This document shows, piece by piece, positions 1 to 64,000 of a stretch of 64,000 nt of DNA. The translations under genes and the position numbers were made by a program. Below the pieces are notes generated by a model that worked only from the letters and a program-made list of their open reading frames with translations, was not told the origin of the DNA and searched no databases. This DNA comes from Dimorphilus gyrociliatus. Taxonomy: Eukaryota; Animalia; Annelida. The stretch spans positions 1,798,001 through 1,862,000 of the forward strand of contig CAJFCJ010000001.1 of the NCBI GenBank assembly GCA_904063045.1, given 5' to 3'. How positions within the stretch are numbered: the stretch's first letter is position 1; every line of letters starts with the position of its first letter.

Positions 1-190
1 TAATTTAAGAGAACTTTTAAGAAAGTTAGTCGAAAACCGAATGGGCGCAGACATTTTGGCAGAAAATGATTGGCTGAAAATTGGTTATGACTAAACTCCG
101 AATAGTCTGATCAATCAAACATTTTATTAAAAACTTTCTTTAATTTGCTATGCATATTCATTTCATGAAAAATTAAATGTAAGAATAAGG

Positions 191-1528
191 CTAGGTCAAT
201 TTAGAAGGTTCGTCGAAACTTTTAGCAATTACTAGCCTTTGTATTTCACTTGTTCCATCGTAGATTTCAGTAACTCTATTGTCACGATATAGTCTTTCAA
301 CTTTATTTTCAGCCAGATAACCCTCGTTACCTAAGATTTGCATAGCTTGATGAGCACAGAAAGTACCTGTTTCTGAACCCATTACTTTAGCCATTGCACA
401 ATATTTAGTTGCTTCTGGATGATTTTCATCCAAGAGTTTGGCAGCAGTGTAAATCATTAGTCGTGCGGCCTGAGCTCTACACTCCATTTCTGCAAGTTTA
501 AGTGAACTAGTTGTACAGTCTGCGGTAGTAATTGGATGAATTTTGTTTCTTCTTAAATATTTAAGAGCTAAGTCTATAGAGTGTCGTGAAGTCCCTAATC
601 CAATTGAAGCCGCTCCCAATCTAGCTGAATTAAGAGAGGTCATAGCAATTTTGAAACCATCTCCGGGTTTCCCAATGATATTTTCAGCAGGAATTCGAGC
701 ATTTTCAAAAGTTATTTGACAAGTAGGACTTGCTCTCATTCCAAGTTTATCTTCTAATCTATGAACCGTAGCGTTTTCTAAAGGTTTTGGGACTATAAAA
801 GAGTTAATTCCCTGAAAAATTAACGAAATTAATACATATAATTGTAATATAAATTGAAAAGATGAGACCTTATGTTGTTTACTTCTATCAGTAGTAGCAA
901 TAAGGATCATTCCGCCTGGTAAATTCCCGTTGGTGATCCACATTTTACTACCGTTCAGAATCCAATTATCTCCTTCTAATTTTGCAGTTGTTTTTAAACC
1001 TCCAGCATCACTGCCATTCTCTGGTTCACTTAGAGAGAATGAACCAACATATTTTCCGGATAAATGGGGCTTAATATATTTAAGAATTTGTTTTTCACTA
1101 CCAAAAGTGACTAAGGTACCCGTATAGAGGGAGGTATGTCCAGAAACTGATGTTGCTGTTGCTCCACATCCATAGGCAATCTCTTCGGTGAGTAAAGTAC
1201 TGCCTATGTTTCCTAGGCCTGAAAATAAGCAATTTCAAACTATTGATAAAGGCGATAATCTAGATTTGTTCAAAATACCTAAACCACCATACTTCTTGGG
1301 GACTTTGACGTCTAATAGGCCCTCCTTTCCTAGGATTTCGAAGTGTCCTTCGGAAAATTTTCCCTCCTTGTCAGCCTTATCAGCTAAAGGAGCTATTTTC
1401 TTTGCAACAACTTCTCGAGCTTTTTCTCTAAACTCTATCAATGGCTTAGAAAGTAGAAACGAGTCCGTTGAATAATGTTTCCTGTGCTTTATTGCAGCTT
1501 TGCAGAATTTTGAAATGTGACCAGACAT
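191..1528 (-). CDS. Short-chain-type acyl-CoA dehydrogenase, mitochondrial, divergent active site. Exons 1528-1279, 1218-869, 811-191; about 406 aa.
   Basis: Spliced translation has ACAD motifs YGGLG, EEIAYGC, FSLSEPENGSDA, LNGSKMWITNG, EDKLGMRAS and YRDNRVTEIYDGTSEIQR. Both introns are GT-AG and phase-consistent. The N-terminus is basic and transit-peptide-like. Confidence 0.9.
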
Positions 1529-1856
1529 TTTTTAACTAAGTTCTAAGGAGCAGCAGAAAATACTGTTTTATTGTCATATAGGCTATCTTATCTGAAGCAA
1601 TTTGCTTTGAACTTTGACAAGAGATATACAATTTGTCATTTATTTTAATGCACTTATCTCTAACAAATAATAGAACTTATAGAGGCATAGTAAACAGCCT
1701 TATACTTGTTCTTAATGCAACATACACTTAAAGCTTGTTCCAAATCAAATGTCACATGACCAAATGACACGTGATTCACTAGCAGAAGACAGAGAAAGGC
1801 TAGTTTTCTCTTTATGGAATTCTTCTATCAATTTTTGACTTTATTTGTTATTCGAA

Positions 1857-3398
1857 ATGGATATTGAAGAGTCAAAAATATTTCATAAAATTTTAACAGC
1901 CTTTACTTCATATCGCCCATATGCGAAATCCATGACAGATACATGGAAAAACTGCATAAAAGATCCAGAAACTTTGTCTCTCAATTACCAATCTATAGAT
2001 GCGAATCAAAGATTCATAAATGAGTGAGTAGGTCTAAAATGAGTAGACATGATTATATATATATGGTACTATTAGTATTGCATCATAATATTTCTATGTA
2101 AATTCTATCACAAAAACTTCAAAACAACTCGATTATAATGCCTTCTGTATAGGATGGTGGATGCTTGCTCTAGCGGAGTGTTTTTAAATGTTGATCTTAA
2201 AGAGTGTGCTGAAAAGCCTGTTTTAACTGAAGATGATATGAGCAAGGTTAACACTACATTGAAGCAATTGGTTAGAGATTGGTCAAATGTTGGGAAGGGT
2301 GAAAGGCTGCAATCGTACGGTCCAATTCTGAAAGCAATGGAACATTACTTCCCCGAGTATTTGATATTACTAATTTCTTTTGTGAATAAAGTTAATATTT
2401 TGTTTTTTATTTTTAAATAGAAACAGAGAAAATATATCAGTTTTAGTTCCGGGAGCTGGTTTAGGGAGGCTTGCCTTTGAAATGGTTTTAAATGGTTACA
2501 AGTGTCAAGCGAACGAGTTTTCCTATCATATGTTACTGGCATCTTATTTTATATTAAACTGGTAAACAGAAATAAAATATTAATTGGCAGTATAAAACAT
2601 CAAGATTCTATCATATTTTCATATAATAGCTGTAACGACATTGAAGACTTTCGACTCTATCCGTACATCCTTAATTTTGCTGATTTAGAAGTTGTTGAAG
2701 ACAGGGTAGCTTACAATTTTTAATTATTTATATAATAAAATATAATTCTTTTACAGTTAATGCCTGTTGATATTCCCGATGTAAATCCAGGTTTATACGT
2801 AACCAATCGTTTTTCTATGTGCGCCGGTGACTTTAGTCAAGTTTACAAAAACGAAGATTATAAAGGTTAGAAATAACTTTGAGCTATACATGTTTTAAAA
2901 CTTAATTTAAATATATACGTATTTATTCAATAGAAAGATTTGATTGCGTTGCTACATGCTTTTTTATTGATACTGCAAGGAATGTTCTGGATTACATAAG
3001 AGTAATATATGGAATTTTAAAGCCTAATGGTCTTTGGATAAATCACGGTGTGATTTTAGTTATATGTTTTTCTTTTTTTTTTACGGTTAATAGGAAATAA
3101 TAATATTTTTACAAAGGACCTCTAACATGGCACTATTCAAGTACAAATAAACATGATATTGATATATCTATGAAATTATCAATGAAAGAAATTTTTGATT
3201 TTGCTACAAAAGTTGGATTTTCAATTTTGGTAATAAAAAGAAATCTATTTTCTTATATTATAAATAAATATATTATGCTATTTTATCAACATTCTAAAGG
3301 AACAAGATTACGATCACCATTGCGAATATACAAGTAATAAAACATCACTTTTGGATCATATTTATAAAACATCTTTTAGCGTACTTCAAAAGATTTAG
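1857..3398 (+). CDS. CARNMT1: Carnosine N-methyltransferase (N2227/UPF0586 family), 7 exons
   Basis: Exons join through GT-AG introns into [49 protein letters not shown] and WINHGPL. Stop TAG at 3396-3398. Confidence 0.9.
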
Positions 3399-3575
3399 TA
3401 AGATATATAGTATATGTCTACTGTATTATATTTGAACTATAGTTATGTTCAATTTACTTTTCAGATAGACAATAATAAGTGAAGTGTACAAATAAAACAG
3501 TGAAAGAAAGAAGGCAACTCTGTAAAATATTGATTTTGTTTCTTCGGCTTTGTTTCTATGAAATGAGAGATAAAA

Positions 3576-3590
3576 AGAAAAGAAAAGAAA

Positions 3591-3620
<30 letters not shown>
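3576..3620. repeat. (GAAAA)n/(AG)n purine microsatellite
   Basis: The tract agaaaagaaaagaaaagagagagagagagagagaaagagagagag is directly visible between CARNMT1 and the Kelch gene. Confidence 0.85.
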
Positions 3621-3623
<3 letters not shown>

Positions 3624-3925
3624 ATATTCATTTATATGAATTTATTCATATATTATGTCTTTATAAGGAAATAAAGTTTCTTAATGTTTTTATATATTTT
3701 CTTTATATTGAACGTTTTTGTTTTTAATTATGATGGGGATTACTAGATTTTGTTGTAGATTTTTTTAAATACACGAATTTAGGTTGACATCAATTAAATT
3801 ATTTAAATATAAACTTTTTTCCTACTTTTTTTTTAATATACGACATCTTTTTTTTATCTGCATTTTGCAGATTTTTTTATAACCATCACCTAAAATATTA
3901 ATTAACGTTTTTTATTTAAAAAAAA

Positions 3926-6625
3926 ATGGACGGTAATGTTTAAATCAATATAAAAACTTTATAAAGTAGGTTATGTATATTTTTTTATTCTTTTATATAT
4001 AGGATACTATCAATCTGGACCTTGTCGGGCACCTTGCGATCCTTGTTCGCCATGTGTACCACCTCCTATTATTAGTAGAACAACTATTGTTTTTGAATTA
4101 TTTCTGAAGGTTTTATAATGATATTTTCGTAGATTGCACACCTTGTCCTATTCAAGAACCACCTCCTCCTTGCAGACCTCATGAAATAAACAATAAAGTA
4201 AAAAAGGATTGTAGAGGTATAATTTTTCAAAGGTTTACCACCTGGTCTTATTAATTGTTTGCCTAAAAGGTGCTCCTTATGGTGGCGCGCCAACAACGTG
4301 TGTATCAAATCCATGCGATCCGTGTTCGATGAATCAAGATCAGATCGATATGGATATAAATGGTTTAAAGTTCATAAACGGGGGACAGGGTCAGTTATTA
4401 TTTAATCTTTCTTCGTTTATCATTGTTTATAATTAAGTAACATATAATTAGAACATGTCATAAATTAATTCAAACAAATTGCATATTAATTATAAGTTTA
4501 CCAAAACAACATAGCTAACAACCTATTTTTTATTTTGTAAGGAGCCGGAATGCAAGGATCAGGACAGGAAACGATGCACGGAGAAGGAATGAATAATCAA
4601 CCTTGCGTCTCAAAAAAGTATCAAGAGTGTACTGGATGTTCTAATACATTATTTGCTTCACAGACTGGAGGAGCTAACAAAATGTTGTGTTTCATGTACG
4701 ATCTATGGCAAAAAGAGAGACTTTGCGATGTTATTATTTATACTCAAGATGGAGAAATGTATGCACATAAAATCGCTTTAGCTGCTCATAGCGAAGCCCT
4801 TGCAGCGCGATTTGCCGATTATCAGCCAAATGAAGTTCTAGCGTTAGATTTATGCGAGTTCAGTTGCGCCTCAATATACATTATTTTATATTTCGTATAT
4901 ACGACTGAACTTGTACTTGAAGAGGCTGATCTTGGCGAAATAGTTGCAGCTGCTGTAGAGTTAGGTTTAACCTGTCTTATTGAAATTGCAAAGAATCATC
5001 TGTCAAGGTATGATTCTTCAAATGTTCTTTGCTATCAGGTTGTTGCTGCTCGGGCTGGGTTATGGGATTTGGAAAGTGAAATGTATCGATTTATTTGCGA
5101 TCATTTTGTAGATGTAATTAATACTGGTTCGTGGGAAGCTATCGGGTTTCAGCGTATGCAGGACATCCTCTCTGATTGTAATATAGTTATAAGAGGTGAA
5201 TTGGATGTGTTTACTGCCATTGTTAAATGGATTGACTATAAAAAATGTCAGAGAATAGCGTACGCTCCTTGTTTGATGAAATTAGTTTCGCTTGATTGCA
5301 TTTCTCCAGACGATCTGTACTGCCATGTTGAGCCGGTTAGGTTTTTATTCGATATATGCGAATGTAAGGAGCAATTATACAATGCTTGGAGATATCATGC
5401 GATGAGGTGTAGCTGTCAACCTCTTCCCTGTGAGCCCGCCAGACAAAGAAGATGCGCTGGAACAGAATTCACAATTGGAACACGATCTTCTTGTCAACAA
5501 AGAGGAGTTGGATGTTCGTTGGGAAATTCTATTCAACCAAATCGACAACTCCCTGGAAGAGTTAGGAGTAAAGGTGTTATGAAGAATGAAAATGCAAGCA
5601 TGAACAATAATCTGACTCTTTTGGATAACTTAAATACATCAGCAAATGCATCAACTTTAGGAAGGATTGACAATGGTTTAATAATTGTTGGTGGTATAGA
5701 TTTAGAGAATACCAATGGTTGTGAACCTGTACAGAATGCTTATCGTTTCGACAAGACCACTAACGATTGGCAAACAGCAGCCTTGATGGAAAATAGTCTT
5801 CACCATCATGCATCTGCTATAATTGAAAAAGACCTGTACATATTCGGTGGTATCATCTTTGATAAGAAAAATCCAACAGAACTAGGAAAGATAACTAAAA
5901 AGTGTTATGTTTACCATATCGTATCGGGTAGTTGGGAAAGACTACCTAATATGATAGAACCTCGTTCTCACTCGGGTGTTGCTGTTCATACGGATAATAT
6001 ATATCTTGTTGGTGGAGAAGGTGTGTGCAAAAATCGACGACGGAAAATATCTCTCTCATCTGTTGAAGTTTTCAATATTTCATCCCGAAGTTGGAATAGA
6101 ATTCCTGATTTGCCTGGCGCAGGAAGGGCTTCTGTCGGTGCTTGCACCTTTAAAAATAAAATTTTCGTTACTGGAGGAATTAATTGTGAACAATCGAATT
6201 CTCTGTTAAACAACGTCCTTACCTTCGACATATTAGAACGTTTTTGGGAGGAAAAGAGACCACTCTCCATCCCAAGATGTCATTCTCACTTAACAGTTTG
6301 CAACGATCAACTTTACATGACAGGTGGAAGGCAATACTTGAATGGTAATAAAACTATACAAATCTCATATGGAGGAATCGATATATATGATGAAACTGAA
6401 GATGTTTGGAAGGAAGTCGGTAAATTAATCACTCCAAGACACGACTTTGGATGTACGTCTATTTCAACAAAAATTTACGTAGCTGGTGGAGTGCAGTGTA
6501 AAAGTTCGGGTTCATATACTTGCCTACGTTCGGTGGAAACATTCGACGTTGTAACCAAGAAAACACAAGAAGAGCCTAACTTATTGAGACCGATTGCGGG
6601 CGGTTTTTGCATTTCAGACGTATAG
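3926..6625 (+). CDS. BTB-BACK-Kelch (KLHL-family) protein with Cys/Pro-rich N-terminal extension. Exons 3926-3932, 4003-4074, 4133-4216, 4270-4389, 4542-6625; about 788 aa.
   Basis: The 691-aa ORF has a BTB start (LCDVII...AHKIALAAHS), a BACK domain (ELDVFTAIVKWI) and about six Kelch repeats (IIVGG, YIFGG, YLVGG, FVTGG, YMTGG, YVAGG). Four upstream phase-1 GT-AG exons splice in frame; these are less certain than the core ORF. Confidence 0.85.
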
Positions 6626-6838
6626 TGAACAATTTGCTACATTAGTTAAGGATATATATATATATGAAAGAGGCATCGGTAGCATCAAGGAATAAAAAGA
6701 TACTTAAAAAATGCTTTAAATACTTTAATAATAATTTTTTATTCTTCTATAAATATATATTACTTCTCTTTGTATTTTAAAAATTTAAACTATTTTAGCA
6801 CATTTTATTTTCAGTTGGAAAGTTTGTTCGATATACTA

Positions 6839-9743
6839 ATGTATAAGATAATTGCTTTATCGCTCATATTCTTTACCTTTTCGGAACAATTTAAATATAA
6901 AGCCGTTATAAAGAAATGTAAAGGTGATAATAGGGATTCAACTCAAATAGGATTAAATCTAAAGCAGGTTCTTAATAATAACTATGAAAACTCTTATTCT
7001 TCAAATGATCCTGAACACTTAGATGGATTGAATTGTGAAAGAATGATATCATTGCACGTTGAATTAAGCAACAATGGAAAGGTTTAAATGATTAAACTCT
7101 GATTAACTAACTTATAATTCATTTTTTTCTTTTAGACAAATAAACAAGAATATTTAATTGTCTTTTCGAAAGTTTATGATGAAGTATTAAAACAAGATAT
7201 AAGATTAACGTCTCAAATAGCCGTCAAATTAAGACAAGATCCACTAATGCTTGCTTATGAATTTCATCATGAATATGTTAGCATGTTAAATTTTTCATTT
7301 AAAGATATAACTTTTTCACTTTAAATAGAATGTTAACAATAAACCTTACGAGGTTGTTTACAACCGAAACGAAACTACTAATTATATTGGATGTTCGGGT
7401 TCTGATACGATTGTGAATTTATGCGGATCAGAAAATCGTGGATTCTGTTGTAGGTGTGCCCTGGGTCATAGAACTCAGGCGAGGGGAGGACAATCTTGCG
7501 GAACAAAATTTGGCGAAGAGGATGAAGATGTTCATGCCAGTACTCACTGCCTTCGATTTGATTCTCTCTACTATAGCGTGAATAGGCTATCTTTACCTAA
7601 AATTTATCAGCGGGTATCCATTCAATTGTACGAAGGAGAGAAGGAAGGGCGGAGAGGATGGAATAATTTTACGGATGAAGCTCCTATTCAAGTTGGAACT
7701 GATATACCTTATCAAAATGGTAAAGGAGATCAATTGTATGTTCAATATAAGGATATTGAATTTATGCCTGACAAACTACCGATTGACTTTGTCAGTAAAA
7801 AGTTATTAGTACCAACTGCTCTTCACGTGACAGAAGGTCAACAAATTCCAAAACAAATACAACGTCAACGTCTTCCAAAAAACTTTCTTATAGTTGATTC
7901 GAACTTAATTGATAACAGTCATCAATCTTGCGACAGAACTGGAATGAATTCGGCCGCATTTTTGAAAATGACAACTCCTTGCCAAGTTCCAAGGAGAGAG
8001 ATTTTACATGAATAAATCACATGGATAATTCGCCTAATACTATTCATTTATAAATATTAAAATGATAGAATGTTACGTAATTCATTCAAATCTCCCTCCA
8101 GACATACTTGTATGCATAATTCACCAAAAGACTTATTCGTCAGCGACGAAAAAAGGGTAAAGAGGGGAGAAAAAGGCAGATATCTTTTAACTAGCTTTGG
8201 TAAACTTATCGAACCTCCAGTTATAATGGAAAATAAGAATAAAGGAAAGCTTCGATTCCTTTTTGATACTTCACAACAAACCAAACTCCGAATCAATATT
8301 AAAGCTGATCAATTAAACTTTCTCGATTCACAACCGGAAGCAGAGATTGTAAAAGTTACTTTTAGTGGTTTTAAAGCCAAATCGGAAATTTTGGTGTACG
8401 TTAGAAATCCTTTAAGAATCGTATCAAAGCTTAGTGTTCGTCTAATTAAATGTGATGATGATTTTCGCTCATTAAGTCAACCTGATACATTTAAAAGTAT
8501 AGGCCCTAACAGAGTAGACCTGTTTGAATTTCATATGTTACCAGACCAAAAGCAATCTGAAATTGGTAAAAATATAAAAAACTTAAAAATGGATATGGAC
8601 TCGTTTATTAAAGGAAATGATTCGGCTAGTTTAAATAGAAAGATCTCGACTATAAATCAAGAGAAGGTATCATCAAAAAGCTGTCTAGTTCAAGTGTTAG
8701 GTGAACGAAAACAGGTTATTTCAAAGCGAAAAATCAGCTACAAAACAAAAGACTCTTGCGTTTGTCTATTATATTGCAAATGCACTTGCATATCTGATCA
8801 TACTAAATGTAAACCTATTTCCAAAGAGGAATGGCAGGCTGCCGGTTTTAGCGGCTTCATACCAAAATCTAGATCTCTTTTTTCCGGGCACGCTATCCTA
8901 ATTGAAATTCTTTTACTAGTATGTCTTTTCGGTTTGGTGATGGGATGCATGAAAGTTCTTTTAGGATCTTTTTTCATCGAATCATTCAATAAACATGGCT
9001 TGGAAAACTTCTATCCTTTAAAAAGAAATAGCAAGAGATCTAAGTCGAATGACTTTTTAATTAATTGTTGCTTTTTCATCATAGCTCCCATTTCGTTATG
9101 TTCATCATTTGTCAATAATTTTAGAAGTATCTGTGGAATGCCATTAAAAAATTCCACGAGAAAGTACACTCTACTTTCCTTGGAAGACAATAATATAAAT
9201 CTTGAAAATGAAAAATTCAACGAGCAATCTATTCAAACTGAAGAAAGTAAAGAACGCCTTATTATTGCAACTTCAATTAGACCAAATAGAGTTAATGCTA
9301 TGAGCATGAGCACGCTATCTCTTCTTCCCGTTGTATATCTAAACCTAATTGAACCAACAAAGTTACTTCTGGTAAAAGCTTGTATAATGTTAATTACTTC
9401 TAACACTTTTGTTATTATTTAATAAAGGAATCTGGAAAGCGTTTTTCCCTTGCAGGAGTTTTATCAAAATTCAATGAAAATTCTTATACTTTTCAATTAG
9501 GAAGTTATACGAAACAGGTAATACTTTAACTAGCTAAAATTTATTATAACTGTTTATTTCCTTATTTTTCTATAGTTATTCAAACTTGAAAATAATCAAA
9601 GAGTATTGCTAATACCTCCAAAATCAATTAATGAAACTGATTTTAATCTGTTACTTAAAGAGCATGAAGCAAAAGGATTATTATCAATAGTTCCACAATT
9701 TCCCTGTCTGAATAAGAAAGATACAGATTATGAATATTATTAA
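6839..9743 (+). CDS. HAP2: HAP2/GCS1 class II gamete fusogen. Exons 6839-7081, 7136-7276, 7329-7993, 8102-9371, 9428-9517, 9576-9743; about 830-860 aa.
   Basis: Signal peptide MYKIIALSLIFFTFS is followed by NNKPYEVV, GFCCRC...ARGGQSC...ASTHCLRFDSLYYSV, CDRTGMNSAAF...CQVPRHTCMHN...DEKR...GRYL, a domain-III end CVCLLYCKCTC and a TM helix (ILIEILLLVCLFGLVMGCMKVLLG). The motifs match HAP2-GCS1 family signatures from memory. The exon-4 donor could alternatively be at 9291. Confidence 0.88.
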
Positions 9744-9891
9744 GTTTCTAGTTTTATTGTACACGTTTTGTTTCTGTTTTTTATTTTTGCAGTATTTTAT
9801 ATTTTCATATTTAAATTAAAATAAATAACAAAAAGACAAATAAAAGATAAGAATTTAATAAAAGATAACAAGTCTTTTTCTTTTTCTTTTT

Positions 9892-11014
9892 TTAGGTATT
9901 TCTCTCATTTCTTACATTTTTAATATCATTCTTTCGTCCTTTTGAGGCAATTAGGTTCTTTTCCAATCTATCTTGAGATCTTTTTAGCATTTCGGTAATT
10001 AGGTCCCGTGGTCGAGGGGCTAGTAAAACATAAATGCTTCATTAATTACTAGAATAATGCTTAATTGATTTTATTTACATGCTATAGTATTATTATCTAA
10101 TTCGGGAATATCATTGACGTTATCTTCTTCTTCGTCGTCTTCCTCTTCTTCTTCTTCAGAAGACACTTTATAACCGGCATCTCTTTTTTCATCTATTGTT
10201 ACAGTCGTTAGATCCAATTGTTGTAAATTTGGCAAATCTTGAATGATGCTACCTCGGTAGTCATTACCCTTTGAAACCGGATTGCCTTTCATATTTAAAA
10301 TGACAATTGACTGAGGAAATTCATCTTAAAAGAGAGAAAACGGTATGAAACAAAAGGTGCATTTCATTATAAATGTTTATTGTTACCTATATCAAAAGAC
10401 TCTATTAAATTATCAGCCAAGTCAAGAAAAGCTAACTTCTTGAGACTTTGTAGTCCTTGTACTTTTGTTATTTTATTTGAACTCAGAACGATAAATCTTA
10501 AATTTGGGAGACATTCTAGATTTGAGATCGACGTGATATTATTCTTTTTATCATTGTTGTTGTTTTTTTTTATATAAAAAAAAGGACTACTATAAATATA
10601 TGTAATTTTCAAAGAATTAAACTTACATGTTGTAGATAGAGATTTGTTACATGGGTACCGAATAATTCCATATTATCTATATGACAAATTCCTTCTCTGT
10701 CAAGTCGAACATGGCTTATTTTTGATAAATGATCAATACTGTTATTTTCAAGAAAAAATATTTATATACACAGTATATATGAGTATGTGAAATTGTAAGT
10801 AACCATAATTCATAATCCCAATCTTGTGCATCTTCTGGTAAATGTCTCTGTACTAGTAGCTTGAAGGTAATTTTACTTTGTTGTTTCGTAGCTGTAAGAG
10901 TTAAATATGAAAATATTAAACTTTAGTTTGTTTTCTTTCATGTTCTATATAAAGTAATTAATGCTGACGCTCGATTTCATAAACTTCATCAGCTGATTTG
11001 TCAAATTCGTTCAT
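9892..11014 (-). CDS. LRRC46: Leucine-rich repeat protein, LRRC46-like, with acidic C-terminal tract
   Basis: Spliced MNEFDKSADEVYEIEPTKQQSKITFKLLVQRHLP..., VRLDREGICHIDNMELF, LRRs NNITSISNLECLPNLRFIVLSSNKITKVQGL, LRRcap GNPV...YRGSIIQDLPNLQQLD, then poly-E/D. The orthology call is by motif resemblance. Confidence 0.7.
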
Positions 11015-11249
11015 TTTCGGTGTTTCTATGATAAACAGGAAAAGGAAATTGACTTTTTGGAAGAGGGACACCGTTTTCAGAGAATTGGAATTATTTTCTT
11101 TTAGCCGGTCTGTTAATTCCGAAGAAAAATCAACAAAACCCCTGTCGTTCCAAAATCTCCTTTTTCTATCAATTATGCTATAGAATTTTAAGTCTTTAGA
11201 GCTCCATTTCACAAAAATTAGCTTCAATGTCAGGGTTCCTCAATACATC

Positions 11250-12763
11250 ATGAGCTTTGAAAATGTGCATCCAAATCTAATAATCGAACCATTTTGCTCA
11301 GGGTCTCATAGACAATTGGTAACCTTTATTGAAGAAAATTATAAATGCGATTGTATTAGTTTGACCGGTAAGAAATGGCATTGGAGAGCGCGATGTTCTG
11401 CATTATACATTTCTCAGAAACTTCCAAAATCACACTCTTATAAGTAGTATAAGTTGCTGCAAAAAACTAATGTTTGAATTAATGATCTAAAAAACCACAG
11501 GACAATATTCGCAAGCTCAGTTCTAAACTTAGCAGAATTATTAGCACTCAGACCTGATTTACAGTCTACCAGGAAAATATTATATTTTCATGAAAATCAA
11601 CTGATCTACCCTATCCAAAGAACCAAAGACGGAGACTATCAATACGGCTATAATCAAATTCTGTCAAGGTGATAAAACATAAAAAGAAAAGGGCTATTTA
11701 AAGATAATAATAGGGCTAATTATCTGAAATATTTACAGTATGGTAGCGGATGACGTTTACTTTAACTCTAAATTTAATATGAATAGTTTTCTTGGGACGA
11801 TAAAGTCTTTTATTAAGAAAATACCCGATTATGCTCCTTCTAATATCGAAAATGAAATTGAAATGAAATGTAAAGTTCTTTATTTTCCTGTTAGTCTACC
11901 AAATATTGAAAAGCCTATGGTTACAACATCCGAGGAAGAGAAGAGCAAGGATCCAATTCATTTCGTTTGGCCACACCGATGGTTCATATTTATGTATTTG
12001 TTTCAAAAATATACTATATTTTCTTTTGTATTCATCAAAGGGAGCATGATAAAAATCCCGATCTTTTCTTCAACACCTTATTCAAACTATTGGAAGAAGG
12101 TTTAGATTTTAAAGTGTCTATTTTAGGAGAACAATATGAAGAGATACCAGGTTTTTAGCGTGCATATATAAATATGAAAGTTTTAACTTGAATTGAAAAT
12201 TTAATAGCCATTTTTAATATTGGAAAAGAAAGATTAAAAGAGAAAATACAGAATTGGGGCTTTGCAGAAAGCAAAAGTGAATTTTTTAGGTTATCTTCAA
12301 TTCTTAGATATTTTACTAATCTTATTAATTAATTTGGTGTTTCGTTTATTATACAGAATTTTGTCTACGTGTGATGTAGTTGTCTCCACTGCAATTCATG
12401 AATTTTTCGGTGTTTCCATGATAGAGGCAACTCACATTGGTTGCCAACCATTGGCTCCTAACAGATTATCTTATCCCGAAATCTTTCCAGGTAAAAATAT
12501 CTTACGACTTATTCATTTATAAAGATTATTTAGCAAATTATAACAGAATCCTGCTTGTACAACACGGATACGCAACTCTTGTCGAAAATGAGAAAGTTTT
12601 GTAAAAGACCAGATATCTTGCGAAGAAGAGAAAAAGTATGCAAAGTAGAATTTCAATCGGTACTTTTATCTTAACACAGTAATTTTTCTCTCAGATAGAA
12701 GTTTCCAAATATAGTTCTACTGTTTTGAAAAAGGAATACGACGAATTGTTTAACAATAAATAA
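11250..12763 (+). CDS. GTDC1: Glycosyltransferase-like domain-containing protein 1 (queuosine-tRNA mannosyltransferase family)
   Basis: Motifs [64 protein letters not shown] and [19 protein letters not shown]; GT-AG exons are phase-consistent. Confidence 0.92.
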
Positions 12764-12927
12764 ATAGCTTAAAAATCTTTGTAATGTTCTTATCTTTTTT
12801 GCCGAAGGTTGAAATTCAGTGTATTTGACTTCGTAAAGAATAAAAAATTAACAAACAATCAGCATGGCAACTTTTGAACATAACTTTCAGAAAAACATTA
12901 GATGAAACTGAATTTCAAAAAAATAAA

Positions 12928-15769
12928 TTACAGTTGACTATCAAGATAATCTTTGCCCAAGTAATGCTTCATAAACTTTGTCAGAGACGTGTCCAGAAAC
13001 TCGGCTTCGTGCTTTAGCTTTTTAGCTTGACCTCCAATAATTTCCAACTCTTTAACTTGTTCATCGAAGGCAACTAGTTGATGTCTCATATCTTGTTGTG
13101 CTGCAGTTACATGACTAGCTAATCTGGAATATGTCCCATTCAATTCAGTAGCCACTTGATGACTGCAGTTGGAGCTAGTCAAGTCTACTATAAGTCTTAG
13201 TTTATTGCTAGCATAGTCTACGTATTGTCGTTTAAATGCCTTTTCACGAGCTTTTCTAGTCCATGTCAAGCGCTCGTACATATATATTCCGCCGTACACA
13301 CTAGCAGCGACAGCCATTACTCTCCATCCTAGAGCTTTAGCCGTAAAGCCGGCAGCAGCAAGTACTCCAATTGTTGTCGAAGAGTACAATGTTGTAAAGT
13401 GCGTTAAAGCCTATATTGAAATTTGAAGAGTAAACAACTATTTTAAAACAAATCTTAATTTACAAACTTGAACAATTGCTATTCCTTCATTCATTTCTAA
13501 TCTTTTTTCATTACTTGGCGTCAATGGAGTAGTGGGTGGCAATAGAGGTGCTCTTTGGAATTTCTTATTTAGATATCGATTGAAAAGTGAGGTTAGACCA
13601 AGAGAAAAACGGAATTCAATATCTTCCTGGAAATCCCTGCATAAATTACGACAGTCCAATCTATACAATATACCAAAATCTTTCGAATTAGGCGTGAACT
13701 TTTTAGCAGTTTCTCGACGTTCCTCAGATAGCAAGGCAGTTAAACGTTCTGAAATGTTTTGATGGAATAAATAACTAATCTCATTTAGATAGAATTTCTA
13801 TAAAGAGAACAAATAAAAAAGTGTTCCAAATACCAGTAATCTCCGATTGCAGGTGGGTTAAATTTCTAATAATCTCTTCTGATAATTTCTTAGCTAAATT
13901 CTGTCCCAAGCCATCTTCAACGTGCTTATGCAATTCCTATTTTTTTATGGAGAAAAAAACAAACAACTTATAACTATTACGAACCAAACATTTCAAAGAA
14001 GCACATTTCTATTTCTTGATCAATATACACAGTAGTAATCCTTTTTAAATTCTTAATTAACTCTTTATCAATGTAATCATTTAAGTCCTAAGAATTTATT
14101 TGTGTCCTAGTGAATTAAACTATTGTATAGTAAAATAGTTTATCAAACCTGTTTGTAAACTAAGAGAATTTCGTTGTCAGGATGAAATGGCCTATTGAAT
14201 TGATCCACAAGAGTAGATAGACGTCTAATCTCGTCTGTAAACGCTGAGGCTACTTTTTTTTCTATATCAAGAACAACTTCATCAATTTTTGCTCTAACAT
14301 CAGATGTCAACAATTCTAATTGCTTCTCAACGTAATCCAATTGGCTTGCTGCGTCGATTCTTTGTTGTTGTTTTGATTCATAACAACTAACGGCTGATTC
14401 TCTAACTATTCCAATAAGTTTATGCAATTTAACAACCATATCTTTACCATTAACTGCATGTTGAGCAAATTTTGTTTGAACAGCTGACTGTGATATACAC
14501 TCCTCAAAACGTCTTTCAAAAGTGGCAAATTCGAATAAACGCCCTTGGTGTCCTTCAGATAGTGCACTAGCTGAATAAACATAAAAACAACAAATTACTT
14601 TAACATATTACAAACAATGTAGGTAAAATTACTTGGAGTGGGCGTTCCAGCTTCCTGGTGGACACGAGCAATAAGAGCTTCCTCAGCAGACACGAAAAAT
14701 ATTCTCTTTTCTGCTTCGGCTTTGCTTACAACTCCTAGCTCATTTACTAGAAAAGCTTTAGCTCTATCAAGATGTTGTTGTTTGACAAGTTTAATAGTCT
14801 CTTCACTTGGCGTTCCACGTGCAGAAGCATCCCACCTAATGGAGGAAAATGTCATTTAAAAACAAATACAAGTTTTAAAAGATATTGTATTACCTATTCT
14901 GGAGAATGAATATGTTGGGTTTTGATAACATATTTGATACTTTGTGAAAGAAATTTTTTTCAGTTTGCATAAGTGTTGATTCAGCATTTGCAACGAGGAC
15001 AAAAACGTCAGCATCCAGGCAATGTTTTGTGATCCATTTGTCGAGATCAGGTGAAACATCTATTCCAGGCGAATCAACCAAAACAACATCGTCTCTTAAT
15101 AAATTACATTTGTCCTGTGGCCATACAATTCTTAGTAGAGATGATTCGTTGAGTTTCACTTCACTAAGAGCACTTGCTAATTGATTAATAGATTCAATAC
15201 TGCGTACTTGTTCCTCGTTTGAATCGGGTACTTAAAAACATAATTGAGATCATTAGGTATGAGTTAAATCATTTTTTATAAATGGACTTACTTGGTTCAT
15301 ACATGGTTCCTTCGTCTGAAGTTCCTCCTTCTACTTGTAGGAAACAGTTAGTTGTATGCCCCATACCAGTGGGCAATATTCTCCTTTTTAACATGGCATT
15401 TATAACGGTACTCTTACCATTAGACGTTCTTCCAAAAAAAGCAACTTTCATTCTATCTCTGTTTAACATTTCTTGGATACCACAAACTCTATTACACAAT
15501 TCATCAATAAACTCTTCATCATCAGTAGATGTTAATTCATACTCCAAATTAACAATGCTAGACACGAATGACTTAGCATCGGTTATGTATTTCTCTATAT
15601 CTGTAAATATATCATTTATTTTCTTTTTGGCTTCACCGAAAACCTTCAACGGTGACTTTGGAGACATCAGTTGACCACCAGCTTCGAGTGATCGAGGTCC
15701 ATCTCCTGAAGCTCCTTCAGTTCTGGAATTTTGTCTTTTCCAATTTTCGGAATGAAAGTCACCAGACAT
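12928..15769 (-). CDS. MFN: Mitofusin (Marf/Fzo) dynamin-like GTPase
   Basis: Motifs [63 protein letters not shown] segment [11 protein letters not shown] and [19 protein letters not shown]. Confidence 0.96.
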
Positions 15770-16593
15770 GATCTTTTTTTAAAGGAATTCGACAATCGAA
15801 TAATAGTGGAGAATGCAAGCAAAATACGTTTGTCTGCTTTGTCTTAAAAATTGCAGTTCTCCAGAGCTTTTAATATAGCCTGTTCACTGAGGAGTGACAG
15901 TCTTAAGAAATATACGAAACGTTTTTTTTATAAAACGTGCTCGAGCTAGATGACCTTCCACTATGGCTCATCTATTAAAAGTAGGGTACGTAGCGATTCT
16001 CTTTATTCTCTGTCTAACTTTCTTGACAACAATTGGTAGGGAGCGCGTAACCCGATTTTTTAAACGGAAGCGAAAATTTAAATTCTCACAAAAGATCTTG
16101 TAACATATAAATCGATTCAAAGGAAATGTAAGGTCTTTTTGCATTCAAGTGATAAATATCGCTACATTAACCTTATAAACAAATATTTGTCAATAATTTT
16201 ATCATTTAAATGCTAATATTTGCTCACAAGTTTTTACTATCATTCATTAGATCATTTAAATTTAATATAATAGTTCTACCAAGACCTTAATTTAAATCTA
16301 CATTATTGATTTTATTGCCTAAGATAACAAAATTTGAGTACTTTCTGAACAAGTTGTACGAGAGTGTTAGACATTCAACATACGGTGGCGACACCTATAA
16401 ATTTTAGGAAGTTGTTGTATTAATGTTACTGAACAGAATATTTGATAAACGTCAAACACTTGACTTAAATCTCTGAAAAACCTGTGTAGATATTCACCAG
16501 TCAGAGATGGCAAGGTATTCGGATAGTATCAACAGTTTTGAACTTCAAACAGTAAGACATAGTAAGTCAAATTAATTATTTATAGAATAGGAC

Positions 16594-19500
16594 ATGACAA
16601 GTTCAATAATTATAGATAGAGATAGCTTAAATGACCCAGAACACCGTCTCGCTGAGAGAAGATACAGTAGAGGTGGTGAAAATGAAGGTAGGTTTAAAAG
16701 AGTGATTTCAAACTTATAAAATTATATGTATTCTAATTTTTAGGCATAAGTCGTAGAAGGAAAAAAAGAGCAAATTCTTTTGCATCAGGTACATTAAGAA
16801 TTAGAAGACCAGTATTAAGGCAGGATGAGATAGAACAAGTAGTTGATGAAATAGATAATGTAAGTTATACCTCCGGGAGTGACTCATTTAAAGGAAAAAT
16901 AACTGTTTGATTGAAAACCATGTGTAATTTATTGCGTATATTGTTACCATTAACCTAAATATTTAACTATAGGACACACCAGATCAACCAGTCGCTTTAC
17001 AAAGTGATCAAATCAAGGAGCAAAATGTACCTATGAGCGCCAAAAGAGAAATAAGGTAAATTCAAAAAACATAACTTCCTCCTAGCTCCCTTCTGTATAA
17101 ATATTTACTTGGATTTTATTGGCAAATGCAATATACAATTTGTATTTACTTATTGATTATTTAGGCGAAACTTGGAGAGAAGACAGACAACTACACGTAT
17201 AAAAAAACCAGGTTGGTTTAGGAGGAAGAAATATGATATTCAAATGGTTAGTAGATTTCTTATCAAGTGCAAAAAATCAAAACTTCGTGACTGAACGAGC
17301 TATGACTATGTCTGATATATCTAATATAGTTCAAAGTATCTATGATTAGCTTTACAACACTAGAATTATAAAAGTTCTATTGACAAATCTGTTATAAAAT
17401 AATGAACATTTGTTAAAAAAATGCTACTTCCAGTTTTAAATCAGAGTATTCGGTCTATTAAATAAACCATCGAACTTTAACTCTTGTCCTACAAGTGTAG
17501 TAAAAAACCGCAGAAATTGGTATTTAATAGTCTCTTTAGTTTTAAATTGTATATGTGTATATCTCTATAATCATTTGTATAGATAACGGGAATGGTATTT
17601 ATAATAACTGTAATCAGTCTTTATCAGTTAATATAATTGATATATACTATTATCATAATAACGAAAGAAGAAAATTAATGTTACTTATTTTATTATTAAA
17701 ATATTTTAATACTTTAGACAAAACCTTTCTATTAAAAAAATACATCATATTTACACATGCATAAGCACAGATATGTATATAAATAGTACGTTGTTTTATA
17801 TTAATACAGCAATGGTGTAGATTCAAGCTTTGGACAGCTGACCAATTTTATACCATTGAACTTTGGAGAAGTCATTTTAGAACCATTGATGGTCATTTTG
17901 GCAGTGATGTTGGCTCTTATTTTAGACTTCTTCGTTGGATATTCTCATTGAATTTACCAGTCTTCATTCTAACATTTTCTTTCCTCACAATTCCACAATT
18001 GATAGTCAGAAATTTAGGAAACTTTGATGATAGTCAGGAATCTGTCACATGTAAATTTGAGCATCCTTTCGAAGGACCAGAATTTCTTACAGGAGGGGTA
18101 AACTTAATTTTTCATCCCATTTCAAAATATCAAAACTAACATGTCGCTTTATTTGAGAAATGTTTTTCAAAAGGCTCTATCTTTTTTATAGGGTTGGTTC
18201 AATCAGACAGAGCTCTATTATGGTTGCTACACAAAGGAAATTATCCAAATATGGAAAGGCCATAAATATGATATGAAATACGCCTATTTCTTCGTATGCG
18301 TAGCTTACTACTTGTTTACACTCTTAAGAACTGCCTACAGGTTATTAGTCTAAATTATTAAAGTTGTCAATTAATCAAAATGTCATTAAAATTAGTTTAC
18401 AGTCATCCTATAAAGAAAATTTTATCGAAGCAGAAGGAGAAATTCAGGCCTTTTATAGTGCCAGAGTATTTTGTGGCTGGGATTATCGCATAGCTCATAA
18501 AGAGACTGCTTTACTTAAACACAAAACTCTCTCAACATTATTAAAGGTTTGTCAAAGTTTATAAGCTTAGTTTATTGTTGAAATAATTGTCTAATTTTCA
18601 GGAAAGTTTGTCAAAATATAATGAAAGAGTATCGAACAGTTGGAAAACATTTTTTTTGAAGACATTCTTTCGTATTTTGACGAATGTTGTGTCACTTGCC
18701 CTAATTGGTGCTTCAGGATATCTGGTTTGGTATATTTCTGATACGCAAAGTTTAAAGGTTTGTTTTTCCTTTATACAAGTTAATATTTTAATTACCTAGT
18801 AACGGTATGTTATTTTAAAGACTGACAATAAATTTTTACACGATATGGCTATGCCGTTAACAATATCGGCATTGAATTTTATTCTTCCATTTGCATTTTC
18901 AATAATTGCCTCATTTGAAAACTATAGCATACCTCAATATGCACTATATTTTACAATGATTAGGTAAGAAACGAATAGAGAATAAGTCATTGATTAAGAC
19001 TAATGAAATATATATATTTAGAACTTTATTATTAAACGCTGCAACACTAGGAGTTTTGGTTTATTTTTGGTTTATTACTGTTAATTGTGATCAATTAGAA
19101 AAAAAGGATGAAAATTGGTTAAATGCAGCAGTTGATTGTAAGCCAGTAAGTTTATATTATAAGATAAAATAACACAGATAATATTTTATGTTTAAACTGA
19201 TTTTTTAATTTTAAACAGTGTTGGGAAAGTTTTATGGGAGAGCAAATTTATAGATTAGTTATTGTGGACTTCTTCTTTACAATTCTATTTACATTATTTT
19301 CTGAATTAATTAGATTGTTAGTATTTATTTTTAAATTCTAATTTATATCTATGTATAAAGAAATAATATTCTTTTTTCTTTTTAATAGTCTTGTTCATAA
19401 ATGTTTCAAGTCAAGAATTGATAAACCTGAATTCGATATTGCAAGAAATACTCTTAATCTTATATACTCTCAAAGTTTAGTTTGGTTAGGGACGTTTTAT

Positions 19501-20377
19501 AGTCCACTTTTGTCCCTTATTCAAGTTATTAAATTTTTTGTTCTCTTTTATATTAAAAGAGTAAGTATTGTAATATTAATTAAATAAATAATTATGTTCA
19601 TTTTTCTATTTTCTTACTAAAAACAGTATAGTCTTACACTATTTTGTCGACCGTCCTCCAAGCTTTGGAAGGCTGCTAAAACTCAAACCTTTTTCTTATT
19701 ATTTATATTTGTATCGCTGTTGTTATGCGTGATAGCAGTTGCTTTTAGCATGATTTCGTAAGTTGACCCTTTTTTTATTTGGTCTACTATTTATGTTAAT
19801 TTTAAATAATAATTAACTTTATTTGTACTTGTTTATTCAGCCTGAAACCGTCGCAAAGTTGCGGTCCTTATCAGGAATTTAATACAACTTATCAGGTAAT
19901 AACAGAGCCATTTAATAAATGGTCTGGTAAGCTTAATTGGCTAAAAGAGATCATAAAATTGATAACATCTGATGTTTTTTTCTTCCTGATCCTAACTGTT
20001 TTGTCGTAAGTCTTAAACTAGAAATTTTTAACTAGATTGTCAAAGAAATATATGTCTTTCCTACAGCGTTACTGTATATTATACGAGAATAATCATGAAT
20101 GCTCACTTTGAAGTAGTCCGCCTGCTTAAACATCAATTACACAACGTAAGTTTTTCTCAATATCTATATAATTCGCTATAAATAAAATACTTTTTAACAG
20201 GAAGGCAAAGATAAACAATTTCTTATAGGCCTACTACAAAACAACTCAACTGGAAGTTCTCGTCATAATAATAGCAATAACTCTAACACACGTGGCAACT
20301 ATACTGAGAACAACAATAAGTCATCATCGAATAAGATTCACGTAATACAGAATAGACATTTTGACAGGGATGAGTAA
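16594..20377 (+). CDS. TMC: Transmembrane channel-like protein (TMC7-like), multi-exon
   Basis: Motifs [34 protein letters not shown] domain [29 protein letters not shown] and [12 protein letters not shown] at 16594, TAA at 20375-20377. The subfamily is tentative. Confidence 0.9.
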
Positions 20378-20499
20378 ACAATATGACTGCTTTAAAAAAA
20401 CCTATAACATGTGGTATCATAATATTAGCAACAAAAATCATCATCAAAAGAATGTGGACAAAGAATGCGGCTCTGAGAACTAAAGTTTAGAAATGATAT

Positions 20500-22461
20500 T
20501 TTTGTTATAATATATAAAAAGAGATAATTCAATTAATCATTCTTTTAATATTAATAATTTTAAATAGCTTCTATCTTTTTGAAAGTTAATTTCCTTAATC
20601 ATTCAATAATATAAAAGAATAATATTCTTCTTGACAGATGTGAGGAATATGTCTCTTGAAATCCTCATTCTAGTAGTATCTATAGAAAAGGGTGTTGTTC
20701 ATATTCTTTACATTATTTTCTTTAGGGATGAATCAACATCAAAAAGTTTCTTTGTTATTGATAAATCATAATATGTATGTTTGTTAATTTCTACTAGAAA
20801 ATCTCTCTTCTGATTCAGAAGAAAATTCTCTTTATAAATAAATATATATTATATTAATCTTTGTTGGATATTACTATTGATTATAAATGTGAATGTTGAA
20901 AAAATTACATACAGCTGCTTCAATTATTATTCTATTTGCCTTTCAAGTGATGGAATAATAGCAGCTCTTTTAAAATAGCATAGTATTTCAATGGTACTTA
21001 AATTAAATCTTTAGAAATATATTTCTTTATATACTGCAATCATTAAAAGACATTTGTTTCAATTCTTTCCAGTTATTTTATGTTACATAAATTTCCAGGT
21101 AGATGTTCATTTAGTATTTCATATGAATTAAAGATTAGCAATATATTTGAAGGAGAGATTTAAGACATTCGTAAGTAATAGCAACAGATTGTTATAAGTC
21201 ATTCGTTGATCGCTTCTATTTGCGAAAACATTAATAGATAGAATTTTATACTCATTCTTGTATTCTGATAGCTGTCTGCATGTGTTGAGAAATTTTATGA
21301 CCTTGCTCTTAGAAATATCTTCCGGTTTTGATTTAATATCATCTGGACACCATTTGCTAAACTAAGATGTAATTTAAATAAGATCATCGAACTTTAATTT
21401 TTAGTCAATGAATGAATCATAAATAAGATTTTGACGAAAGACAGCTAAAAGTTTTCTATTTAAATTACATCCCTGAATTCTTTGTCCTCTATCAGTTCCA
21501 ACAAGTCTATAACCCGACTTACTGAACTTCTTTCTAACTTTCTTATCGATTAGATCTAAAATTATTCTCTGTTGGCAATTGCAAATCACGAACTTATCTG
21601 CTTCATAGTGCATAGGAAACTCTAAAAATTTTTTCTCATCTTTATTGCTACTAGGCTGGAAAAATATGGCTCCACCACGAACTATTATTGAGTTAAAAAT
21701 CAAACCTCCGTTTAAAAATTGCACTTGATCGATTCTAACTAGTGAATCGTTAGATTGAACTAATTTTGAGTCAAATATTATAATGAGCGTATTAATGTAC
21801 TCTCTACTAAATCGTTCGTTGTTACCGCAGTGATCGTCGCTGAGAAATTTTGACAAACGTATACCCATTTTTTCTTTATCTTTGAAGAGAACATCCATTA
21901 TCTTTTTATGCTCTAGAACATAAGTAATTGTTAGAGAGATAGGATTATGACTTATATTGCACGACATCATTGAATTAATTAGTGTAATTTTTAAAACTGG
22001 CATCATTTTTAAAATGGTTTTCCTATACAAACAGTTCACAAGGTACAATTCACTGTACCTATAAAAAGTGTATATTTTAAAAGGCAATAAAGATTTCATC
22101 ACCTGATCTGGGCTGTTCGCACATTCATAAATCTATATAAAGTTCATCATTATTAGAATTCAATATGTTTCATTTAGCTAAATAAACTATCCAGATAACC
22201 TGCCTGTTGTGGTATCATTTTAATAGGATCACTTTTTCTGAATTCTCTAAACTTTTCAACAACATAACGTCTACAAGGCAGTCCTCTACCAAGAGTTATA
22301 CTTTGATTGCATATAAATATGGCACGAGGACCATGATTATCCGCCAAACTTTTGTTATATACTACACATTGGCAAATTTCATATTGTTCAACATAGTTAG
22401 TCGCCAGCTTAGACAGATGCACCGAGGAATAAATAATAAACAAATAGTACATAAATATCAT
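20500..22461 (-). pseudogene. Degenerate or uncharacterised coding locus, possibly a secreted LRR-like gene remnant
   Basis: Open frames at 22461-22174 (hydrophobic N-terminus, Cys), 22102-21401 (233 aa; CNISHNPI, ICNCQQ) and about 21364-21128. Downstream coding-like sequence is interrupted by stops, and I found no phase-consistent GT-AG model. Boundaries are approximate. Confidence 0.3.
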
Positions 22462-22675
22462 TTTATTATAACCGATTTTGAAACAATTAAATGACATAAT
22501 AGATGAGTAAACGATAGGTATAAAAATATAAGCGTTTGTATTTCTATCTTATAAAAACTTTAAGCAACAATTTGTAACATGTGAAGAAACAGATGAATGA
22601 TAACAAATTAGAAAATAAGTATTAGAGTTTATTCTTAAATGGAGCTACCCAAAATTATTAACAGTAAAAATTTAT

Positions 22676-24379
22676 CTATTGCGTTGTTTTTGTACATTCG
22701 GGAGGATCGGGATGACTTTTAACTTCATTTTCAGCAGTTTTGTCATCAGGATTCATTCTCTCATTATAAACTCTTCCTATAAAATCACTTTTAAAGCGTC
22801 TCTGAGTAAAATGTCTAGAATTTGGCCAGTCCGTACATGACACACTATCGTGACAGAGCATATCAGCCTTTACTAGGTCAAATAATGTAGTTTGTAGCCA
22901 ATTCCAGGAAGATGTTACTTGACTAAATTTAGTTACAGCTTCGCTAAGTCGTTGGTTTAGCTTTTCTCTTCTTCCTCCTATAGTGCCAATACCCGCTATC
23001 CTTGAGCTTTTGTGCCTGGGGTGATCACGAATACAATGAAAAGCTGCTTGGCTTGAAACCCAATCTTTTACTACTGTAGCATCTCTTTCCGAAAGTCTTG
23101 ACGTAGCGTTACGTATTATAAACACATTAACGCTGGAATCCTCAATAATTTTAAATGGTTGTAACTCAAATGGTTCATTATTGGCTGGTAGTTGTACAAT
23201 TTGAGCCTTTAACAGCTTAAATTTGTTTAACCAGCGTTGGGGAACTCCTTCTGCAACATATAATCTCAATATCCATTCTGGCATGAACACTTTTACAAGT
23301 TGAATATTCCTCAAAGCTCCATATAAATGCTTTTTAGATTTAGCTGGCAAACTCATAGCTATGATCTTGGTACCGTCAGGATCGGGTAAATCCTTATTGC
23401 GTTTTACTGCTTCAATATATCGATATAATGTTACCTTGTCGCTATTTAACTGATTAGCAAGTTTTCCCTCAACTGACGTATGAACTTTATATCTTGTTCC
23501 AGTGTCGAGAGTATGAACTAATTTAATCGAAAATAATTTTGTCGATCTTCCTGGTCTGTATACTTTGGTGACCCAATCATCACCCCACCAGTCTGTGAAT
23601 ACTCTAGGATAATAAAATCCAAAAATATCTAAATGAGTTTTATGAACAAAATCATATGTAAGAATTGCCTCGTTCCCTCCTTTATGATGAGGTCCAACGA
23701 CTCCAACATTTTTAGGGTCATACTCGTTTAGAACTTTAACAAATGCTTCAGCCCAATTAGTACTTTTTAACAGCGAATCATCGTTTACTCTGTAATAATA
23801 TGAGTTGTCATCTATGTAAGCTTCAATCATTGCATCGTTCTGAGCCCATGTTGGGGAGCCTTTGTGATCACAGTGGACTAAATGTATCAAAACTATTATA
23901 TTTGGTGGACAAGAAGATTGAACTATACTCTGAAAGCGTTTGATAAATGCTTGTCTTTTAGTTTCGGAGATGAAAAATCCGTCGTCCACATCATAGCCAA
24001 AATAGAAATTATACTGCCAATCTACAGTAACAGTTTTACAAAATGATGGTAAAAAGTGACGAAAGAGAGGTATTCTTCTTAGAGTTCCTTCCACATCATG
24101 AATTGGCATCCTTCTCGATGTGATGCCCATACCAATTGCTATACTTTGACCATCAGTCTCTAAAGGTTTAATACTATTCTGCACAGTGAGGCCATTATTA
24201 CTGTGATGGTCCCGATGTATCACTTTCGAGATATTGTGGACTTCAATTTTTGATTTGTCGTCCACAGAGATTTTTATTTGAAAACTGGGAAATGATAATC
24301 TCAATATATGCTTAAATGTCACTCCTCCAACTAGTATCAGACATACAAAGAGAGCTTTTTTCAAGGTAGGGTTTACCAT
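22676..24379 (-). CDS. Intronless type II membrane protein with two tandem glycosyltransferase-like domains, 567 aa
   Basis: N-terminal TM (ALFVCLILVGGV). Domain 1 is GT-A-like (FGYDVDD, RVNDDS, VGVVGP, FTDWWGDDWVTKVY). Domain 2 has KIIAMSL...GALRN...PEWILRLYV...RLSERDATVVKDW...FHCIRDHPRH. Confidence 0.75.
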   Translation of the reverse strand: MVNPTLKKALFVCLILVGGVTFKHILRLSFPSFQIKISVDDKSKIEVHNISKVIHRDHHSNNGLTVQNSIKPLETDGQSIAIGMGITSRRMPIHDVEGTLRRIPLFRHFLPSFCKTVTVDWQYNFYFGYDVDDGFFISETKRQAFIKRFQSIVQSSCPPNIIVLIHLVHCDHKGSPTWAQNDAMIEAYIDDNSYYYRVNDDSLLKSTNWAEAFVKVLNEYDPKNVGVVGPHHKGGNEAILTYDFVHKTHLDIFGFYYPRVFTDWWGDDWVTKVYRPGRSTKLFSIKLVHTLDTGTRYKVHTSVEGKLANQLNSDKVTLYRYIEAVKRNKDLPDPDGTKIIAMSLPAKSKKHLYGALRNIQLVKVFMPEWILRLYVAEGVPQRWLNKFKLLKAQIVQLPANNEPFELQPFKIIEDSSVNVFIIRNATSRLSERDATVVKDWVSSQAAFHCIRDHPRHKSSRIAGIGTIGGRREKLNQRLSEAVTKFSQVTSSWNWLQTTLFDLVKADMLCHDSVSCTDWPNSRHFTQRRFKSDFIGRVYNERMNPDDKTAENEVKSHPDPPECTKTTQ

Positions 24380-25922
24380 ATTTGATCTAATAATCTTTAC
24401 GATATTAATGACTGAAAAAGAAACGCAATAAACAGTCAGTCATTACTGAATAAATAATCACAATCTTTGGAAAGTCAGAAATGGACTTTCTTTAACAGAT
24501 TGATCAAAGTTGTTTGATCAACATTGTATTTCACGTTTTGCATTAAACTTAACATTTTAATAATCTTTCACGCAATTTTAAAAATTAACATACTCACCAT
24601 GAAATCTTAACTAGATATACTTGATTTAACGTTTTGATTTTATGAGAGAGTTGTCACGTCATATCTATTCGACTAGCTTTCGGGGTAAAACTCACAGCAA
24701 CTAAATGAAAACTGGTAAAAACTGGCCTATCTGTATGCTTCAAATCGATTTTAATTTATGGTTACTCTCTTTCTTCATAACAAACACATGATGAAGTGAC
24801 ACAAGTGAAGAGAATTTAAGACGTTAAAAAAATCTTATCCAGAAATTCCTAATTCATATATTTTGTATTTAGTCCTTAAGGAAATGACTAATATATTCTT
24901 GTTCTTAACTCCAATCTCCTGCCATACTTGAGTTTTCTTTAAAACTGTAGGAAAAGTATTATATAACCATAATTTTAATTAATAAAATATAATTTTATTG
25001 TTTGGAAGCTTTATAACTTTTGTAATTATATTCTGTTCTAAAGTTCTAATTTCAAACGTTTAAACAATTGATACCTTTCATTGTCATCTCTTCACGACTA
25101 TTATCTAATCCTTGGGCTAAATCCTATTGTTTCCGAAAATTATTCATTGGGAGAGCATCGTGTATTATAGTATGCACAAAGGTAGAGATAGGGATAGAGA
25201 TAGACATGGAGGGACAGATAATGACAGAGAAAGAAATACAGAAAAGTAAGAATAGCATGTTTGCTGTTTAAAGTATAACAAGTGACTGCCAAGCTCTGGG
25301 CATTTTATTATTGAATATATATTGTATTTTTATAAAATAGTGTGTTTATTACCTTCTTCCTCAAACATATTGAAACTAACAGCTGATTTCTAAGTATATA
25401 CAATAATTATATTAACAATATAATAGCTTTAGTTTATTGCTGTCATCTTGCACTTAATAATAGAAATAGGGTAATAATTTTAAATACACTAATACATTTT
25501 AATATTTTCAGCGAAAAATCTTCTACTTGAATATTTTATATTTAAAAGTTTGAAATTCTCTAATTTTTTGCAACAGGTAAATGTTTTATTTATTTATTTA
25601 TCTTTGCATTGACAATATGATTTCTGAACCTTTTTTAATACGTATTTTTTTTAACTTTAAACAAATTGAAGTCATTCTTTAAATAATTATTAGCATACTA
25701 TGCTCATATTGAATTGCTGTTTAATATTCTTGCTGTGTTGTTATACAACTGATGGGCAAAACTCTCATCGATGAACAAGAAAACTGGTAAAGATGAGGCC
25801 TATCAGTCCCTTGCTTATCTTTGAAGATCGATAGCTTGATTGGATGACTATTAGGATACGTTTAATGTGACAAATTCTCGTAATCATATACTATTCCCAA
25901 TTCTCATATTGGGCTTAGGGTA

Positions 25923-28900
25923 ATGAATTTCTCCGAAGCTATTAAAAGAAATATCAGCCAACAATCTGGCGAGAACATATATTCGTCAATAGTACAATGC
26001 TTCAGTGTAATATTCATCGGCTATATCTCAGCAAGGGCACATTGGATAACGGATACTCAAGTCGGAGGCTTGGGAATATTCGTGTCAAAATTTGCTCTTC
26101 CAGCTCTTCTGTTCCAAAATATGGCAACATTAAATTTTTCTTCAGTTAATTGGACATTTCTTATTAGTATTCTTATTTCTAAAAGTGCCGTTTTTATTTT
26201 AATAACAATTTTTGGGTTAATTGTAACGAGACCAATAAACTTTGGAAAGTGTGGAATTTATTCAATTTTTGCAACACAAAGTAACGATTTTGCACTGGGC
26301 TATCCAATTGGTTAGATAAATGAGATAAAGCTTATGCATATTCTAATAAACTATCTTTCTTTTGCAGTTTATGCCCTCTATTCAAAAAGTCATCCTGAAT
26401 TTATTAATTATATTTACCTTTTGGCCCCTATTTCCGTTGCTTTATTAAATCCTATTGGATTTTTTTTGATGGAACTTCAAAAACGTCGAGAATCTGGTAG
26501 TTTATCTCCAATAAACTCTTATTGACTTACTAATCAAATTTTATACAGACGACAGACAAACAGGATACTGTCTGATTATTTTTAAAGTGTTTGGTGGAGT
26601 TCTCATTAATCCTATTATTTTCATGACTGCTTTGGGACTTAGTGCAAATCTGCTCTTTCAACGGGAATTACCAGGAATTTTAGGGCATATCTTAAAAGTT
26701 TTAGGTAAAACAATTTAAAAATATTTTAACTACTTCTGTTTAATAAAACTACTATTGTTATCATCTTCTAGGTAATTCTTATAGCGCTTGTGCTCTATTT
26801 TTTCTTGGTCATAGTCTCTCTGGAAAAATGAAAGACCAATTGGGAATGAAACTGCTTATGGCTGTTTTGCTAATAACATCAAAAATGTTATAATATAAAT
26901 AGATCTCTATTAAAAAGGGAACGATGTCTATAATTTCTTTTTTTATATATAACAGGCTAATTCTACCATTGGTTATAAGAGAAGTAGTTGCTAATATTAA
27001 TAATGGAAATTCATCCGAAACGGTTGACTACTCCACTTATGGATTCTTATACGGGACATTTCCAACAGCACCAACTGTATTTTTGTTTGCTTCTCAATAT
27101 GAAATAGAAGTTGATCTAATTGCAACTGCAATGGTTGTTGGTACTTTTCTATCAGCTCCACTGATGTTCGTTTCGGCTAAGATGATAACTTTACCAGTAG
27201 CAAAATTAAGCAATTATGACCAATTTATATTTACTTCCTCTTTTGATGTGGCTTGCGTTGGATTAGGATGTTCTGTATGTACTCGAATAAGTATTCTGTA
27301 CATGTTTTACTTTCAAATTTTTACAGGTGTGGGTTTTTGTAGTGTTTCTATTAAACAAAAGGAATAGAAGTTTTCCTCATCAAATAACTCTAATTCTAAC
27401 ATTTTTCCAGGTAATATTTAATCTCTTTCGTATTAACAAAGCTATGTTATATATTCTATTGTTTGAAAATTGTTTTAAATGTAATATTACAGGCTGCAGG
27501 CTGCATATCAATGATGACCTATAAATCAGTAAATCAGAATACTGCTTGGCAGCATTATCTTCATTTCATATGGTATTCGTTTTCCACTCTTGGTGCGAGA
27601 ATATTTGTCTCTGTTCTAGCAATTTCCCTGCTATTCTTACGTATGAAAAGTGTATGCTATGCTTTAAAGAAAAGAATTTACTTATATTCAGCTGGCTTAG
27701 GGTGATTACGTGCTTATACATGTACGTGCCATTACGAACAAATAATTGTCAATTATTTCTATTGAACAGTTTGCCGCTGGCCTTAACTGGGATACTTTTA
27801 ATTTTTGGCAAGAAAAATTCAGCAGCCAAACTACCCCAAATATCTTATGGGCCTTTACAAATTTGGTTAAATATTGGAGTTTTATCAATTAGTCTTCTCA
27901 TTATTATTTCGTGTGTCGTTATTCATTACCGGTGTTCATCAAATAGCCCACCTGAAAATACATCCCTAGGGCCACGTCAAAATGTTACCAGTGATTCCCA
28001 AAGACCACTTTTATGTTCAGATAGTTCCGACCAACCATCGATTTTAGATAATCTCCAGGATGATATAAGCGAGGAAGAGCTGGAGAAGTAATTTTATGAT
28101 TAAAAATAAGTTCAGCTAATAATGATTTTTTTTCAAACGAATTCAGTAGTGCATTTTCCATCAATAATGAAACTGCGCCCATGGTTTTGCCAATAGAAGA
28201 AAATGAACCTTCAAGAAGAGAATTTCAAAGTATTGAAGATATTATACCATTCCCACCGAATTTGAGGAGGAATACTCGTCATACTAGCCTTATTTCTGAG
28301 CGATCTTGTGAAAATGCTCGATGCTCTGAAGAACAAAGAAGAGAATGTCAACGATTAGTTAGATCATTAGAAAGACCTGTTACGTTATCAGAGAGTGGCG
28401 ACACTTATCAATTTGTCCGCCACGTTATACTTGTTCTCTTTCTATGCCTGCCTCAACTAGTAGTAAGTATTACAAATACATTTTTATATCTATAAAGTTA
28501 GCAATTGTTGAATTAATCATGACATAAATATTTAGTGCTTATCCTTAAACATATGGAGACTAACAGCTAAGTGGACAAGTGGAGCGTTTGTTGAATTGGA
28601 ATTCTTAGACGCAGTATTGAATTACGGCCAAGTACTTATTTTCAAAATCATTTTATTGTATATCTCGTATTTCTTGTGTAAAGATTAAGTATTCATGAAT
28701 TTTCAGGGAGCTTTTTCATTTTGTGTTTTTGGTTTCGATAGTCATATGGTGTTGGAACCTTTCATTCGCAGGTTGGGTACTTGATATCACTTGATACGCT
28801 TTTTTATTTTTTAACTATTCAAACTATTCAAAACATGATCCATACACAACGAATATTCAGCTATATATATTAGTAATATAACTATATATCTATATATATA

Positions 28901-29823
28901 TATACAGTATATAATCATATTTCTTTACAATAATATTTATGACTGTCACAAAAAGTAGAAATCGTGTTCTTTTTTTAATCGAAAAACGTTTACGCTGGTT
29001 AAAGATCACTTTTTTTCAGTTGTTTTACCAAATCTATTGAAAAAAAAAAGTAAAGGAGATTAAATATTTTTTACATGGATAAAAGTAATGAATATTCTAT
29101 GTTTCAACTTTAATTTTCACCTATTCACACTAACATGTCTAACAATAGGGTGCATAATAGCTAAATTATTCATCAAGTATTAGTTATTAGTGGTAAAGTT
29201 CATATTAATACAATGCAAATTTGCTGTTTCTTATAGATTTGACAAAAGATGCCGTAATTGCTTTCCATTTAACAATTACAGGTTATTCATTGTTGTCAAT
29301 ATTAGACTTTGTAGCTTAATATTTCACACTTCCCTTTTCTGTTGTTGTTTTTAGCAATATTACATTCACTCAATTTAAATATTTTTTCATTCAATTTCTC
29401 ATAAGATGGAGAAAATGGTTGTATGGCAGCGAAGTTATCAGACCAGCATCCAGACGATATTTAGATCCTGTTACGAAACGTAAATGTGACCAATTCTCTC
29501 AATATCATTTGGAAACGTGCAAAAGAAATATTGCGAAAGATACAGCGTATGCGGACAATTAAATAGCATAGTCAATAACTCAAAAAAATTTTTTGCTTTC
29601 CAGACGAGATGGAACAACATGGAGAAATTCTTTTAGTGGAAAAGCTCTGGTAACATGGATACTTAATATAGGATTGGCCGCCGATAGATTTGATGCTAAA
29701 CAATATGGAAGACGTTTATTAAGAGGAAATGTAATTGAACACATTGAAGGAGAAAGAGACTTACACGATGAAGATCATCTTTATAGGTTTACTGATGCTC
29801 AGGATGAAGAACACCCTGCATAA
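25923..29823 (+). CDS. GPR155: GPR155/LYCHOS: PIN-like transporter domain, GPCR-like domain and DEP domain
   Basis: Motifs IVQCFSVIFIGY, FVSKFALPALLF, FATQSNDFALGYPI, LINPIIFM, FLYGTFPTAPTVFLFASQY and ELEFLDAVLNYGQG; C-terminal DEP FSGKALVTWIL...YGRRLL...HLYRF. Confidence 0.93.
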
Positions 29824-31280
29824 GACATTTCAAAGATGATTATAATTTATTAGTAATTCTCTTCAGCTCGTTTAATTTATTTAAAGTTTAATTTGAAATA
29901 CAATACCACGATAACTGATATATTGATTAATAACACACTAATTGAACAAAACAATTTATGGTTTTGTTTGGAATTACAGTGTACTTTACATCAGTTTATT
30001 AATTTTATCTATTCTACAAACTTTGGAATTGACTATGAAACTAAGGCAATTGAAAGCTTTTCAATTAATATTATGCTATATGTTTGCAAACTTTGCATAA
30101 TCTTTCTTTGTTTTACATTATGAAAATGCAACGTTACAGTTCCCTTCTTATTTGATTTCTACTTTTCCTAGCTCTTAAAGATAAGATATTTAACAATAGA
30201 GTGAAACTTTCACTTTGCAAAAATCTGCTATTAAGTTTTTGCAACAGGTAAACAATGCAAATTGTAAGTTGACTATTATCAAAGTTACGCATTAATTCAT
30301 TCAGAGTTCAACTGAAACGCCCCATATTACAGCTGACGTTGCATTTCCATACACGGAGCTTAGACGCATAAAGCCCTGACCAGTGCTTGAACTCCTACTT
30401 GTAGTGAACATTTGGGTCGTACGATTACTAGCACAAGTGTATATAAAGACCGCATACACCATATATTTATATAAGAAGGTTCGTGAGGAACGACAGCTAA
30501 TATGCTTGGTGAGTAATATTGCACTTCGTCAATGGTACAACCTATATTTTTCATAAATCTAAAAATATTATTTCTAAGCAGTCAGATAAATAGTGTTACC
30601 TAATTTAAATATCTAATAGTTTAAAACTACTAATCATGTACAAATCTATGCAATTTTGCTAACTTAAAATTAAACAATATACGAAATTTGAAAGAGTACT
30701 TAAATTAGGTCAGATTATTTTGAACTGGATACAAGATAAATTACTTATTTAAGCTATGCATGATAATTTTAATGGGTGTATGTAATGCATTATACGAAAT
30801 TGAGCTAGGGTATAGAAAGAAAATAAGAAGTACTTTAAACCATTCAAAATTTTTAAATGACAACATTTTAAGCGATTTGTTGGAAAAAAAAACTCTAATT
30901 ACTTATAAAGCTGTGACTACAATTAAAAATCAACTGCAGTTTATGAGAAAAGTGATTTACACCCAAATTCATAAAAAAAAACTTTCGCGTACATTCGCAG
31001 AGCACGTACTCACACAAAAAAGTGTAAACTGGTGGTTATGAGTACTATCATGAATGTACTTATTATACTCATTTTGGATTAGAAAACACTGCTGGTGAAA
31101 CAATGGCTGCTCACGGAGATAACAATTTATCAAAACGACTTTATAATTCAGGCCAAAGAGAATATGAACTAGTGAAGAGAAGGAGTAAATAATTTTCTTT
31201 TAGCATTACCATTAGAGATATAAATTTTGAAGTATCTTTTTGTAAAGCTTTGTTTTTTGTTTACTTTTACGGTTAACTTA

Positions 31281-31310
31281 ATGTGGGGTGGGGAGGGGAA
31301 AATGACGTCA
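31281..31310 (+). promoter_or_regulatory. G-rich Sp/KLF-like box followed by a perfect CRE (TGACGTCA), upstream of the aquaporin
   Basis: gtggggtggggagggg at about 31283-31298 and TGACGTCA at 31303-31310, in an AT-rich background. Function is untested. Confidence 0.4.
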
Positions 31311-31634
31311 AGGTCTCCCATTTTTAATAAAAATTTGCTCAATAATACTCTCAATACAAATACATTTTTTAATTTTTTTCAAAGAATTGGACTGCGCGAT
31401 TCTAATAAAGCGCCACCTACACAAATACAGTACTCTAATTTAATTGGTCATAAAAATAGAATATGTATTCATATAATACGAAGTATATAAGATAGAAAAT
31501 CATGCATTCGAAAATTTGAAAAGAGCTGGTATTCGCAAAAACTAGAAATTTGAAAAAAATAACAATAAATAATAATTTCTTTCTTATAATTTATATTTAC
31601 AGATAGAAGAATAAGTTCTTTATCAAATTCTCAA

Positions 31635-32817
31635 ATGTTTCAACCCTTGAAAGATAAGCAGTTTTGGAAGGCAGTTGCAGCTGAATTTATTGCTGTAGCT
31701 ATTCTAATTGTTGTTGGATGTAGTACAACAAGAGCAGTAGAAGTTCCCGGTACTACAGTGTCTCAGTCTAATATCTTGCGAATTAGTTTTGGTAATTATG
31801 ATATTTGTTTTATTTAAATTATTTTATAAAATAATTAACATTTTCTTTTTAGGTTTTGGATTGACAGTCGCTGTTTTAGTGTCAGCTACGGCCCATATTA
31901 GCGGTGGGCATTTAAATCCCGCCGTTTCTTTTGGCTTATTAATTGCGAGAAGATTTTCGTTTGTAAAATTTTTAATATATTCCCTTGCTCAGATATGCGG
32001 TTCGATCGTTGGAGCCGCAATCCTAAAGGGAGTACAAGGCGAAGTAATTGGTGTAAATGAACCAGCTGATGGCGTTAGTTCTAGCAGATCTTTTGGCATT
32101 GAAACTGTAATTACGTTTGTCTTAGTGTTTACCGTGTTATCCTGTACTGATTCAAGACGTTCTGATTCCGTAGGTTGGTACATTATGAACTTGTTTAAGT
32201 ATCCTATAAGAGTTTGGAATATTACATTAAAGTAGAATTCTTTTATTCAAAATATTCCAAGGCTTTTCCTAAATCAGTCACTAAGTCTGTCTGATAGAAA
32301 AAAAGTATGTATGCATAAAAGGGTTTTTAAAAACTTTAACAAAATCATACAAACGTATTGTTAGATATCAAACAACTCTATGTTGAAGCTGTCAAAAATT
32401 TGACCTAGATAAATCAGATTTTAAATTTATCAAATCCTACTTTCAGCTCCTGTTCCCCTGTTCGTTGGCCTTGCCATTACATGCTGCCATTTGTTTGCTG
32501 CTGATGTTAGCGGTTCTGCAATGAATCCTGCTAGGGCCTTAGGGCCATCAATCATCGCTTCTAAATATAAAGACCATTGGGTTTATTGGGTTGGAGGATT
32601 TTTGGGAGCCTTCATTGCTGCTGTTGTCTATGAATATATGTTAGCTCCAGATGCCAGTATTGAGAAGGTGAAAAACGTTTTCGCAAGAAAATCATTGGAC
32701 AGTGACAGCCAGCCTGAAAAATCTTCTGATAAAAAAGATAATGATCCCATGAAAAAACGAATAACTCCTACTGCCGGAAGTAAAACGGAACTTCAAACTA
32801 TTAGTACTGAAGATTAG
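31635..32817 (+). CDS. Classical water-type aquaporin (AQP4-like), 3 coding exons
   Basis: Motifs FWKAVAAEF, GGHLNPAVS, ETVITFVLVFTV, GSAMNPARALGP and HWVYWVG; ar/R filter residues F, H, S and R. Confidence 0.93.
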
Positions 32818-33841
32818 AAAGTCTGATAAAATGTTTTTAAGATCATTTAACCCTTTTCAAGAATATTTTGTGCTATTCAATTAACTAGCAGATTCTATAC
32901 CTTAGTTTTTATGAAAAATACACAGCAAAAACAGGAGTATTAATACTTCACTTTATCAAATTTACCGTTTATATTCAGCATACAATGGAAGAACCTTTTG
33001 ATAGTTACACATATGGATTTAAGTTTATAAAGGAAACGTTGAAATCCCTCCCTTACTTATAAGATTGTATAATATTTAAGAGTAGCCTATTAATTTAAAC
33101 ATCCGAAGAGAGTAAGAATCTAAAAGAGGACTGATTTCAATAATAGGCAAAGTTTCTTCTCGCATATTCTTCTTAGTAAAGGAATACTTATGAAAACTGC
33201 TAAACAATACAAAAAAAAAATGTTAATTCAGTAACTAATATAGTTATTCTCTATATGTGGTAGCTTTAAAACTACTTTTTAATTACTTTTCCTGTTCGCA
33301 TTTTGAATTTCAATAATATACAAGTGATAAATTAAAAATATATATAAGAAATGTCAACTGTTGCTATTCAAATGTATCAATTTTGTTTTTCGTTTTTTGT
33401 GATAGGAGAATAAAAGATAGTCCTTTCATGAAAAATAAAAAAGACCTTTTGATGACGTATAATTTTCAATATTAATTATGTTTGAAATTAATATGACTTG
33501 GTTTGTTTGATATATTGAATAAAGGAGATAGATGCATAAAATGGTATTAATTTTCTTTTGAAATTATGACAATAATAGTACTTTTATTTCATATAATACT
33601 TGTATACTAATACATTAGTTGTTTATTTAAATTAAACAGTGTTGCCGTATTCAAAACTTTCCCCATTCATAAGCACATTTTATGTAATGGAAATTTAACC
33701 AAATATTTTTCGTTAGCATTTGCGTATTTTTATTTTTAGCTATTTTATGAAGGGAAGTACATTGACTTTTCTAATCTATCAACATTGGATAATTCTGAAT
33801 AATTCATAATCAAACTCATAGTAATGGCAATGCTAGTTTGT

Positions 33842-36588
33842 TTAATTGGCAAATATATCGCCCATTGGTATCCAAATATTTTTCACTTGGGTTGTATGAT
33901 ATAAGAATTCTTCACCAGCACCTTGTTCGTCATTCGACCAGTTTCTCTCTTTGCCGTAGTTTACCCATGTTCTCTTAAGGTTTACCGCCGACTCGTACTC
34001 AACAAATTTCGATCCTAATGCTCCTCCAAAATACCACATGGCTTCGACATTCTGATGTTCAGCTAGATATTTGGTAATATGATCTTTGTTTCCAGTCAAA
34101 ACATTTACTACCCCAGCTGGTACATCTGATGTTTCTAGAACTTGAACTAGATCAATAGCAGGAATAGGGAATTTATCACTAGCTGCCATCACGACTACAT
34201 TTCCTCTTACTACAGCTGGAGCTAATAGTGAAATAAAGCTCAACAGTGGTTCCTCATCTGGACAGCTAATAGCTATCAATCCAACTGTAAGAAAAGCAAG
34301 TGTATCATTTGCAGAGTAAATGATGTAAACAACTCAATTGTACACCTACCTGGTTCGTGTATTTTGACTGTAGCCCCGTAAAGAAGTGTTTCTTGTACAG
34401 TTCCACCATACTTATCTGCATAAGCACTCCAGTAAAATAATCGTTCAATACTTTTGTCAACTTGGAGAAGAGCATCTTTCTCACTAACGCCTGTCAATTG
34501 TTGTAACATTTCAGAAAACTCGTTTCTTCTCAATTCAAGATTTTCAGCTAAATAGTAAATAATCTGTGCTCTATTATGAGCAGCTCTCTTTGACCAGCCA
34601 GGCAAAGCTTTTTGGGCAGCTTCGACAGCCTCACGTACATCTTTTCTGTTAGAGTCAGATACTTGAGCAATCATCTGACCGCTTTTGGTGTAAACTGGTC
34701 TACTATATTGTCCATCAGGTCTTTTTTGGCCACCACTATAAAATAATTTGTAGGTTCTGTCTATTTTAGGATTTTTTGTCGAATCAGCTGCTGTTGGTAA
34801 TTTCGGTAGCCCAGGAACAGGCTTTCCAAATTCGCTGACATTCTCCGTAACCACAGGCCGACATCTTGTCTCCCATGACGGCTTTGCGTACTCATATAAA
34901 CCTTCTTTCCCACCGTCTCGTCCATAACCGCTTTGGCGGTAACCACCAAAGCCAGCTGCAGCATCGAACATATTATGGCAATTGATCCAAACTGCTCCAG
35001 CTTTAATAAGTAAGGCAACTTCTAAATTTAAAGAAGTTTTCTCGGTCCAGACACTAGCAGCTAAACCAAATTTGGTATTATTCGCTAGGGAGACTGCCTC
35101 CTTTGCAGTTCTGAAAGGTAAAAGAACCGCTACTGGTCCAAAAATTTCTTCTAAAAATACTGTCGATGCTGTTTGAACGTTCGTAATAAGAGTTGGTGGA
35201 TAAAATAGACCAGTTTCTGGAAGTTTAATATCCGGCTGAAATACTTCGCCACCTTCATCGATTGCCGTTTGGACATACTTTCTTATCGTAGTCAATTGAC
35301 TCTCGTCGACTAGAGCTCCCATATCCACTGCTTTATCCAAACTATCTCCAACTCTCCAATGGGATAATCGTTCCTAAATGAAATTTTGTTAATTATGAAG
35401 AAAATAACAGACGTTAGATTTGTTTTTACCTTAAGCCGCTTTAAAAATGTATCGTAAACTGTTTCTTGAACAAAGATTCTTGATCCTGCACTACAGACTT
35501 GTCCTTGATTGAACCAAATAGCATCGACGATACCTTCAACAGCACTATCAAGATCAGCAGATTCGAAAACAACAACAGGAGATTTTCCACCAAGTTCTAG
35601 TGAAATCTTTTTTCCCGTTCCAGCAGTTAATTTTCTTAAAAGCTGCCCAACTTCAGTAGAACCAGTGAAAGCAACCTTATCGACATCATCGTGACTAGCT
35701 AATTTACTTCCGAATCTTCCATTTCCCGTTACAACGTTGAAGACACCGTCAGGTATACCTGCTTCTTTAGCGATTTCGGCAAGTAATAGGGCTCTGTCAG
35801 AATTTTATCTATTGAATGTTTAGAAATAAAATCTAATTGCTATTTATTACGTCAATCTGGTGTAAGATGCTGGCTTAAGAACAACAGTATTTCCCATAGC
35901 TAGAGCTGGAGCTATTTTCCAAGTCAAAAGCATAAGTGGAAAGTTCCAGGGTACTATAGCACCAATGACACCGATTGGCTTCCAGTTTTTCATTTCAACA
36001 TCTTTAAGTTGAGCCCAACCAGCGTAATGATACAGGTGGCGAACGATTAAGGGCACATCGGCATCTCTAGTTTCCCTGATCGGTTTACCGTTGTCCAAAC
36101 TTTCAATAACACTCAACAATCGTTGATGCTTTTGAACATGTCTGGCAAAGCTGAAATATTAAAAACGCAATTAAATTTTGAAGACAAACTTATACAATCA
36201 TTAAGCTGGAACCTATAAAGGTGACGAGCTCGAATATGATTAGGTAAAGTGCTCCAAGTTTGGAAAGCTTTTCTAGCACAGCCAACCGCATATTCAACAT
36301 CTTCATCTGCTCCTTGCATAGTTTCGGCTAATTTTTCACCATTTGCGGGATTTTTTGAGAAAACATACTCTCGACCTTCCGGTTTATACCATTTTCCATC
36401 AATAAAATGTCCGAATTTTCTATCATGTTCATCTAACCATGCCTGTTGAAAAATAGAACGATATTGCATTTATGAACCGGCTTTACAGCATTAAACATTA
36501 CAAATGCATTCTTGGGATCTTCTGGTGCAGGACCGTAGGACATTTCATCAAATATTCTTTCAACTAAATTTGCTGCCGATGCTGACAT
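33842..36588 (-). CDS. ALDH16A1: Aldehyde dehydrogenase family 16 (full ALDH domain plus truncated second ALDH domain)
   Basis: N-terminus [24 protein letters not shown]; motifs [29 protein letters not shown] and EEIFGPV; second domain [16 protein letters not shown] ending [13 protein letters not shown]. Confidence 0.92.
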
Positions 36589-37022
36589 TGTAAGGAAAAA
36601 CAAGACGCCTTTCTGAAGATCTTTTCAGACTAGCGTGTCAAAGGTCGAAAGCGGAAATTCAAGACAGACTAATTTTCGCAATATCAAAGTCCATAAAACG
36701 CGGGAAATTTAAATTAGTTTTTATAGGTTCCGTCTTTATAAATAAGATAATTATTTTAAAATTATGATTTTAAATAACTTTTAGGAGAAAAAATCATATC
36801 TGAAAGTTCAAGTTGAAGATCTTTAGCTGTCTCTGAAATGAGAGAGGCAACTTTAACATCAATTCTAATTAACATATTAAGAATCCTATGTGAAAATTTT
36901 GCTACCCGAAAATATTTCTTTTAAGCATTATTCTGCCGTGATATCTTATCTGGGTGATATTATCTTTATATTTATATTATAGAAAATTTTAGGCATTTTT
37001 TGAAATTTCCCGCCAACTCTGT

Positions 37023-37034
37023 GTTGCTAGTAAC
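37023..37034 (+). promoter_or_regulatory. X-box (RFX-binding site) upstream of IFT57
   Basis: GTTGCTAGTAAC matches GTNRC(C/T)-N0-3-RGYAAC and lies about 270 bp 5' of the IFT57 ATG, before a 5'UTR intron. Confidence 0.6.
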
Positions 37035-37301
37035 AACGATGAAAGTAATCGGTGAACTGATAAAAACCGGTCGAATTCTTTCGAAGCGAATACCAGGCGG
37101 CTTCAAATTCGATCGCTCTTCTCGATTAAGAATAATTCAAACTTGTAAGTATAAAAAGCTATTACATTTTCTGTCAAAAGTAAATATTGTTCTTTAGATT
37201 CACAAAAATTATTTAAAATTAAAGCTGTTTTTAATATATTTTTCATTTCAAACAGATTCTCTTTTGGATCATTCATATCTGTTGCATATTTTGAATAGAA
37301 T

Positions 37302-39096
37302 ATGTCCGGGGATGATGGTGGTGAAGAATCTGGTAAATTTAATCCTATTTTCGAATTTATTCTACATTAACTAACTGTTTTTAACTATTTTAGGTGGTCC
37401 TGGAGCAGCCTTTCAACAATTTGTTGTTATGGAAGAATTTCTTGATAAACTTAAACTATTACACTATGAGACAACTTTCTGTAAGGACTTAGGATTTAAA
37501 CCTTTCTCAAGGTAATGATCATAAATGAAAGCATATAATTCTGGTAAAACTAATATTTAATACAGACATTACTTTGCCTTACCTACAAATCCTGGAGAGC
37601 AATTTTACTCTTTCACTTCTATATCTGCATGGCTACTGCAAATGTGTGGAAAAAATTTTGATCAACCTCAAGAATATGATGATCCAAATTCAACGATATC
37701 AAATATACTATCTCAATTAAGGGACCTTGGACATCAGATTGACTTTCCTCCTAATAAGCTTAAAGTGGGATGTGGGGAGAATTGCTTATGGGTAATTGAT
37801 CGGCTTGCTGATGAAGCTCTTAAGGCAAAAAGTTTTTCCTGGAAATCGTGAGTTTTCGATTCATATATTTGTTTATTTTTCTTTGCCAGCTTAATAAAGC
37901 TATATCTTCAATAAACAGACCGACATATCCTGAAGAAGAAGCCGAAGAGGATAACATAATCGAAGATGAAGCTGAATTAAACCTGAATAAGGTTGAAGAA
38001 GAAATGATGCTTGTCAGTTAAATTTATTGAGCATTTTTACATTAGCATTAACTCATAAATTTATTTCTATATAGGATGACGATGAAGAAATTGAAGAGGA
38101 GGAAAATATTCTCGGCTTGGACGATTTAAACAAGTTAAATTCTGGTCAAGCGAAAAAAATTGAATCTTCAAAGCCAGAAAATATCATGGAGTCGACTACT
38201 GACGCCAATGAATGGAAATTGGAAGTGGAAAGAGTATTACCCCAACTAAAAGTTACTATTAGAACAGATAATAAAGATTGGAGAGTTCATATGGATCAAA
38301 TGACAACAAATAGTCAGGGAATCGAAAAATGCATGTCTGAAACAAAACTTCAATTGGACAAACTTCACGATGAAATTACTAAGACACTAGAAAAGATAGG
38401 CAGGTTCGTAAATTATTATTTAATATAGCAAAGATTTAATATATATAACCTTGAATATTTTTTAATCAGTCGAGAAAAATATATAAACAATCAACTTGAA
38501 CATTTGCTTGTTGAATTTCGAACTATGCAAGATCGATTAGCCGAAACAAAGGAGAAATACAGGTAACATTTAGAATAACATAAAATAATTCATTTATTCT
38601 AAAAAAACGCCTTTTAGACAAGGATCTGGAGGAGTAACTGAAAGGAGCAGAATTTTAGCTGAAGTTGGTAGAGCTTAATGTTAAATGCTTTTAAGTATAA
38701 AAAATAACTCATATAACAATTAATTTTCTATAGATTGTTGAAGATTTAGAGAGGGTTAAACAAGAGATGGAGGAGAGAGGATCAAATATGACCGATGCCG
38801 GTAATATTATAATAATAGGTTTATCAACAATAAATGATTAAACAAAACTTATCTTTTCAAACAATCTAGCACCTCTTGTTAGAATTAAACAATCTATGAA
38901 AAAATTAAAGGAAGATTGTACTCAAATGGACATACGAGTAGGCGTTATACAACATATTCTACTTCAGGTAAACAATTCATTCAAAGCTTTTAATTGAAAT
39001 TTTTATACACTTTATCCACAATAGGCCAAGTTGAAGGAAAAGTCACATCACAACGGTGGCCCCGGAATTAGTGAGGATGATAGTCTTGCTTATTAG
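37302..39096 (+). CDS. IFT57: Intraflagellar transport protein 57 (HIPPI)
   Basis: Motifs MEEFLDKLKLLHY, RHYFALPTNPGEQFY, QPQEYDDPNSTISNIL, EWKLEVERVLPQLKVTIRTDNKDWR and REKYINNQLE. Confidence 0.96.
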
Positions 39097-39575
39097 CTTA
39101 AACACTCTAAAAGTATTTAAATATCAATTATCGATACAGCTACTTATTTGCTTTTGTTTTCGTGTAAATATATATCTATAAATCAAGTAAAAGCATATTA
39201 TAACAGCAATGTTAACTATAAGTTGCTAAATCATTCACAAATAAAAAAGGTTTATAAGTTTATTGTTTGTTTTCTCTATTTATTATATATATTTTCTTAC
39301 TTTATACGATAAAGTTTTCTCTTCTTTTAAAAGAGAGTTATCTCATAATTTTGCACTTAATTTAAAAAAATATGTAAAGAATAGTGTATAAATTACCAAT
39401 ATCAAACTCTTTAGAGAATTTTTCTTATAGAAAAAACCTGCATGATATTTTTTCCACAAAGTAAAAATTATCAAATAAGTAAATAAAACTGAGAAAGCAA
39501 CATTTCAATTATTCCAAAGTAAAAACACAATTTATCCAAGCAATGTTGATTTTACGAGACAATAGCAGAATGTAT

Positions 39576-41548
39576 TTATGAATCTGAATCAGAAAGGTTA
39601 ACAGTGGAACAAGAGCCACTATCGCTCCAGCCGTCGTCAGAAACAGCCACTTTTTGAATACTCTTTTCATAAACCTACAATTTATTTGTAAAATATATTA
39701 AATCTTGAAAAGATGTAAATTTTAATATATTACTTTGAAAGTTTCACTTATAGCTAGGGGAAATTCTGAGAAGTAACTCCAATAGACTAGGAAAACAGTA
39801 CTTCCAATAAGCTGTTCAGGTAGCTTTATATTAGTTATATGACGAGTTCTGCCATTAAAAGAGAGTGATAGTCCCGCTGGTGCATACTTATAGGCAACAT
39901 AATCGGATATAGTTCTGGCTTTTGCCTATAAAACAGAATACTTGAATTAGGATAGAGCCGTAATAATACGTTGGCAATTTACGTCTACTAGTGCTATCCA
40001 ATCCCATGAAGACGGCTTATAAGCACCGTTATCTACATAGTAACTAATATTTATGTCACCAGCAACAATTGGCTGGATTGCAAACTTAATGCGCGGAATA
40101 AAGTGAGCGTAAACCTGTAACAGAATTAAATCAATAAATTGAAAGAAAGAAGTTAAAACCTACGATAGATCTGAAATTAGCAATAACAGGTCTATGATCG
40201 CTTCTTTGAAAGATGCTATCCATTTTAGCTCTATATTCCATAGGTAGTACGTTAAAAGATTTATTAACATCATCGTCACTACTATACGATGAAGTATAAT
40301 AAAGAATACGGTCGGTATATGCTGGTTTACGTTGCTTTGATCTAAGAAAAAATACTTTTACAATACCATTTCTTTATTAATTAACTATTAAATAAAAGAA
40401 ATTAATGTTTTCTCTTTACCCTGTGTCATATTTATCACTATTGACATCGAATTTATACGTTGGTGGAAAATTGATTGGTCCCTCCTTAAAACCCAAAAAA
40501 ATAAGGCCTTCATTCATGGACTTTTTTAACTAATTGGTATAGGTGGAAATTATCAAATGAACCATTGAAAGAAAGTTAACTAATAAAACCTGATCGTTCG
40601 CTAAAAGCTGGTCATATTCATTTGATGTAATATGGTCTTCTATTGTTTTCTTATCCAGGTTATTAATTCGAAAATTCAAGTCACCCAACCAATATATGTA
40701 ACTAGATGAAAGACACAGTGTAGGAAAAGTATTAAAATTAAATATTTAGAGTATTAATGTTTAAGTCTAACTCATGATCCAAAATATTAGTGGAGTTTTT
40801 AAAGGTTTGGGTTTCTATTATATCGTCGTAGTCTCTTATTCTCTCATTCACATGTTGAAGATGAGCAGTCAAGTGAGAATTTACAAAACATATACTCGTC
40901 TGACCTATTTCAAATCTTACTGATACGGCTCCCTTACTACCCTGTTGTAAATTATTGTTAGCATTATTAGATACATTGTCGAGCCTTATAAGTATGCCCA
41001 TACATACAAGTAGGCCTCCAAAGTTGGTTCTTGTATATGATGTCTCTATGTTATGAACATAGTGAAGCCAAGGTAATCGAATCCAGACAAGTAGTTGCAT
41101 GTTCCACATGCGAATGGTTTTGATCTGTTTTTAATTGTTAATGAATATTGTGAGCAAAGAGTATGGCTTACAAACTAGGATAAAACTTTCTGCAAGAGCT
41201 CCTAAAGCTTCTTTTATAGCAGAAGTCCATAAATCTTCTCCTAGACCAACTACTGATAAATTTGCAATATATATTTCCTGCAATCTGAAAGAAAAGAGCT
41301 GTTTTTGTTGCAAACTTATCCTTAAAAACAAACCCTATAGCAATGACATCTGGATACTCTCTAGGGTTATACTTTACAAGTTTTTCAAGTTCTGGAGGAG
41401 GTGTACATTCCGCCGTATTCCATGTAATACAAGACACTCTGTTGTATGTTATTGAGCGATATTACGGGGGTTTTAATTAATACAGCAAAAGTAACACCAA
41501 ATAAAGATGACTCCAATTAACTTACCGAAGTTCTTGTCCTCCTTTCAT
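39576..41548 (-). CDS. INPP5K: Inositol polyphosphate 5-phosphatase with SKICH domain (INPP5K/SKIP-like)
   Basis: Motifs ITWN, DVIAIGLQE, CFVNSHLTAH, YWLGDLNFR, PAYTDRILY and SDHRPVI; C-terminal SSWDWIAL (SKICH). Confidence 0.88.
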
Positions 41549-41647
41549 GTATAAATCCCGATTACCGAGCATTATAGTACAACTGTTTAGTTTAATTGAA
41601 AAATTGAAACGTGAAGAATAACAAACAAAATAGCAATTGACACAACT

Positions 41648-41657
41648 ATGACGTCAT
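41648..41657. promoter_or_regulatory. Palindromic CRE (ATGACGTCAT) in the INPP5K / DUF288 divergent promoter
   Basis: Perfect 10-bp palindrome 100 bp upstream of the INPP5K ATG. An ETS-like CCGGAAGT lies at about 42118 near the other gene. Confidence 0.4.
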
Positions 41658-42246
41658 ATCATCAGGTATGCAATCTAACAACTGCTTGATGTGTTAGCTT
41701 TTGGTGTTCATAGGGTGCCAGACTAAATATTGCATTTCAACTGTCTTAAACAGTTAAATTCTCTTTTCGTGTAAAAAAAATATTTACTAATATATACATT
41801 TATATAAATATACTATATACTAATATATACATATGTATATGTATAATGATATATTATATACTAATATATGCTGTGATTCAGTCGGATTGTATTTTTCTAA
41901 TAGATTGTTTAGAATTCAATTTTAAAAAATTGGTTGAAACATCAATAATCTTTTATTTCAAACAGTTTATAGTATAAAAATAATGTAATTTGGACTAGAA
42001 ATTTTTGTTGAAAATGTCAAAGAATTTCATGAAAAGCAAAGAACTTTTGTATTACCCCTTTAGAAATTTGTCTCTGGTTAATACAACTGATTTTACCCAT
42101 ACGTGGCGCTTTACTTACCGGAAGTAATCTCTAACATAGAGTAATATCACAACAAGATATACATGTTATGAGAGTGCAGTGAACCATTCTGACGTGACAG
42201 TTTATTCATAATCCAATTTTCTGTGAAGAAGAGTTAAAACTTCGTT

Positions 42247-44217
42247 ATGACAACCACCCTAAGAGAATGTAACAAATATAGAACATGTATATTTGGTTTG
42301 TTCATTATCGTTATTATTGCTTCCTATTTCCTATTATCTAAATTGAGAGTGGAGAGAATAAAATTCGACACTAAAGTTTCGGAGAAATCAACGAAAGTAG
42401 TTAATCCGTTACCTGATGTTCAGCCGGTTGAAGACAATTCCAAGCCTATTGAAACAGATGATTTTCCACATCATGATAAATGGATAGTGACAACTAGCAT
42501 CAACAGGCCTACAGATCAAATGACCAAGTTGATAGCAAATGAAAATTGGAGAATGGTAGTCGTTGGTGATCTTAAAACTCCAGTCGAATGGAAATTAAAA
42601 AATACTGTATTTCTGTCAGTAGATAGGCAAAAAGAATTTGGAGGTCATTTATCTAAGCTTATACCCTTTAAGAGTTATTTTCGTAAAAACGTAGGATATA
42701 TTTATGCTATAAAGCATGGAGCAAAAACAATTTTAGATGTAGATGATGACAATGAAATAGCTATTGATGCTTTTGAATTCAACGACGAAAGTTCTAGTAT
42801 AACACCAATCACCACTAGTACTTTCTATAATCCTTACGCACATTTTGGTCAATCAACACTTTGGCCAAGAGGATATCCCCTGCAAAAGATAGGTGATCCA
42901 GCACCACGAACATATCGAACAATAACTGGACGCACACCTGGCATCCAGCAAGCAGTGGTTGATGGAGACCCTGATATGGATGCAATTTTTCGACTAACTA
43001 GGAAAAATTCAGAGAGAATGCTTAATTTAACATTTGACAGGTCAGCGCCGCCAGTTGTCCTTCGTAAAAATTTATACTCGCCTTGTAATGCTCAAGCCAC
43101 ACTTTGGCGCTACGAAGCTTTTTGGGGTCTGTTTTTCTACAGTAGTGTTACATGGAGGGAAGCAGATATTTTTAGATGTTATTGGGCACAACGTTTATTG
43201 TGGTACACAAGGTCACGATTGGCTTTTCTACCTCCAGCTGCTGTTCAAGTTCGAAATCCTCACGATTACTTATCAGATTATATCGACGAACTTCGTCTAT
43301 ACTCACAAGCTGAGAAATTTGTATCGGCTTTACAGTCATTGACTTGCGACGCCGATTTTGAAGAATGCCTAAGAAAATCTGCAACCCATTTAAATGAGCT
43401 GTCATTTTGGACAAAAGAAGATGTTGATTGGTTATATGCCTGGATATTGGATTTAAAAAATGTTGGTTATATTTTCCCTGAGAAAACAGATGATGATGAA
43501 AACATAGACGAAGAAGTTGTCTTTTTTCCTCGTGAACAACATACATCATTCAACCATATACCTAATCTAGAAACTTTGTCATCTTTATTACCTCATTCAC
43601 GAATAGCTAAAACCGTCACAAATGCATGCGGATCAAATTATATAGTTGATTGGAACCCATCTAACTTTAATAATGATACTTTAGTAGTTGTTGGTTTAAT
43701 ATCTGGTAAAATTGAAGACGTTACATATCTCGATGCATTATATCGGACTAACTTTTCAAATATTATCTATTGTACGGACTCAAAACCTTCTCAGGATTTT
43801 GGTGTATCCATTATGCATTCAAAGTCAGTTAATGTTCTGTCATGTCTAAAGAGCGCCTACGAGTTGGGTTATACTGTCAAAAACTACATTTATACCTCTT
43901 CTGAATTCTATTTCTATCGTAATGTATTAAAAAAACACCCCGAGACAGCTCTATTATTCGACGGATCAATAGATTGCCAAGCGAAGAATACAAATGCCTT
44001 ACTAAGCGATCGATTTCTAAGGATACCTGGAGAAATTCTGGGACAAGTAAAAATAAACTGCCTTGATATCAAGTGCATACAAAAATATCTGGAAGACACA
44101 TTTTGCAATCCTGATTACGTAAAGGGTAGCTTGGTGGAAAATTTCGATTACATAGCACCTTTTCATATTTCTACAAATTTGTTAAAATTTTGTAATATTT
44201 TCAAGAGATTTGTTTAA
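42247..44217 (+). CDS. Intronless STELLO-like (DUF288) putative glycosyltransferase, type II membrane, 656 aa
   Basis: N-terminal TM; motifs DKWIVTTSIN, WRMVVVGDLKTP, RKNVGYIYAIKHGAKTILDVDDDN, NPYAHFGQSTLWPRGYP, VDGDPDMDAIFRL and DIFRCYWAQRLLW. Confidence 0.85.
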   Translation: MTTTLRECNKYRTCIFGLFIIVIIASYFLLSKLRVERIKFDTKVSEKSTKVVNPLPDVQPVEDNSKPIETDDFPHHDKWIVTTSINRPTDQMTKLIANENWRMVVVGDLKTPVEWKLKNTVFLSVDRQKEFGGHLSKLIPFKSYFRKNVGYIYAIKHGAKTILDVDDDNEIAIDAFEFNDESSSITPITTSTFYNPYAHFGQSTLWPRGYPLQKIGDPAPRTYRTITGRTPGIQQAVVDGDPDMDAIFRLTRKNSERMLNLTFDRSAPPVVLRKNLYSPCNAQATLWRYEAFWGLFFYSSVTWREADIFRCYWAQRLLWYTRSRLAFLPPAAVQVRNPHDYLSDYIDELRLYSQAEKFVSALQSLTCDADFEECLRKSATHLNELSFWTKEDVDWLYAWILDLKNVGYIFPEKTDDDENIDEEVVFFPREQHTSFNHIPNLETLSSLLPHSRIAKTVTNACGSNYIVDWNPSNFNNDTLVVVGLISGKIEDVTYLDALYRTNFSNIIYCTDSKPSQDFGVSIMHSKSVNVLSCLKSAYELGYTVKNYIYTSSEFYFYRNVLKKHPETALLFDGSIDCQAKNTNALLSDRFLRIPGEILGQVKINCLDIKCIQKYLEDTFCNPDYVKGSLVENFDYIAPFHISTNLLKFCNIFKRFV

Positions 44218-44316
44218 CGACATTTATTAAATAAATACAATTCTGTTTCACATATATTGATCAAAGTAATTTTCTTTTAAAAGAAAGCTTTTTAAGTCAG
44301 ATTAGATATTTGTTCT

Positions 44317-47300
44317 TTAATCCTCTTGCTTCGGTGGTTCATTTGATGCACTTTCGTCTATTATCATCTTAGGACTCGAAGCAGGACTCTCGGCTTCTGG
44401 AGAAGTTGCTACAGAATTATCGGCACTACTTTTATTCAACATGTTAGCTAAGTTTTGATGCTTTTTAACCACTGGAGATGGAGCAGTCACAGTGTTGGCT
44501 CGTACTCTTGGTTGGGGTGAAACAGCGGGAGAAGGCCTCTTAGTTTCTGGTTTCGAGCACGGTCCAGCACTATAACTTCTCGGGCGAGTATCCACATCTA
44601 GCACAGATTGCAGGGAAGGAGCTTTTTCATTTCTAGGGCTCGTTGAAGCCGGTGAAATAGATGACGGTCTCGGCGAGGCGGCAAAGGGTGAAAGCTGTGA
44701 TTGCTTCTGATCCTCTGGCGGTGAACCAATGATGCCTCTCATTGATTGAGAAATTCGAGAATTAGCTCTCATATCTTCTTCAACCTTTTGACTTTTATTC
44801 TCAATGATCTGTTCAAAATAATTCCCAATTGTTGTTATTTTCCGATCAGGCGGCGGAGACGGTCTTTTTGGCCTTGTCATTCCCGGCATAGAATTGCTCA
44901 TTTCCGACTCGTTCGGCCTTCTACGCCTAGGAGAAGTCAAGGTATGGGAATTGGTCGTCTTCTCCTGAGTCATCTGATTGTGTATAATAATGTCTATTAA
45001 TTTAGCTGCAGTCATTTGGTTATTTTGAGGTGGATGCGACTGTTGGGGCGGCATCTGTGCATGTTGCTGATGCTGATGTGGATGCTGGTGATGATGGGAA
45101 ATTGGTACAGAGCGAGGTGATTTACTCTGCTGATGTCGATTAACTTTTACTGGTTTTTCACGGTCATCATAAGCATCAATATACGCAGGTCGAATATTAG
45201 CACTTGTCCTCATATTTTCCATTTGTCTAGCTGTGTCATAATCATTCTGAAGTATTAGTCTATTGTTTGATGGATGTCTATCGTAGGCTTTCGGAGCAGC
45301 AACCTCATAAATATCATGATTGCCGTGTGTTCCTTTCATATTCTCATTGCATATGGGCGTTCCTTTAATAATGGAACCGGCCGATCCATCCAATCCAGGT
45401 GGTGGAGGCCTTCCCTCAAAGCGTTGTCTTTGAGAAAAGGCGAGTGGCGTTCCAGATATGATGCTTCCTCCAGCCATTAGCGGTCTATTATTGTTATGGA
45501 CGAGAGGAGGGGGAACGGGCATATGAGGTCTCGGCGGAATGTTAAAATGGGGAGGCCTTGAATATGAGTGATTCGAGTGAGCAGGAGGTGGGGGACCTCG
45601 AGGCTGTTCCTTCTTTCTATTCAACGGATCTGGACGATAGTGACGAGGACCCAATAAATCCGGATAGAGTGGATTTGATATGCTAACATTTATTCCCATT
45701 GCTGAAAAAAGTAATTGTTAGAAATAGAAATTTGCCGATGAACAGATTAAACTAACGATTGCTGGTTGCCATCGTAATAGGATGTACTCTAGCGATGTTC
45801 TCCTTGGTAGCGTCTGAATCTGATCTGGGAACATCGGGGTGAAGATTTCTCTCTATTGCCGAATGTATTAGATCCCGAACGCAAGCCGGGGAATGTCTTC
45901 TGTCCTCGCCCGCCTGCTGCAGTCCGCCATTGACTGACGGTTGTGCCGTTTGTAGGCGGGCGATTGCCGGTAAAAAATTCTCCTGTGCCAAATTTACAGG
46001 GTTTGGTGGTTTTTGAATCACACTAACAGAGTGATTTTTAGAAACATGTTGTTGAGAATGAAGGGGCTGTTGTGGTACTTGTTGATGTTTTGGTAAAACA
46101 GCATCTTGGGAACTCTCATCGGCGCTTAAAGTTGCTGATGAGTCGTTATCAGCGGCAGGAAATTTTGAATTGTCTTCTTCCAAAGTTCTGACGCTAGCTA
46201 TAGATGCTGTTTCATCACTTATTCCTTCAATTTCATCATCTACTGAGCTAGGCATTTCACTATCGCTTATGGCCGTTACAGTGCTTGCATTCGATTCGCA
46301 AACAGAAGTCTTCCTATTATCAGTATGCTCTTTCAATAGATCATCGAGGCCCATTTTTTTACGATAGTTGAAAAAGAAATGTTTACATTGCGCTTCACTT
46401 TTTGTGCCTACTTTGGTAGAGATTGCAGCCCAATTTCGACCAAAGTCTTTTAGTGCTTCCTTTGCTGCTGTCATTTCTTCATCGGTCCATCGGTTTGCTT
46501 CCGTTTCGGGATCATTTGTGCCCAATCGTCGACAAATACGATTAAAGCAAGGTTGACAACACTTATTCATCCCATCAGTAATACCAAAAGTTTTAAATAT
46601 ATCGTCTCGAATGTCTTCGGCAACTGTTTTTAACTTATTAGGTAGAGGTCTAAGCCTCTTAACTTTAGTTTTTGGTCTTGAGCAAGCCATTAGTGGGCAT
46701 TCAAATGACTTTCTACGTTGTCTAATACGACAATTATTACAAATTTTTACTTCGCCATCTCTCTTCACAGCTTCCTCCATGGCCTCACTTGATATCCCAT
46801 ACGACGAGTGATTTGCACTTGTTACAGAATAGAAATTCGAACAAGTCTTTGTGCTACACACAACACATTGGATATTACTGCTCTTTTCCCTATTTTCATT
46901 ATTTGAAGGAGGTGCGGAATTAGAACAAGGTTCATCTTGGTTCTCTAAAGATCGCACAGCACAACCGGCAGTAACAACCATTGGTTTTACATCGACAAAC
47001 GAAGAACGATTAGAGCGGGAACTGAAAGTAAAAAATACGTCGAAGTTATGAATAAAATCATATTTATAAACTCAATTTTCTAAAACTTACAATACAATTG
47101 GAACAGCCTCTTCTTTACTTTTATTTTTAGCTTCTTGTTCACATCGATCTTTTTCCAACTGAGCGGCTCTCATAACGGCTTGCTAAACAAATGATAATCG
47201 CATTAGGCCGATTCTTTTTGTGATAACTATTTTTAAATAGGTTATTATATAAAATCGTATAAAATACATACTTTCTTCAGAGCCCCTTTTGCTCCTCTTT

Positions 47301-49218
47301 GCCTTGCCTGATGTTTTCTTACAAGTTGTTTGTAATTTTCCGTCTTTTTCGACATATAATAGTAATGTATGCATTCTGAGACTGTTTTATTTTCAAGGAA
47401 TTGAGAAATAATCACAAAATTCTTAGGGTGTTGAACAAATCTATCACGAAAAACTTCTTTTTCCTTATCAGTCCAAACAGTGTCTTTGCCCTTAGAGTTT
47501 TTGTATTCTAGAACAGAAAAAAAGCCGCAGATAAAGATCTGTTTTCTTTTTTTTTTTTCAGAAATAATATACAATTGTATGTTATTTCTAAGTAGGTCAA
47601 TGTATGCATACGAAACAGTTTGACCCTATATGCTCAATCTAATTAACAGATACGAGACACTAGTATCTCTATAACAACAGACTGACTCAAGAGTTAAAAA
47701 TAACTTTGTACTCGATTTTTTTTATATTACTCATCGTAGTTGTTGAAAATTATCTAGAACAAGCTTTGTACTTTAAACTGTTCAGACTTGATTAAGAATG
47801 TGATTTTACAGACCTGCTAGAGGATCCTTAATCAGACGATTGTTATCTATAAACTTGTATTTTCGCTCTTGCTCGTCAAGTAATAGTGGAGGTATTACGG
47901 CCAGTTGTTTACGTTTCCGTATTTCTTCCTGTAAGAGTTGTACACCCGGATAAGCAAACATTTGTACGTAAACATAACATTACCTCATGTTCCTGAACAC
48001 CATCATTAATTTGGTCAATTTCTTGATGTTCGCTTCTTGTGTGAGCTCTATTATTACATCGTTCCTCTCTTACCCTCTTTATTTCGGGGAATACCTTCTC
48101 GTATAATTCTCTAGTACGTACATCTTTCGATTTTTTCTTGGCAGCATTTTCAAATCGATCAACTTTCTTCAACCAGATTTGCATTTGTTTCTTATAAAGA
48201 TCGTCTGACCCTTTTTCTCTTTCCTTCTTGGCAAAGAATTTCTTTTTAAGCTGGGCAACAAGTAATGGCTTAAATTTGATGAATTTCTCTTTAATTTCTT
48301 CTTGCAGAGTATCAGACGGTTGCTGATAAAGCGCCAAACCTTGAACATTTTCTAATTTTGAGCTTAAAATAATAAGCTGATGTGATTTAGCTGCTTTTCG
48401 CTTATTGTCCGATAAAATATCGTGAAGTGGATTCTGATGTTTTTGGGTTGGAGATTCACAGCGTTCTCCTGCTGGAGCACAGGCAGCTGCCTTGTAACGC
48501 TCCTCATCGCTCTCTAATTTCTTTATTGTTGCCTCTAGTTCCTGAATTCGACTTTCAACCTTATTAATTTGATTGGTAATATTTTGCCTGGCATCTTTAA
48601 ATCCCTGATCTTGTGGTAGGGTCGGTGAAATAGCTTCAACTTGCGGATGGTAGGCTGGTTCTTGTTTTATGTTTGGCACGAATTGTGTATTTATGTGTAA
48701 AGGTTGAGTGTAATCCTGCATCATTCGCGGCCTTTTGGCCGAATTCAGGGCAGCCGGTTCGAGAATACGGTGTGATTCAAATTCATTGTTTAACATGGAT
48801 ATTCTGCGCCTTGGCTGCGGCACATCTGATTGATAAGGCGAGGTCGTGTATTGAGCCGTCGAATAGGGTAATGAGTAAGCGGCAGCCGCCGTCATTGGCA
48901 TACGAATTCCGTACGGTGAGGGATGGGATATTGATGCAGTTGTGCTACGCGGACTCTGCGTTCCCCGACCTCTTTTATAGGCATCTTGAGAAGGACTCCT
49001 GTAAAATCAATGATTTAACGTTGATCTAAATATCGGTCAAAAAAACAACATTATTCCTAAATTCCTTGGGCTTGAATCCATCGTGTACGCGATCGTTCGG
49101 TTTTCTTTTTACGCTAAGCTAAAGCTCTAAAATTTAATCTTTCATTTTAACCAGCGATCGCTGTGTAACTCATTCGTATAAGTGCGAATTCTTACCTCTC
49201 TCTATTGGAACTCGACAT
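44317..49218 (-). CDS. NCOR1: Nuclear receptor corepressor (NCoR/SMRT/SMRTER family)
   Basis: Motifs YHPQVEAISP, SANT1 (WTDKEKEVFRDRFVQHPKNF...YYYMSKK), SANT2 (WTDEEMTAAKEALKDFGRNWAAI), GSII(S/K)GTP and CoRNR-like boxes. First exon MSSSNRER at 49218 splices in phase 2. Confidence 0.9.
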
Positions 49219-49269
49219 AACATATACGCAGACACTTAATTTTACTGCAGAGTATTTAGGTCATTCATC

Positions 49270-49514
49270 CGCCATCGTTTTTTAATGCATTTTCTTATTG
49301 ACGCCATATTTTTTTTCTTGAAACACTGTCCTTCAACTGTACATCGAAAAATTCGCCATTTTATTTTTCGATTTAGATTATGATAATAAAAGGAATGGAA
49401 AGAGAAAATTAAGCTAAAAAAGTATACTTAGAAAAAAATTTATCACTTGACTTGTATGATTAATTTTATTTCGCATGGACGCCATCTGACGGTAGATCTA
49501 TCCAAAACATGGCG
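49270..49514. promoter_or_regulatory. Cluster of five YY1/Pho-like CGCCAT motifs in the NCoR-PSMB5 bidirectional promoter
   Basis: CGCCAT at 49270, 49302, 49354 and 49480, and the reverse ATGGCG at 49509 overlapping the PSMB5 start codon. Confidence 0.55.
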
Positions 49515-50429
49515 CTAGCAGACGTTTGCGGCATCAAGAACTTCTCTAATAATTTACCAAGTCTTGGAAATAGAGGTTTCCCATCAAGTTTAACGCAAGC
49601 CGATGATGAAATCCTATTCGGCAATACTTTTATTGTTCCTAAAAATCTAGAGGTAGGAATTTCTTGACTTTTCTGTATAATGCAATGAATGACTTGCGAA
49701 ATTTTCTTCAGTCTTTTGGAGAAGAATCGAAAAATGAAAACGATGTTCAGATTCAATTTGCCCAAGGAACAACTACACTTGCTTTTAAGTATAAAAATGG
49801 TGTGATCGTAGCTGTTGATTCTAGAGCTTCAGCTGGCTCTTACATTGCATCCCAAACTGTAAAGAAAGTAATTGAAATAAATCCCTATCTTCTTGGAACC
49901 ATGGCAGGAGGAGCTGCAGATTGTGCCTTTTGGGAAAGGATGTTGGCCAAGCAGTGCCGTATATATGAATTAAGAAACAAGGAAAGAATATCTGTTTCTG
50001 CTGCTTCAAAGCTTCTTGCTAATATGGTGTACAACTATAAGGGCATGGGTTTGTCAATGGGGACCATGATCGTTGGCTGGGATAAAAAAGGACCCGGATT
50101 GTACTATGTCGATAACGATGGCACCCGCTTAACCGATAATTTATTTTCAGTTGGGTCTGGTTCTACCTATGCTTATGGTGTTCTGGACAGTGGTTACAAA
50201 TGGGACCTAACTGATGAAGAAGCATACAATCTAGCAAAACGATCCATCTTTCATGCTACACATCGTGATGCTGCATCGGGAGGAATTATTAATTGTAAGA
50301 ATTTATTATCCCGTATTCTACAAACTAATAACTATATTTTCAGTGTATCATATGAAAGAAAGTGGATGGGTTAAGATATCTGCCACAGATGTTGGGCCTT
50401 TATATTACGAGTATAAAGCAGAAGCGTAA
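49509..50429 (+). CDS. PSMB5: 20S proteasome subunit beta type-5, 3 exons
   Basis: Motifs [37 protein letters not shown] and [10 protein letters not shown]; propeptide begins MALADVCG. Confidence 0.97.
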
Positions 50430-50516
50430 AAATTGTTTTCCGATTATAAAATATGTCATTCAAAATAAAACTAAATTTTTACAGATAGTTTAAAGTTTTT
50501 ATTAATAATTCTATGT

Positions 50517-50954
50517 TTATTGATCACCCTCAATTATCATTTCGACCAAGCTCGAATTGGCACATTGACCTTCTTCTAATCTCTGTGGCGTTCCCCATCT
50601 TAAAAGGGTCGGGACACTTTTAAGCGCTGTACGAGGGTCTTTTCGGAAACCATTATTCTGATCCTTCCAGAAAGATCTGTCTCCAACAGAGCAATAGATA
50701 TAAACTGAACCCTCTGGAGCTTTAGTCATACACTTTTCAACTACCGGTACTGCAGTAACACAATCAGGACACCTTGAGAAACAGAAATATCATAGTGTTG
50801 CTTCGATATATATTTTTTAACATACACACCAACTTACGCCAGTAGATGGATCGGTCGCACCACTAAACAGAGCGAACACGTTCTTCTTTCCTTCATGTTC
50901 TTTCACAGCTTGTAAGAATTCATCAAGACCCTGTACTTTAACTTCAGTCGCCAT
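50517..50954 (-). CDS. TXNDC17: Thioredoxin domain-containing protein 17 (TRP14)
   Basis: Active site WCPDC is formed across a phase-2 GT-AG intron; motifs VGDRSFWKD and VPTLLRWGTPQRL. Confidence 0.93.
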
Positions 50955-52040
50955 GTCGGTGAGACTATTATCGCTTAGTTTGATTCTATCTCAGTCAAAG
51001 TGCAATCAGACGCTTCATGGTGTCCAAAATAACGAAAATTTCACAAGATGGCAGTCATTCAACAAAATAACGCCATCTGTTTTTCATACGTTACATTGTA
51101 TTTGTTTTGAAAAATTGCAAAATAATAACTTCTAAATTTATTATACAATAGCAAGGAGTCGTATATAAAATATTATTAATATGAATTAACTTATCAAGGA
51201 ATTAATCAATTGCTCTTCGGGCCATTCGCCGAGCCCTTGAAATAGTCTGTTTTTTATTAACATCTGTAGTATCCGTATTATTATTCCCAAATAATTCTTT
51301 TATGAACTTAAAGCGACTCAAAAAACATTTCCAAACAATATACCAACCTGAAGCAAAATGTTAATTATTTTTATCGAAATGTGTAACGATATTTTAGTGA
51401 CTTACCAATTCCAATAAAGGAAAATACAAGAAAAGCCGAGAGCAAAAAGGATAATACCGATATTACAAGATCTTTCATGATTTCACAGATGTATGTGGTA
51501 TAACGATTCGCAATTTCAAATTCTTTGTCTATTTCTAATCGTGTCGTCTGCTAAATTAGAATACTATTTTTATATAGTATGTTATTGTAGACTTTTACGG
51601 GGAGGGGGGGGGGAAATACGTTCAATACAATTACATCATCGTAATGATAAAAGAAAGCTTTTTAATCTTGTTTTTAAATGTAGTATAGAATTATTTGTAT
51701 GAAAAACATTTATTTAAAATTAGTTAATTTTAAAGAAAATATCGGTAAAGCAGATTTTGCGATGAAAAAAATAATCATGACGAAAATAGGATAAAGAGTT
51801 TGTTTCGCCAACTTAGGACGTTGAAAAGTATCTCAAAAGGGTTTTTAATTTGCCCGGGGGAAAAATAAATCGAAATAAACTAAAAATAACAATATTTTTT
51901 ATTTAAACCATAAAATTTTGTATACTAACGAAGTTGGTCACAAAATTTTCAAGTAACCGGAAACGGAAGCCACACTATAGGATGAAACAGAAGAATTAGA
52001 TTTTGTTAAAGAAGCCGCCTAATCGGCTACTATATGTGAA

Positions 52041-53771
52041 ATGAGTGGAGACGGTGCACTGATTATTAAAATAGAAGACGATAATAAACTTTTGGATGAA
52101 GTAGAGGAAACAGAACAGCTTAATGTTCAAGAAGTTCATATCCAGTCAGTTGCCTTTTCTAATTTTATAGTGTATTCAAGTGTTTTATTCAGTTATAAGG
52201 CTATTTAAGCTATGTATTTGTAATTTAATACCAGTATGAAAAATATTGATTGCAGATACAGAATATTTATTGTTGTTGGATGAGAGAGATCCTCTTTTCT
52301 AAACTACATTGCTGATTTTTTAAATACTTTTTAGTGTTAGACTCAGAAAAATTATTTATTCTCATTGAAAAATGTTTATTACTTTTACAAAATAAAAATT
52401 TCTCCATAAAATAACCGGCGAGTTATTTTTAGCCTTTGACTACCGGTTTTTACCTTGATAAGTCTTATCGTATTAGATATTAAAACAAGTATATTCTTTC
52501 AGATCAACTGATCTCTTCCCAAAGCAAGAGAGAACTACTTTCAGATGTCAAAGAGACAATTGTACTTACATAACAGGGAAGAAAGAATTATTAAAGAAGC
52601 ATGAGTTAATGCACGTTAGGAAATATCCTTGCATGTTCCCTGGTTGTCAGCACGCAGCTCAAACTAAAAGCAATCTCAGAAGACATGAGGCTACTCACTC
52701 AAATATCCGTCCTTATATCTGTGAGATTTGCCAACAAGCATTTCGTCAAAAAATTCATCTTCAAAGGCATACCAATTATAAACATTCAAATGAAAGAATA
52801 AAATGCGAATACTGTGATTATTTAGCTGCCAATGCTGATTCCGATCTATCAACTCATATGAAAAGGTAAGATACTTCTTTCTTTGATGATTTTAAATAAT
52901 GAAAGTGTAATTATTCAGATGTCACCCTGTGGAGGATGCGCGAAAAAAAGGATTAGAACCTCCGGAGTTACAATGCCCTCAATGCTATTCAACGTTTACT
53001 TCCAAAAAAGATCTTCAAAATCATGCAAAATTTCATAGAACACAAGGACCGGAATTGAAATTCTCATGCCCCCATTGTTCATTTGTTACGGATGCATCTA
53101 GTAGACTGCAACGTCATCTGGTTATTCATACTGGCGAAAAGAGATTCGGTTGTTCTCTATGTGAATATAAGGTACTGTTGATATTAGAGAATGAAAGAAC
53201 TCTTTATATATCTTTATCGATCTTAAGGTTAATATGAAAGGTTAAGTCATTTTTGTTTTTTTACCAGGCAAATCAGAAAGAACACGTTCTCAGGCATATG
53301 TGCGTTGTTCATAATGTAGAAAAAGCTACAAAAAAAAAGAGGAACGATGAACCAAGAAAAAAATATCCTCCAAGTTGCACTGCTAGTTTGAACAAAGTTC
53401 TTGCTTGTAATAGGTGTGACATGACATTCGCCAGAACGTTATCATTATATAGACATGTAAAAGAGCAACACGACATGTCAATGGTAGATGCATGTGGTGC
53501 TCATACCTGTGTTGCCTGCGATTATTCGGCTCCAACGTATAAAGCATTAGTCAGCCATATGAGAAAGCACAACGATCCACCTCCTCAGGAAAGTGAAGTG
53601 ACTAATGTAGAATTGAACATGAGTGAATTAGCTGATGACGTTGATGAAGTAGTCGTTGATGGAAATAGTCTCTACCGGGAAAGTGAGGATGGAAGGGTTA
53701 TGTTTATTAAAACTGGCGATGGAGATGAAGATATTTCGAGTAGTGTACAAGTTTTTATGACAGTCAAATAA
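52041..53771 (+). CDS. Multi-C2H2 zinc finger transcription factor
   Basis: Tandem C2H2 fingers (CMFPGC...HEATH, CEICQ...HTNYKH, CPHCSF...HLVIHTGEKRFGCSLC) with acidic N- and C-terminal parts. The last exon boundary is uncertain. Confidence 0.85.
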
Positions 53772-54575
53772 TATATTTCCCTCTCTCTTCTTCTCCTTCT
53801 CCTTCTTCATCTTCTGCTCTTCTTAATCATCAAGAAATTATTCACTTTATAAGGGTACGAAAAGAACGACTAGAAATTTTCAGCATAAGAAATAAATATT
53901 TATTATTGAAATCAATTAAGCTGCTTATCCTCCAACATCGTGAAGCATGCTTATCGATTTTTTTTTTGTATTTGATTTGTTATTTTTTCTCGTTATTCAA
54001 TTAACTGAAACCTGTATGTGCATAAGAAGATATACATATACATATCGCAATTGCATGTACTGTGAGTTATAGAGTATATAATATATACATCTACATTCTA
54101 TATCAAGTGTCAATTCGCTACTAAACAACGTCTTGAGTTGAATAGGAGTTGGATAATCTTTGTTACCTCTGAATTTATCACTTCAGAGAATACAGAAAAA
54201 ATTACCATCTTTTTTAACACTGTGAATGATATTTAATGCCTCACCATTATTATAAATATAATCCGATTGATCTTAGGTAGACGTAGAATGTTTAAATAAC
54301 ATTACATATACAATATAAAAGAGCTAATCGTCCAAATGTTTACAAAAATGATTGAAGAAAAGATCTTATTCATATTTTTCTTACTTTTTTTTATTGTAAA
54401 GCTTAAAGGATTAATTCAATTATTCAGTAGCCAAGATATATAGAGAAGAGAAGGATATCGGAGAGAAAATACTAAATATAAAAGTATAGATATAAATATC
54501 AAAAACACAAGAAATAAGATAACAACTCATTTGAATTGTTATTCTAGCACCAAATTATTTATAAGTTGAATATCA

Positions 54576-57500
54576 TCAAGCGTTTACGGCGACTATTGGA
54601 GGTAGTTTAACAATATCTGATTCTTTATTTTCAATAAATTCATCATTTTCCTCCTTATTTTCGTTATTGTTTCCATAATCGTCACCCATAACTGTTCTCT
54701 CCAATATTTCGTCAAGTTCTTTTTCTTCTTTTTCCCTTTTCTTCTTCTTTTCCTATTTTATTATTATTAATAATAATATTGTTAATAAAGCGGAAGTGAC
54801 TTTGCAAATAGTTCAATAAAGAATAATTTATTAATAAATACCATAACGTGGGCCGCATGATCTGGTGGCATAAACAATCCTACATATTGGTCAAATTCAC
54901 ATTCTATGAGAGCTTCCACTAATTCGTTTAGTTTTCCACCATCTTCGTCTCTCCAGCTCTATGTAAAATAACCGTATAGGTTAGATTCTGATATATTCAT
55001 ACTATCTATGAACATTACCTTAAGCATAGTTAGAGTTTGTCGTTCAACGCTTAAGGGGATATCCATCTCAATCATATCCATTCTATTGTGAGTCACTCCC
55101 AATTGTTCTCCGACATATCTCCATTTATCTGTTATCTTGAAAGATAAATATTCTAATTTCTCATCACTCAAAGACGCTGCCAGACGCTGCTTTTTCCTTC
55201 TTTGCTTTTTCTTTCTTAATTGAAGAGCAGGTAAACCTTCGAGAGCTTTCATCTGCAATAAAAAAGTAAACATCTTATAGATTTCGTCGGGTAAATTACA
55301 AAATTGTACTTGATTTGAATCAATTTCCCTTTCCTCAGCCATTGCCCTTAAAAGTCTTGCCTCTTGGATTAATGCTCTTACAATTCTTCTACACTCCTCA
55401 ACGGAAACTGTTGCATTCATATTCTTTGCTTGGTAATTAACCATTGTTCTTATTTGGTGTTTTAAGCGTTTATGAAGTTGCTCTCTCCTATGGATATCGT
55501 TCATTTTCTGCCTAATTCTGGCTTTTAATCTCTCAGCTTCCTCCATATGCGCAGCTCTCAAAATTTCCATTTTCCTCTCCATCTCCTGAATTTGAAGCAT
55601 ATTACGATATTGACAATCTCTCAGCTCTTTCTTATGGGATTTTCTCATAGTTTCCGAAAGCTTTTTAATCCTACTCGATATTGGTTCGTGAATAGCTTCT
55701 TCCGGACCGAGAGGAGCAGAAGATTCCATCTCTCCAGCTTGTTTCCTTCTAGCAGCTGTATCTGATTCTATTTCTCGAATATTTAATTCTAGCGTTTTTT
55801 TCTCCCTTCTTAGTTCTTGTAGTGTTTTCTTTGGAGAATTAAGAACACTCGACATTCTCGTAGAAGTGCTCCGCTTTCTACCTCCAGCACTACTCCTGGC
55901 GCTTCCGGGATCTCTTGGTGCTATGGCTACTATTTCATTCAAGACTAATAAGAATAGATATTCGTTAGATTATTATCAGTTAAGGACAATAAAAAACTAA
56001 CTTTTCTCCTCGCATACTATCTTATCAAATTGTTGTTGCATTAGTTGAAGTTTAGTATCATTCATTCGTATATAAGATCTTAATATCCTGAGAGAGTAAT
56101 GTTCTTTGACACAATCTAAGGGAGCGGAAACTCTAGATGGAGGTCTTTCTAAATTATAATCCTTTCCTTCCTTTAATACCATAATAAGACCTTCCTCTAA
56201 TTCTTCCTTGGCAGTTCTTAACAACCTGATTTCTCGTTCTCTACAATCTGCTTCATTTTCTAAGACTTCTATTCTTTTTAAGAGTTTACTAACTCTGAGT
56301 TCCGCTTCCTCTAATCTTCTTCGAGCTTCCTCAACAAATTTCTTTTGGCCTTCAATAATAGCTTGCAATTCGCGAATTTTTCTTCTTAAATCCTCCATTT
56401 CCCTTTCTAAAATCTTAACTCTTTCATCTCTCTTCATAGCTTCTAGCGCAATTTTTCCTGTATAGAAAGTTGATCTAGTTGGAAATGATGTCAGTATAAA
56501 GGGAAAAAAATGCATAAAAAAAGATTTTTCTTCAATTACAACCTTCAATATAGCTTTGAAGGAGATGCTTCCCTTCCTCTCCCAATTTTAGGCCTATGTG
56601 TGGATATATTCTCAAAAATTCAGATAAGTCGAGAAAATACGTAAAAGTTGGTGGTAACATTTCACCAAATTTTGTTTGCTTTTCAGTTTTAATAATTTCC
56701 CTGGCAACTTTTATATGATCCGATCTAAACAGTGCTTTAATAAACTTTGAATAAATATCAGTACCATGCATCCCTAGCCTTGTAATGAGTAGTAACACTT
56801 TTTCAGCGTTATAGGCCTTAGACTAAAAGAAAGAATATATATGATTTTAATTGCGAAACAAATATAACATCAATTGATTACATGTGTAACAGTAAAATAC
56901 GTCAAAGGAATAGGCTTACATCTAAAAACTATATACATAAATAAACTAAAAGATTTTTTAAGATTTTAAGAAGTAAGATAAGATATGAAGTCTCTCTTTA
57001 CAAAAGAATCTTAATATTATTAATATTAATTGGATTATAAAGTATAAATATATCTATATATTGCCCCTAAAACATATATTTATTACATACTTCTACAATA
57101 TTTTATATTTAACTATAAACAATCAAAATGATTTTAAAGATTCAATGCAAATAATATCTTTTTGAACAAACACTTAAGTTTCTATAAAAATTGAGTACAT
57201 TTTTTATTATTTAAATCTTAAAGATTCTTTAGTTTTTTCTTATAGGCGAAAGGATAGGTTTTATAAGGAAATTGTTGTACAGACACAGAGAAAGTAAACG
57301 AATTGAAAGTGATTGAAAAAAGAATGAATATGAATTCATTTCTTTTGTTTTTGTTTGTTTTCAGCTATACTCTTTACTTGAATATTTTTGGCGGGAAAAA
57401 TTTATTATTATTTATAATTATACGAGTATAATTATTTTATTATCATTCATATATCTACTATTCGTCACTAGAGATAGACATCTTAATCCTTAATAATCAA

Positions 57501-57892
57501 TTTTAAAGTATAAAAGAGGTAATAACTACAGTTATTTTAAATAAAAAAATTTTTCGATTATATTTTTTTTTTAATAAAAAATAGATAACCTAATTTTAAT
57601 TTTTGTATTTGTATCATACCTGAATGTCAGTCATTGTCTGTAATGTACAAACGTCTAAGTCAACTAATTCATGACATAGTTTTGTTGTAAATGCAACGTT
57701 ATTTAGTAAAAAATCTGTCCTCTTCCATATGATTAATTGTTGTTTAAGATCCATAGAATTTGGAACTTTTGAAGCAAAATCTTCATCGTGCCAACACAAG
57801 TCTTTCGGAACTTCTGTCTCCAATTCTTTACTCTTTACCAATTTATTACCCTTCTGTCTTATTTCCGCTAATTTAGTTGGTAAACGCGACAT
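54576..57892 (-). CDS. CARD - coiled coil - Death domain adaptor-like protein. Exons 57892-57620, 56822-56543, 56457-56002, 55944-55019, 54958-54842, 54752-54576; about 742 aa.
   Basis: All five introns are GT-AG and phase-consistent. It has a CARD-like segment (IWKRTDFLL...CHELVDLDVCT...AEKVLLLITRLGMHG...YSKFIKAL...HIKVA), a long heptad-rich region and a Death-domain-like segment (LSDEKLEYLSFKITDKWRYVGEQLGV...LKSWR...NELVEAL). Confidence 0.75.
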
Positions 57893-58165
57893 ATTCAGAG
57901 CAAATAATTGTGTATCGTATAAGAACTAGCTTAGCTAACTAAACTGACGATATATTCTGCGATAGCAAATATCGGGGAATGTGAAACCATACCAATTTGC
58001 TGTCAAGGGACATTTGTACTTAACTCTAAAGAATGTTTAACTAAATTTAAAGTAATCTATAAATATTGTTAACATTTAACACTGCATTTTTTCCTAAGAG
58101 ATTTATGGCGATATTTTTTTCTTTTTAGCTATTCACATTATCTTTTCAGCCATGATTTAGAATAT

Positions 58166-58192
58166 GAAGAAGAAGAAGAAGAAGAAGAAGAA
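58166..58192. repeat. (GAA)9 trinucleotide microsatellite
   Basis: Nine perfect GAA units followed by GAC. Confidence 0.9.
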
Positions 58193-59242
58193 GACAAAAA
58201 AAGAGAAAACCTATTATGTAAGGTAACCTTTTAGTGTATTTTGAAGTTTATAACTTATGTATTATTCTCATTAATTTTAATAATAAAACTTAATAATTAA
58301 CGAAAAGAGTTAATATAAAATTCTCAATTGTAATGTCATTCATACTTTCATAACTTTACATTCATGAAAATTTTATCAATTCTTTCTTATTTTTCATTTG
58401 TAAAGCTCATATGATTATTTATTTGTCTTTAAATGCTATACATCTAAATAATAGTTGCATTAATCCTGTAAATAACATCAAACCCATTGTACATGAGCTA
58501 CAAAACTTTCTATAGGAATCTTAAATTAAAAGTTTTTTCTATATTAATAAAAGGTTGAATACTATTTATAAAAGAGCTATTTTTTCTAAGCTATACTCCA
58601 ATAGTTGCTATTCTAAGTTTAGGAGTATTATTTATTGACAACATTTAATCTGTTTATTAGAATTTGTGAAAACTCCCACGCTATATCCGCAGTACTCAGC
58701 AGAAATACTATTTCATTAACACATTTTTTCTGAATCAAAAAGATAAAAGTTATTAAAAATAAATTTTTTGTTGATATAAATTCATATATACTGCAAAATA
58801 TACAACAAAGTCATATTTCACAATTTCAATGATTTTTTCCCCATTACAGTTGTTGTCAAATAAAAAAAAAACACTTCTTCCTATCTTCTTTTAAGCTGTT
58901 GAACACTAGAAAGTAAAATTTTAACTGTTGATTTCTTTTTTGAACAGGAAATAGAAGAAAAAAAATGTAATACATAAAAAAAAAAACTTATAAGTGTTAT
59001 TTAAACATGCGACTCTTTTTCTTTACTCTGAAAGATTCAGTTTTATAGTAGTGCATGCTAACTATTACAAATTGAGCAAAATCAAAAGCCAAAAAATTGA
59101 TTCGATTGATAATTTTCAGAAAAAAAGAATGAAAAAAAAAACCTAGAGATTTGTTTTGGAGAATATTTTCCTATTTATAGCATCAATTCTGTGTAAAAAA
59201 AAATTCTACAGTATTTGTTTCTGTTAATTTGAAATTCCATGA

Positions 59243-61411
59243 CTATCTGAGTATATTCTGCTAAAAAATGAAAAATTAAGTTAATTACTTAATTAGCCAA
59301 TTTGATAAAAAACAGATAAAGACCTCGTTAAGAGATGTAATATTTTTGTATACTGCCAGAGATCTTTGCAGTTCTTCGAAATGACTATTTATTTTTGAAC
59401 TACTCTTCTTGTCTAGATCTATTACACTTATAGAACATTCATAGGCGCCGAAATCCGTTTCAATACGTCTATCGGCCTTATCATTGCTCTCTTGAAGGGC
59501 AATCATTATAGAACAATCATTAGCAACAGATGATATGAGATAGTTATCGATTTTCTGGTTGTAGTCCTTGTCCTCAGATTTATAAATATTGTATATCTCT
59601 TCCACATTTTGTACTTTATCAACATTTTGAAGTTTAAGTATACCATCTAAAACACAACCTTCCGGAAGGTAACCTTTATCTACATAAAAAGGAATTGTGA
59701 AAGTCTTGTTAATAAGTGTGCATTATTTAAAAATACTCTCATTTACCGTAAGCTCCCCACGAAGTAATTGATAAATCATCATGATAGTTATCAGGTTTAC
59801 GCTGAATCGCCCGGCATACTGGAGGACCTTCCACAGACTTTCCGTCAGTTTTTGTCCACAATAAAGTTTTGGTTAATACATGAAAAAATTTAGTTAGGAT
59901 AGATTCGTTGGAAACCCCATTTTCCGCTTTTAAGAATTTTTTAAGACTATGAATTAAGTATTCCAATTCTTTAATTTCTTCACTCCAAATAATCCTTCCA
60001 TCCAAAAATACTCTAAAGTTGTTTTGAGGAGTAAAAAATAGAGATAAAAGTGCCAGATGCATTCTGTCCTTATTACCAGAGAAGAGATCAAGAGGGCAGT
60101 AGTTACTTATTGTTTTCCTAGTACAGTTTATTGAAAAAATTAAATCTCATCTATAAAACAATGCAATTATCCAACTAGAATGGATTTAATTATAAAAATT
60201 CATGGATATTTGTAATAACTATAGAGAAAATTTGAGTTGGCAAGGTACAGACAATAGATTTTTTTGTTGGGTGCATCTCGTAGGCACAATTAAAAAAAAA
60301 TATTAGAAATATTTAGTGCAATATTTGTTCATATATCACAAGATTTCATCTTTTACAATAATCATCCTTTAAGGAAGAATTTTCAATGAAATTCTCTTTA
60401 AAGAGCCTTTGGTATAAATTGAATCTAAGAGGAGTAAAAAGAAATACTAAATAAAGACGTAAATTCTATAGATATAGGTTTTAAAGGATTCCTAGATTGC
60501 AACGCAAATGACCTGTTCTTTTTAAGTAAGTTATTGATGAAAAAAATTGTTCTCTTTCATTTAAGAAACTCTTATTCGTCTTTCTCTCTTTCATATACTT
60601 TTTATAATAAAAAAAAAGATTTAAGAATAACTTTTCAATAAACTGCACCATTTGCCTATTTTTAATTTGTAATGCTGGGCCATGCAAAACTTGCAAACAC
60701 CTTTCAAAGAGCTATTATTCCAATTCGGTAAGAGTCCACTTTTGGGTTTTATTTCTACTGAAAACGTAGGAAGATCTTTGGTATTCGGTATAAAACATAA
60801 ATCTGGCATTTCAATAGCAAAATGACAGTCGAAATCTATTTCCTTCTCTAGCCTAAAAGTAGATCTATACTTTCTCACTGAACTATTTAAGTTTCTCAAA
60901 TATATTTCATCGTGCTCTGTGATATGTCCCAAATGCACGAATTCATCGCCAATTAATGGAATAATAACTCTTTTTATAAAGTTCATCTTATCAAGAATAC
61001 TTTCCTTAGTCTATTTATAAAAAAAAAAGTTCATTTACAAAAAGATAGATAAAAGAAATGTTTGGTTTTAAAAGACTTCTCTATTACCATCCTTGTGGAT
61101 TTTGTCGATTCACTTGTATTAACTTTTTGTTTTCGTTTTTGAAAAATTTGTACAACTTTCCGCTGTTGAAGACAATGGCTATTAGCCGATTTTTATAATT
61201 AATATTTCAAAAGTCGAAGAGAGGAACTCATCGAAAATTGGTGAATACTTCAAAGTTCTATATTTATTACTAGTCGAAGAAACATGATAATGTTAAAAAT
61301 ATATAATTTATTTACCTGTCTATTGTAAACTACTAGTCTTTGATTTCCTTCTTGTCTATAACACCATTCTTCGTCGTGACTCGAGTCTCTTCGTAGCTGA
61401 GATGAAGCCAT
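59243..61411 (-). CDS. IPPK: Inositol-pentakisphosphate 2-kinase (IPK1)
   Basis: Motifs WCYRQEGNQRLV, VEIKPKSG, CKFCMAQH, YCPLDLFSG, PQNNFR, NDCSIMI and VIDLDKK. The last small exon QNILR* is tentative. Confidence 0.9.
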
Positions 61412-63231
61412 GTTTCCAACTGAAAGAAAATAAACCTTGCAGTATTTTTAAAACTTATAGTACCGAGAATTAAATGCAACTTAACCTATTTTATCCTAAT
61501 TCCTGTAACAGTAACCACTTATGAAAGTGTTTATAACTGGTTAATACATAAAAAACACTTAAAAGAATTAGGTAAAGGAGGAATTATTTAAATTTTTAAA
61601 GACTAGTTATACTGTATATCAATATAGATACATATAACTCGACGGCATTTTAATCCAAAGTGTTCCATTATATCATACGGAATATACAAATCGATTAGTT
61701 TATCATGCTAATAATAAATTGCCTACATTAAGATGAATATTATAGAATAATCAAAATGACCTTTTTCTCTTTTTTTTATATATGTTATAAATAGTCATAA
61801 AGATTTCTATATGCATATTTAATGTACAGTATTTCCTATAATAAAATTGTATGATAAGATCTCTTACATCTGAAATGAAACTATTGGAAAATTACATAAT
61901 TCAATATATAAACTAGAACTTTGATGTTGTAATTTTTAGCACAAAATATCTTATAAGATATTGTTTCAATTAAGAAAGAAGAACAAAACTTACTTTTCTT
62001 GTTATTCAAAAATAAACTATCGTTCCCTTGGTTACATATATTTCGGTACCGACTATACCTGTTCTATCATTAATCCCGCAAGTGATTACAGAGCGCTTGA
62101 TATATTTATATATTTATATATATAGTACAGTACATGTGACAAGCTCATCATTTTTCATATCGTAAAAATATGTAAATATTAGTTCACCTTCTCTTATTTG
62201 ATGACCATCCTTAATATTGGTTAAGAAGGTTGATAACCTTATAGGCTAACCATTGAAATGAATAGTAAGATATCTCTCCTTCACTATCTTTATTATTTTA
62301 ATGCAATTTTCTAATAAAATGCTACTTTTTATAATAATTCAATAGTTTTGTAAGCCTCCTTTACGAGTTTCAAGTTCTTTAACCTCTTTCGTTCATTTTA
62401 TAGTTAAATACACGTAATTCTTTAACGAAAACACGTAAATATCATAAAGTACTCGCCTGATTTCGTTTATTGTTCAAAGAGAGAATATCTTAGGTAAGTT
62501 GACAGAAAAGAGATGCATTTGCAAATGAAATCTGGTCTCTATCTCATTAAGATAATTATTATTTTCTATAATAAAACCAACGAGTTTCAACTCGTAAGAT
62601 TTATCTGACTCTGTCCTTCAATAGAACAGTAATTCTCCTTTAAAAGAAAACCTAATGAGCCCTATTAATCATTGTTCATAGCTGATGGCAAAGTCTTAAA
62701 AGTAGTTGAAAACAGCGATATTAAAAATTGAGAATACCATAAAACTTTTGTTACTGTCCTTCACAGACGCCTCATTTGTATAAATGTTTTTGACAGTTTA
62801 GTACACTGCTAGAACTTTATTAGTCATCAAAGCAAAACATTTTTAAAATCAATACATTGCTGTCTATGTAGCAAGATCTGTAGAACAACTTAGAAGGTTT
62901 CTTTCATTCTGTTTACTTGACAAAATAATTATTCGAAAAAATAAAATGCAAAAAAACCAATTAGTAAGAAAATGACTAGCTCCAAATGATATACAATGTG
63001 TACAATCACAGCAATTATACATCTTACTGATTATATTTACACGCTTTTGACACACTGTGCAAGATATATCTCAGAGACAAATGCATAGGGGGAGACGGGA
63101 AAACAAATTATTAATAAAAGGCCATAAAATAAGGAAAAATCGATCTTTGCACGGCTTTTACGTATAGATGATAAAAATTTAAACACTGCCTTATCCGATT
63201 AAGAAAAAACGTTTTTGCATAAAATTTTCAT

Positions 63232-63971
63232 TTAGAGACTATTATCTCCGAACTCTTCACTCCACTTTTGAAGTTTAGCTATATTACCTTGAGGCACGGA
63301 TTTCCGGACTCTCTGTAATGAGTCAACAAAATCATTCAAATTAACTTTTCTAACTGATGTCTCATCAACATCTTTTACAATACTTGGATCTAATTCTCTT
63401 ATAGGTCCAAGTGCAGCATCTTTGGCCAATTCTGTCAAGTCACTTGCGGAATAGCCCTCAGTCAAAGAAGATATTTGTTTTATCTCACGCTGACTAAGGG
63501 GACTTCCGTGCTGTTCAAGCAATCTATTTAGCAGTTTGACTCGAGTATTCTGATCAGGCATTCCGACATAAACTCTTTTTGGAAAACGTCTTAAAGCAGC
63601 TTCATCCAACTCATACGGTCGATTTGTTGCAGCCATAACTACAACTCTTTCGCTCGTTCCCGATACGCCGTCAAACTCAAGTAGAAATTGAGTTTTCAGA
63701 CGTCTCATAGCATCATGTTCATTATCCGACCTTTGAGAAAGCACTGAATCAACCTCATCTATAAATATGACTGCTGGTTGTAGTTCTTTAGCACATGCAA
63801 ACAACGCTCTGACAAGTTTTTCTCCTTCACCCACAAATTTAGATGTAATACTAGCAGCGCTTATATTGAAAAACGTTGATTTTGACTCATGAGCAACGGC
63901 TTTTGCGAGTAGAGTTTTGCCATTGCCTGGAGGACCAAAAAGAAGTAGTCCTCTCGCTGGAGTCCGTAGTC
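63232..63971 (-). CDS. SPAST: Spastin AAA ATPase, final exon; the gene continues beyond the window
   Basis: Motifs [59 protein letters not shown] and [16 protein letters not shown]; acceptor AG at 63973-63972. Confidence 0.9.
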
Positions 63972-64000
63972 CTAGAACAAAGTAATTTCAAATAAAAATC

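Follow-up and report, generated by a model that had tools for sequence, protein, structure and literature searches.

Contig CAJFCJ010000001.1 of the annelid Dimorphilus gyrociliatus carries, at positions 6839-9743 (+ strand) of the window (the whole 64,000-nt stretch of DNA that was analysed), a six-exon gene encoding an 858-aa type I membrane protein. The frame runs from an ATG at 6839 to a stop at 9741-9743, and its 858 codons are open once the six exons are joined. The features of the gene are as follows, "the relative" being a deeply diverged species represented by Logan contigs from two samples (SRR23372228 and SRR31984834).

6839..7081, + strand: exon 1, residues 1-81, with the start codon, the signal-peptide-like N-terminus, Cys27 and Cys66, and the start of the ectodomain
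7082..7135, + strand: intron 1, 54 nt, GT-AG, phase 0 (same position in the relative, 55 nt, GT-AG)
7136..7276, + strand: exon 2, residues 82-128, aligning with animal HAP2 and strongly conserved in the relative
7277..7328, + strand: intron 2, 52 nt, GT-AG, phase 0 (same position in the relative, 66 nt, GT-AG)
7329..7993, + strand: exon 3, from residue 129 through the second base of codon 350
7440..7550, + strand: fusion-loop (cd connection) region, residues 166-202, from GFCCRC to THC, placed by alignment
7994..8101, + strand: intron 3, 108 nt, phase 2, non-canonical GA-AG, AAG/GAGAGA ... CTCCCTCCAG/A
8102..9371, + strand: exon 4, residues 350-773, with a PF10699 match and identical to residues 11-434 of the public protein DgyrCDS483
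8757..8789, + strand: stem motif CxCxxxCxCxC, residues 569-579, near-invariant cysteine columns in the alignment, common to the relative
8892..8963, + strand: transmembrane helix, residues ~614-637, Kyte-Doolittle 19-residue windows above 2.0, aligning with the corresponding segments of other HAP2 proteins
9372..9427, + strand: intron 4, 56 nt, GT-AG, acceptor taken as in the public model
9428..9517, + strand: exon 5, residues 774-803, cytoplasmic tail, in agreement with DgyrCDS483 and conserved in the relative
9518..9575, + strand: intron 5, 58 nt, GT-AG, phase 0
9576..9743, + strand: exon 6, residues 804-858 and the stop, a conserved C-terminal cytoplasmic block

Exon 3 encodes the domain II tip and the central ectodomain, including Glu136 (7350-7352), GFCCRC, Arg180 (7482-7484), STHCLRF and CDRTG...C346-QVP. 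Exon 4 completes domains II and I and extends through domain III, the Cys-rich stem and the transmembrane helix into the start of the tail. For intron 4, alternative in-frame AG acceptors would place the start of exon 5 at 9440. An Rfam scan of the window found no RNA family.

The protein has the topology of a type I membrane protein, with a hydrophobic N-terminus (residues 4-13, signal-peptide-like), a large ectodomain, one strong transmembrane segment (Kyte-Doolittle mean above 2) and a cytoplasmic tail of ~220 aa. A second, weaker hydrophobic stretch lies at residues ~668-690. Ectodomain motifs comprise GFCCRC (166-171), ARGGQSC (179-185), STHCLRFD (199-206) and CDRTG (329-333), followed by C346-x6-C353-MHN in the spliced product and by a D...R...Y motif (SDEKRVKRGEKGRY), and the stem reads CVCLLYCKCTC. 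Thus, all features listed by an earlier, sequence-only reading of this DNA (signal peptide, Cys motifs, CxCxxxCxCxC, transmembrane helix and long tail) are indeed found where it had placed them. The fusion loops are short, acidic and poor in hydrophobic residues; Fedry et al. 2018 (PMC6089408) describe short variable regions in HAP2 of animals, among them annelids.

The same reading had assigned the gene to HAP2/GCS1 and had proposed a profile search and a structural comparison as checks, both of which bear the assignment out. The Pfam family PF10699 (HAP2-GCS1), whose curated gathering score is 27.4 bits, matches the exon-3 ORF with 79.3 bits (E 3e-22) and the exon-4 ORF with 60.7 bits (E 1e-16), over consecutive parts of the profile (positions 114-291 and 290-512, respectively). 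Pfam returned nothing significant for exons 1 and 2 alone or for the tail, and these parts were assigned through an orthologue profile of animal HAP2 proteins. This profile, built from 11 proteins, matches the spliced model over residues 6-849 (E 3e-142); residues 6-494 align as one stretch, bringing exon 1 into register with the N-termini of animal HAP2 proteins, while at the other end residues ~750-850 align with the C-termini of HAP2 from nemerteans, bivalves and hemichordates (domain E 1e-7 to 6e-12). The exon-3 piece also shows sequence matches to the solved HAP2 structures 7S0K and 5OW4 (E 5e-8 and 8e-8).

Predicted structures point in the same direction. The ectodomain was folded as two separate pieces, one per large exon, and both pieces match the class II fusogen (fusexin) fold, whose beta-rich ectodomain has three domains, among them an elongated domain II and an Ig-like domain III. 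For the exon-3 model (mean pLDDT 82), the nine best Foldseek matches in the PDB are HAP2 structures (probability 1.0, TM 0.50-0.69, E 7e-7 to 1e-3); for the exon-4 ectodomain model (mean pLDDT 81), the best matches are P. berghei HAP2 domain 3, HAP2 ectodomains and archaeal Fsx1 (E 2e-3 to 2e-2). Fedry et al. 2018 (PMC6089408) describe seven disulfide cysteines, a strand-b Glu and a cd-loop Arg as anchors of the domain II tip; the corresponding residues (Cys150, 160, 168, 169, 171, 185 and 202, Glu136 and Arg180) are present in conserved alignment columns. In particular, the Arg of ARGGQSC, previously suggested to be the salt-bridge residue of the cd loop, is Arg180 and falls in a near-invariant Arg column. 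Points on the other side are three altered near-invariant features (Trp of LWY to Tyr, CLxNQP to CMHNSP, and W of the LW..D block to F), all three replacements being common to the relative, and the short, acidic fusion loops. Judging from the Pfam and structure-derived sequence matches, the modelled fold, and the conserved cysteines and Glu136/Arg180 pair, the gene is a genuine member of the HAP2/GCS1 family.

Two other origins for these similarities were considered and rejected. Tenascin-X-like repeat proteins (P0003 and similar) matched residues 129-162 only, in many repeats, which we regard as repeat-summed chance similarity to FN3 units and not as homology. Horizontal transfer or contamination was discarded in view of best matches that are all metazoan, the spiralian placement in the tree, introns typical of the host and the synteny shared with the relative.

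The relative provides an independent view of the gene. Its syntenic HAP2 gene is intact; each of its five introns is GT-AG and matches a D. gyrociliatus intron in position and phase, and its exons also pass the PF10699 gathering score. The two species have 19 of 20 ectodomain cysteines in common, and both exon 1 cysteines (Cys27 and Cys66) are kept in the relative. The dN/dS ratio between the two genes is ~0.1-0.2, with synonymous divergence near saturation (pS ~0.7, estimated dS ~2; pN 0.23-0.32). In a quick tree, both sequences group with nemertean and bivalve HAP2 (SH-aLRT 87), on a very long dinophilid branch (stem length 1.78).

The C346-x6-C353-MHN motif, and with it the whole frame, exist only if intron 3 is removed as a GA-AG intron. 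This intron begins with GA instead of GT, and the only nearby GT (at 7986, 8 nt upstream) is out of frame: canonical models joining it to the AG at 8068 or 8101 produce a frameshift and a stop within a few codons, and no other GT or GC has the right phase. The upstream GT was also ruled out as donor because the VP residues following Cys346 are conserved. When exons 3 and 4 are joined through the GA donor, the product CQVPRHTCMHNSP aligns without gaps to the C..P...CL.NQP motif of other animals, and the alignment to the animal HAP2 profile passes unbroken through the joint. In the relative, a GT-AG intron lies at exactly this position and phase (AAA/GTATTG...TTTCAG/A). Apart from position +2, the D. 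gyrociliatus donor AAG/GAGAGA is a near-perfect match to U1, and a strong polypyrimidine tract is found at the acceptor. Introns of the GA-AG type form a recognised class and occur frequently in Oikopleura and Eurytemora (PMC7072748). On this sequence evidence, we take intron 3 to be normally spliced at its GA donor.

Such splicing would bear directly on the public record of the gene, which covers the C-terminal 60% of the protein only, with its PF10699 match. The annotated protein, DgyrCDS483, starts at a Met at 8070, inside intron 3; it lacks exons 1-3 and opens with 10 residues that are read from the intron and show no conservation. PASA, Augustus and comparable pipelines are designed to discard GA-AG introns. 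Assuming normal splicing of intron 3, exons 1-3 would have been missed and the model made to start at an intronic Met because these pipelines accept only GT/GC-AG introns. The unusual GA-AG intron thus probably explains why the back half of the gene alone is annotated. Searches of a 5.8-billion-protein collection with the exon-4 ORF, DgyrCDS483 and the exon-3 piece returned, from D. gyrociliatus and the relative, only DgyrCDS483 and the exon-3 ORF of the relative; no D. gyrociliatus protein spanning the exon 3/4 joint or holding exons 1-3 was found.

Taken together, it is likely, as far as sequence comparison and modelled folds can tell, that positions 6839-9743 (+) hold the single-copy D. gyrociliatus orthologue of HAP2/GCS1, encoding an 858-aa fusogen whose third intron is removed at a GA donor. 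Among the competing explanations, the one that survives best, though we consider it unlikely, is that the gene became a pseudogene or null allele very recently, the intron 3 donor having mutated from GT to GA in the laboratory line that was sequenced. A GT-to-GA change at donor position +2 is normally inactivating. Splicing would then fail or shift to the GT at 7986, leaving no protein or a truncated secreted fragment of ~350 aa (the frameshift truncating the protein after residue 347), and fertilisation would be independent of HAP2. The GT donor of the relative fits this scenario, as does the lack of a joint-spanning protein in the collection searched, and intact ORFs are compatible with an inactivation that is very recent. 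The public annotation was guided by transcripts and nonetheless has no model across the joint, but such a gap is expected either way, since annotation pipelines drop GA-AG introns. Moreover, the other exons all remain open and conserved, among them exon 4 with 423 codons downstream of the break, a length far beyond chance in a genome of ~30% G+C. The donor context, with its fit to U1 everywhere except position +2, also argues against inactivation, and the worms, whose males are dwarf, reproduce sexually in culture. That the GA donor is a fixed loss-of-function, which would make D. gyrociliatus a sexual bilaterian caught just after HAP2 inactivation, appears improbable. If true, it would constitute a natural knock-out, indicating that annelid fertilisation is possible without the ancestral fusogen, as in vertebrates and nematodes.

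A second alternative attributes the A at 7995 to a mistake in the assembly or consensus, or to a minor haplotype, the true donor being a normal GT. The assembly was built from early noisy PacBio reads and collapsed to one haplotype with HaploMerger2, which leaves some room for such an error. However, it was polished with Quiver and with Pilon (using Illumina reads), making a base error at the donor unlikely, as this procedure leaves very few substitution errors. PacBio errors are, in addition, mainly insertions and deletions, so that a T-to-A substitution would be atypical. We consequently regard this explanation as very improbable. Finally, the suggestion that two separate genes are involved, a protein starting at Met 8070 as in the NCBI model and unrelated or decayed ORFs upstream of it, is scarcely credible: DgyrCDS483 would then have no signal peptide and only half of each discontinuous class II fusogen domain, and would open with its unconserved intronic residues. 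The matches of the two ORFs adjoin on a single Pfam profile, together they align as a single protein with the 11 orthologues, and their exon-intron layout is identical to that of the relative.

Under the preferred interpretation of a functional orthologue spliced at the GA donor, the protein would start with a signal peptide, followed by a class II ectodomain built of three beta-rich domains; a Cys-rich stem would lead to the single transmembrane helix and the ~220-aa tail. Conserved disulfides would hold the ectodomain, and a predicted Glu136-Arg180 salt bridge would lie behind the short fusion loops. By homology with other HAP2 proteins, it would be located on the membrane of sperm from the dwarf male; following gamete adhesion, the domain II tip would insert into the egg membrane, after which HAP2 would trimerise and fold back into a hairpin, drawing the two membranes together. 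By analogy, it is reasonable to suppose that D. gyrociliatus may use HAP2 for fertilisation.

The presence of HAP2 in an animal genome, as put forward in the sequence-only reading, stands, the host being the annelid D. gyrociliatus, but its novelty was overstated, as annelid HAP2 was already known: Fedry et al. 2018 (PMC6089408) had made use of the protein ELU07639 from another annelid, Capitella teleta. "Hapless 2-like" proteins are likewise annotated in nemerteans, bivalves, hemichordates and arthropods (chelicerates). With annelid, mollusc, nemertean, hemichordate and arthropod HAP2 already in databases and literature, the known distribution of the family is unchanged. The D. gyrociliatus gene is an ordinary, better-modelled addition to a known family, and the earlier interpretation is right without being new. 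The analysis provides a corrected full-length HAP2 model for a small culturable annelid, a case of a GA-AG intron breaking automated annotation, and a further spiralian that retains the ancestral gamete fusogen. D. gyrociliatus, which has dwarf males, a short life cycle and a compact genome, could be used for tests of HAP2 function in a bilaterian.

The GA-AG introns of Oikopleura dioica, Eurytemora affinis and human FGFR resemble intron 3 in that the GA donor follows AG and otherwise has good complementarity to U1 (PMC7072748). In FGFR, a GT is also located a few bases upstream of the GA donor, as is the GT 8 nt upstream in D. gyrociliatus; however, it gives rise to an in-frame isoform in FGFR (PMC7072748), whereas it is out of frame here. 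In D. gyrociliatus, use of the GA donor is a prediction.

At the protein level, the closest counterparts are the "hapless 2-like" proteins of other animals (Tubulanus polymorphus XP_074662084.1, Lineus longissimus XP_064623729.1, Pecten maximus XP_033735139.1 and Solemya velum KAL5009314.1, and also Capitella teleta ELU07639). They have the same end-to-end architecture, including the cytoplasmic C-terminal block, and the same cysteine pattern and Glu/Arg pair, with 29-33% identity over exon 3 and full-length phmmer E-values of 1e-53 to 5e-75. The D. gyrociliatus protein differs from them by a ~40-residue insertion in domain III (modelled with low confidence), its very long branch, the replaced near-invariant residues and the GA donor of intron 3. 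The solved HAP2 ectodomains (Chlamydomonas 5MF1/6DBS/6E18, Arabidopsis 5OW3, Trypanosoma cruzi 5OW4, Cyanidioschyzon 7S0K and Plasmodium berghei domain 3 7LR4) are the best fold matches of both pieces and have the class II fusogen architecture in common with them, although identity is only ~18-21% and the D. gyrociliatus fusion loops are shorter and more acidic. As for function, HAP2 is expressed in the testis in Hydra (PMC2766252), and HAP2 antibodies block fertilisation in Nematostella (Ebchuqin et al. 2014, cited in PMC6089408). The male-gamete role thus has experimental support in cnidarians, providing a functional precedent for the role proposed for the annelid gene.

The HAP2/GCS1 gene, read from the DNA and then spliced by script, has six exons and encodes an 858-aa product:

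6839-7081, plus strand, exon 1
7136-7276, plus strand, exon 2
7329-7993, plus strand, exon 3
8102-9371, plus strand, exon 4
9428-9517, plus strand, exon 5
9576-9743, plus strand, exon 6

All the features listed by the sequence-only reading are found in this product: the motifs GFCCRC, ARGGQSC, STHCLRFD, CDRTG, C-x6-C-MHN, D..R...Y and CVCLLYCKCTC, a single strong transmembrane helix (residues ~614-637) and a long tail (~220 aa). Four of the five introns are GT-AG and measure 52-58 nt. The window is A+T-rich (G+C ~27-43%), and its very short introns agree with the published genome of this annelid (74 Mb, median intron 66 bp; PMC7854359). Intron 4 has several possible AG acceptors within 9372-9455, with exon starts at 9428 or 9440 (in frame) or 9456 (out of frame), the first of these being the choice of the public model.

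The HAP2/GCS1 identity proposed by that reading is borne out by several kinds of evidence. Both large-exon ORFs exceed the Pfam HAP2-GCS1 (PF10699) cut-off of 27.4 bits, exon 3 with 79.3 bits (E 3e-22, profile 114-291) and exon 4 with 60.7 bits (E 1e-16, profile 290-512). By sequence, the exon-3 piece also matches solved HAP2 structures from Cyanidioschyzon (7S0K) and Trypanosoma cruzi (5OW4), at E ~5e-8. A search of 1.84 billion representative proteins gave 94 matches. Every named full-length protein among them is either "hapless 2-like" or a HAP2-domain protein, the sources being nemerteans (Tubulanus, Lineus), bivalves (Pecten, Solemya), hemichordates (Ptychodera, Saccoglossus), chelicerates (Centruroides, Uloborus, Nephila), beetles and one springtail. 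A profile built from 11 animal HAP2 proteins matches the spliced model at E 3e-142 over residues 6-849, with a single stretch (6-494) running unbroken over the exon 3/4 joint. In alignments with animal HAP2 proteins (A1, A2), the Glu of strand b is Glu136 (within NKPYE), the seven tip cysteines are conserved, and the conserved Arg recognised in ARG...C is Arg180 of a near-invariant Arg-Gly-Gly; these residues are exactly the nine anchors (Glu, Arg, seven cysteines) of Fedry et al. 2018 (PMC6089408). Also kept are S-x-H-C-L-R-F, C-D-x-x-G...F...C, the domain III N, the CxCxxxCxCxC stem and AAGF before the membrane.

Very large repeat proteins, turtle tenascin-X (4984 aa, E 4e-50) among them, also came out of the representative-protein search, matching in as many as 25 places. 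We rejected these as homologues: the likeness is limited to a 34-residue segment (window 7713-7814, exon-3 residues 129-162, ...VQYKD...) summed over many repeats, apparently a chance resemblance to FN3 units.

The predicted structure also points to HAP2. Two pieces were folded separately, each with an orthologue alignment, and the models describe each piece by itself. For the exon-3 piece (221 aa, mean pLDDT 81.9, pTM 0.63), HAP2 crystal structures take all of the first nine Foldseek places (7S0K, 6DBS, 5OW4, 5OW3, 5MF1, 6E18; probability 1.00, TM 0.50-0.69), followed after a gap by weak flavivirus E and EFF-1 rows. For the exon-4 ectodomain piece (262 aa, mean pLDDT 80.6, pTM 0.61), the best PDB matches are to Plasmodium berghei HAP2 domain 3 (TM 0.66-0.72 on target), and HAP2 ectodomains and archaeal Fsx1 are matched as well, the best matches having E 2e-3 to 2e-2. 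The Foldseek matches of both modelled pieces thus support a class II fusogen fold. Domain III carries an insertion of ~40 residues (window 8535-8670, residues ~495-540) with many Lys, Asn and Ser residues and low model confidence; other animal HAP2 proteins lack it, and the relative described below has a much shorter version.

The public annotation holds the back part of the gene. The exon-4 ORF (8070-9419) is 100% identical to the NCBI protein DgyrCDS483 of Dimorphilus gyrociliatus (519 aa; contig CAJFCJ010000001.1, GCA_904063045.1, ~1.806 Mb), whose first Met, at 8070, lies within intron 3. EVM/PASA-type pipelines reject non-canonical introns, and this truncation is therefore the expected outcome whether the GA donor of intron 3 works or not.

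Exons 3 and 4 share one genomic frame, so the length of intron 3 must be a multiple of three. A canonical intron is ruled out, as the sole GT (7986), joined to the AG at 8068 or 8101, would make an intron of 83 or 116 nt and leads to immediate stops in script splicing. Only the 108-nt intron 7994-8101 preserves the frame, with donor AAG/GAGAGA and acceptor CTCCCTCCAG/A (ending CTCCAG/A), yielding C-QVPRHT-C-MHNSP. The corresponding intron of the relative, AAA/GTATTG...TTTCAG/A, yields C-LVPKDT-C-MHNSP. As "VP" after the cysteine is common among other animals (A1) and the next block aligns gap-free, exon 3 truly continues beyond the GT at 7986.

This intron is probably spliced functionally as GA-AG. 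In favour are a match to the U1 consensus at all donor positions except +2, the best acceptor within the gene, and 500 downstream codons left open despite the A+T-rich genome. Against it count the normally inactivating effect of a T-to-A change at donor +2, and a collection of 5.8 billion public proteins with none from D. gyrociliatus across the exon 3/4 joint or containing exons 1-3. A recent null allele at the donor is an unlikely reading of these observations, and a base error there is less likely still, polishing of the assembly with Quiver and Pilon also counting for a functional donor. GA-AG is a recognised intron class with RNA-seq support, making up ~3% of Eurytemora introns and frequent in Oikopleura too (PMC7072748). 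Human FGFR genes efficiently use a GA donor although a GT lies only a few bases before it (PMC7072748), a likeness that again speaks for a functional donor in HAP2 intron 3.

The top representative match, P0002 (226 aa, 60% identity), is encoded by an ORF in Logan contigs of SRR23372228 and SRR31984834, two independent samples with the same HAP2 sequence over 2757 bases. The species is probably another dinophilid. Its genome is compact and syntenic, and a contig of 53.7 kb carries the same gene upstream (75% identity):

4550-6625, plus strand, single-exon BTB-BACK-Kelch gene (691 aa), directly upstream of HAP2 in both species (2172-4229 on L002, a Logan contig of the relative)

Third codon positions of this neighbour are just ~50% identical, which marks the two species as deeply diverged. 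Residues 1-350 of the neighbour are 92-100% identical and its Kelch half just 40-68%, hence one protein whose two parts are constrained very differently; the NCBI record gave no called gene for it. The relative's HAP2 is intact (805 aa), its five introns, all GT-AG, coincide in position and phase with those of D. gyrociliatus, and 19 of 20 ectodomain cysteines are common to both species. Between the two HAP2 genes, synonymous sites are near saturation (pS ~0.72), and pN is 0.23 in exons 1-3 (nominal dN/dS 0.12) and 0.32 in the exon-4 ectodomain (nominal dN/dS 0.23). These low ratios indicate purifying selection on both halves since the species split.

At the C-terminus of the tail (window 9300-9743, residues ~750-850), conservation extends to nemertean, bivalve and hemichordate HAP2 (domain E 1e-7 to 6e-12). 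No Pfam model covers this region, possibly an animal-specific tail domain. The tail also contains another hydrophobic, Cys-rich stretch, weaker than the transmembrane helix (window 9054-9125, residues ~668-690, FLINCCFFIIAPISLCSSFV) and with a counterpart in the relative. This stretch may be membrane-associated or palmitoylated, as has been reported for the tail of Chlamydomonas HAP2.

In a quick maximum-likelihood tree with arbitrary rooting, D. gyrociliatus and its relative form a long branch joining nemertean and bivalve HAP2 (SH-aLRT 87), arthropod and hemichordate HAP2 falling outside this grouping; such a placement agrees with vertical inheritance and rapid evolution of the dinophilid lineage. 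Plants, protists and "probably some invertebrates" have HAP2 as their conserved fusogen of male gametes, and it has not been identified in vertebrates or fungi (PMC8784728). Reports of animal HAP2, from sponge, cnidarians and arthropods, go back to 2009 (PMC2766252). The novelty implied by the sequence-only reading did not hold, as the annelid Capitella teleta protein (ELU07639) was already aligned by Fedry et al. 2018 (PMC6089408) and RefSeq contains "hapless 2-like" names in several spiralian phyla. The D. gyrociliatus protein is thus an ordinary, correctly identified family member; what is new here is its full-length model, the reason for its broken annotation and the GA donor.

Follow-up and report, generated by a model that had tools for sequence, protein, structure and literature searches.

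The HAP2 locus of the annelid Dimorphilus gyrociliatus raises the question of how a gene whose third exon runs into a stop codon can encode an intact protein. The initial annotation had attributed the interruption to an intron with the non-canonical borders GA and AG, which might regulate fusogen output, to a splice-killing allele, or to a single-base assembly error. We analyzed this locus within a window of 64,000 nt (contig CAJFCJ010000001.1, forward strand), which matches assembly GCA_904063045.1 without difference over 19.7 kb. The segment at 7994-8101 is very probably a genuine spliceosomal GA-AG intron of HAP2, removed at 7993/8102, which restores a protein of 858 aa.

HAP2 gene and its third intron

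By homology, both flanks of 7994-8101 are HAP2/GCS1. The Pfam profile PF10699 matched the exon 3 side (profile 67-287 against window 7329-7991, E 1.4e-23, 83.7 bits) and the exon 4 side (profile 292-512 against window 8103-9419, E 3.3e-16, 59.4 bits), both above the curated cut-off of 27.4 bits, and it is colinear over the 7993/8102 join, running Q (287), V, P, R, H, and T (292). Exon 3 also matched PDB 5OW4 and 7S0K, and exon 4 matched 5OW4. The exon 3 protein was 60% identical to the HAP2 of a related worm, the sole match in a search whose length filter hides longer fusions. HAP2 was previously known in Annelida (PMC6089408), and the D. gyrociliatus gene encodes a putative gamete fusogen of this family. 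The gene was traced in six exons as follows, where X2 denotes a sequencing run considered below.

6839-7081, + strand: exon 1, an open reading frame from the ATG at 6839 to NNGK; the relative's ortholog (locus L001) has the identical NNGK/GT boundary
7082-7135, + strand: intron 1, GT-AG, 54 nt
7136-7276, + strand: exon 2, from the open reading frame and ortholog comparison
7277-7328, + strand: intron 2, GT-AG, 52 nt; X2 contig record 9 begins at exactly 7329
7329-7993, + strand: exon 3, ending in TPCQVP plus the AG of a split Arg codon, and containing the GFCCRC motif region, which we take to be the fusion-loop region
7994-8101, + strand: intron 3, GA-AG, 108 nt, phase 2, AAG/GAGAGAGAT...ATCTCCCTCCAG/A
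8102-9371, + strand: exon 4, starting A/CAT ACT TGT (R-HTC) and encoding the remainder of the ectodomain; the public protein is 100% identical
9372-9427, + strand: intron 4, GT-AG, 56 nt, spliced out in the public model and kept in X2 contig record 12
9428-9517, + strand: exon 5, from the public protein sequence
9518-9575, + strand: intron 5, GT-AG, 58 nt, absent from X2 contig record 12 (joint 9515 to 9574, cut +2)
9576-9743, + strand: exon 6, including the stop codon

The six exons comprise 2574 coding nt, equivalent to 858 aa. Judged by eye, the N-terminus encoded by exon 1, MYKIIALSLIFFTF, is hydrophobic and signal-peptide-like, and the hydrophobic stretch GHAILIEILLLVCLFGLVMG in exon 4 reads as a transmembrane helix. 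Among the 13 introns traced in three neighbouring genes of the window, one was of the GA-AG type.

The landmarks on which the initial annotation had built its proposal are present in the sequence, namely the TAA at 8013-8015 that closes the exon 3 frame, the acceptor tctccctccag ending at 8101, and CCAAG/GAGAGAG at 7989-8000. Its description of a continuation in another frame was wrong, since codon starts are 0 mod 3 on both sides and the gap of 108 nt equals 36 x 3 nt. Removal of intron 3 is needed because of in-frame stops (8013-8015 and 8058-8060), not because of a frame change. The proposed shortage of alternative donors was borne out by donor and acceptor enumeration, in which no in-phase GT or GC donor for the acceptor at 8101 occurred between 7963 and 8011, and the GT at 7986 reached in-frame acceptors only from 8162 onward, with deletion of the second Cys. 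None of the GT-AG, GC-AG, and AT-AC pairs enumerated preserves both Cys codons (7980-7982 and 8109-8111). Intron 3 interrupts the Arg codon of CQVPR/HTC in phase 2, and the 7993/8102 join yields CQVPRHTC with the C-x6-C spacing that the initial annotation gave for plant HAP2; the same spacing is found in the aligned T. cruzi HAP2 (PDB 5OW4, C299-x6-C306) and in the related worm (CLVPKDTC).

Read-through by a ciliate-type stop reassignment, considered because exons 3 and 4 share a frame, was rejected. Exon 4 stays free of TAA and TAG for 453 codons when read in the standard code, and translation of the 108 nt would put 36 residues between the Cys pair.

The public gene model opens within intron 3, at the following position.

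8070-8072, + strand: ATG opening the public protein DgyrCDS483, whose sequence begins MLRNSFKSPSRHTCMHN

DgyrCDS483 has 519 aa (gene call L004:10001-11674, corresponding to window 8070-9743) and is missing 339 codons at the 5' end of the traced gene, which encode both the hydrophobic N-terminus and the GFCCRC motif region. The model begins in intron 3 because canonical-only gene-prediction pipelines could not bridge the GA-AG borders. A key reproductive gene is corrected by the present trace, with 858 aa for D. gyrociliatus HAP2 versus 519 aa in the public record.

RNA-like and genomic contigs across the junction

Support for the junction consists of one contig of run X2 (record 10; 329 nt, 0 mismatches, depth about 7), from the project that made the assembly, which joins 7991 to 8100 with 2 nt of slack, equivalent to 7993/8102. 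The slack allows three placements, all of them non-canonical, and an AG acceptor is obtained only with GA..AG. By skipping exactly 108 nt, this contig supports a real GA-AG intron, and such a spliced product contradicts a splice-killing allele. Coverage in X2 was confined to transcribed parts, with word depths of 5 to 277 (total 41.6 Mb, longest contig 17.9 kb), and the canonical HAP2 intron at 9518-9575 was likewise removed. X2 behaves like an RNA-seq run, and we infer its RNA nature from this coverage and the two removed introns. Stage-specific RNA-seq was deposited by the D. gyrociliatus genome project, and such data are listed under PRJEB37657 and SRX2030658. Querying with a 100-aa fragment of exon 4 brought up no spliced product.

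The genomic sequence has A at +2 of the intron. An independent re-assembly of the DNA run X1 gave a contig of 28.8 kb at a word depth of 268, with no difference over 6600-9866. The suspected one-base assembly error is unlikely, as this deep re-assembly is identical and has A at 7995. Only the intron-containing form was present in X1, and no joined form at 7993/8102 was found in this deep run. X1 may be the read set behind the assembly or its polishing, in which case a minor T allele at 7995 could escape.

Origin of the donor and pairing of the intron ends

The HAP2 gene of the related worm has a GT-AG intron at the same codon and in the same phase (L001:5890-5990, 101 nt), with the junction CCAAA/GTATTG...TTTCAG/A. 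A T-to-A substitution at +2 probably turned an ancestral GT donor into GA, with the ancestral state taken from this one relative; the change would have occurred in the D. gyrociliatus lineage. Run X3 of Trilobodrilus axi, compared at 80% likeness, gave short repeat matches only, and the ortholog was not recovered.

The GA donor would still be recognized by the major (U2-type) spliceosome, because the other core positions fit the consensus (exon-end AG, +1 G, +3 R, +4 A, and +5 G). The upstream exon closes in AG (CCAAG/GA), and position +3 is G (7996) instead of A, still a purine as in GURAGU.

Additionally, the two ends of intron 3 can form a terminal duplex with the following arms.

7993-8004, + strand: 5' arm GGAGAGAGATTT, the last exon base plus intron +1 to +11, with A at +2 (7995)
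8088-8099, + strand: 3' arm AAATCTCCCTCC, unusually C-rich, with its last base 2 nt short of the 3' splice site

These arms are complementary at 11 of 12 positions as an inverted repeat, and the duplex is also part of the MFE fold, with the A at +2 pairing with U8097. The duplex energy obtained with RNAduplex was -14.8 kcal/mol, compared with a window background of -4.3 +/- 2.6 kcal/mol (p about 0.002). Among 22 homology-defined neighbouring GT-AG introns, the mean was -3.2 +/- 1.7 kcal/mol and the minimum -6.4 kcal/mol, making intron 3 an outlier. As a hypothesis from one intron, pairing of the first 11 intron bases with the C-rich tract near the acceptor AG would bring both splice sites side by side and might aid their use, although a stem that sequesters both the 5' splice site and the pyrimidine tract should ordinarily impede binding of U1 and U2AF. 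Scanning the window ab initio for further non-canonical introns, once by hairpin-ended G..AG candidates and once by ORF-bridging ones, gave output too noisy for any count, and the ORFs flanking a GG-AG candidate at 21362-21472 matched no Pfam family.

The GT-bearing ortholog intron of the relative has no such stem. This stemless GT intron and the GA intron with its strong stem form a natural pair, in which compensation of a defective 5' splice site by pairing of the intron ends is testable in an animal.

Several other explanations of the locus were considered, two of which concern the data themselves. If the A at 7995 had been introduced during assembly or polishing, or if the reference represented a strain-specific or minority allele, T would be present in the animals used for RNA and the intron would be an ordinary GT-AG one. 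The GT of the relative's ortholog fits such a history, an RNA contig cannot display intron bases, and X1 is possibly the assembly's own data, with contigs losing rare variants. However, A is the base found in the de Bruijn re-assembly (word depth 268), which contains no alternative contig and matches throughout the 3.3 kb compared, and this A is paired within the 11/12 stem, whose atypical C-rich acceptor tract suggests a co-adapted state; we consider this explanation quite unlikely. The joined form in X2 could also be DNA without the intron (a retrocopy, or an allele that lost it) or a product of template switching by reverse transcriptase, leaving the genomic HAP2 broken, and the label 'DNA?' of X2 (a guess), the 2-nt direct repeat at the junction (AG at 7992-7993 and at 8100-8101), and the low depth would agree with this. 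It is nevertheless very unlikely, given that the deep run X1 is without the joined form, that X2 coverage ends at transcript ends and differs about 50-fold among neighbouring genes, and that X2 drops one canonical HAP2 intron while keeping another. Moreover, an artefact is not expected at the exact orthologous intron site with profile colinearity and frame kept, and the remainder of HAP2 is intact across 858 codons.

The other two explanations accept an intron and differ in its kind or source. A recent transposon-like insertion (Introner/MITE), whose terminal inverted repeats would form the stem and whose imperfect end would leave GA, is suggested by the 11/12 repeat lying flush with both splice sites. 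This source is highly improbable, because the same codon position and phase are occupied in the relative by an intron of comparable length (101 nt, against 108 nt in D. gyrociliatus), which dates the intron to before the species split if in situ replacement is set aside; in addition, the 31-nt core has no second copy in the 64-kb window with up to 3 mismatches, and the sole 'target duplication' is 2 nt. It is hardly conceivable that intron 3 is a minor (U12-type) intron with GA-AG ends comparable to that of zebrafish actr10, even though natural examples of U12-type introns with GA-AG ends are on record (PMC2831892) and some minor introns persist in D. gyrociliatus (PMC10639083). The donor motif of U12-type introns, RTATCCTT, is absent from its 5' end GAGAGAGAT. 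In the interval 10-26 nt from the 3' end there is no branch motif TCCTTRAC, to which TCATTCAA comes closest at 5/8 positions, and the relative's GTATTGAAA is not U12-like either. A search of the window for snRNA genes gave no Rfam match.

Comparison with known systems

As a member of the HAP2/GCS1 family (PF10699; 5OW4 and 7S0K), the D. gyrociliatus protein has the family profile in both halves, a junction Cys pair spaced C-x6-C, and, by eye, a hydrophobic N-terminus and a single TM-like hydrophobic stretch. No unusual feature was seen in the protein, and the novelty lies in the intron and the truncated public model. No literature report of GA-AG introns in D. gyrociliatus was found, and the genome paper does not contain the terms 'non-canonical' or 'GT-AG'. 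The locus provides one annelid example of a GA-AG intron with RNA support.

The closest known cases are the U2-type GA-AG and GG-AG introns of Eurytemora affinis and Oikopleura dioica (PMC5714493; PMC7072748), which share with HAP2 intron 3 the G at +1, the A at +2, the AG acceptor, and an obligate exon-end AG. Automated gene models are likewise broken or truncated there, with pipelines rejecting the junction. Such donors account for roughly 3-12% of introns in those species, with a GA/GG-AG share of about 0.01-0.02% reported for human, compared with one verified case in D. gyrociliatus, and +3 of the GA donors is nearly always A, in contrast to the G of HAP2 intron 3. The consulted portions of the two papers make no reference to base pairing between intron ends. 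The copepod introns look newly gained, whereas HAP2 intron 3 occupies an old, shared position.

The GA 5' splice site of human FGFR1-3 (Brackenridge et al. 2003, cited in PMC7072748 and PMC5714493) is similar in being an efficient GA donor with good consensus elsewhere in an otherwise canonical animal gene. That site serves alternative splicing and requires a canonical one located 6 nt upstream (PMC7072748). HAP2 intron 3 differs, since the corresponding dinucleotide, at 7988-7989, is TC rather than GT, and GA is the only site giving an intact protein.

A non-canonical border combined with a stable helix joining the exon-intron junctions is also found in the nonconventional and 'intermediate' introns of euglenids (PMC3935182; PMC4770533; PMC6221363). 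The nonconventional introns are without the +1 G/AG frame and U1 complementarity, whereas HAP2 intron 3 keeps G...AG and a near-consensus donor in an animal, and the resemblance is architectural only. It is possible, though rather doubtful, that D. gyrociliatus carries a substantial, previously undescribed class of G(A/G)-AG introns held by a terminal RNA helix, a structure-assisted definition of defective-donor introns. Such a class may resemble the euglenid intermediate introns and may have arisen independently of those in Oikopleura and Eurytemora. If it exists, the published annotation would be broken at each such intron, and estimates of intron gain and loss would need revision in a genome that has been presented as 'conservative' and compact. 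If many such introns hold, relaxed recognition of the +2 donor position would accompany genome compaction in three unrelated lineages of animals.

A six-exon HAP2 gene and the need for a non-canonical junction

A six-exon HAP2 gene was traced on the + strand at 6839-9743, with a total of 858 codons and a third intron (7994-8101, 108 nt, phase 2) bounded by GA and AG.

Exons of the HAP2 gene traced in this study
6839-7081, + strand, exon 1
7136-7276, + strand, exon 2
7329-7993, + strand, exon 3
8102-9371, + strand, exon 4; translation 100% identical to the public protein model DgyrCDS483
9428-9517, + strand, exon 5
9576-9743, + strand, exon 6

The upstream open frame (7329-8012) terminates in ...MTTPCQVPRREILHE*, and the downstream open frame (8061-9419) includes ...SRHTCMHNSPKDLF.... 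The Pfam HAP2-GCS1 profile (PF10699) matched 7329-7991 with its positions 67-287 (E 1.4e-23) and 8103-9419 with its positions 292-512 (E 3.3e-16), and the solved HAP2 ectodomains 5OW4 and 7S0K matched both frames. All searches used the exons one at a time. Over the 19.7 kb compared, the window shows no base difference from the Dimorphilus gyrociliatus assembly GCA_904063045.1 (contig CAJFCJ010000001.1), the species of DgyrCDS483. DgyrCDS483 has 519 aa and starts with MLRNSFKSPSRHTCMHN at ATG 8070-8072, within the 108-nt gap; the last three HAP2 exon junctions are those of this public protein. The traced gene corrects the public HAP2 model.

The initial annotation had correctly located the stop (TAA 8013-8015), the acceptor tctccctccag ending at 8101, and the donor CCAAG/GAGAGAG. 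It erred in placing the exon continuation in another frame, since codon starts are 0 mod 3 on both sides and the gap at 7994-8101 spans 36 codons; its removal is required by the in-frame stops inside it and not by a frameshift. All donors at 7700-8012 were combined with all acceptors at 8016-8400, keeping the stop-free in-frame joins. For the acceptor at 8101, donors in phase close to the end of the exon were GA, AA, TC, TT, AG, AC, TG, and AT, confirming the reported absence of GT and GC. The GT at 7986 indeed found in-frame acceptors only from 8162 onward, and GC sites, at 7981 and farther upstream, found none before 8130. Every canonical alternative in this full enumeration loses the cysteine at 8109-8111 or that at 7980-7982, in line with the loss of a conserved Cys noted previously. 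Joining 7993 to 8102 yields C-Q-V-P-R-H-T-C and keeps exact colinearity with the Pfam profile from one exon to the next (Q=287, V, P, R, H, T=292). The C-x6-C spacing noted for this site was borne out by the aligned cysteines C299 and C306 of T. cruzi HAP2 (5OW4).

Reads across the junction and at the genomic base

One sequencing study contained the stretch, and three runs, including X1 and X2 (genome-project runs assembled into contigs), were compared over 6600-9866. The DNA run X1, possibly source data of the assembly, gave a single 28.8-kb contig (word depth 268) that is identical across this interval, and the joined 7993/8102 form was absent from X1 contigs there; the A at 7995 therefore stands in reads. 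A minor T allele may also occur at this base.

Run X2 is labelled only "DNA?", and we infer from its behaviour that it is RNA-seq. Its contigs total 41.6 Mb (longest 17.9 kb) and cover only transcribed parts, with a word depth of ~5 on HAP2 and of 46 and 277 on its neighbours; one contig begins exactly at the first base of HAP2 exon 3, and the canonical HAP2 intron at 9518-9575 is removed in one contig. The deposits of the D. gyrociliatus genome project under the same accession include stage-specific RNA-seq (PMC7854359). X2 contig record 12 is continuous over 9088-9515, and thus the canonical intron 4 (9372-9427) is retained in X2 while intron 5 is removed. Retention would introduce a premature stop, and intron 4 is removed in the public protein; this retention fits RNA rather than DNA.

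The junction itself is carried by one low-depth X2 contig from the same project as the assembly (record 10, 329 nt), which covers 7938-7991 and 8100-8374 with 0 mismatches and leaves out 108 nt, the joint having 2 nt of slack. Its equivalent placements are AG..CC, GG..CA, and GA..AG; none of the three is canonical, and only GA..AG has an AG acceptor. Reads spanning 7993/8102 must exist, because a 2-nt repeat is not enough for a k-mer assembly to create this joint. HAP2 intron 3 is a real GA-AG intron, of a rare known kind.

Age of the intron and pairing of its ends

A related worm is represented by the Logan assemblies SRR23372228, SRR23372229, SRR23372231, and SRR31984834, and the gene order CARME - Kelch - HAP2 is common to it (L001, a 53.7-kb SRR23372228 contig, and contigs L002 and L003) and D. 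gyrociliatus. The HAP2 proteins of the two worms share 60% identity over exon 3 and 37% over exon 4, whereas the Kelch protein is by eye far more conserved, with an identical mini-exon peptide GPCRAPCDPCSPCVPPPII; the rate of HAP2 evolution is therefore much higher than that of the neighbouring genes. An intron at the same codon and phase (L001:5890-5990, 101 nt, GT-AG; CCAAA/GTATTG...TCTTCTTTCAG/AGAC) yields CLVPKDTC in this worm, so HAP2 intron 3 is old. Judged against this single outgroup, the GA state would most simply reflect a +2 T-to-A substitution on the lineage of D. gyrociliatus. The 13 introns traced in three neighbouring D. gyrociliatus genes comprised 12 GT-AG and 1 GA-AG, and orthologous introns traced in the related worm were GT-AG in 10/10.

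The public record's gene table, as served, lists no gene for window 1529-8069 (L004:3460-10000), which contains a CARME-type methyltransferase gene (~2500-3400), a BTB-BACK-Kelch gene (~3926-6622) whose three Cys/Pro-rich mini-exons are also present in conserved form in the related worm, and HAP2 exons 1-3. The absence of the CARME-type and Kelch genes is not due to non-canonical splicing, because all eight of their traced introns are GT-AG. Between these two genes, at 3588-3625, is a simple repeat rich in (GA)n, and the read layout places a similar GAGAGA run near 6740 at the loose end of repeat-derived contigs.

The ends of intron 3 are complementary at 11/12 positions, between GGAGAGAGATTT (7993-8004) and AAATCTCCCTCC (8088-8099). 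The pairing begins at the last exon base, stops 2 nt short of the acceptor AG, matches the +2 A with U8097, and also forms in the region's minimum-free-energy fold (z = -2.2).

Duplex energy of paired intron ends
HAP2 GA-AG intron: -14.8 kcal/mol
9126 equally spaced arm pairs across the window: -4.3 +/- 2.6 kcal/mol; 0.2% as good
Shuffled arms: 0.12% as good
22 homology-defined GT-AG introns, two species: -3.2 +/- 1.7 kcal/mol, best -6.4
GT ortholog of HAP2 intron 3: -4.0 kcal/mol

The acceptor tract is unusually C-rich, neighbouring introns finishing A/T-rich in ...TTTTAG or ...ATAG; because this tract is itself unusual, generic purine-pyrimidine complementarity was rejected as the cause of the end match.

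Other repeats were observed in the window. Within intron 3, 8021-8037 (ATGGATAATTCGCCTAA) matches the start of exon 4 (8112-8128, ATGCATAATTCACCAAA) at 14/17 positions (MDNSPN and MHNSPK, in another frame; shuffle p ~0.01), which may be a trace of local duplication or chance. A candidate GG..AG intron of 111 nt on the minus strand (21362-21472) has ends that form a perfect inverted repeat of 12 nt (G/GATGTAATTTAA ... TTAAATTACATC/TTAG). Its excision fuses two long ORFs in phase 0 (...RGQRIQ/FSKWCPDD...), which lack a Pfam family, and using a canonical GT that lies 4 nt deeper in the intron yields only a 20-codon tail. A 68-nt GA..AG stretch (41253-41320, minus) has a 13/14 terminal inverted repeat (GATAAGTTTGCAAC... 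/ ...ATTGCAAATTTATC), and neither its spliced nor its retained reading gives a convincing ORF.

Proposed splicing and comparison with known introns

The donor AAG/GAGAGA agrees with the U1-complementary MAG/GURAGU at -2, -1, +1, +3, +4, and +5, with mismatches only at +2 and +6, and cgTAAt, at a distance of ~22 nt from the acceptor, is a candidate branch site. Intron 3 would be removed by the major spliceosome; a U12-type intron was rejected, as the ATCC donor core and the TCCTTRAC branch motif are absent. A fresh transposon insertion was likewise rejected, given the intron position common to the relative and no second copy in the window. In this one case, the terminal stem may juxtapose the two splice sites and so compensate for the weak donor; it is also possible that it has the opposite effect, masking the U1 and U2AF sites. 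The HAP2 intron thus comes with a structural twist that is open to testing.

In most genomes, very few introns are GA-AG, and their number is extremely low, with 14/222,263 in human (as cited in PMC5714493). The terms "non-canonical" and "GT-AG" do not occur in the D. gyrociliatus genome paper, whose annotation pipeline was EVM/PASA, and our literature search found no other paper connecting this species or annelids with GA-AG introns. In E. affinis and O. dioica, by contrast, such introns are common, and automated gene models are broken by them there too. HAP2 intron 3 obeys the exon-end AG rule of the Eurytemora/Oikopleura GA donors but carries G at +3, where those nearly always have A (PMC5714493, PMC7072748). 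Euglenid nonconventional and intermediate introns are characterised by a helix uniting their ends (PMC3935182, PMC4770533), and HAP2 intron 3 resembles them in architecture only.
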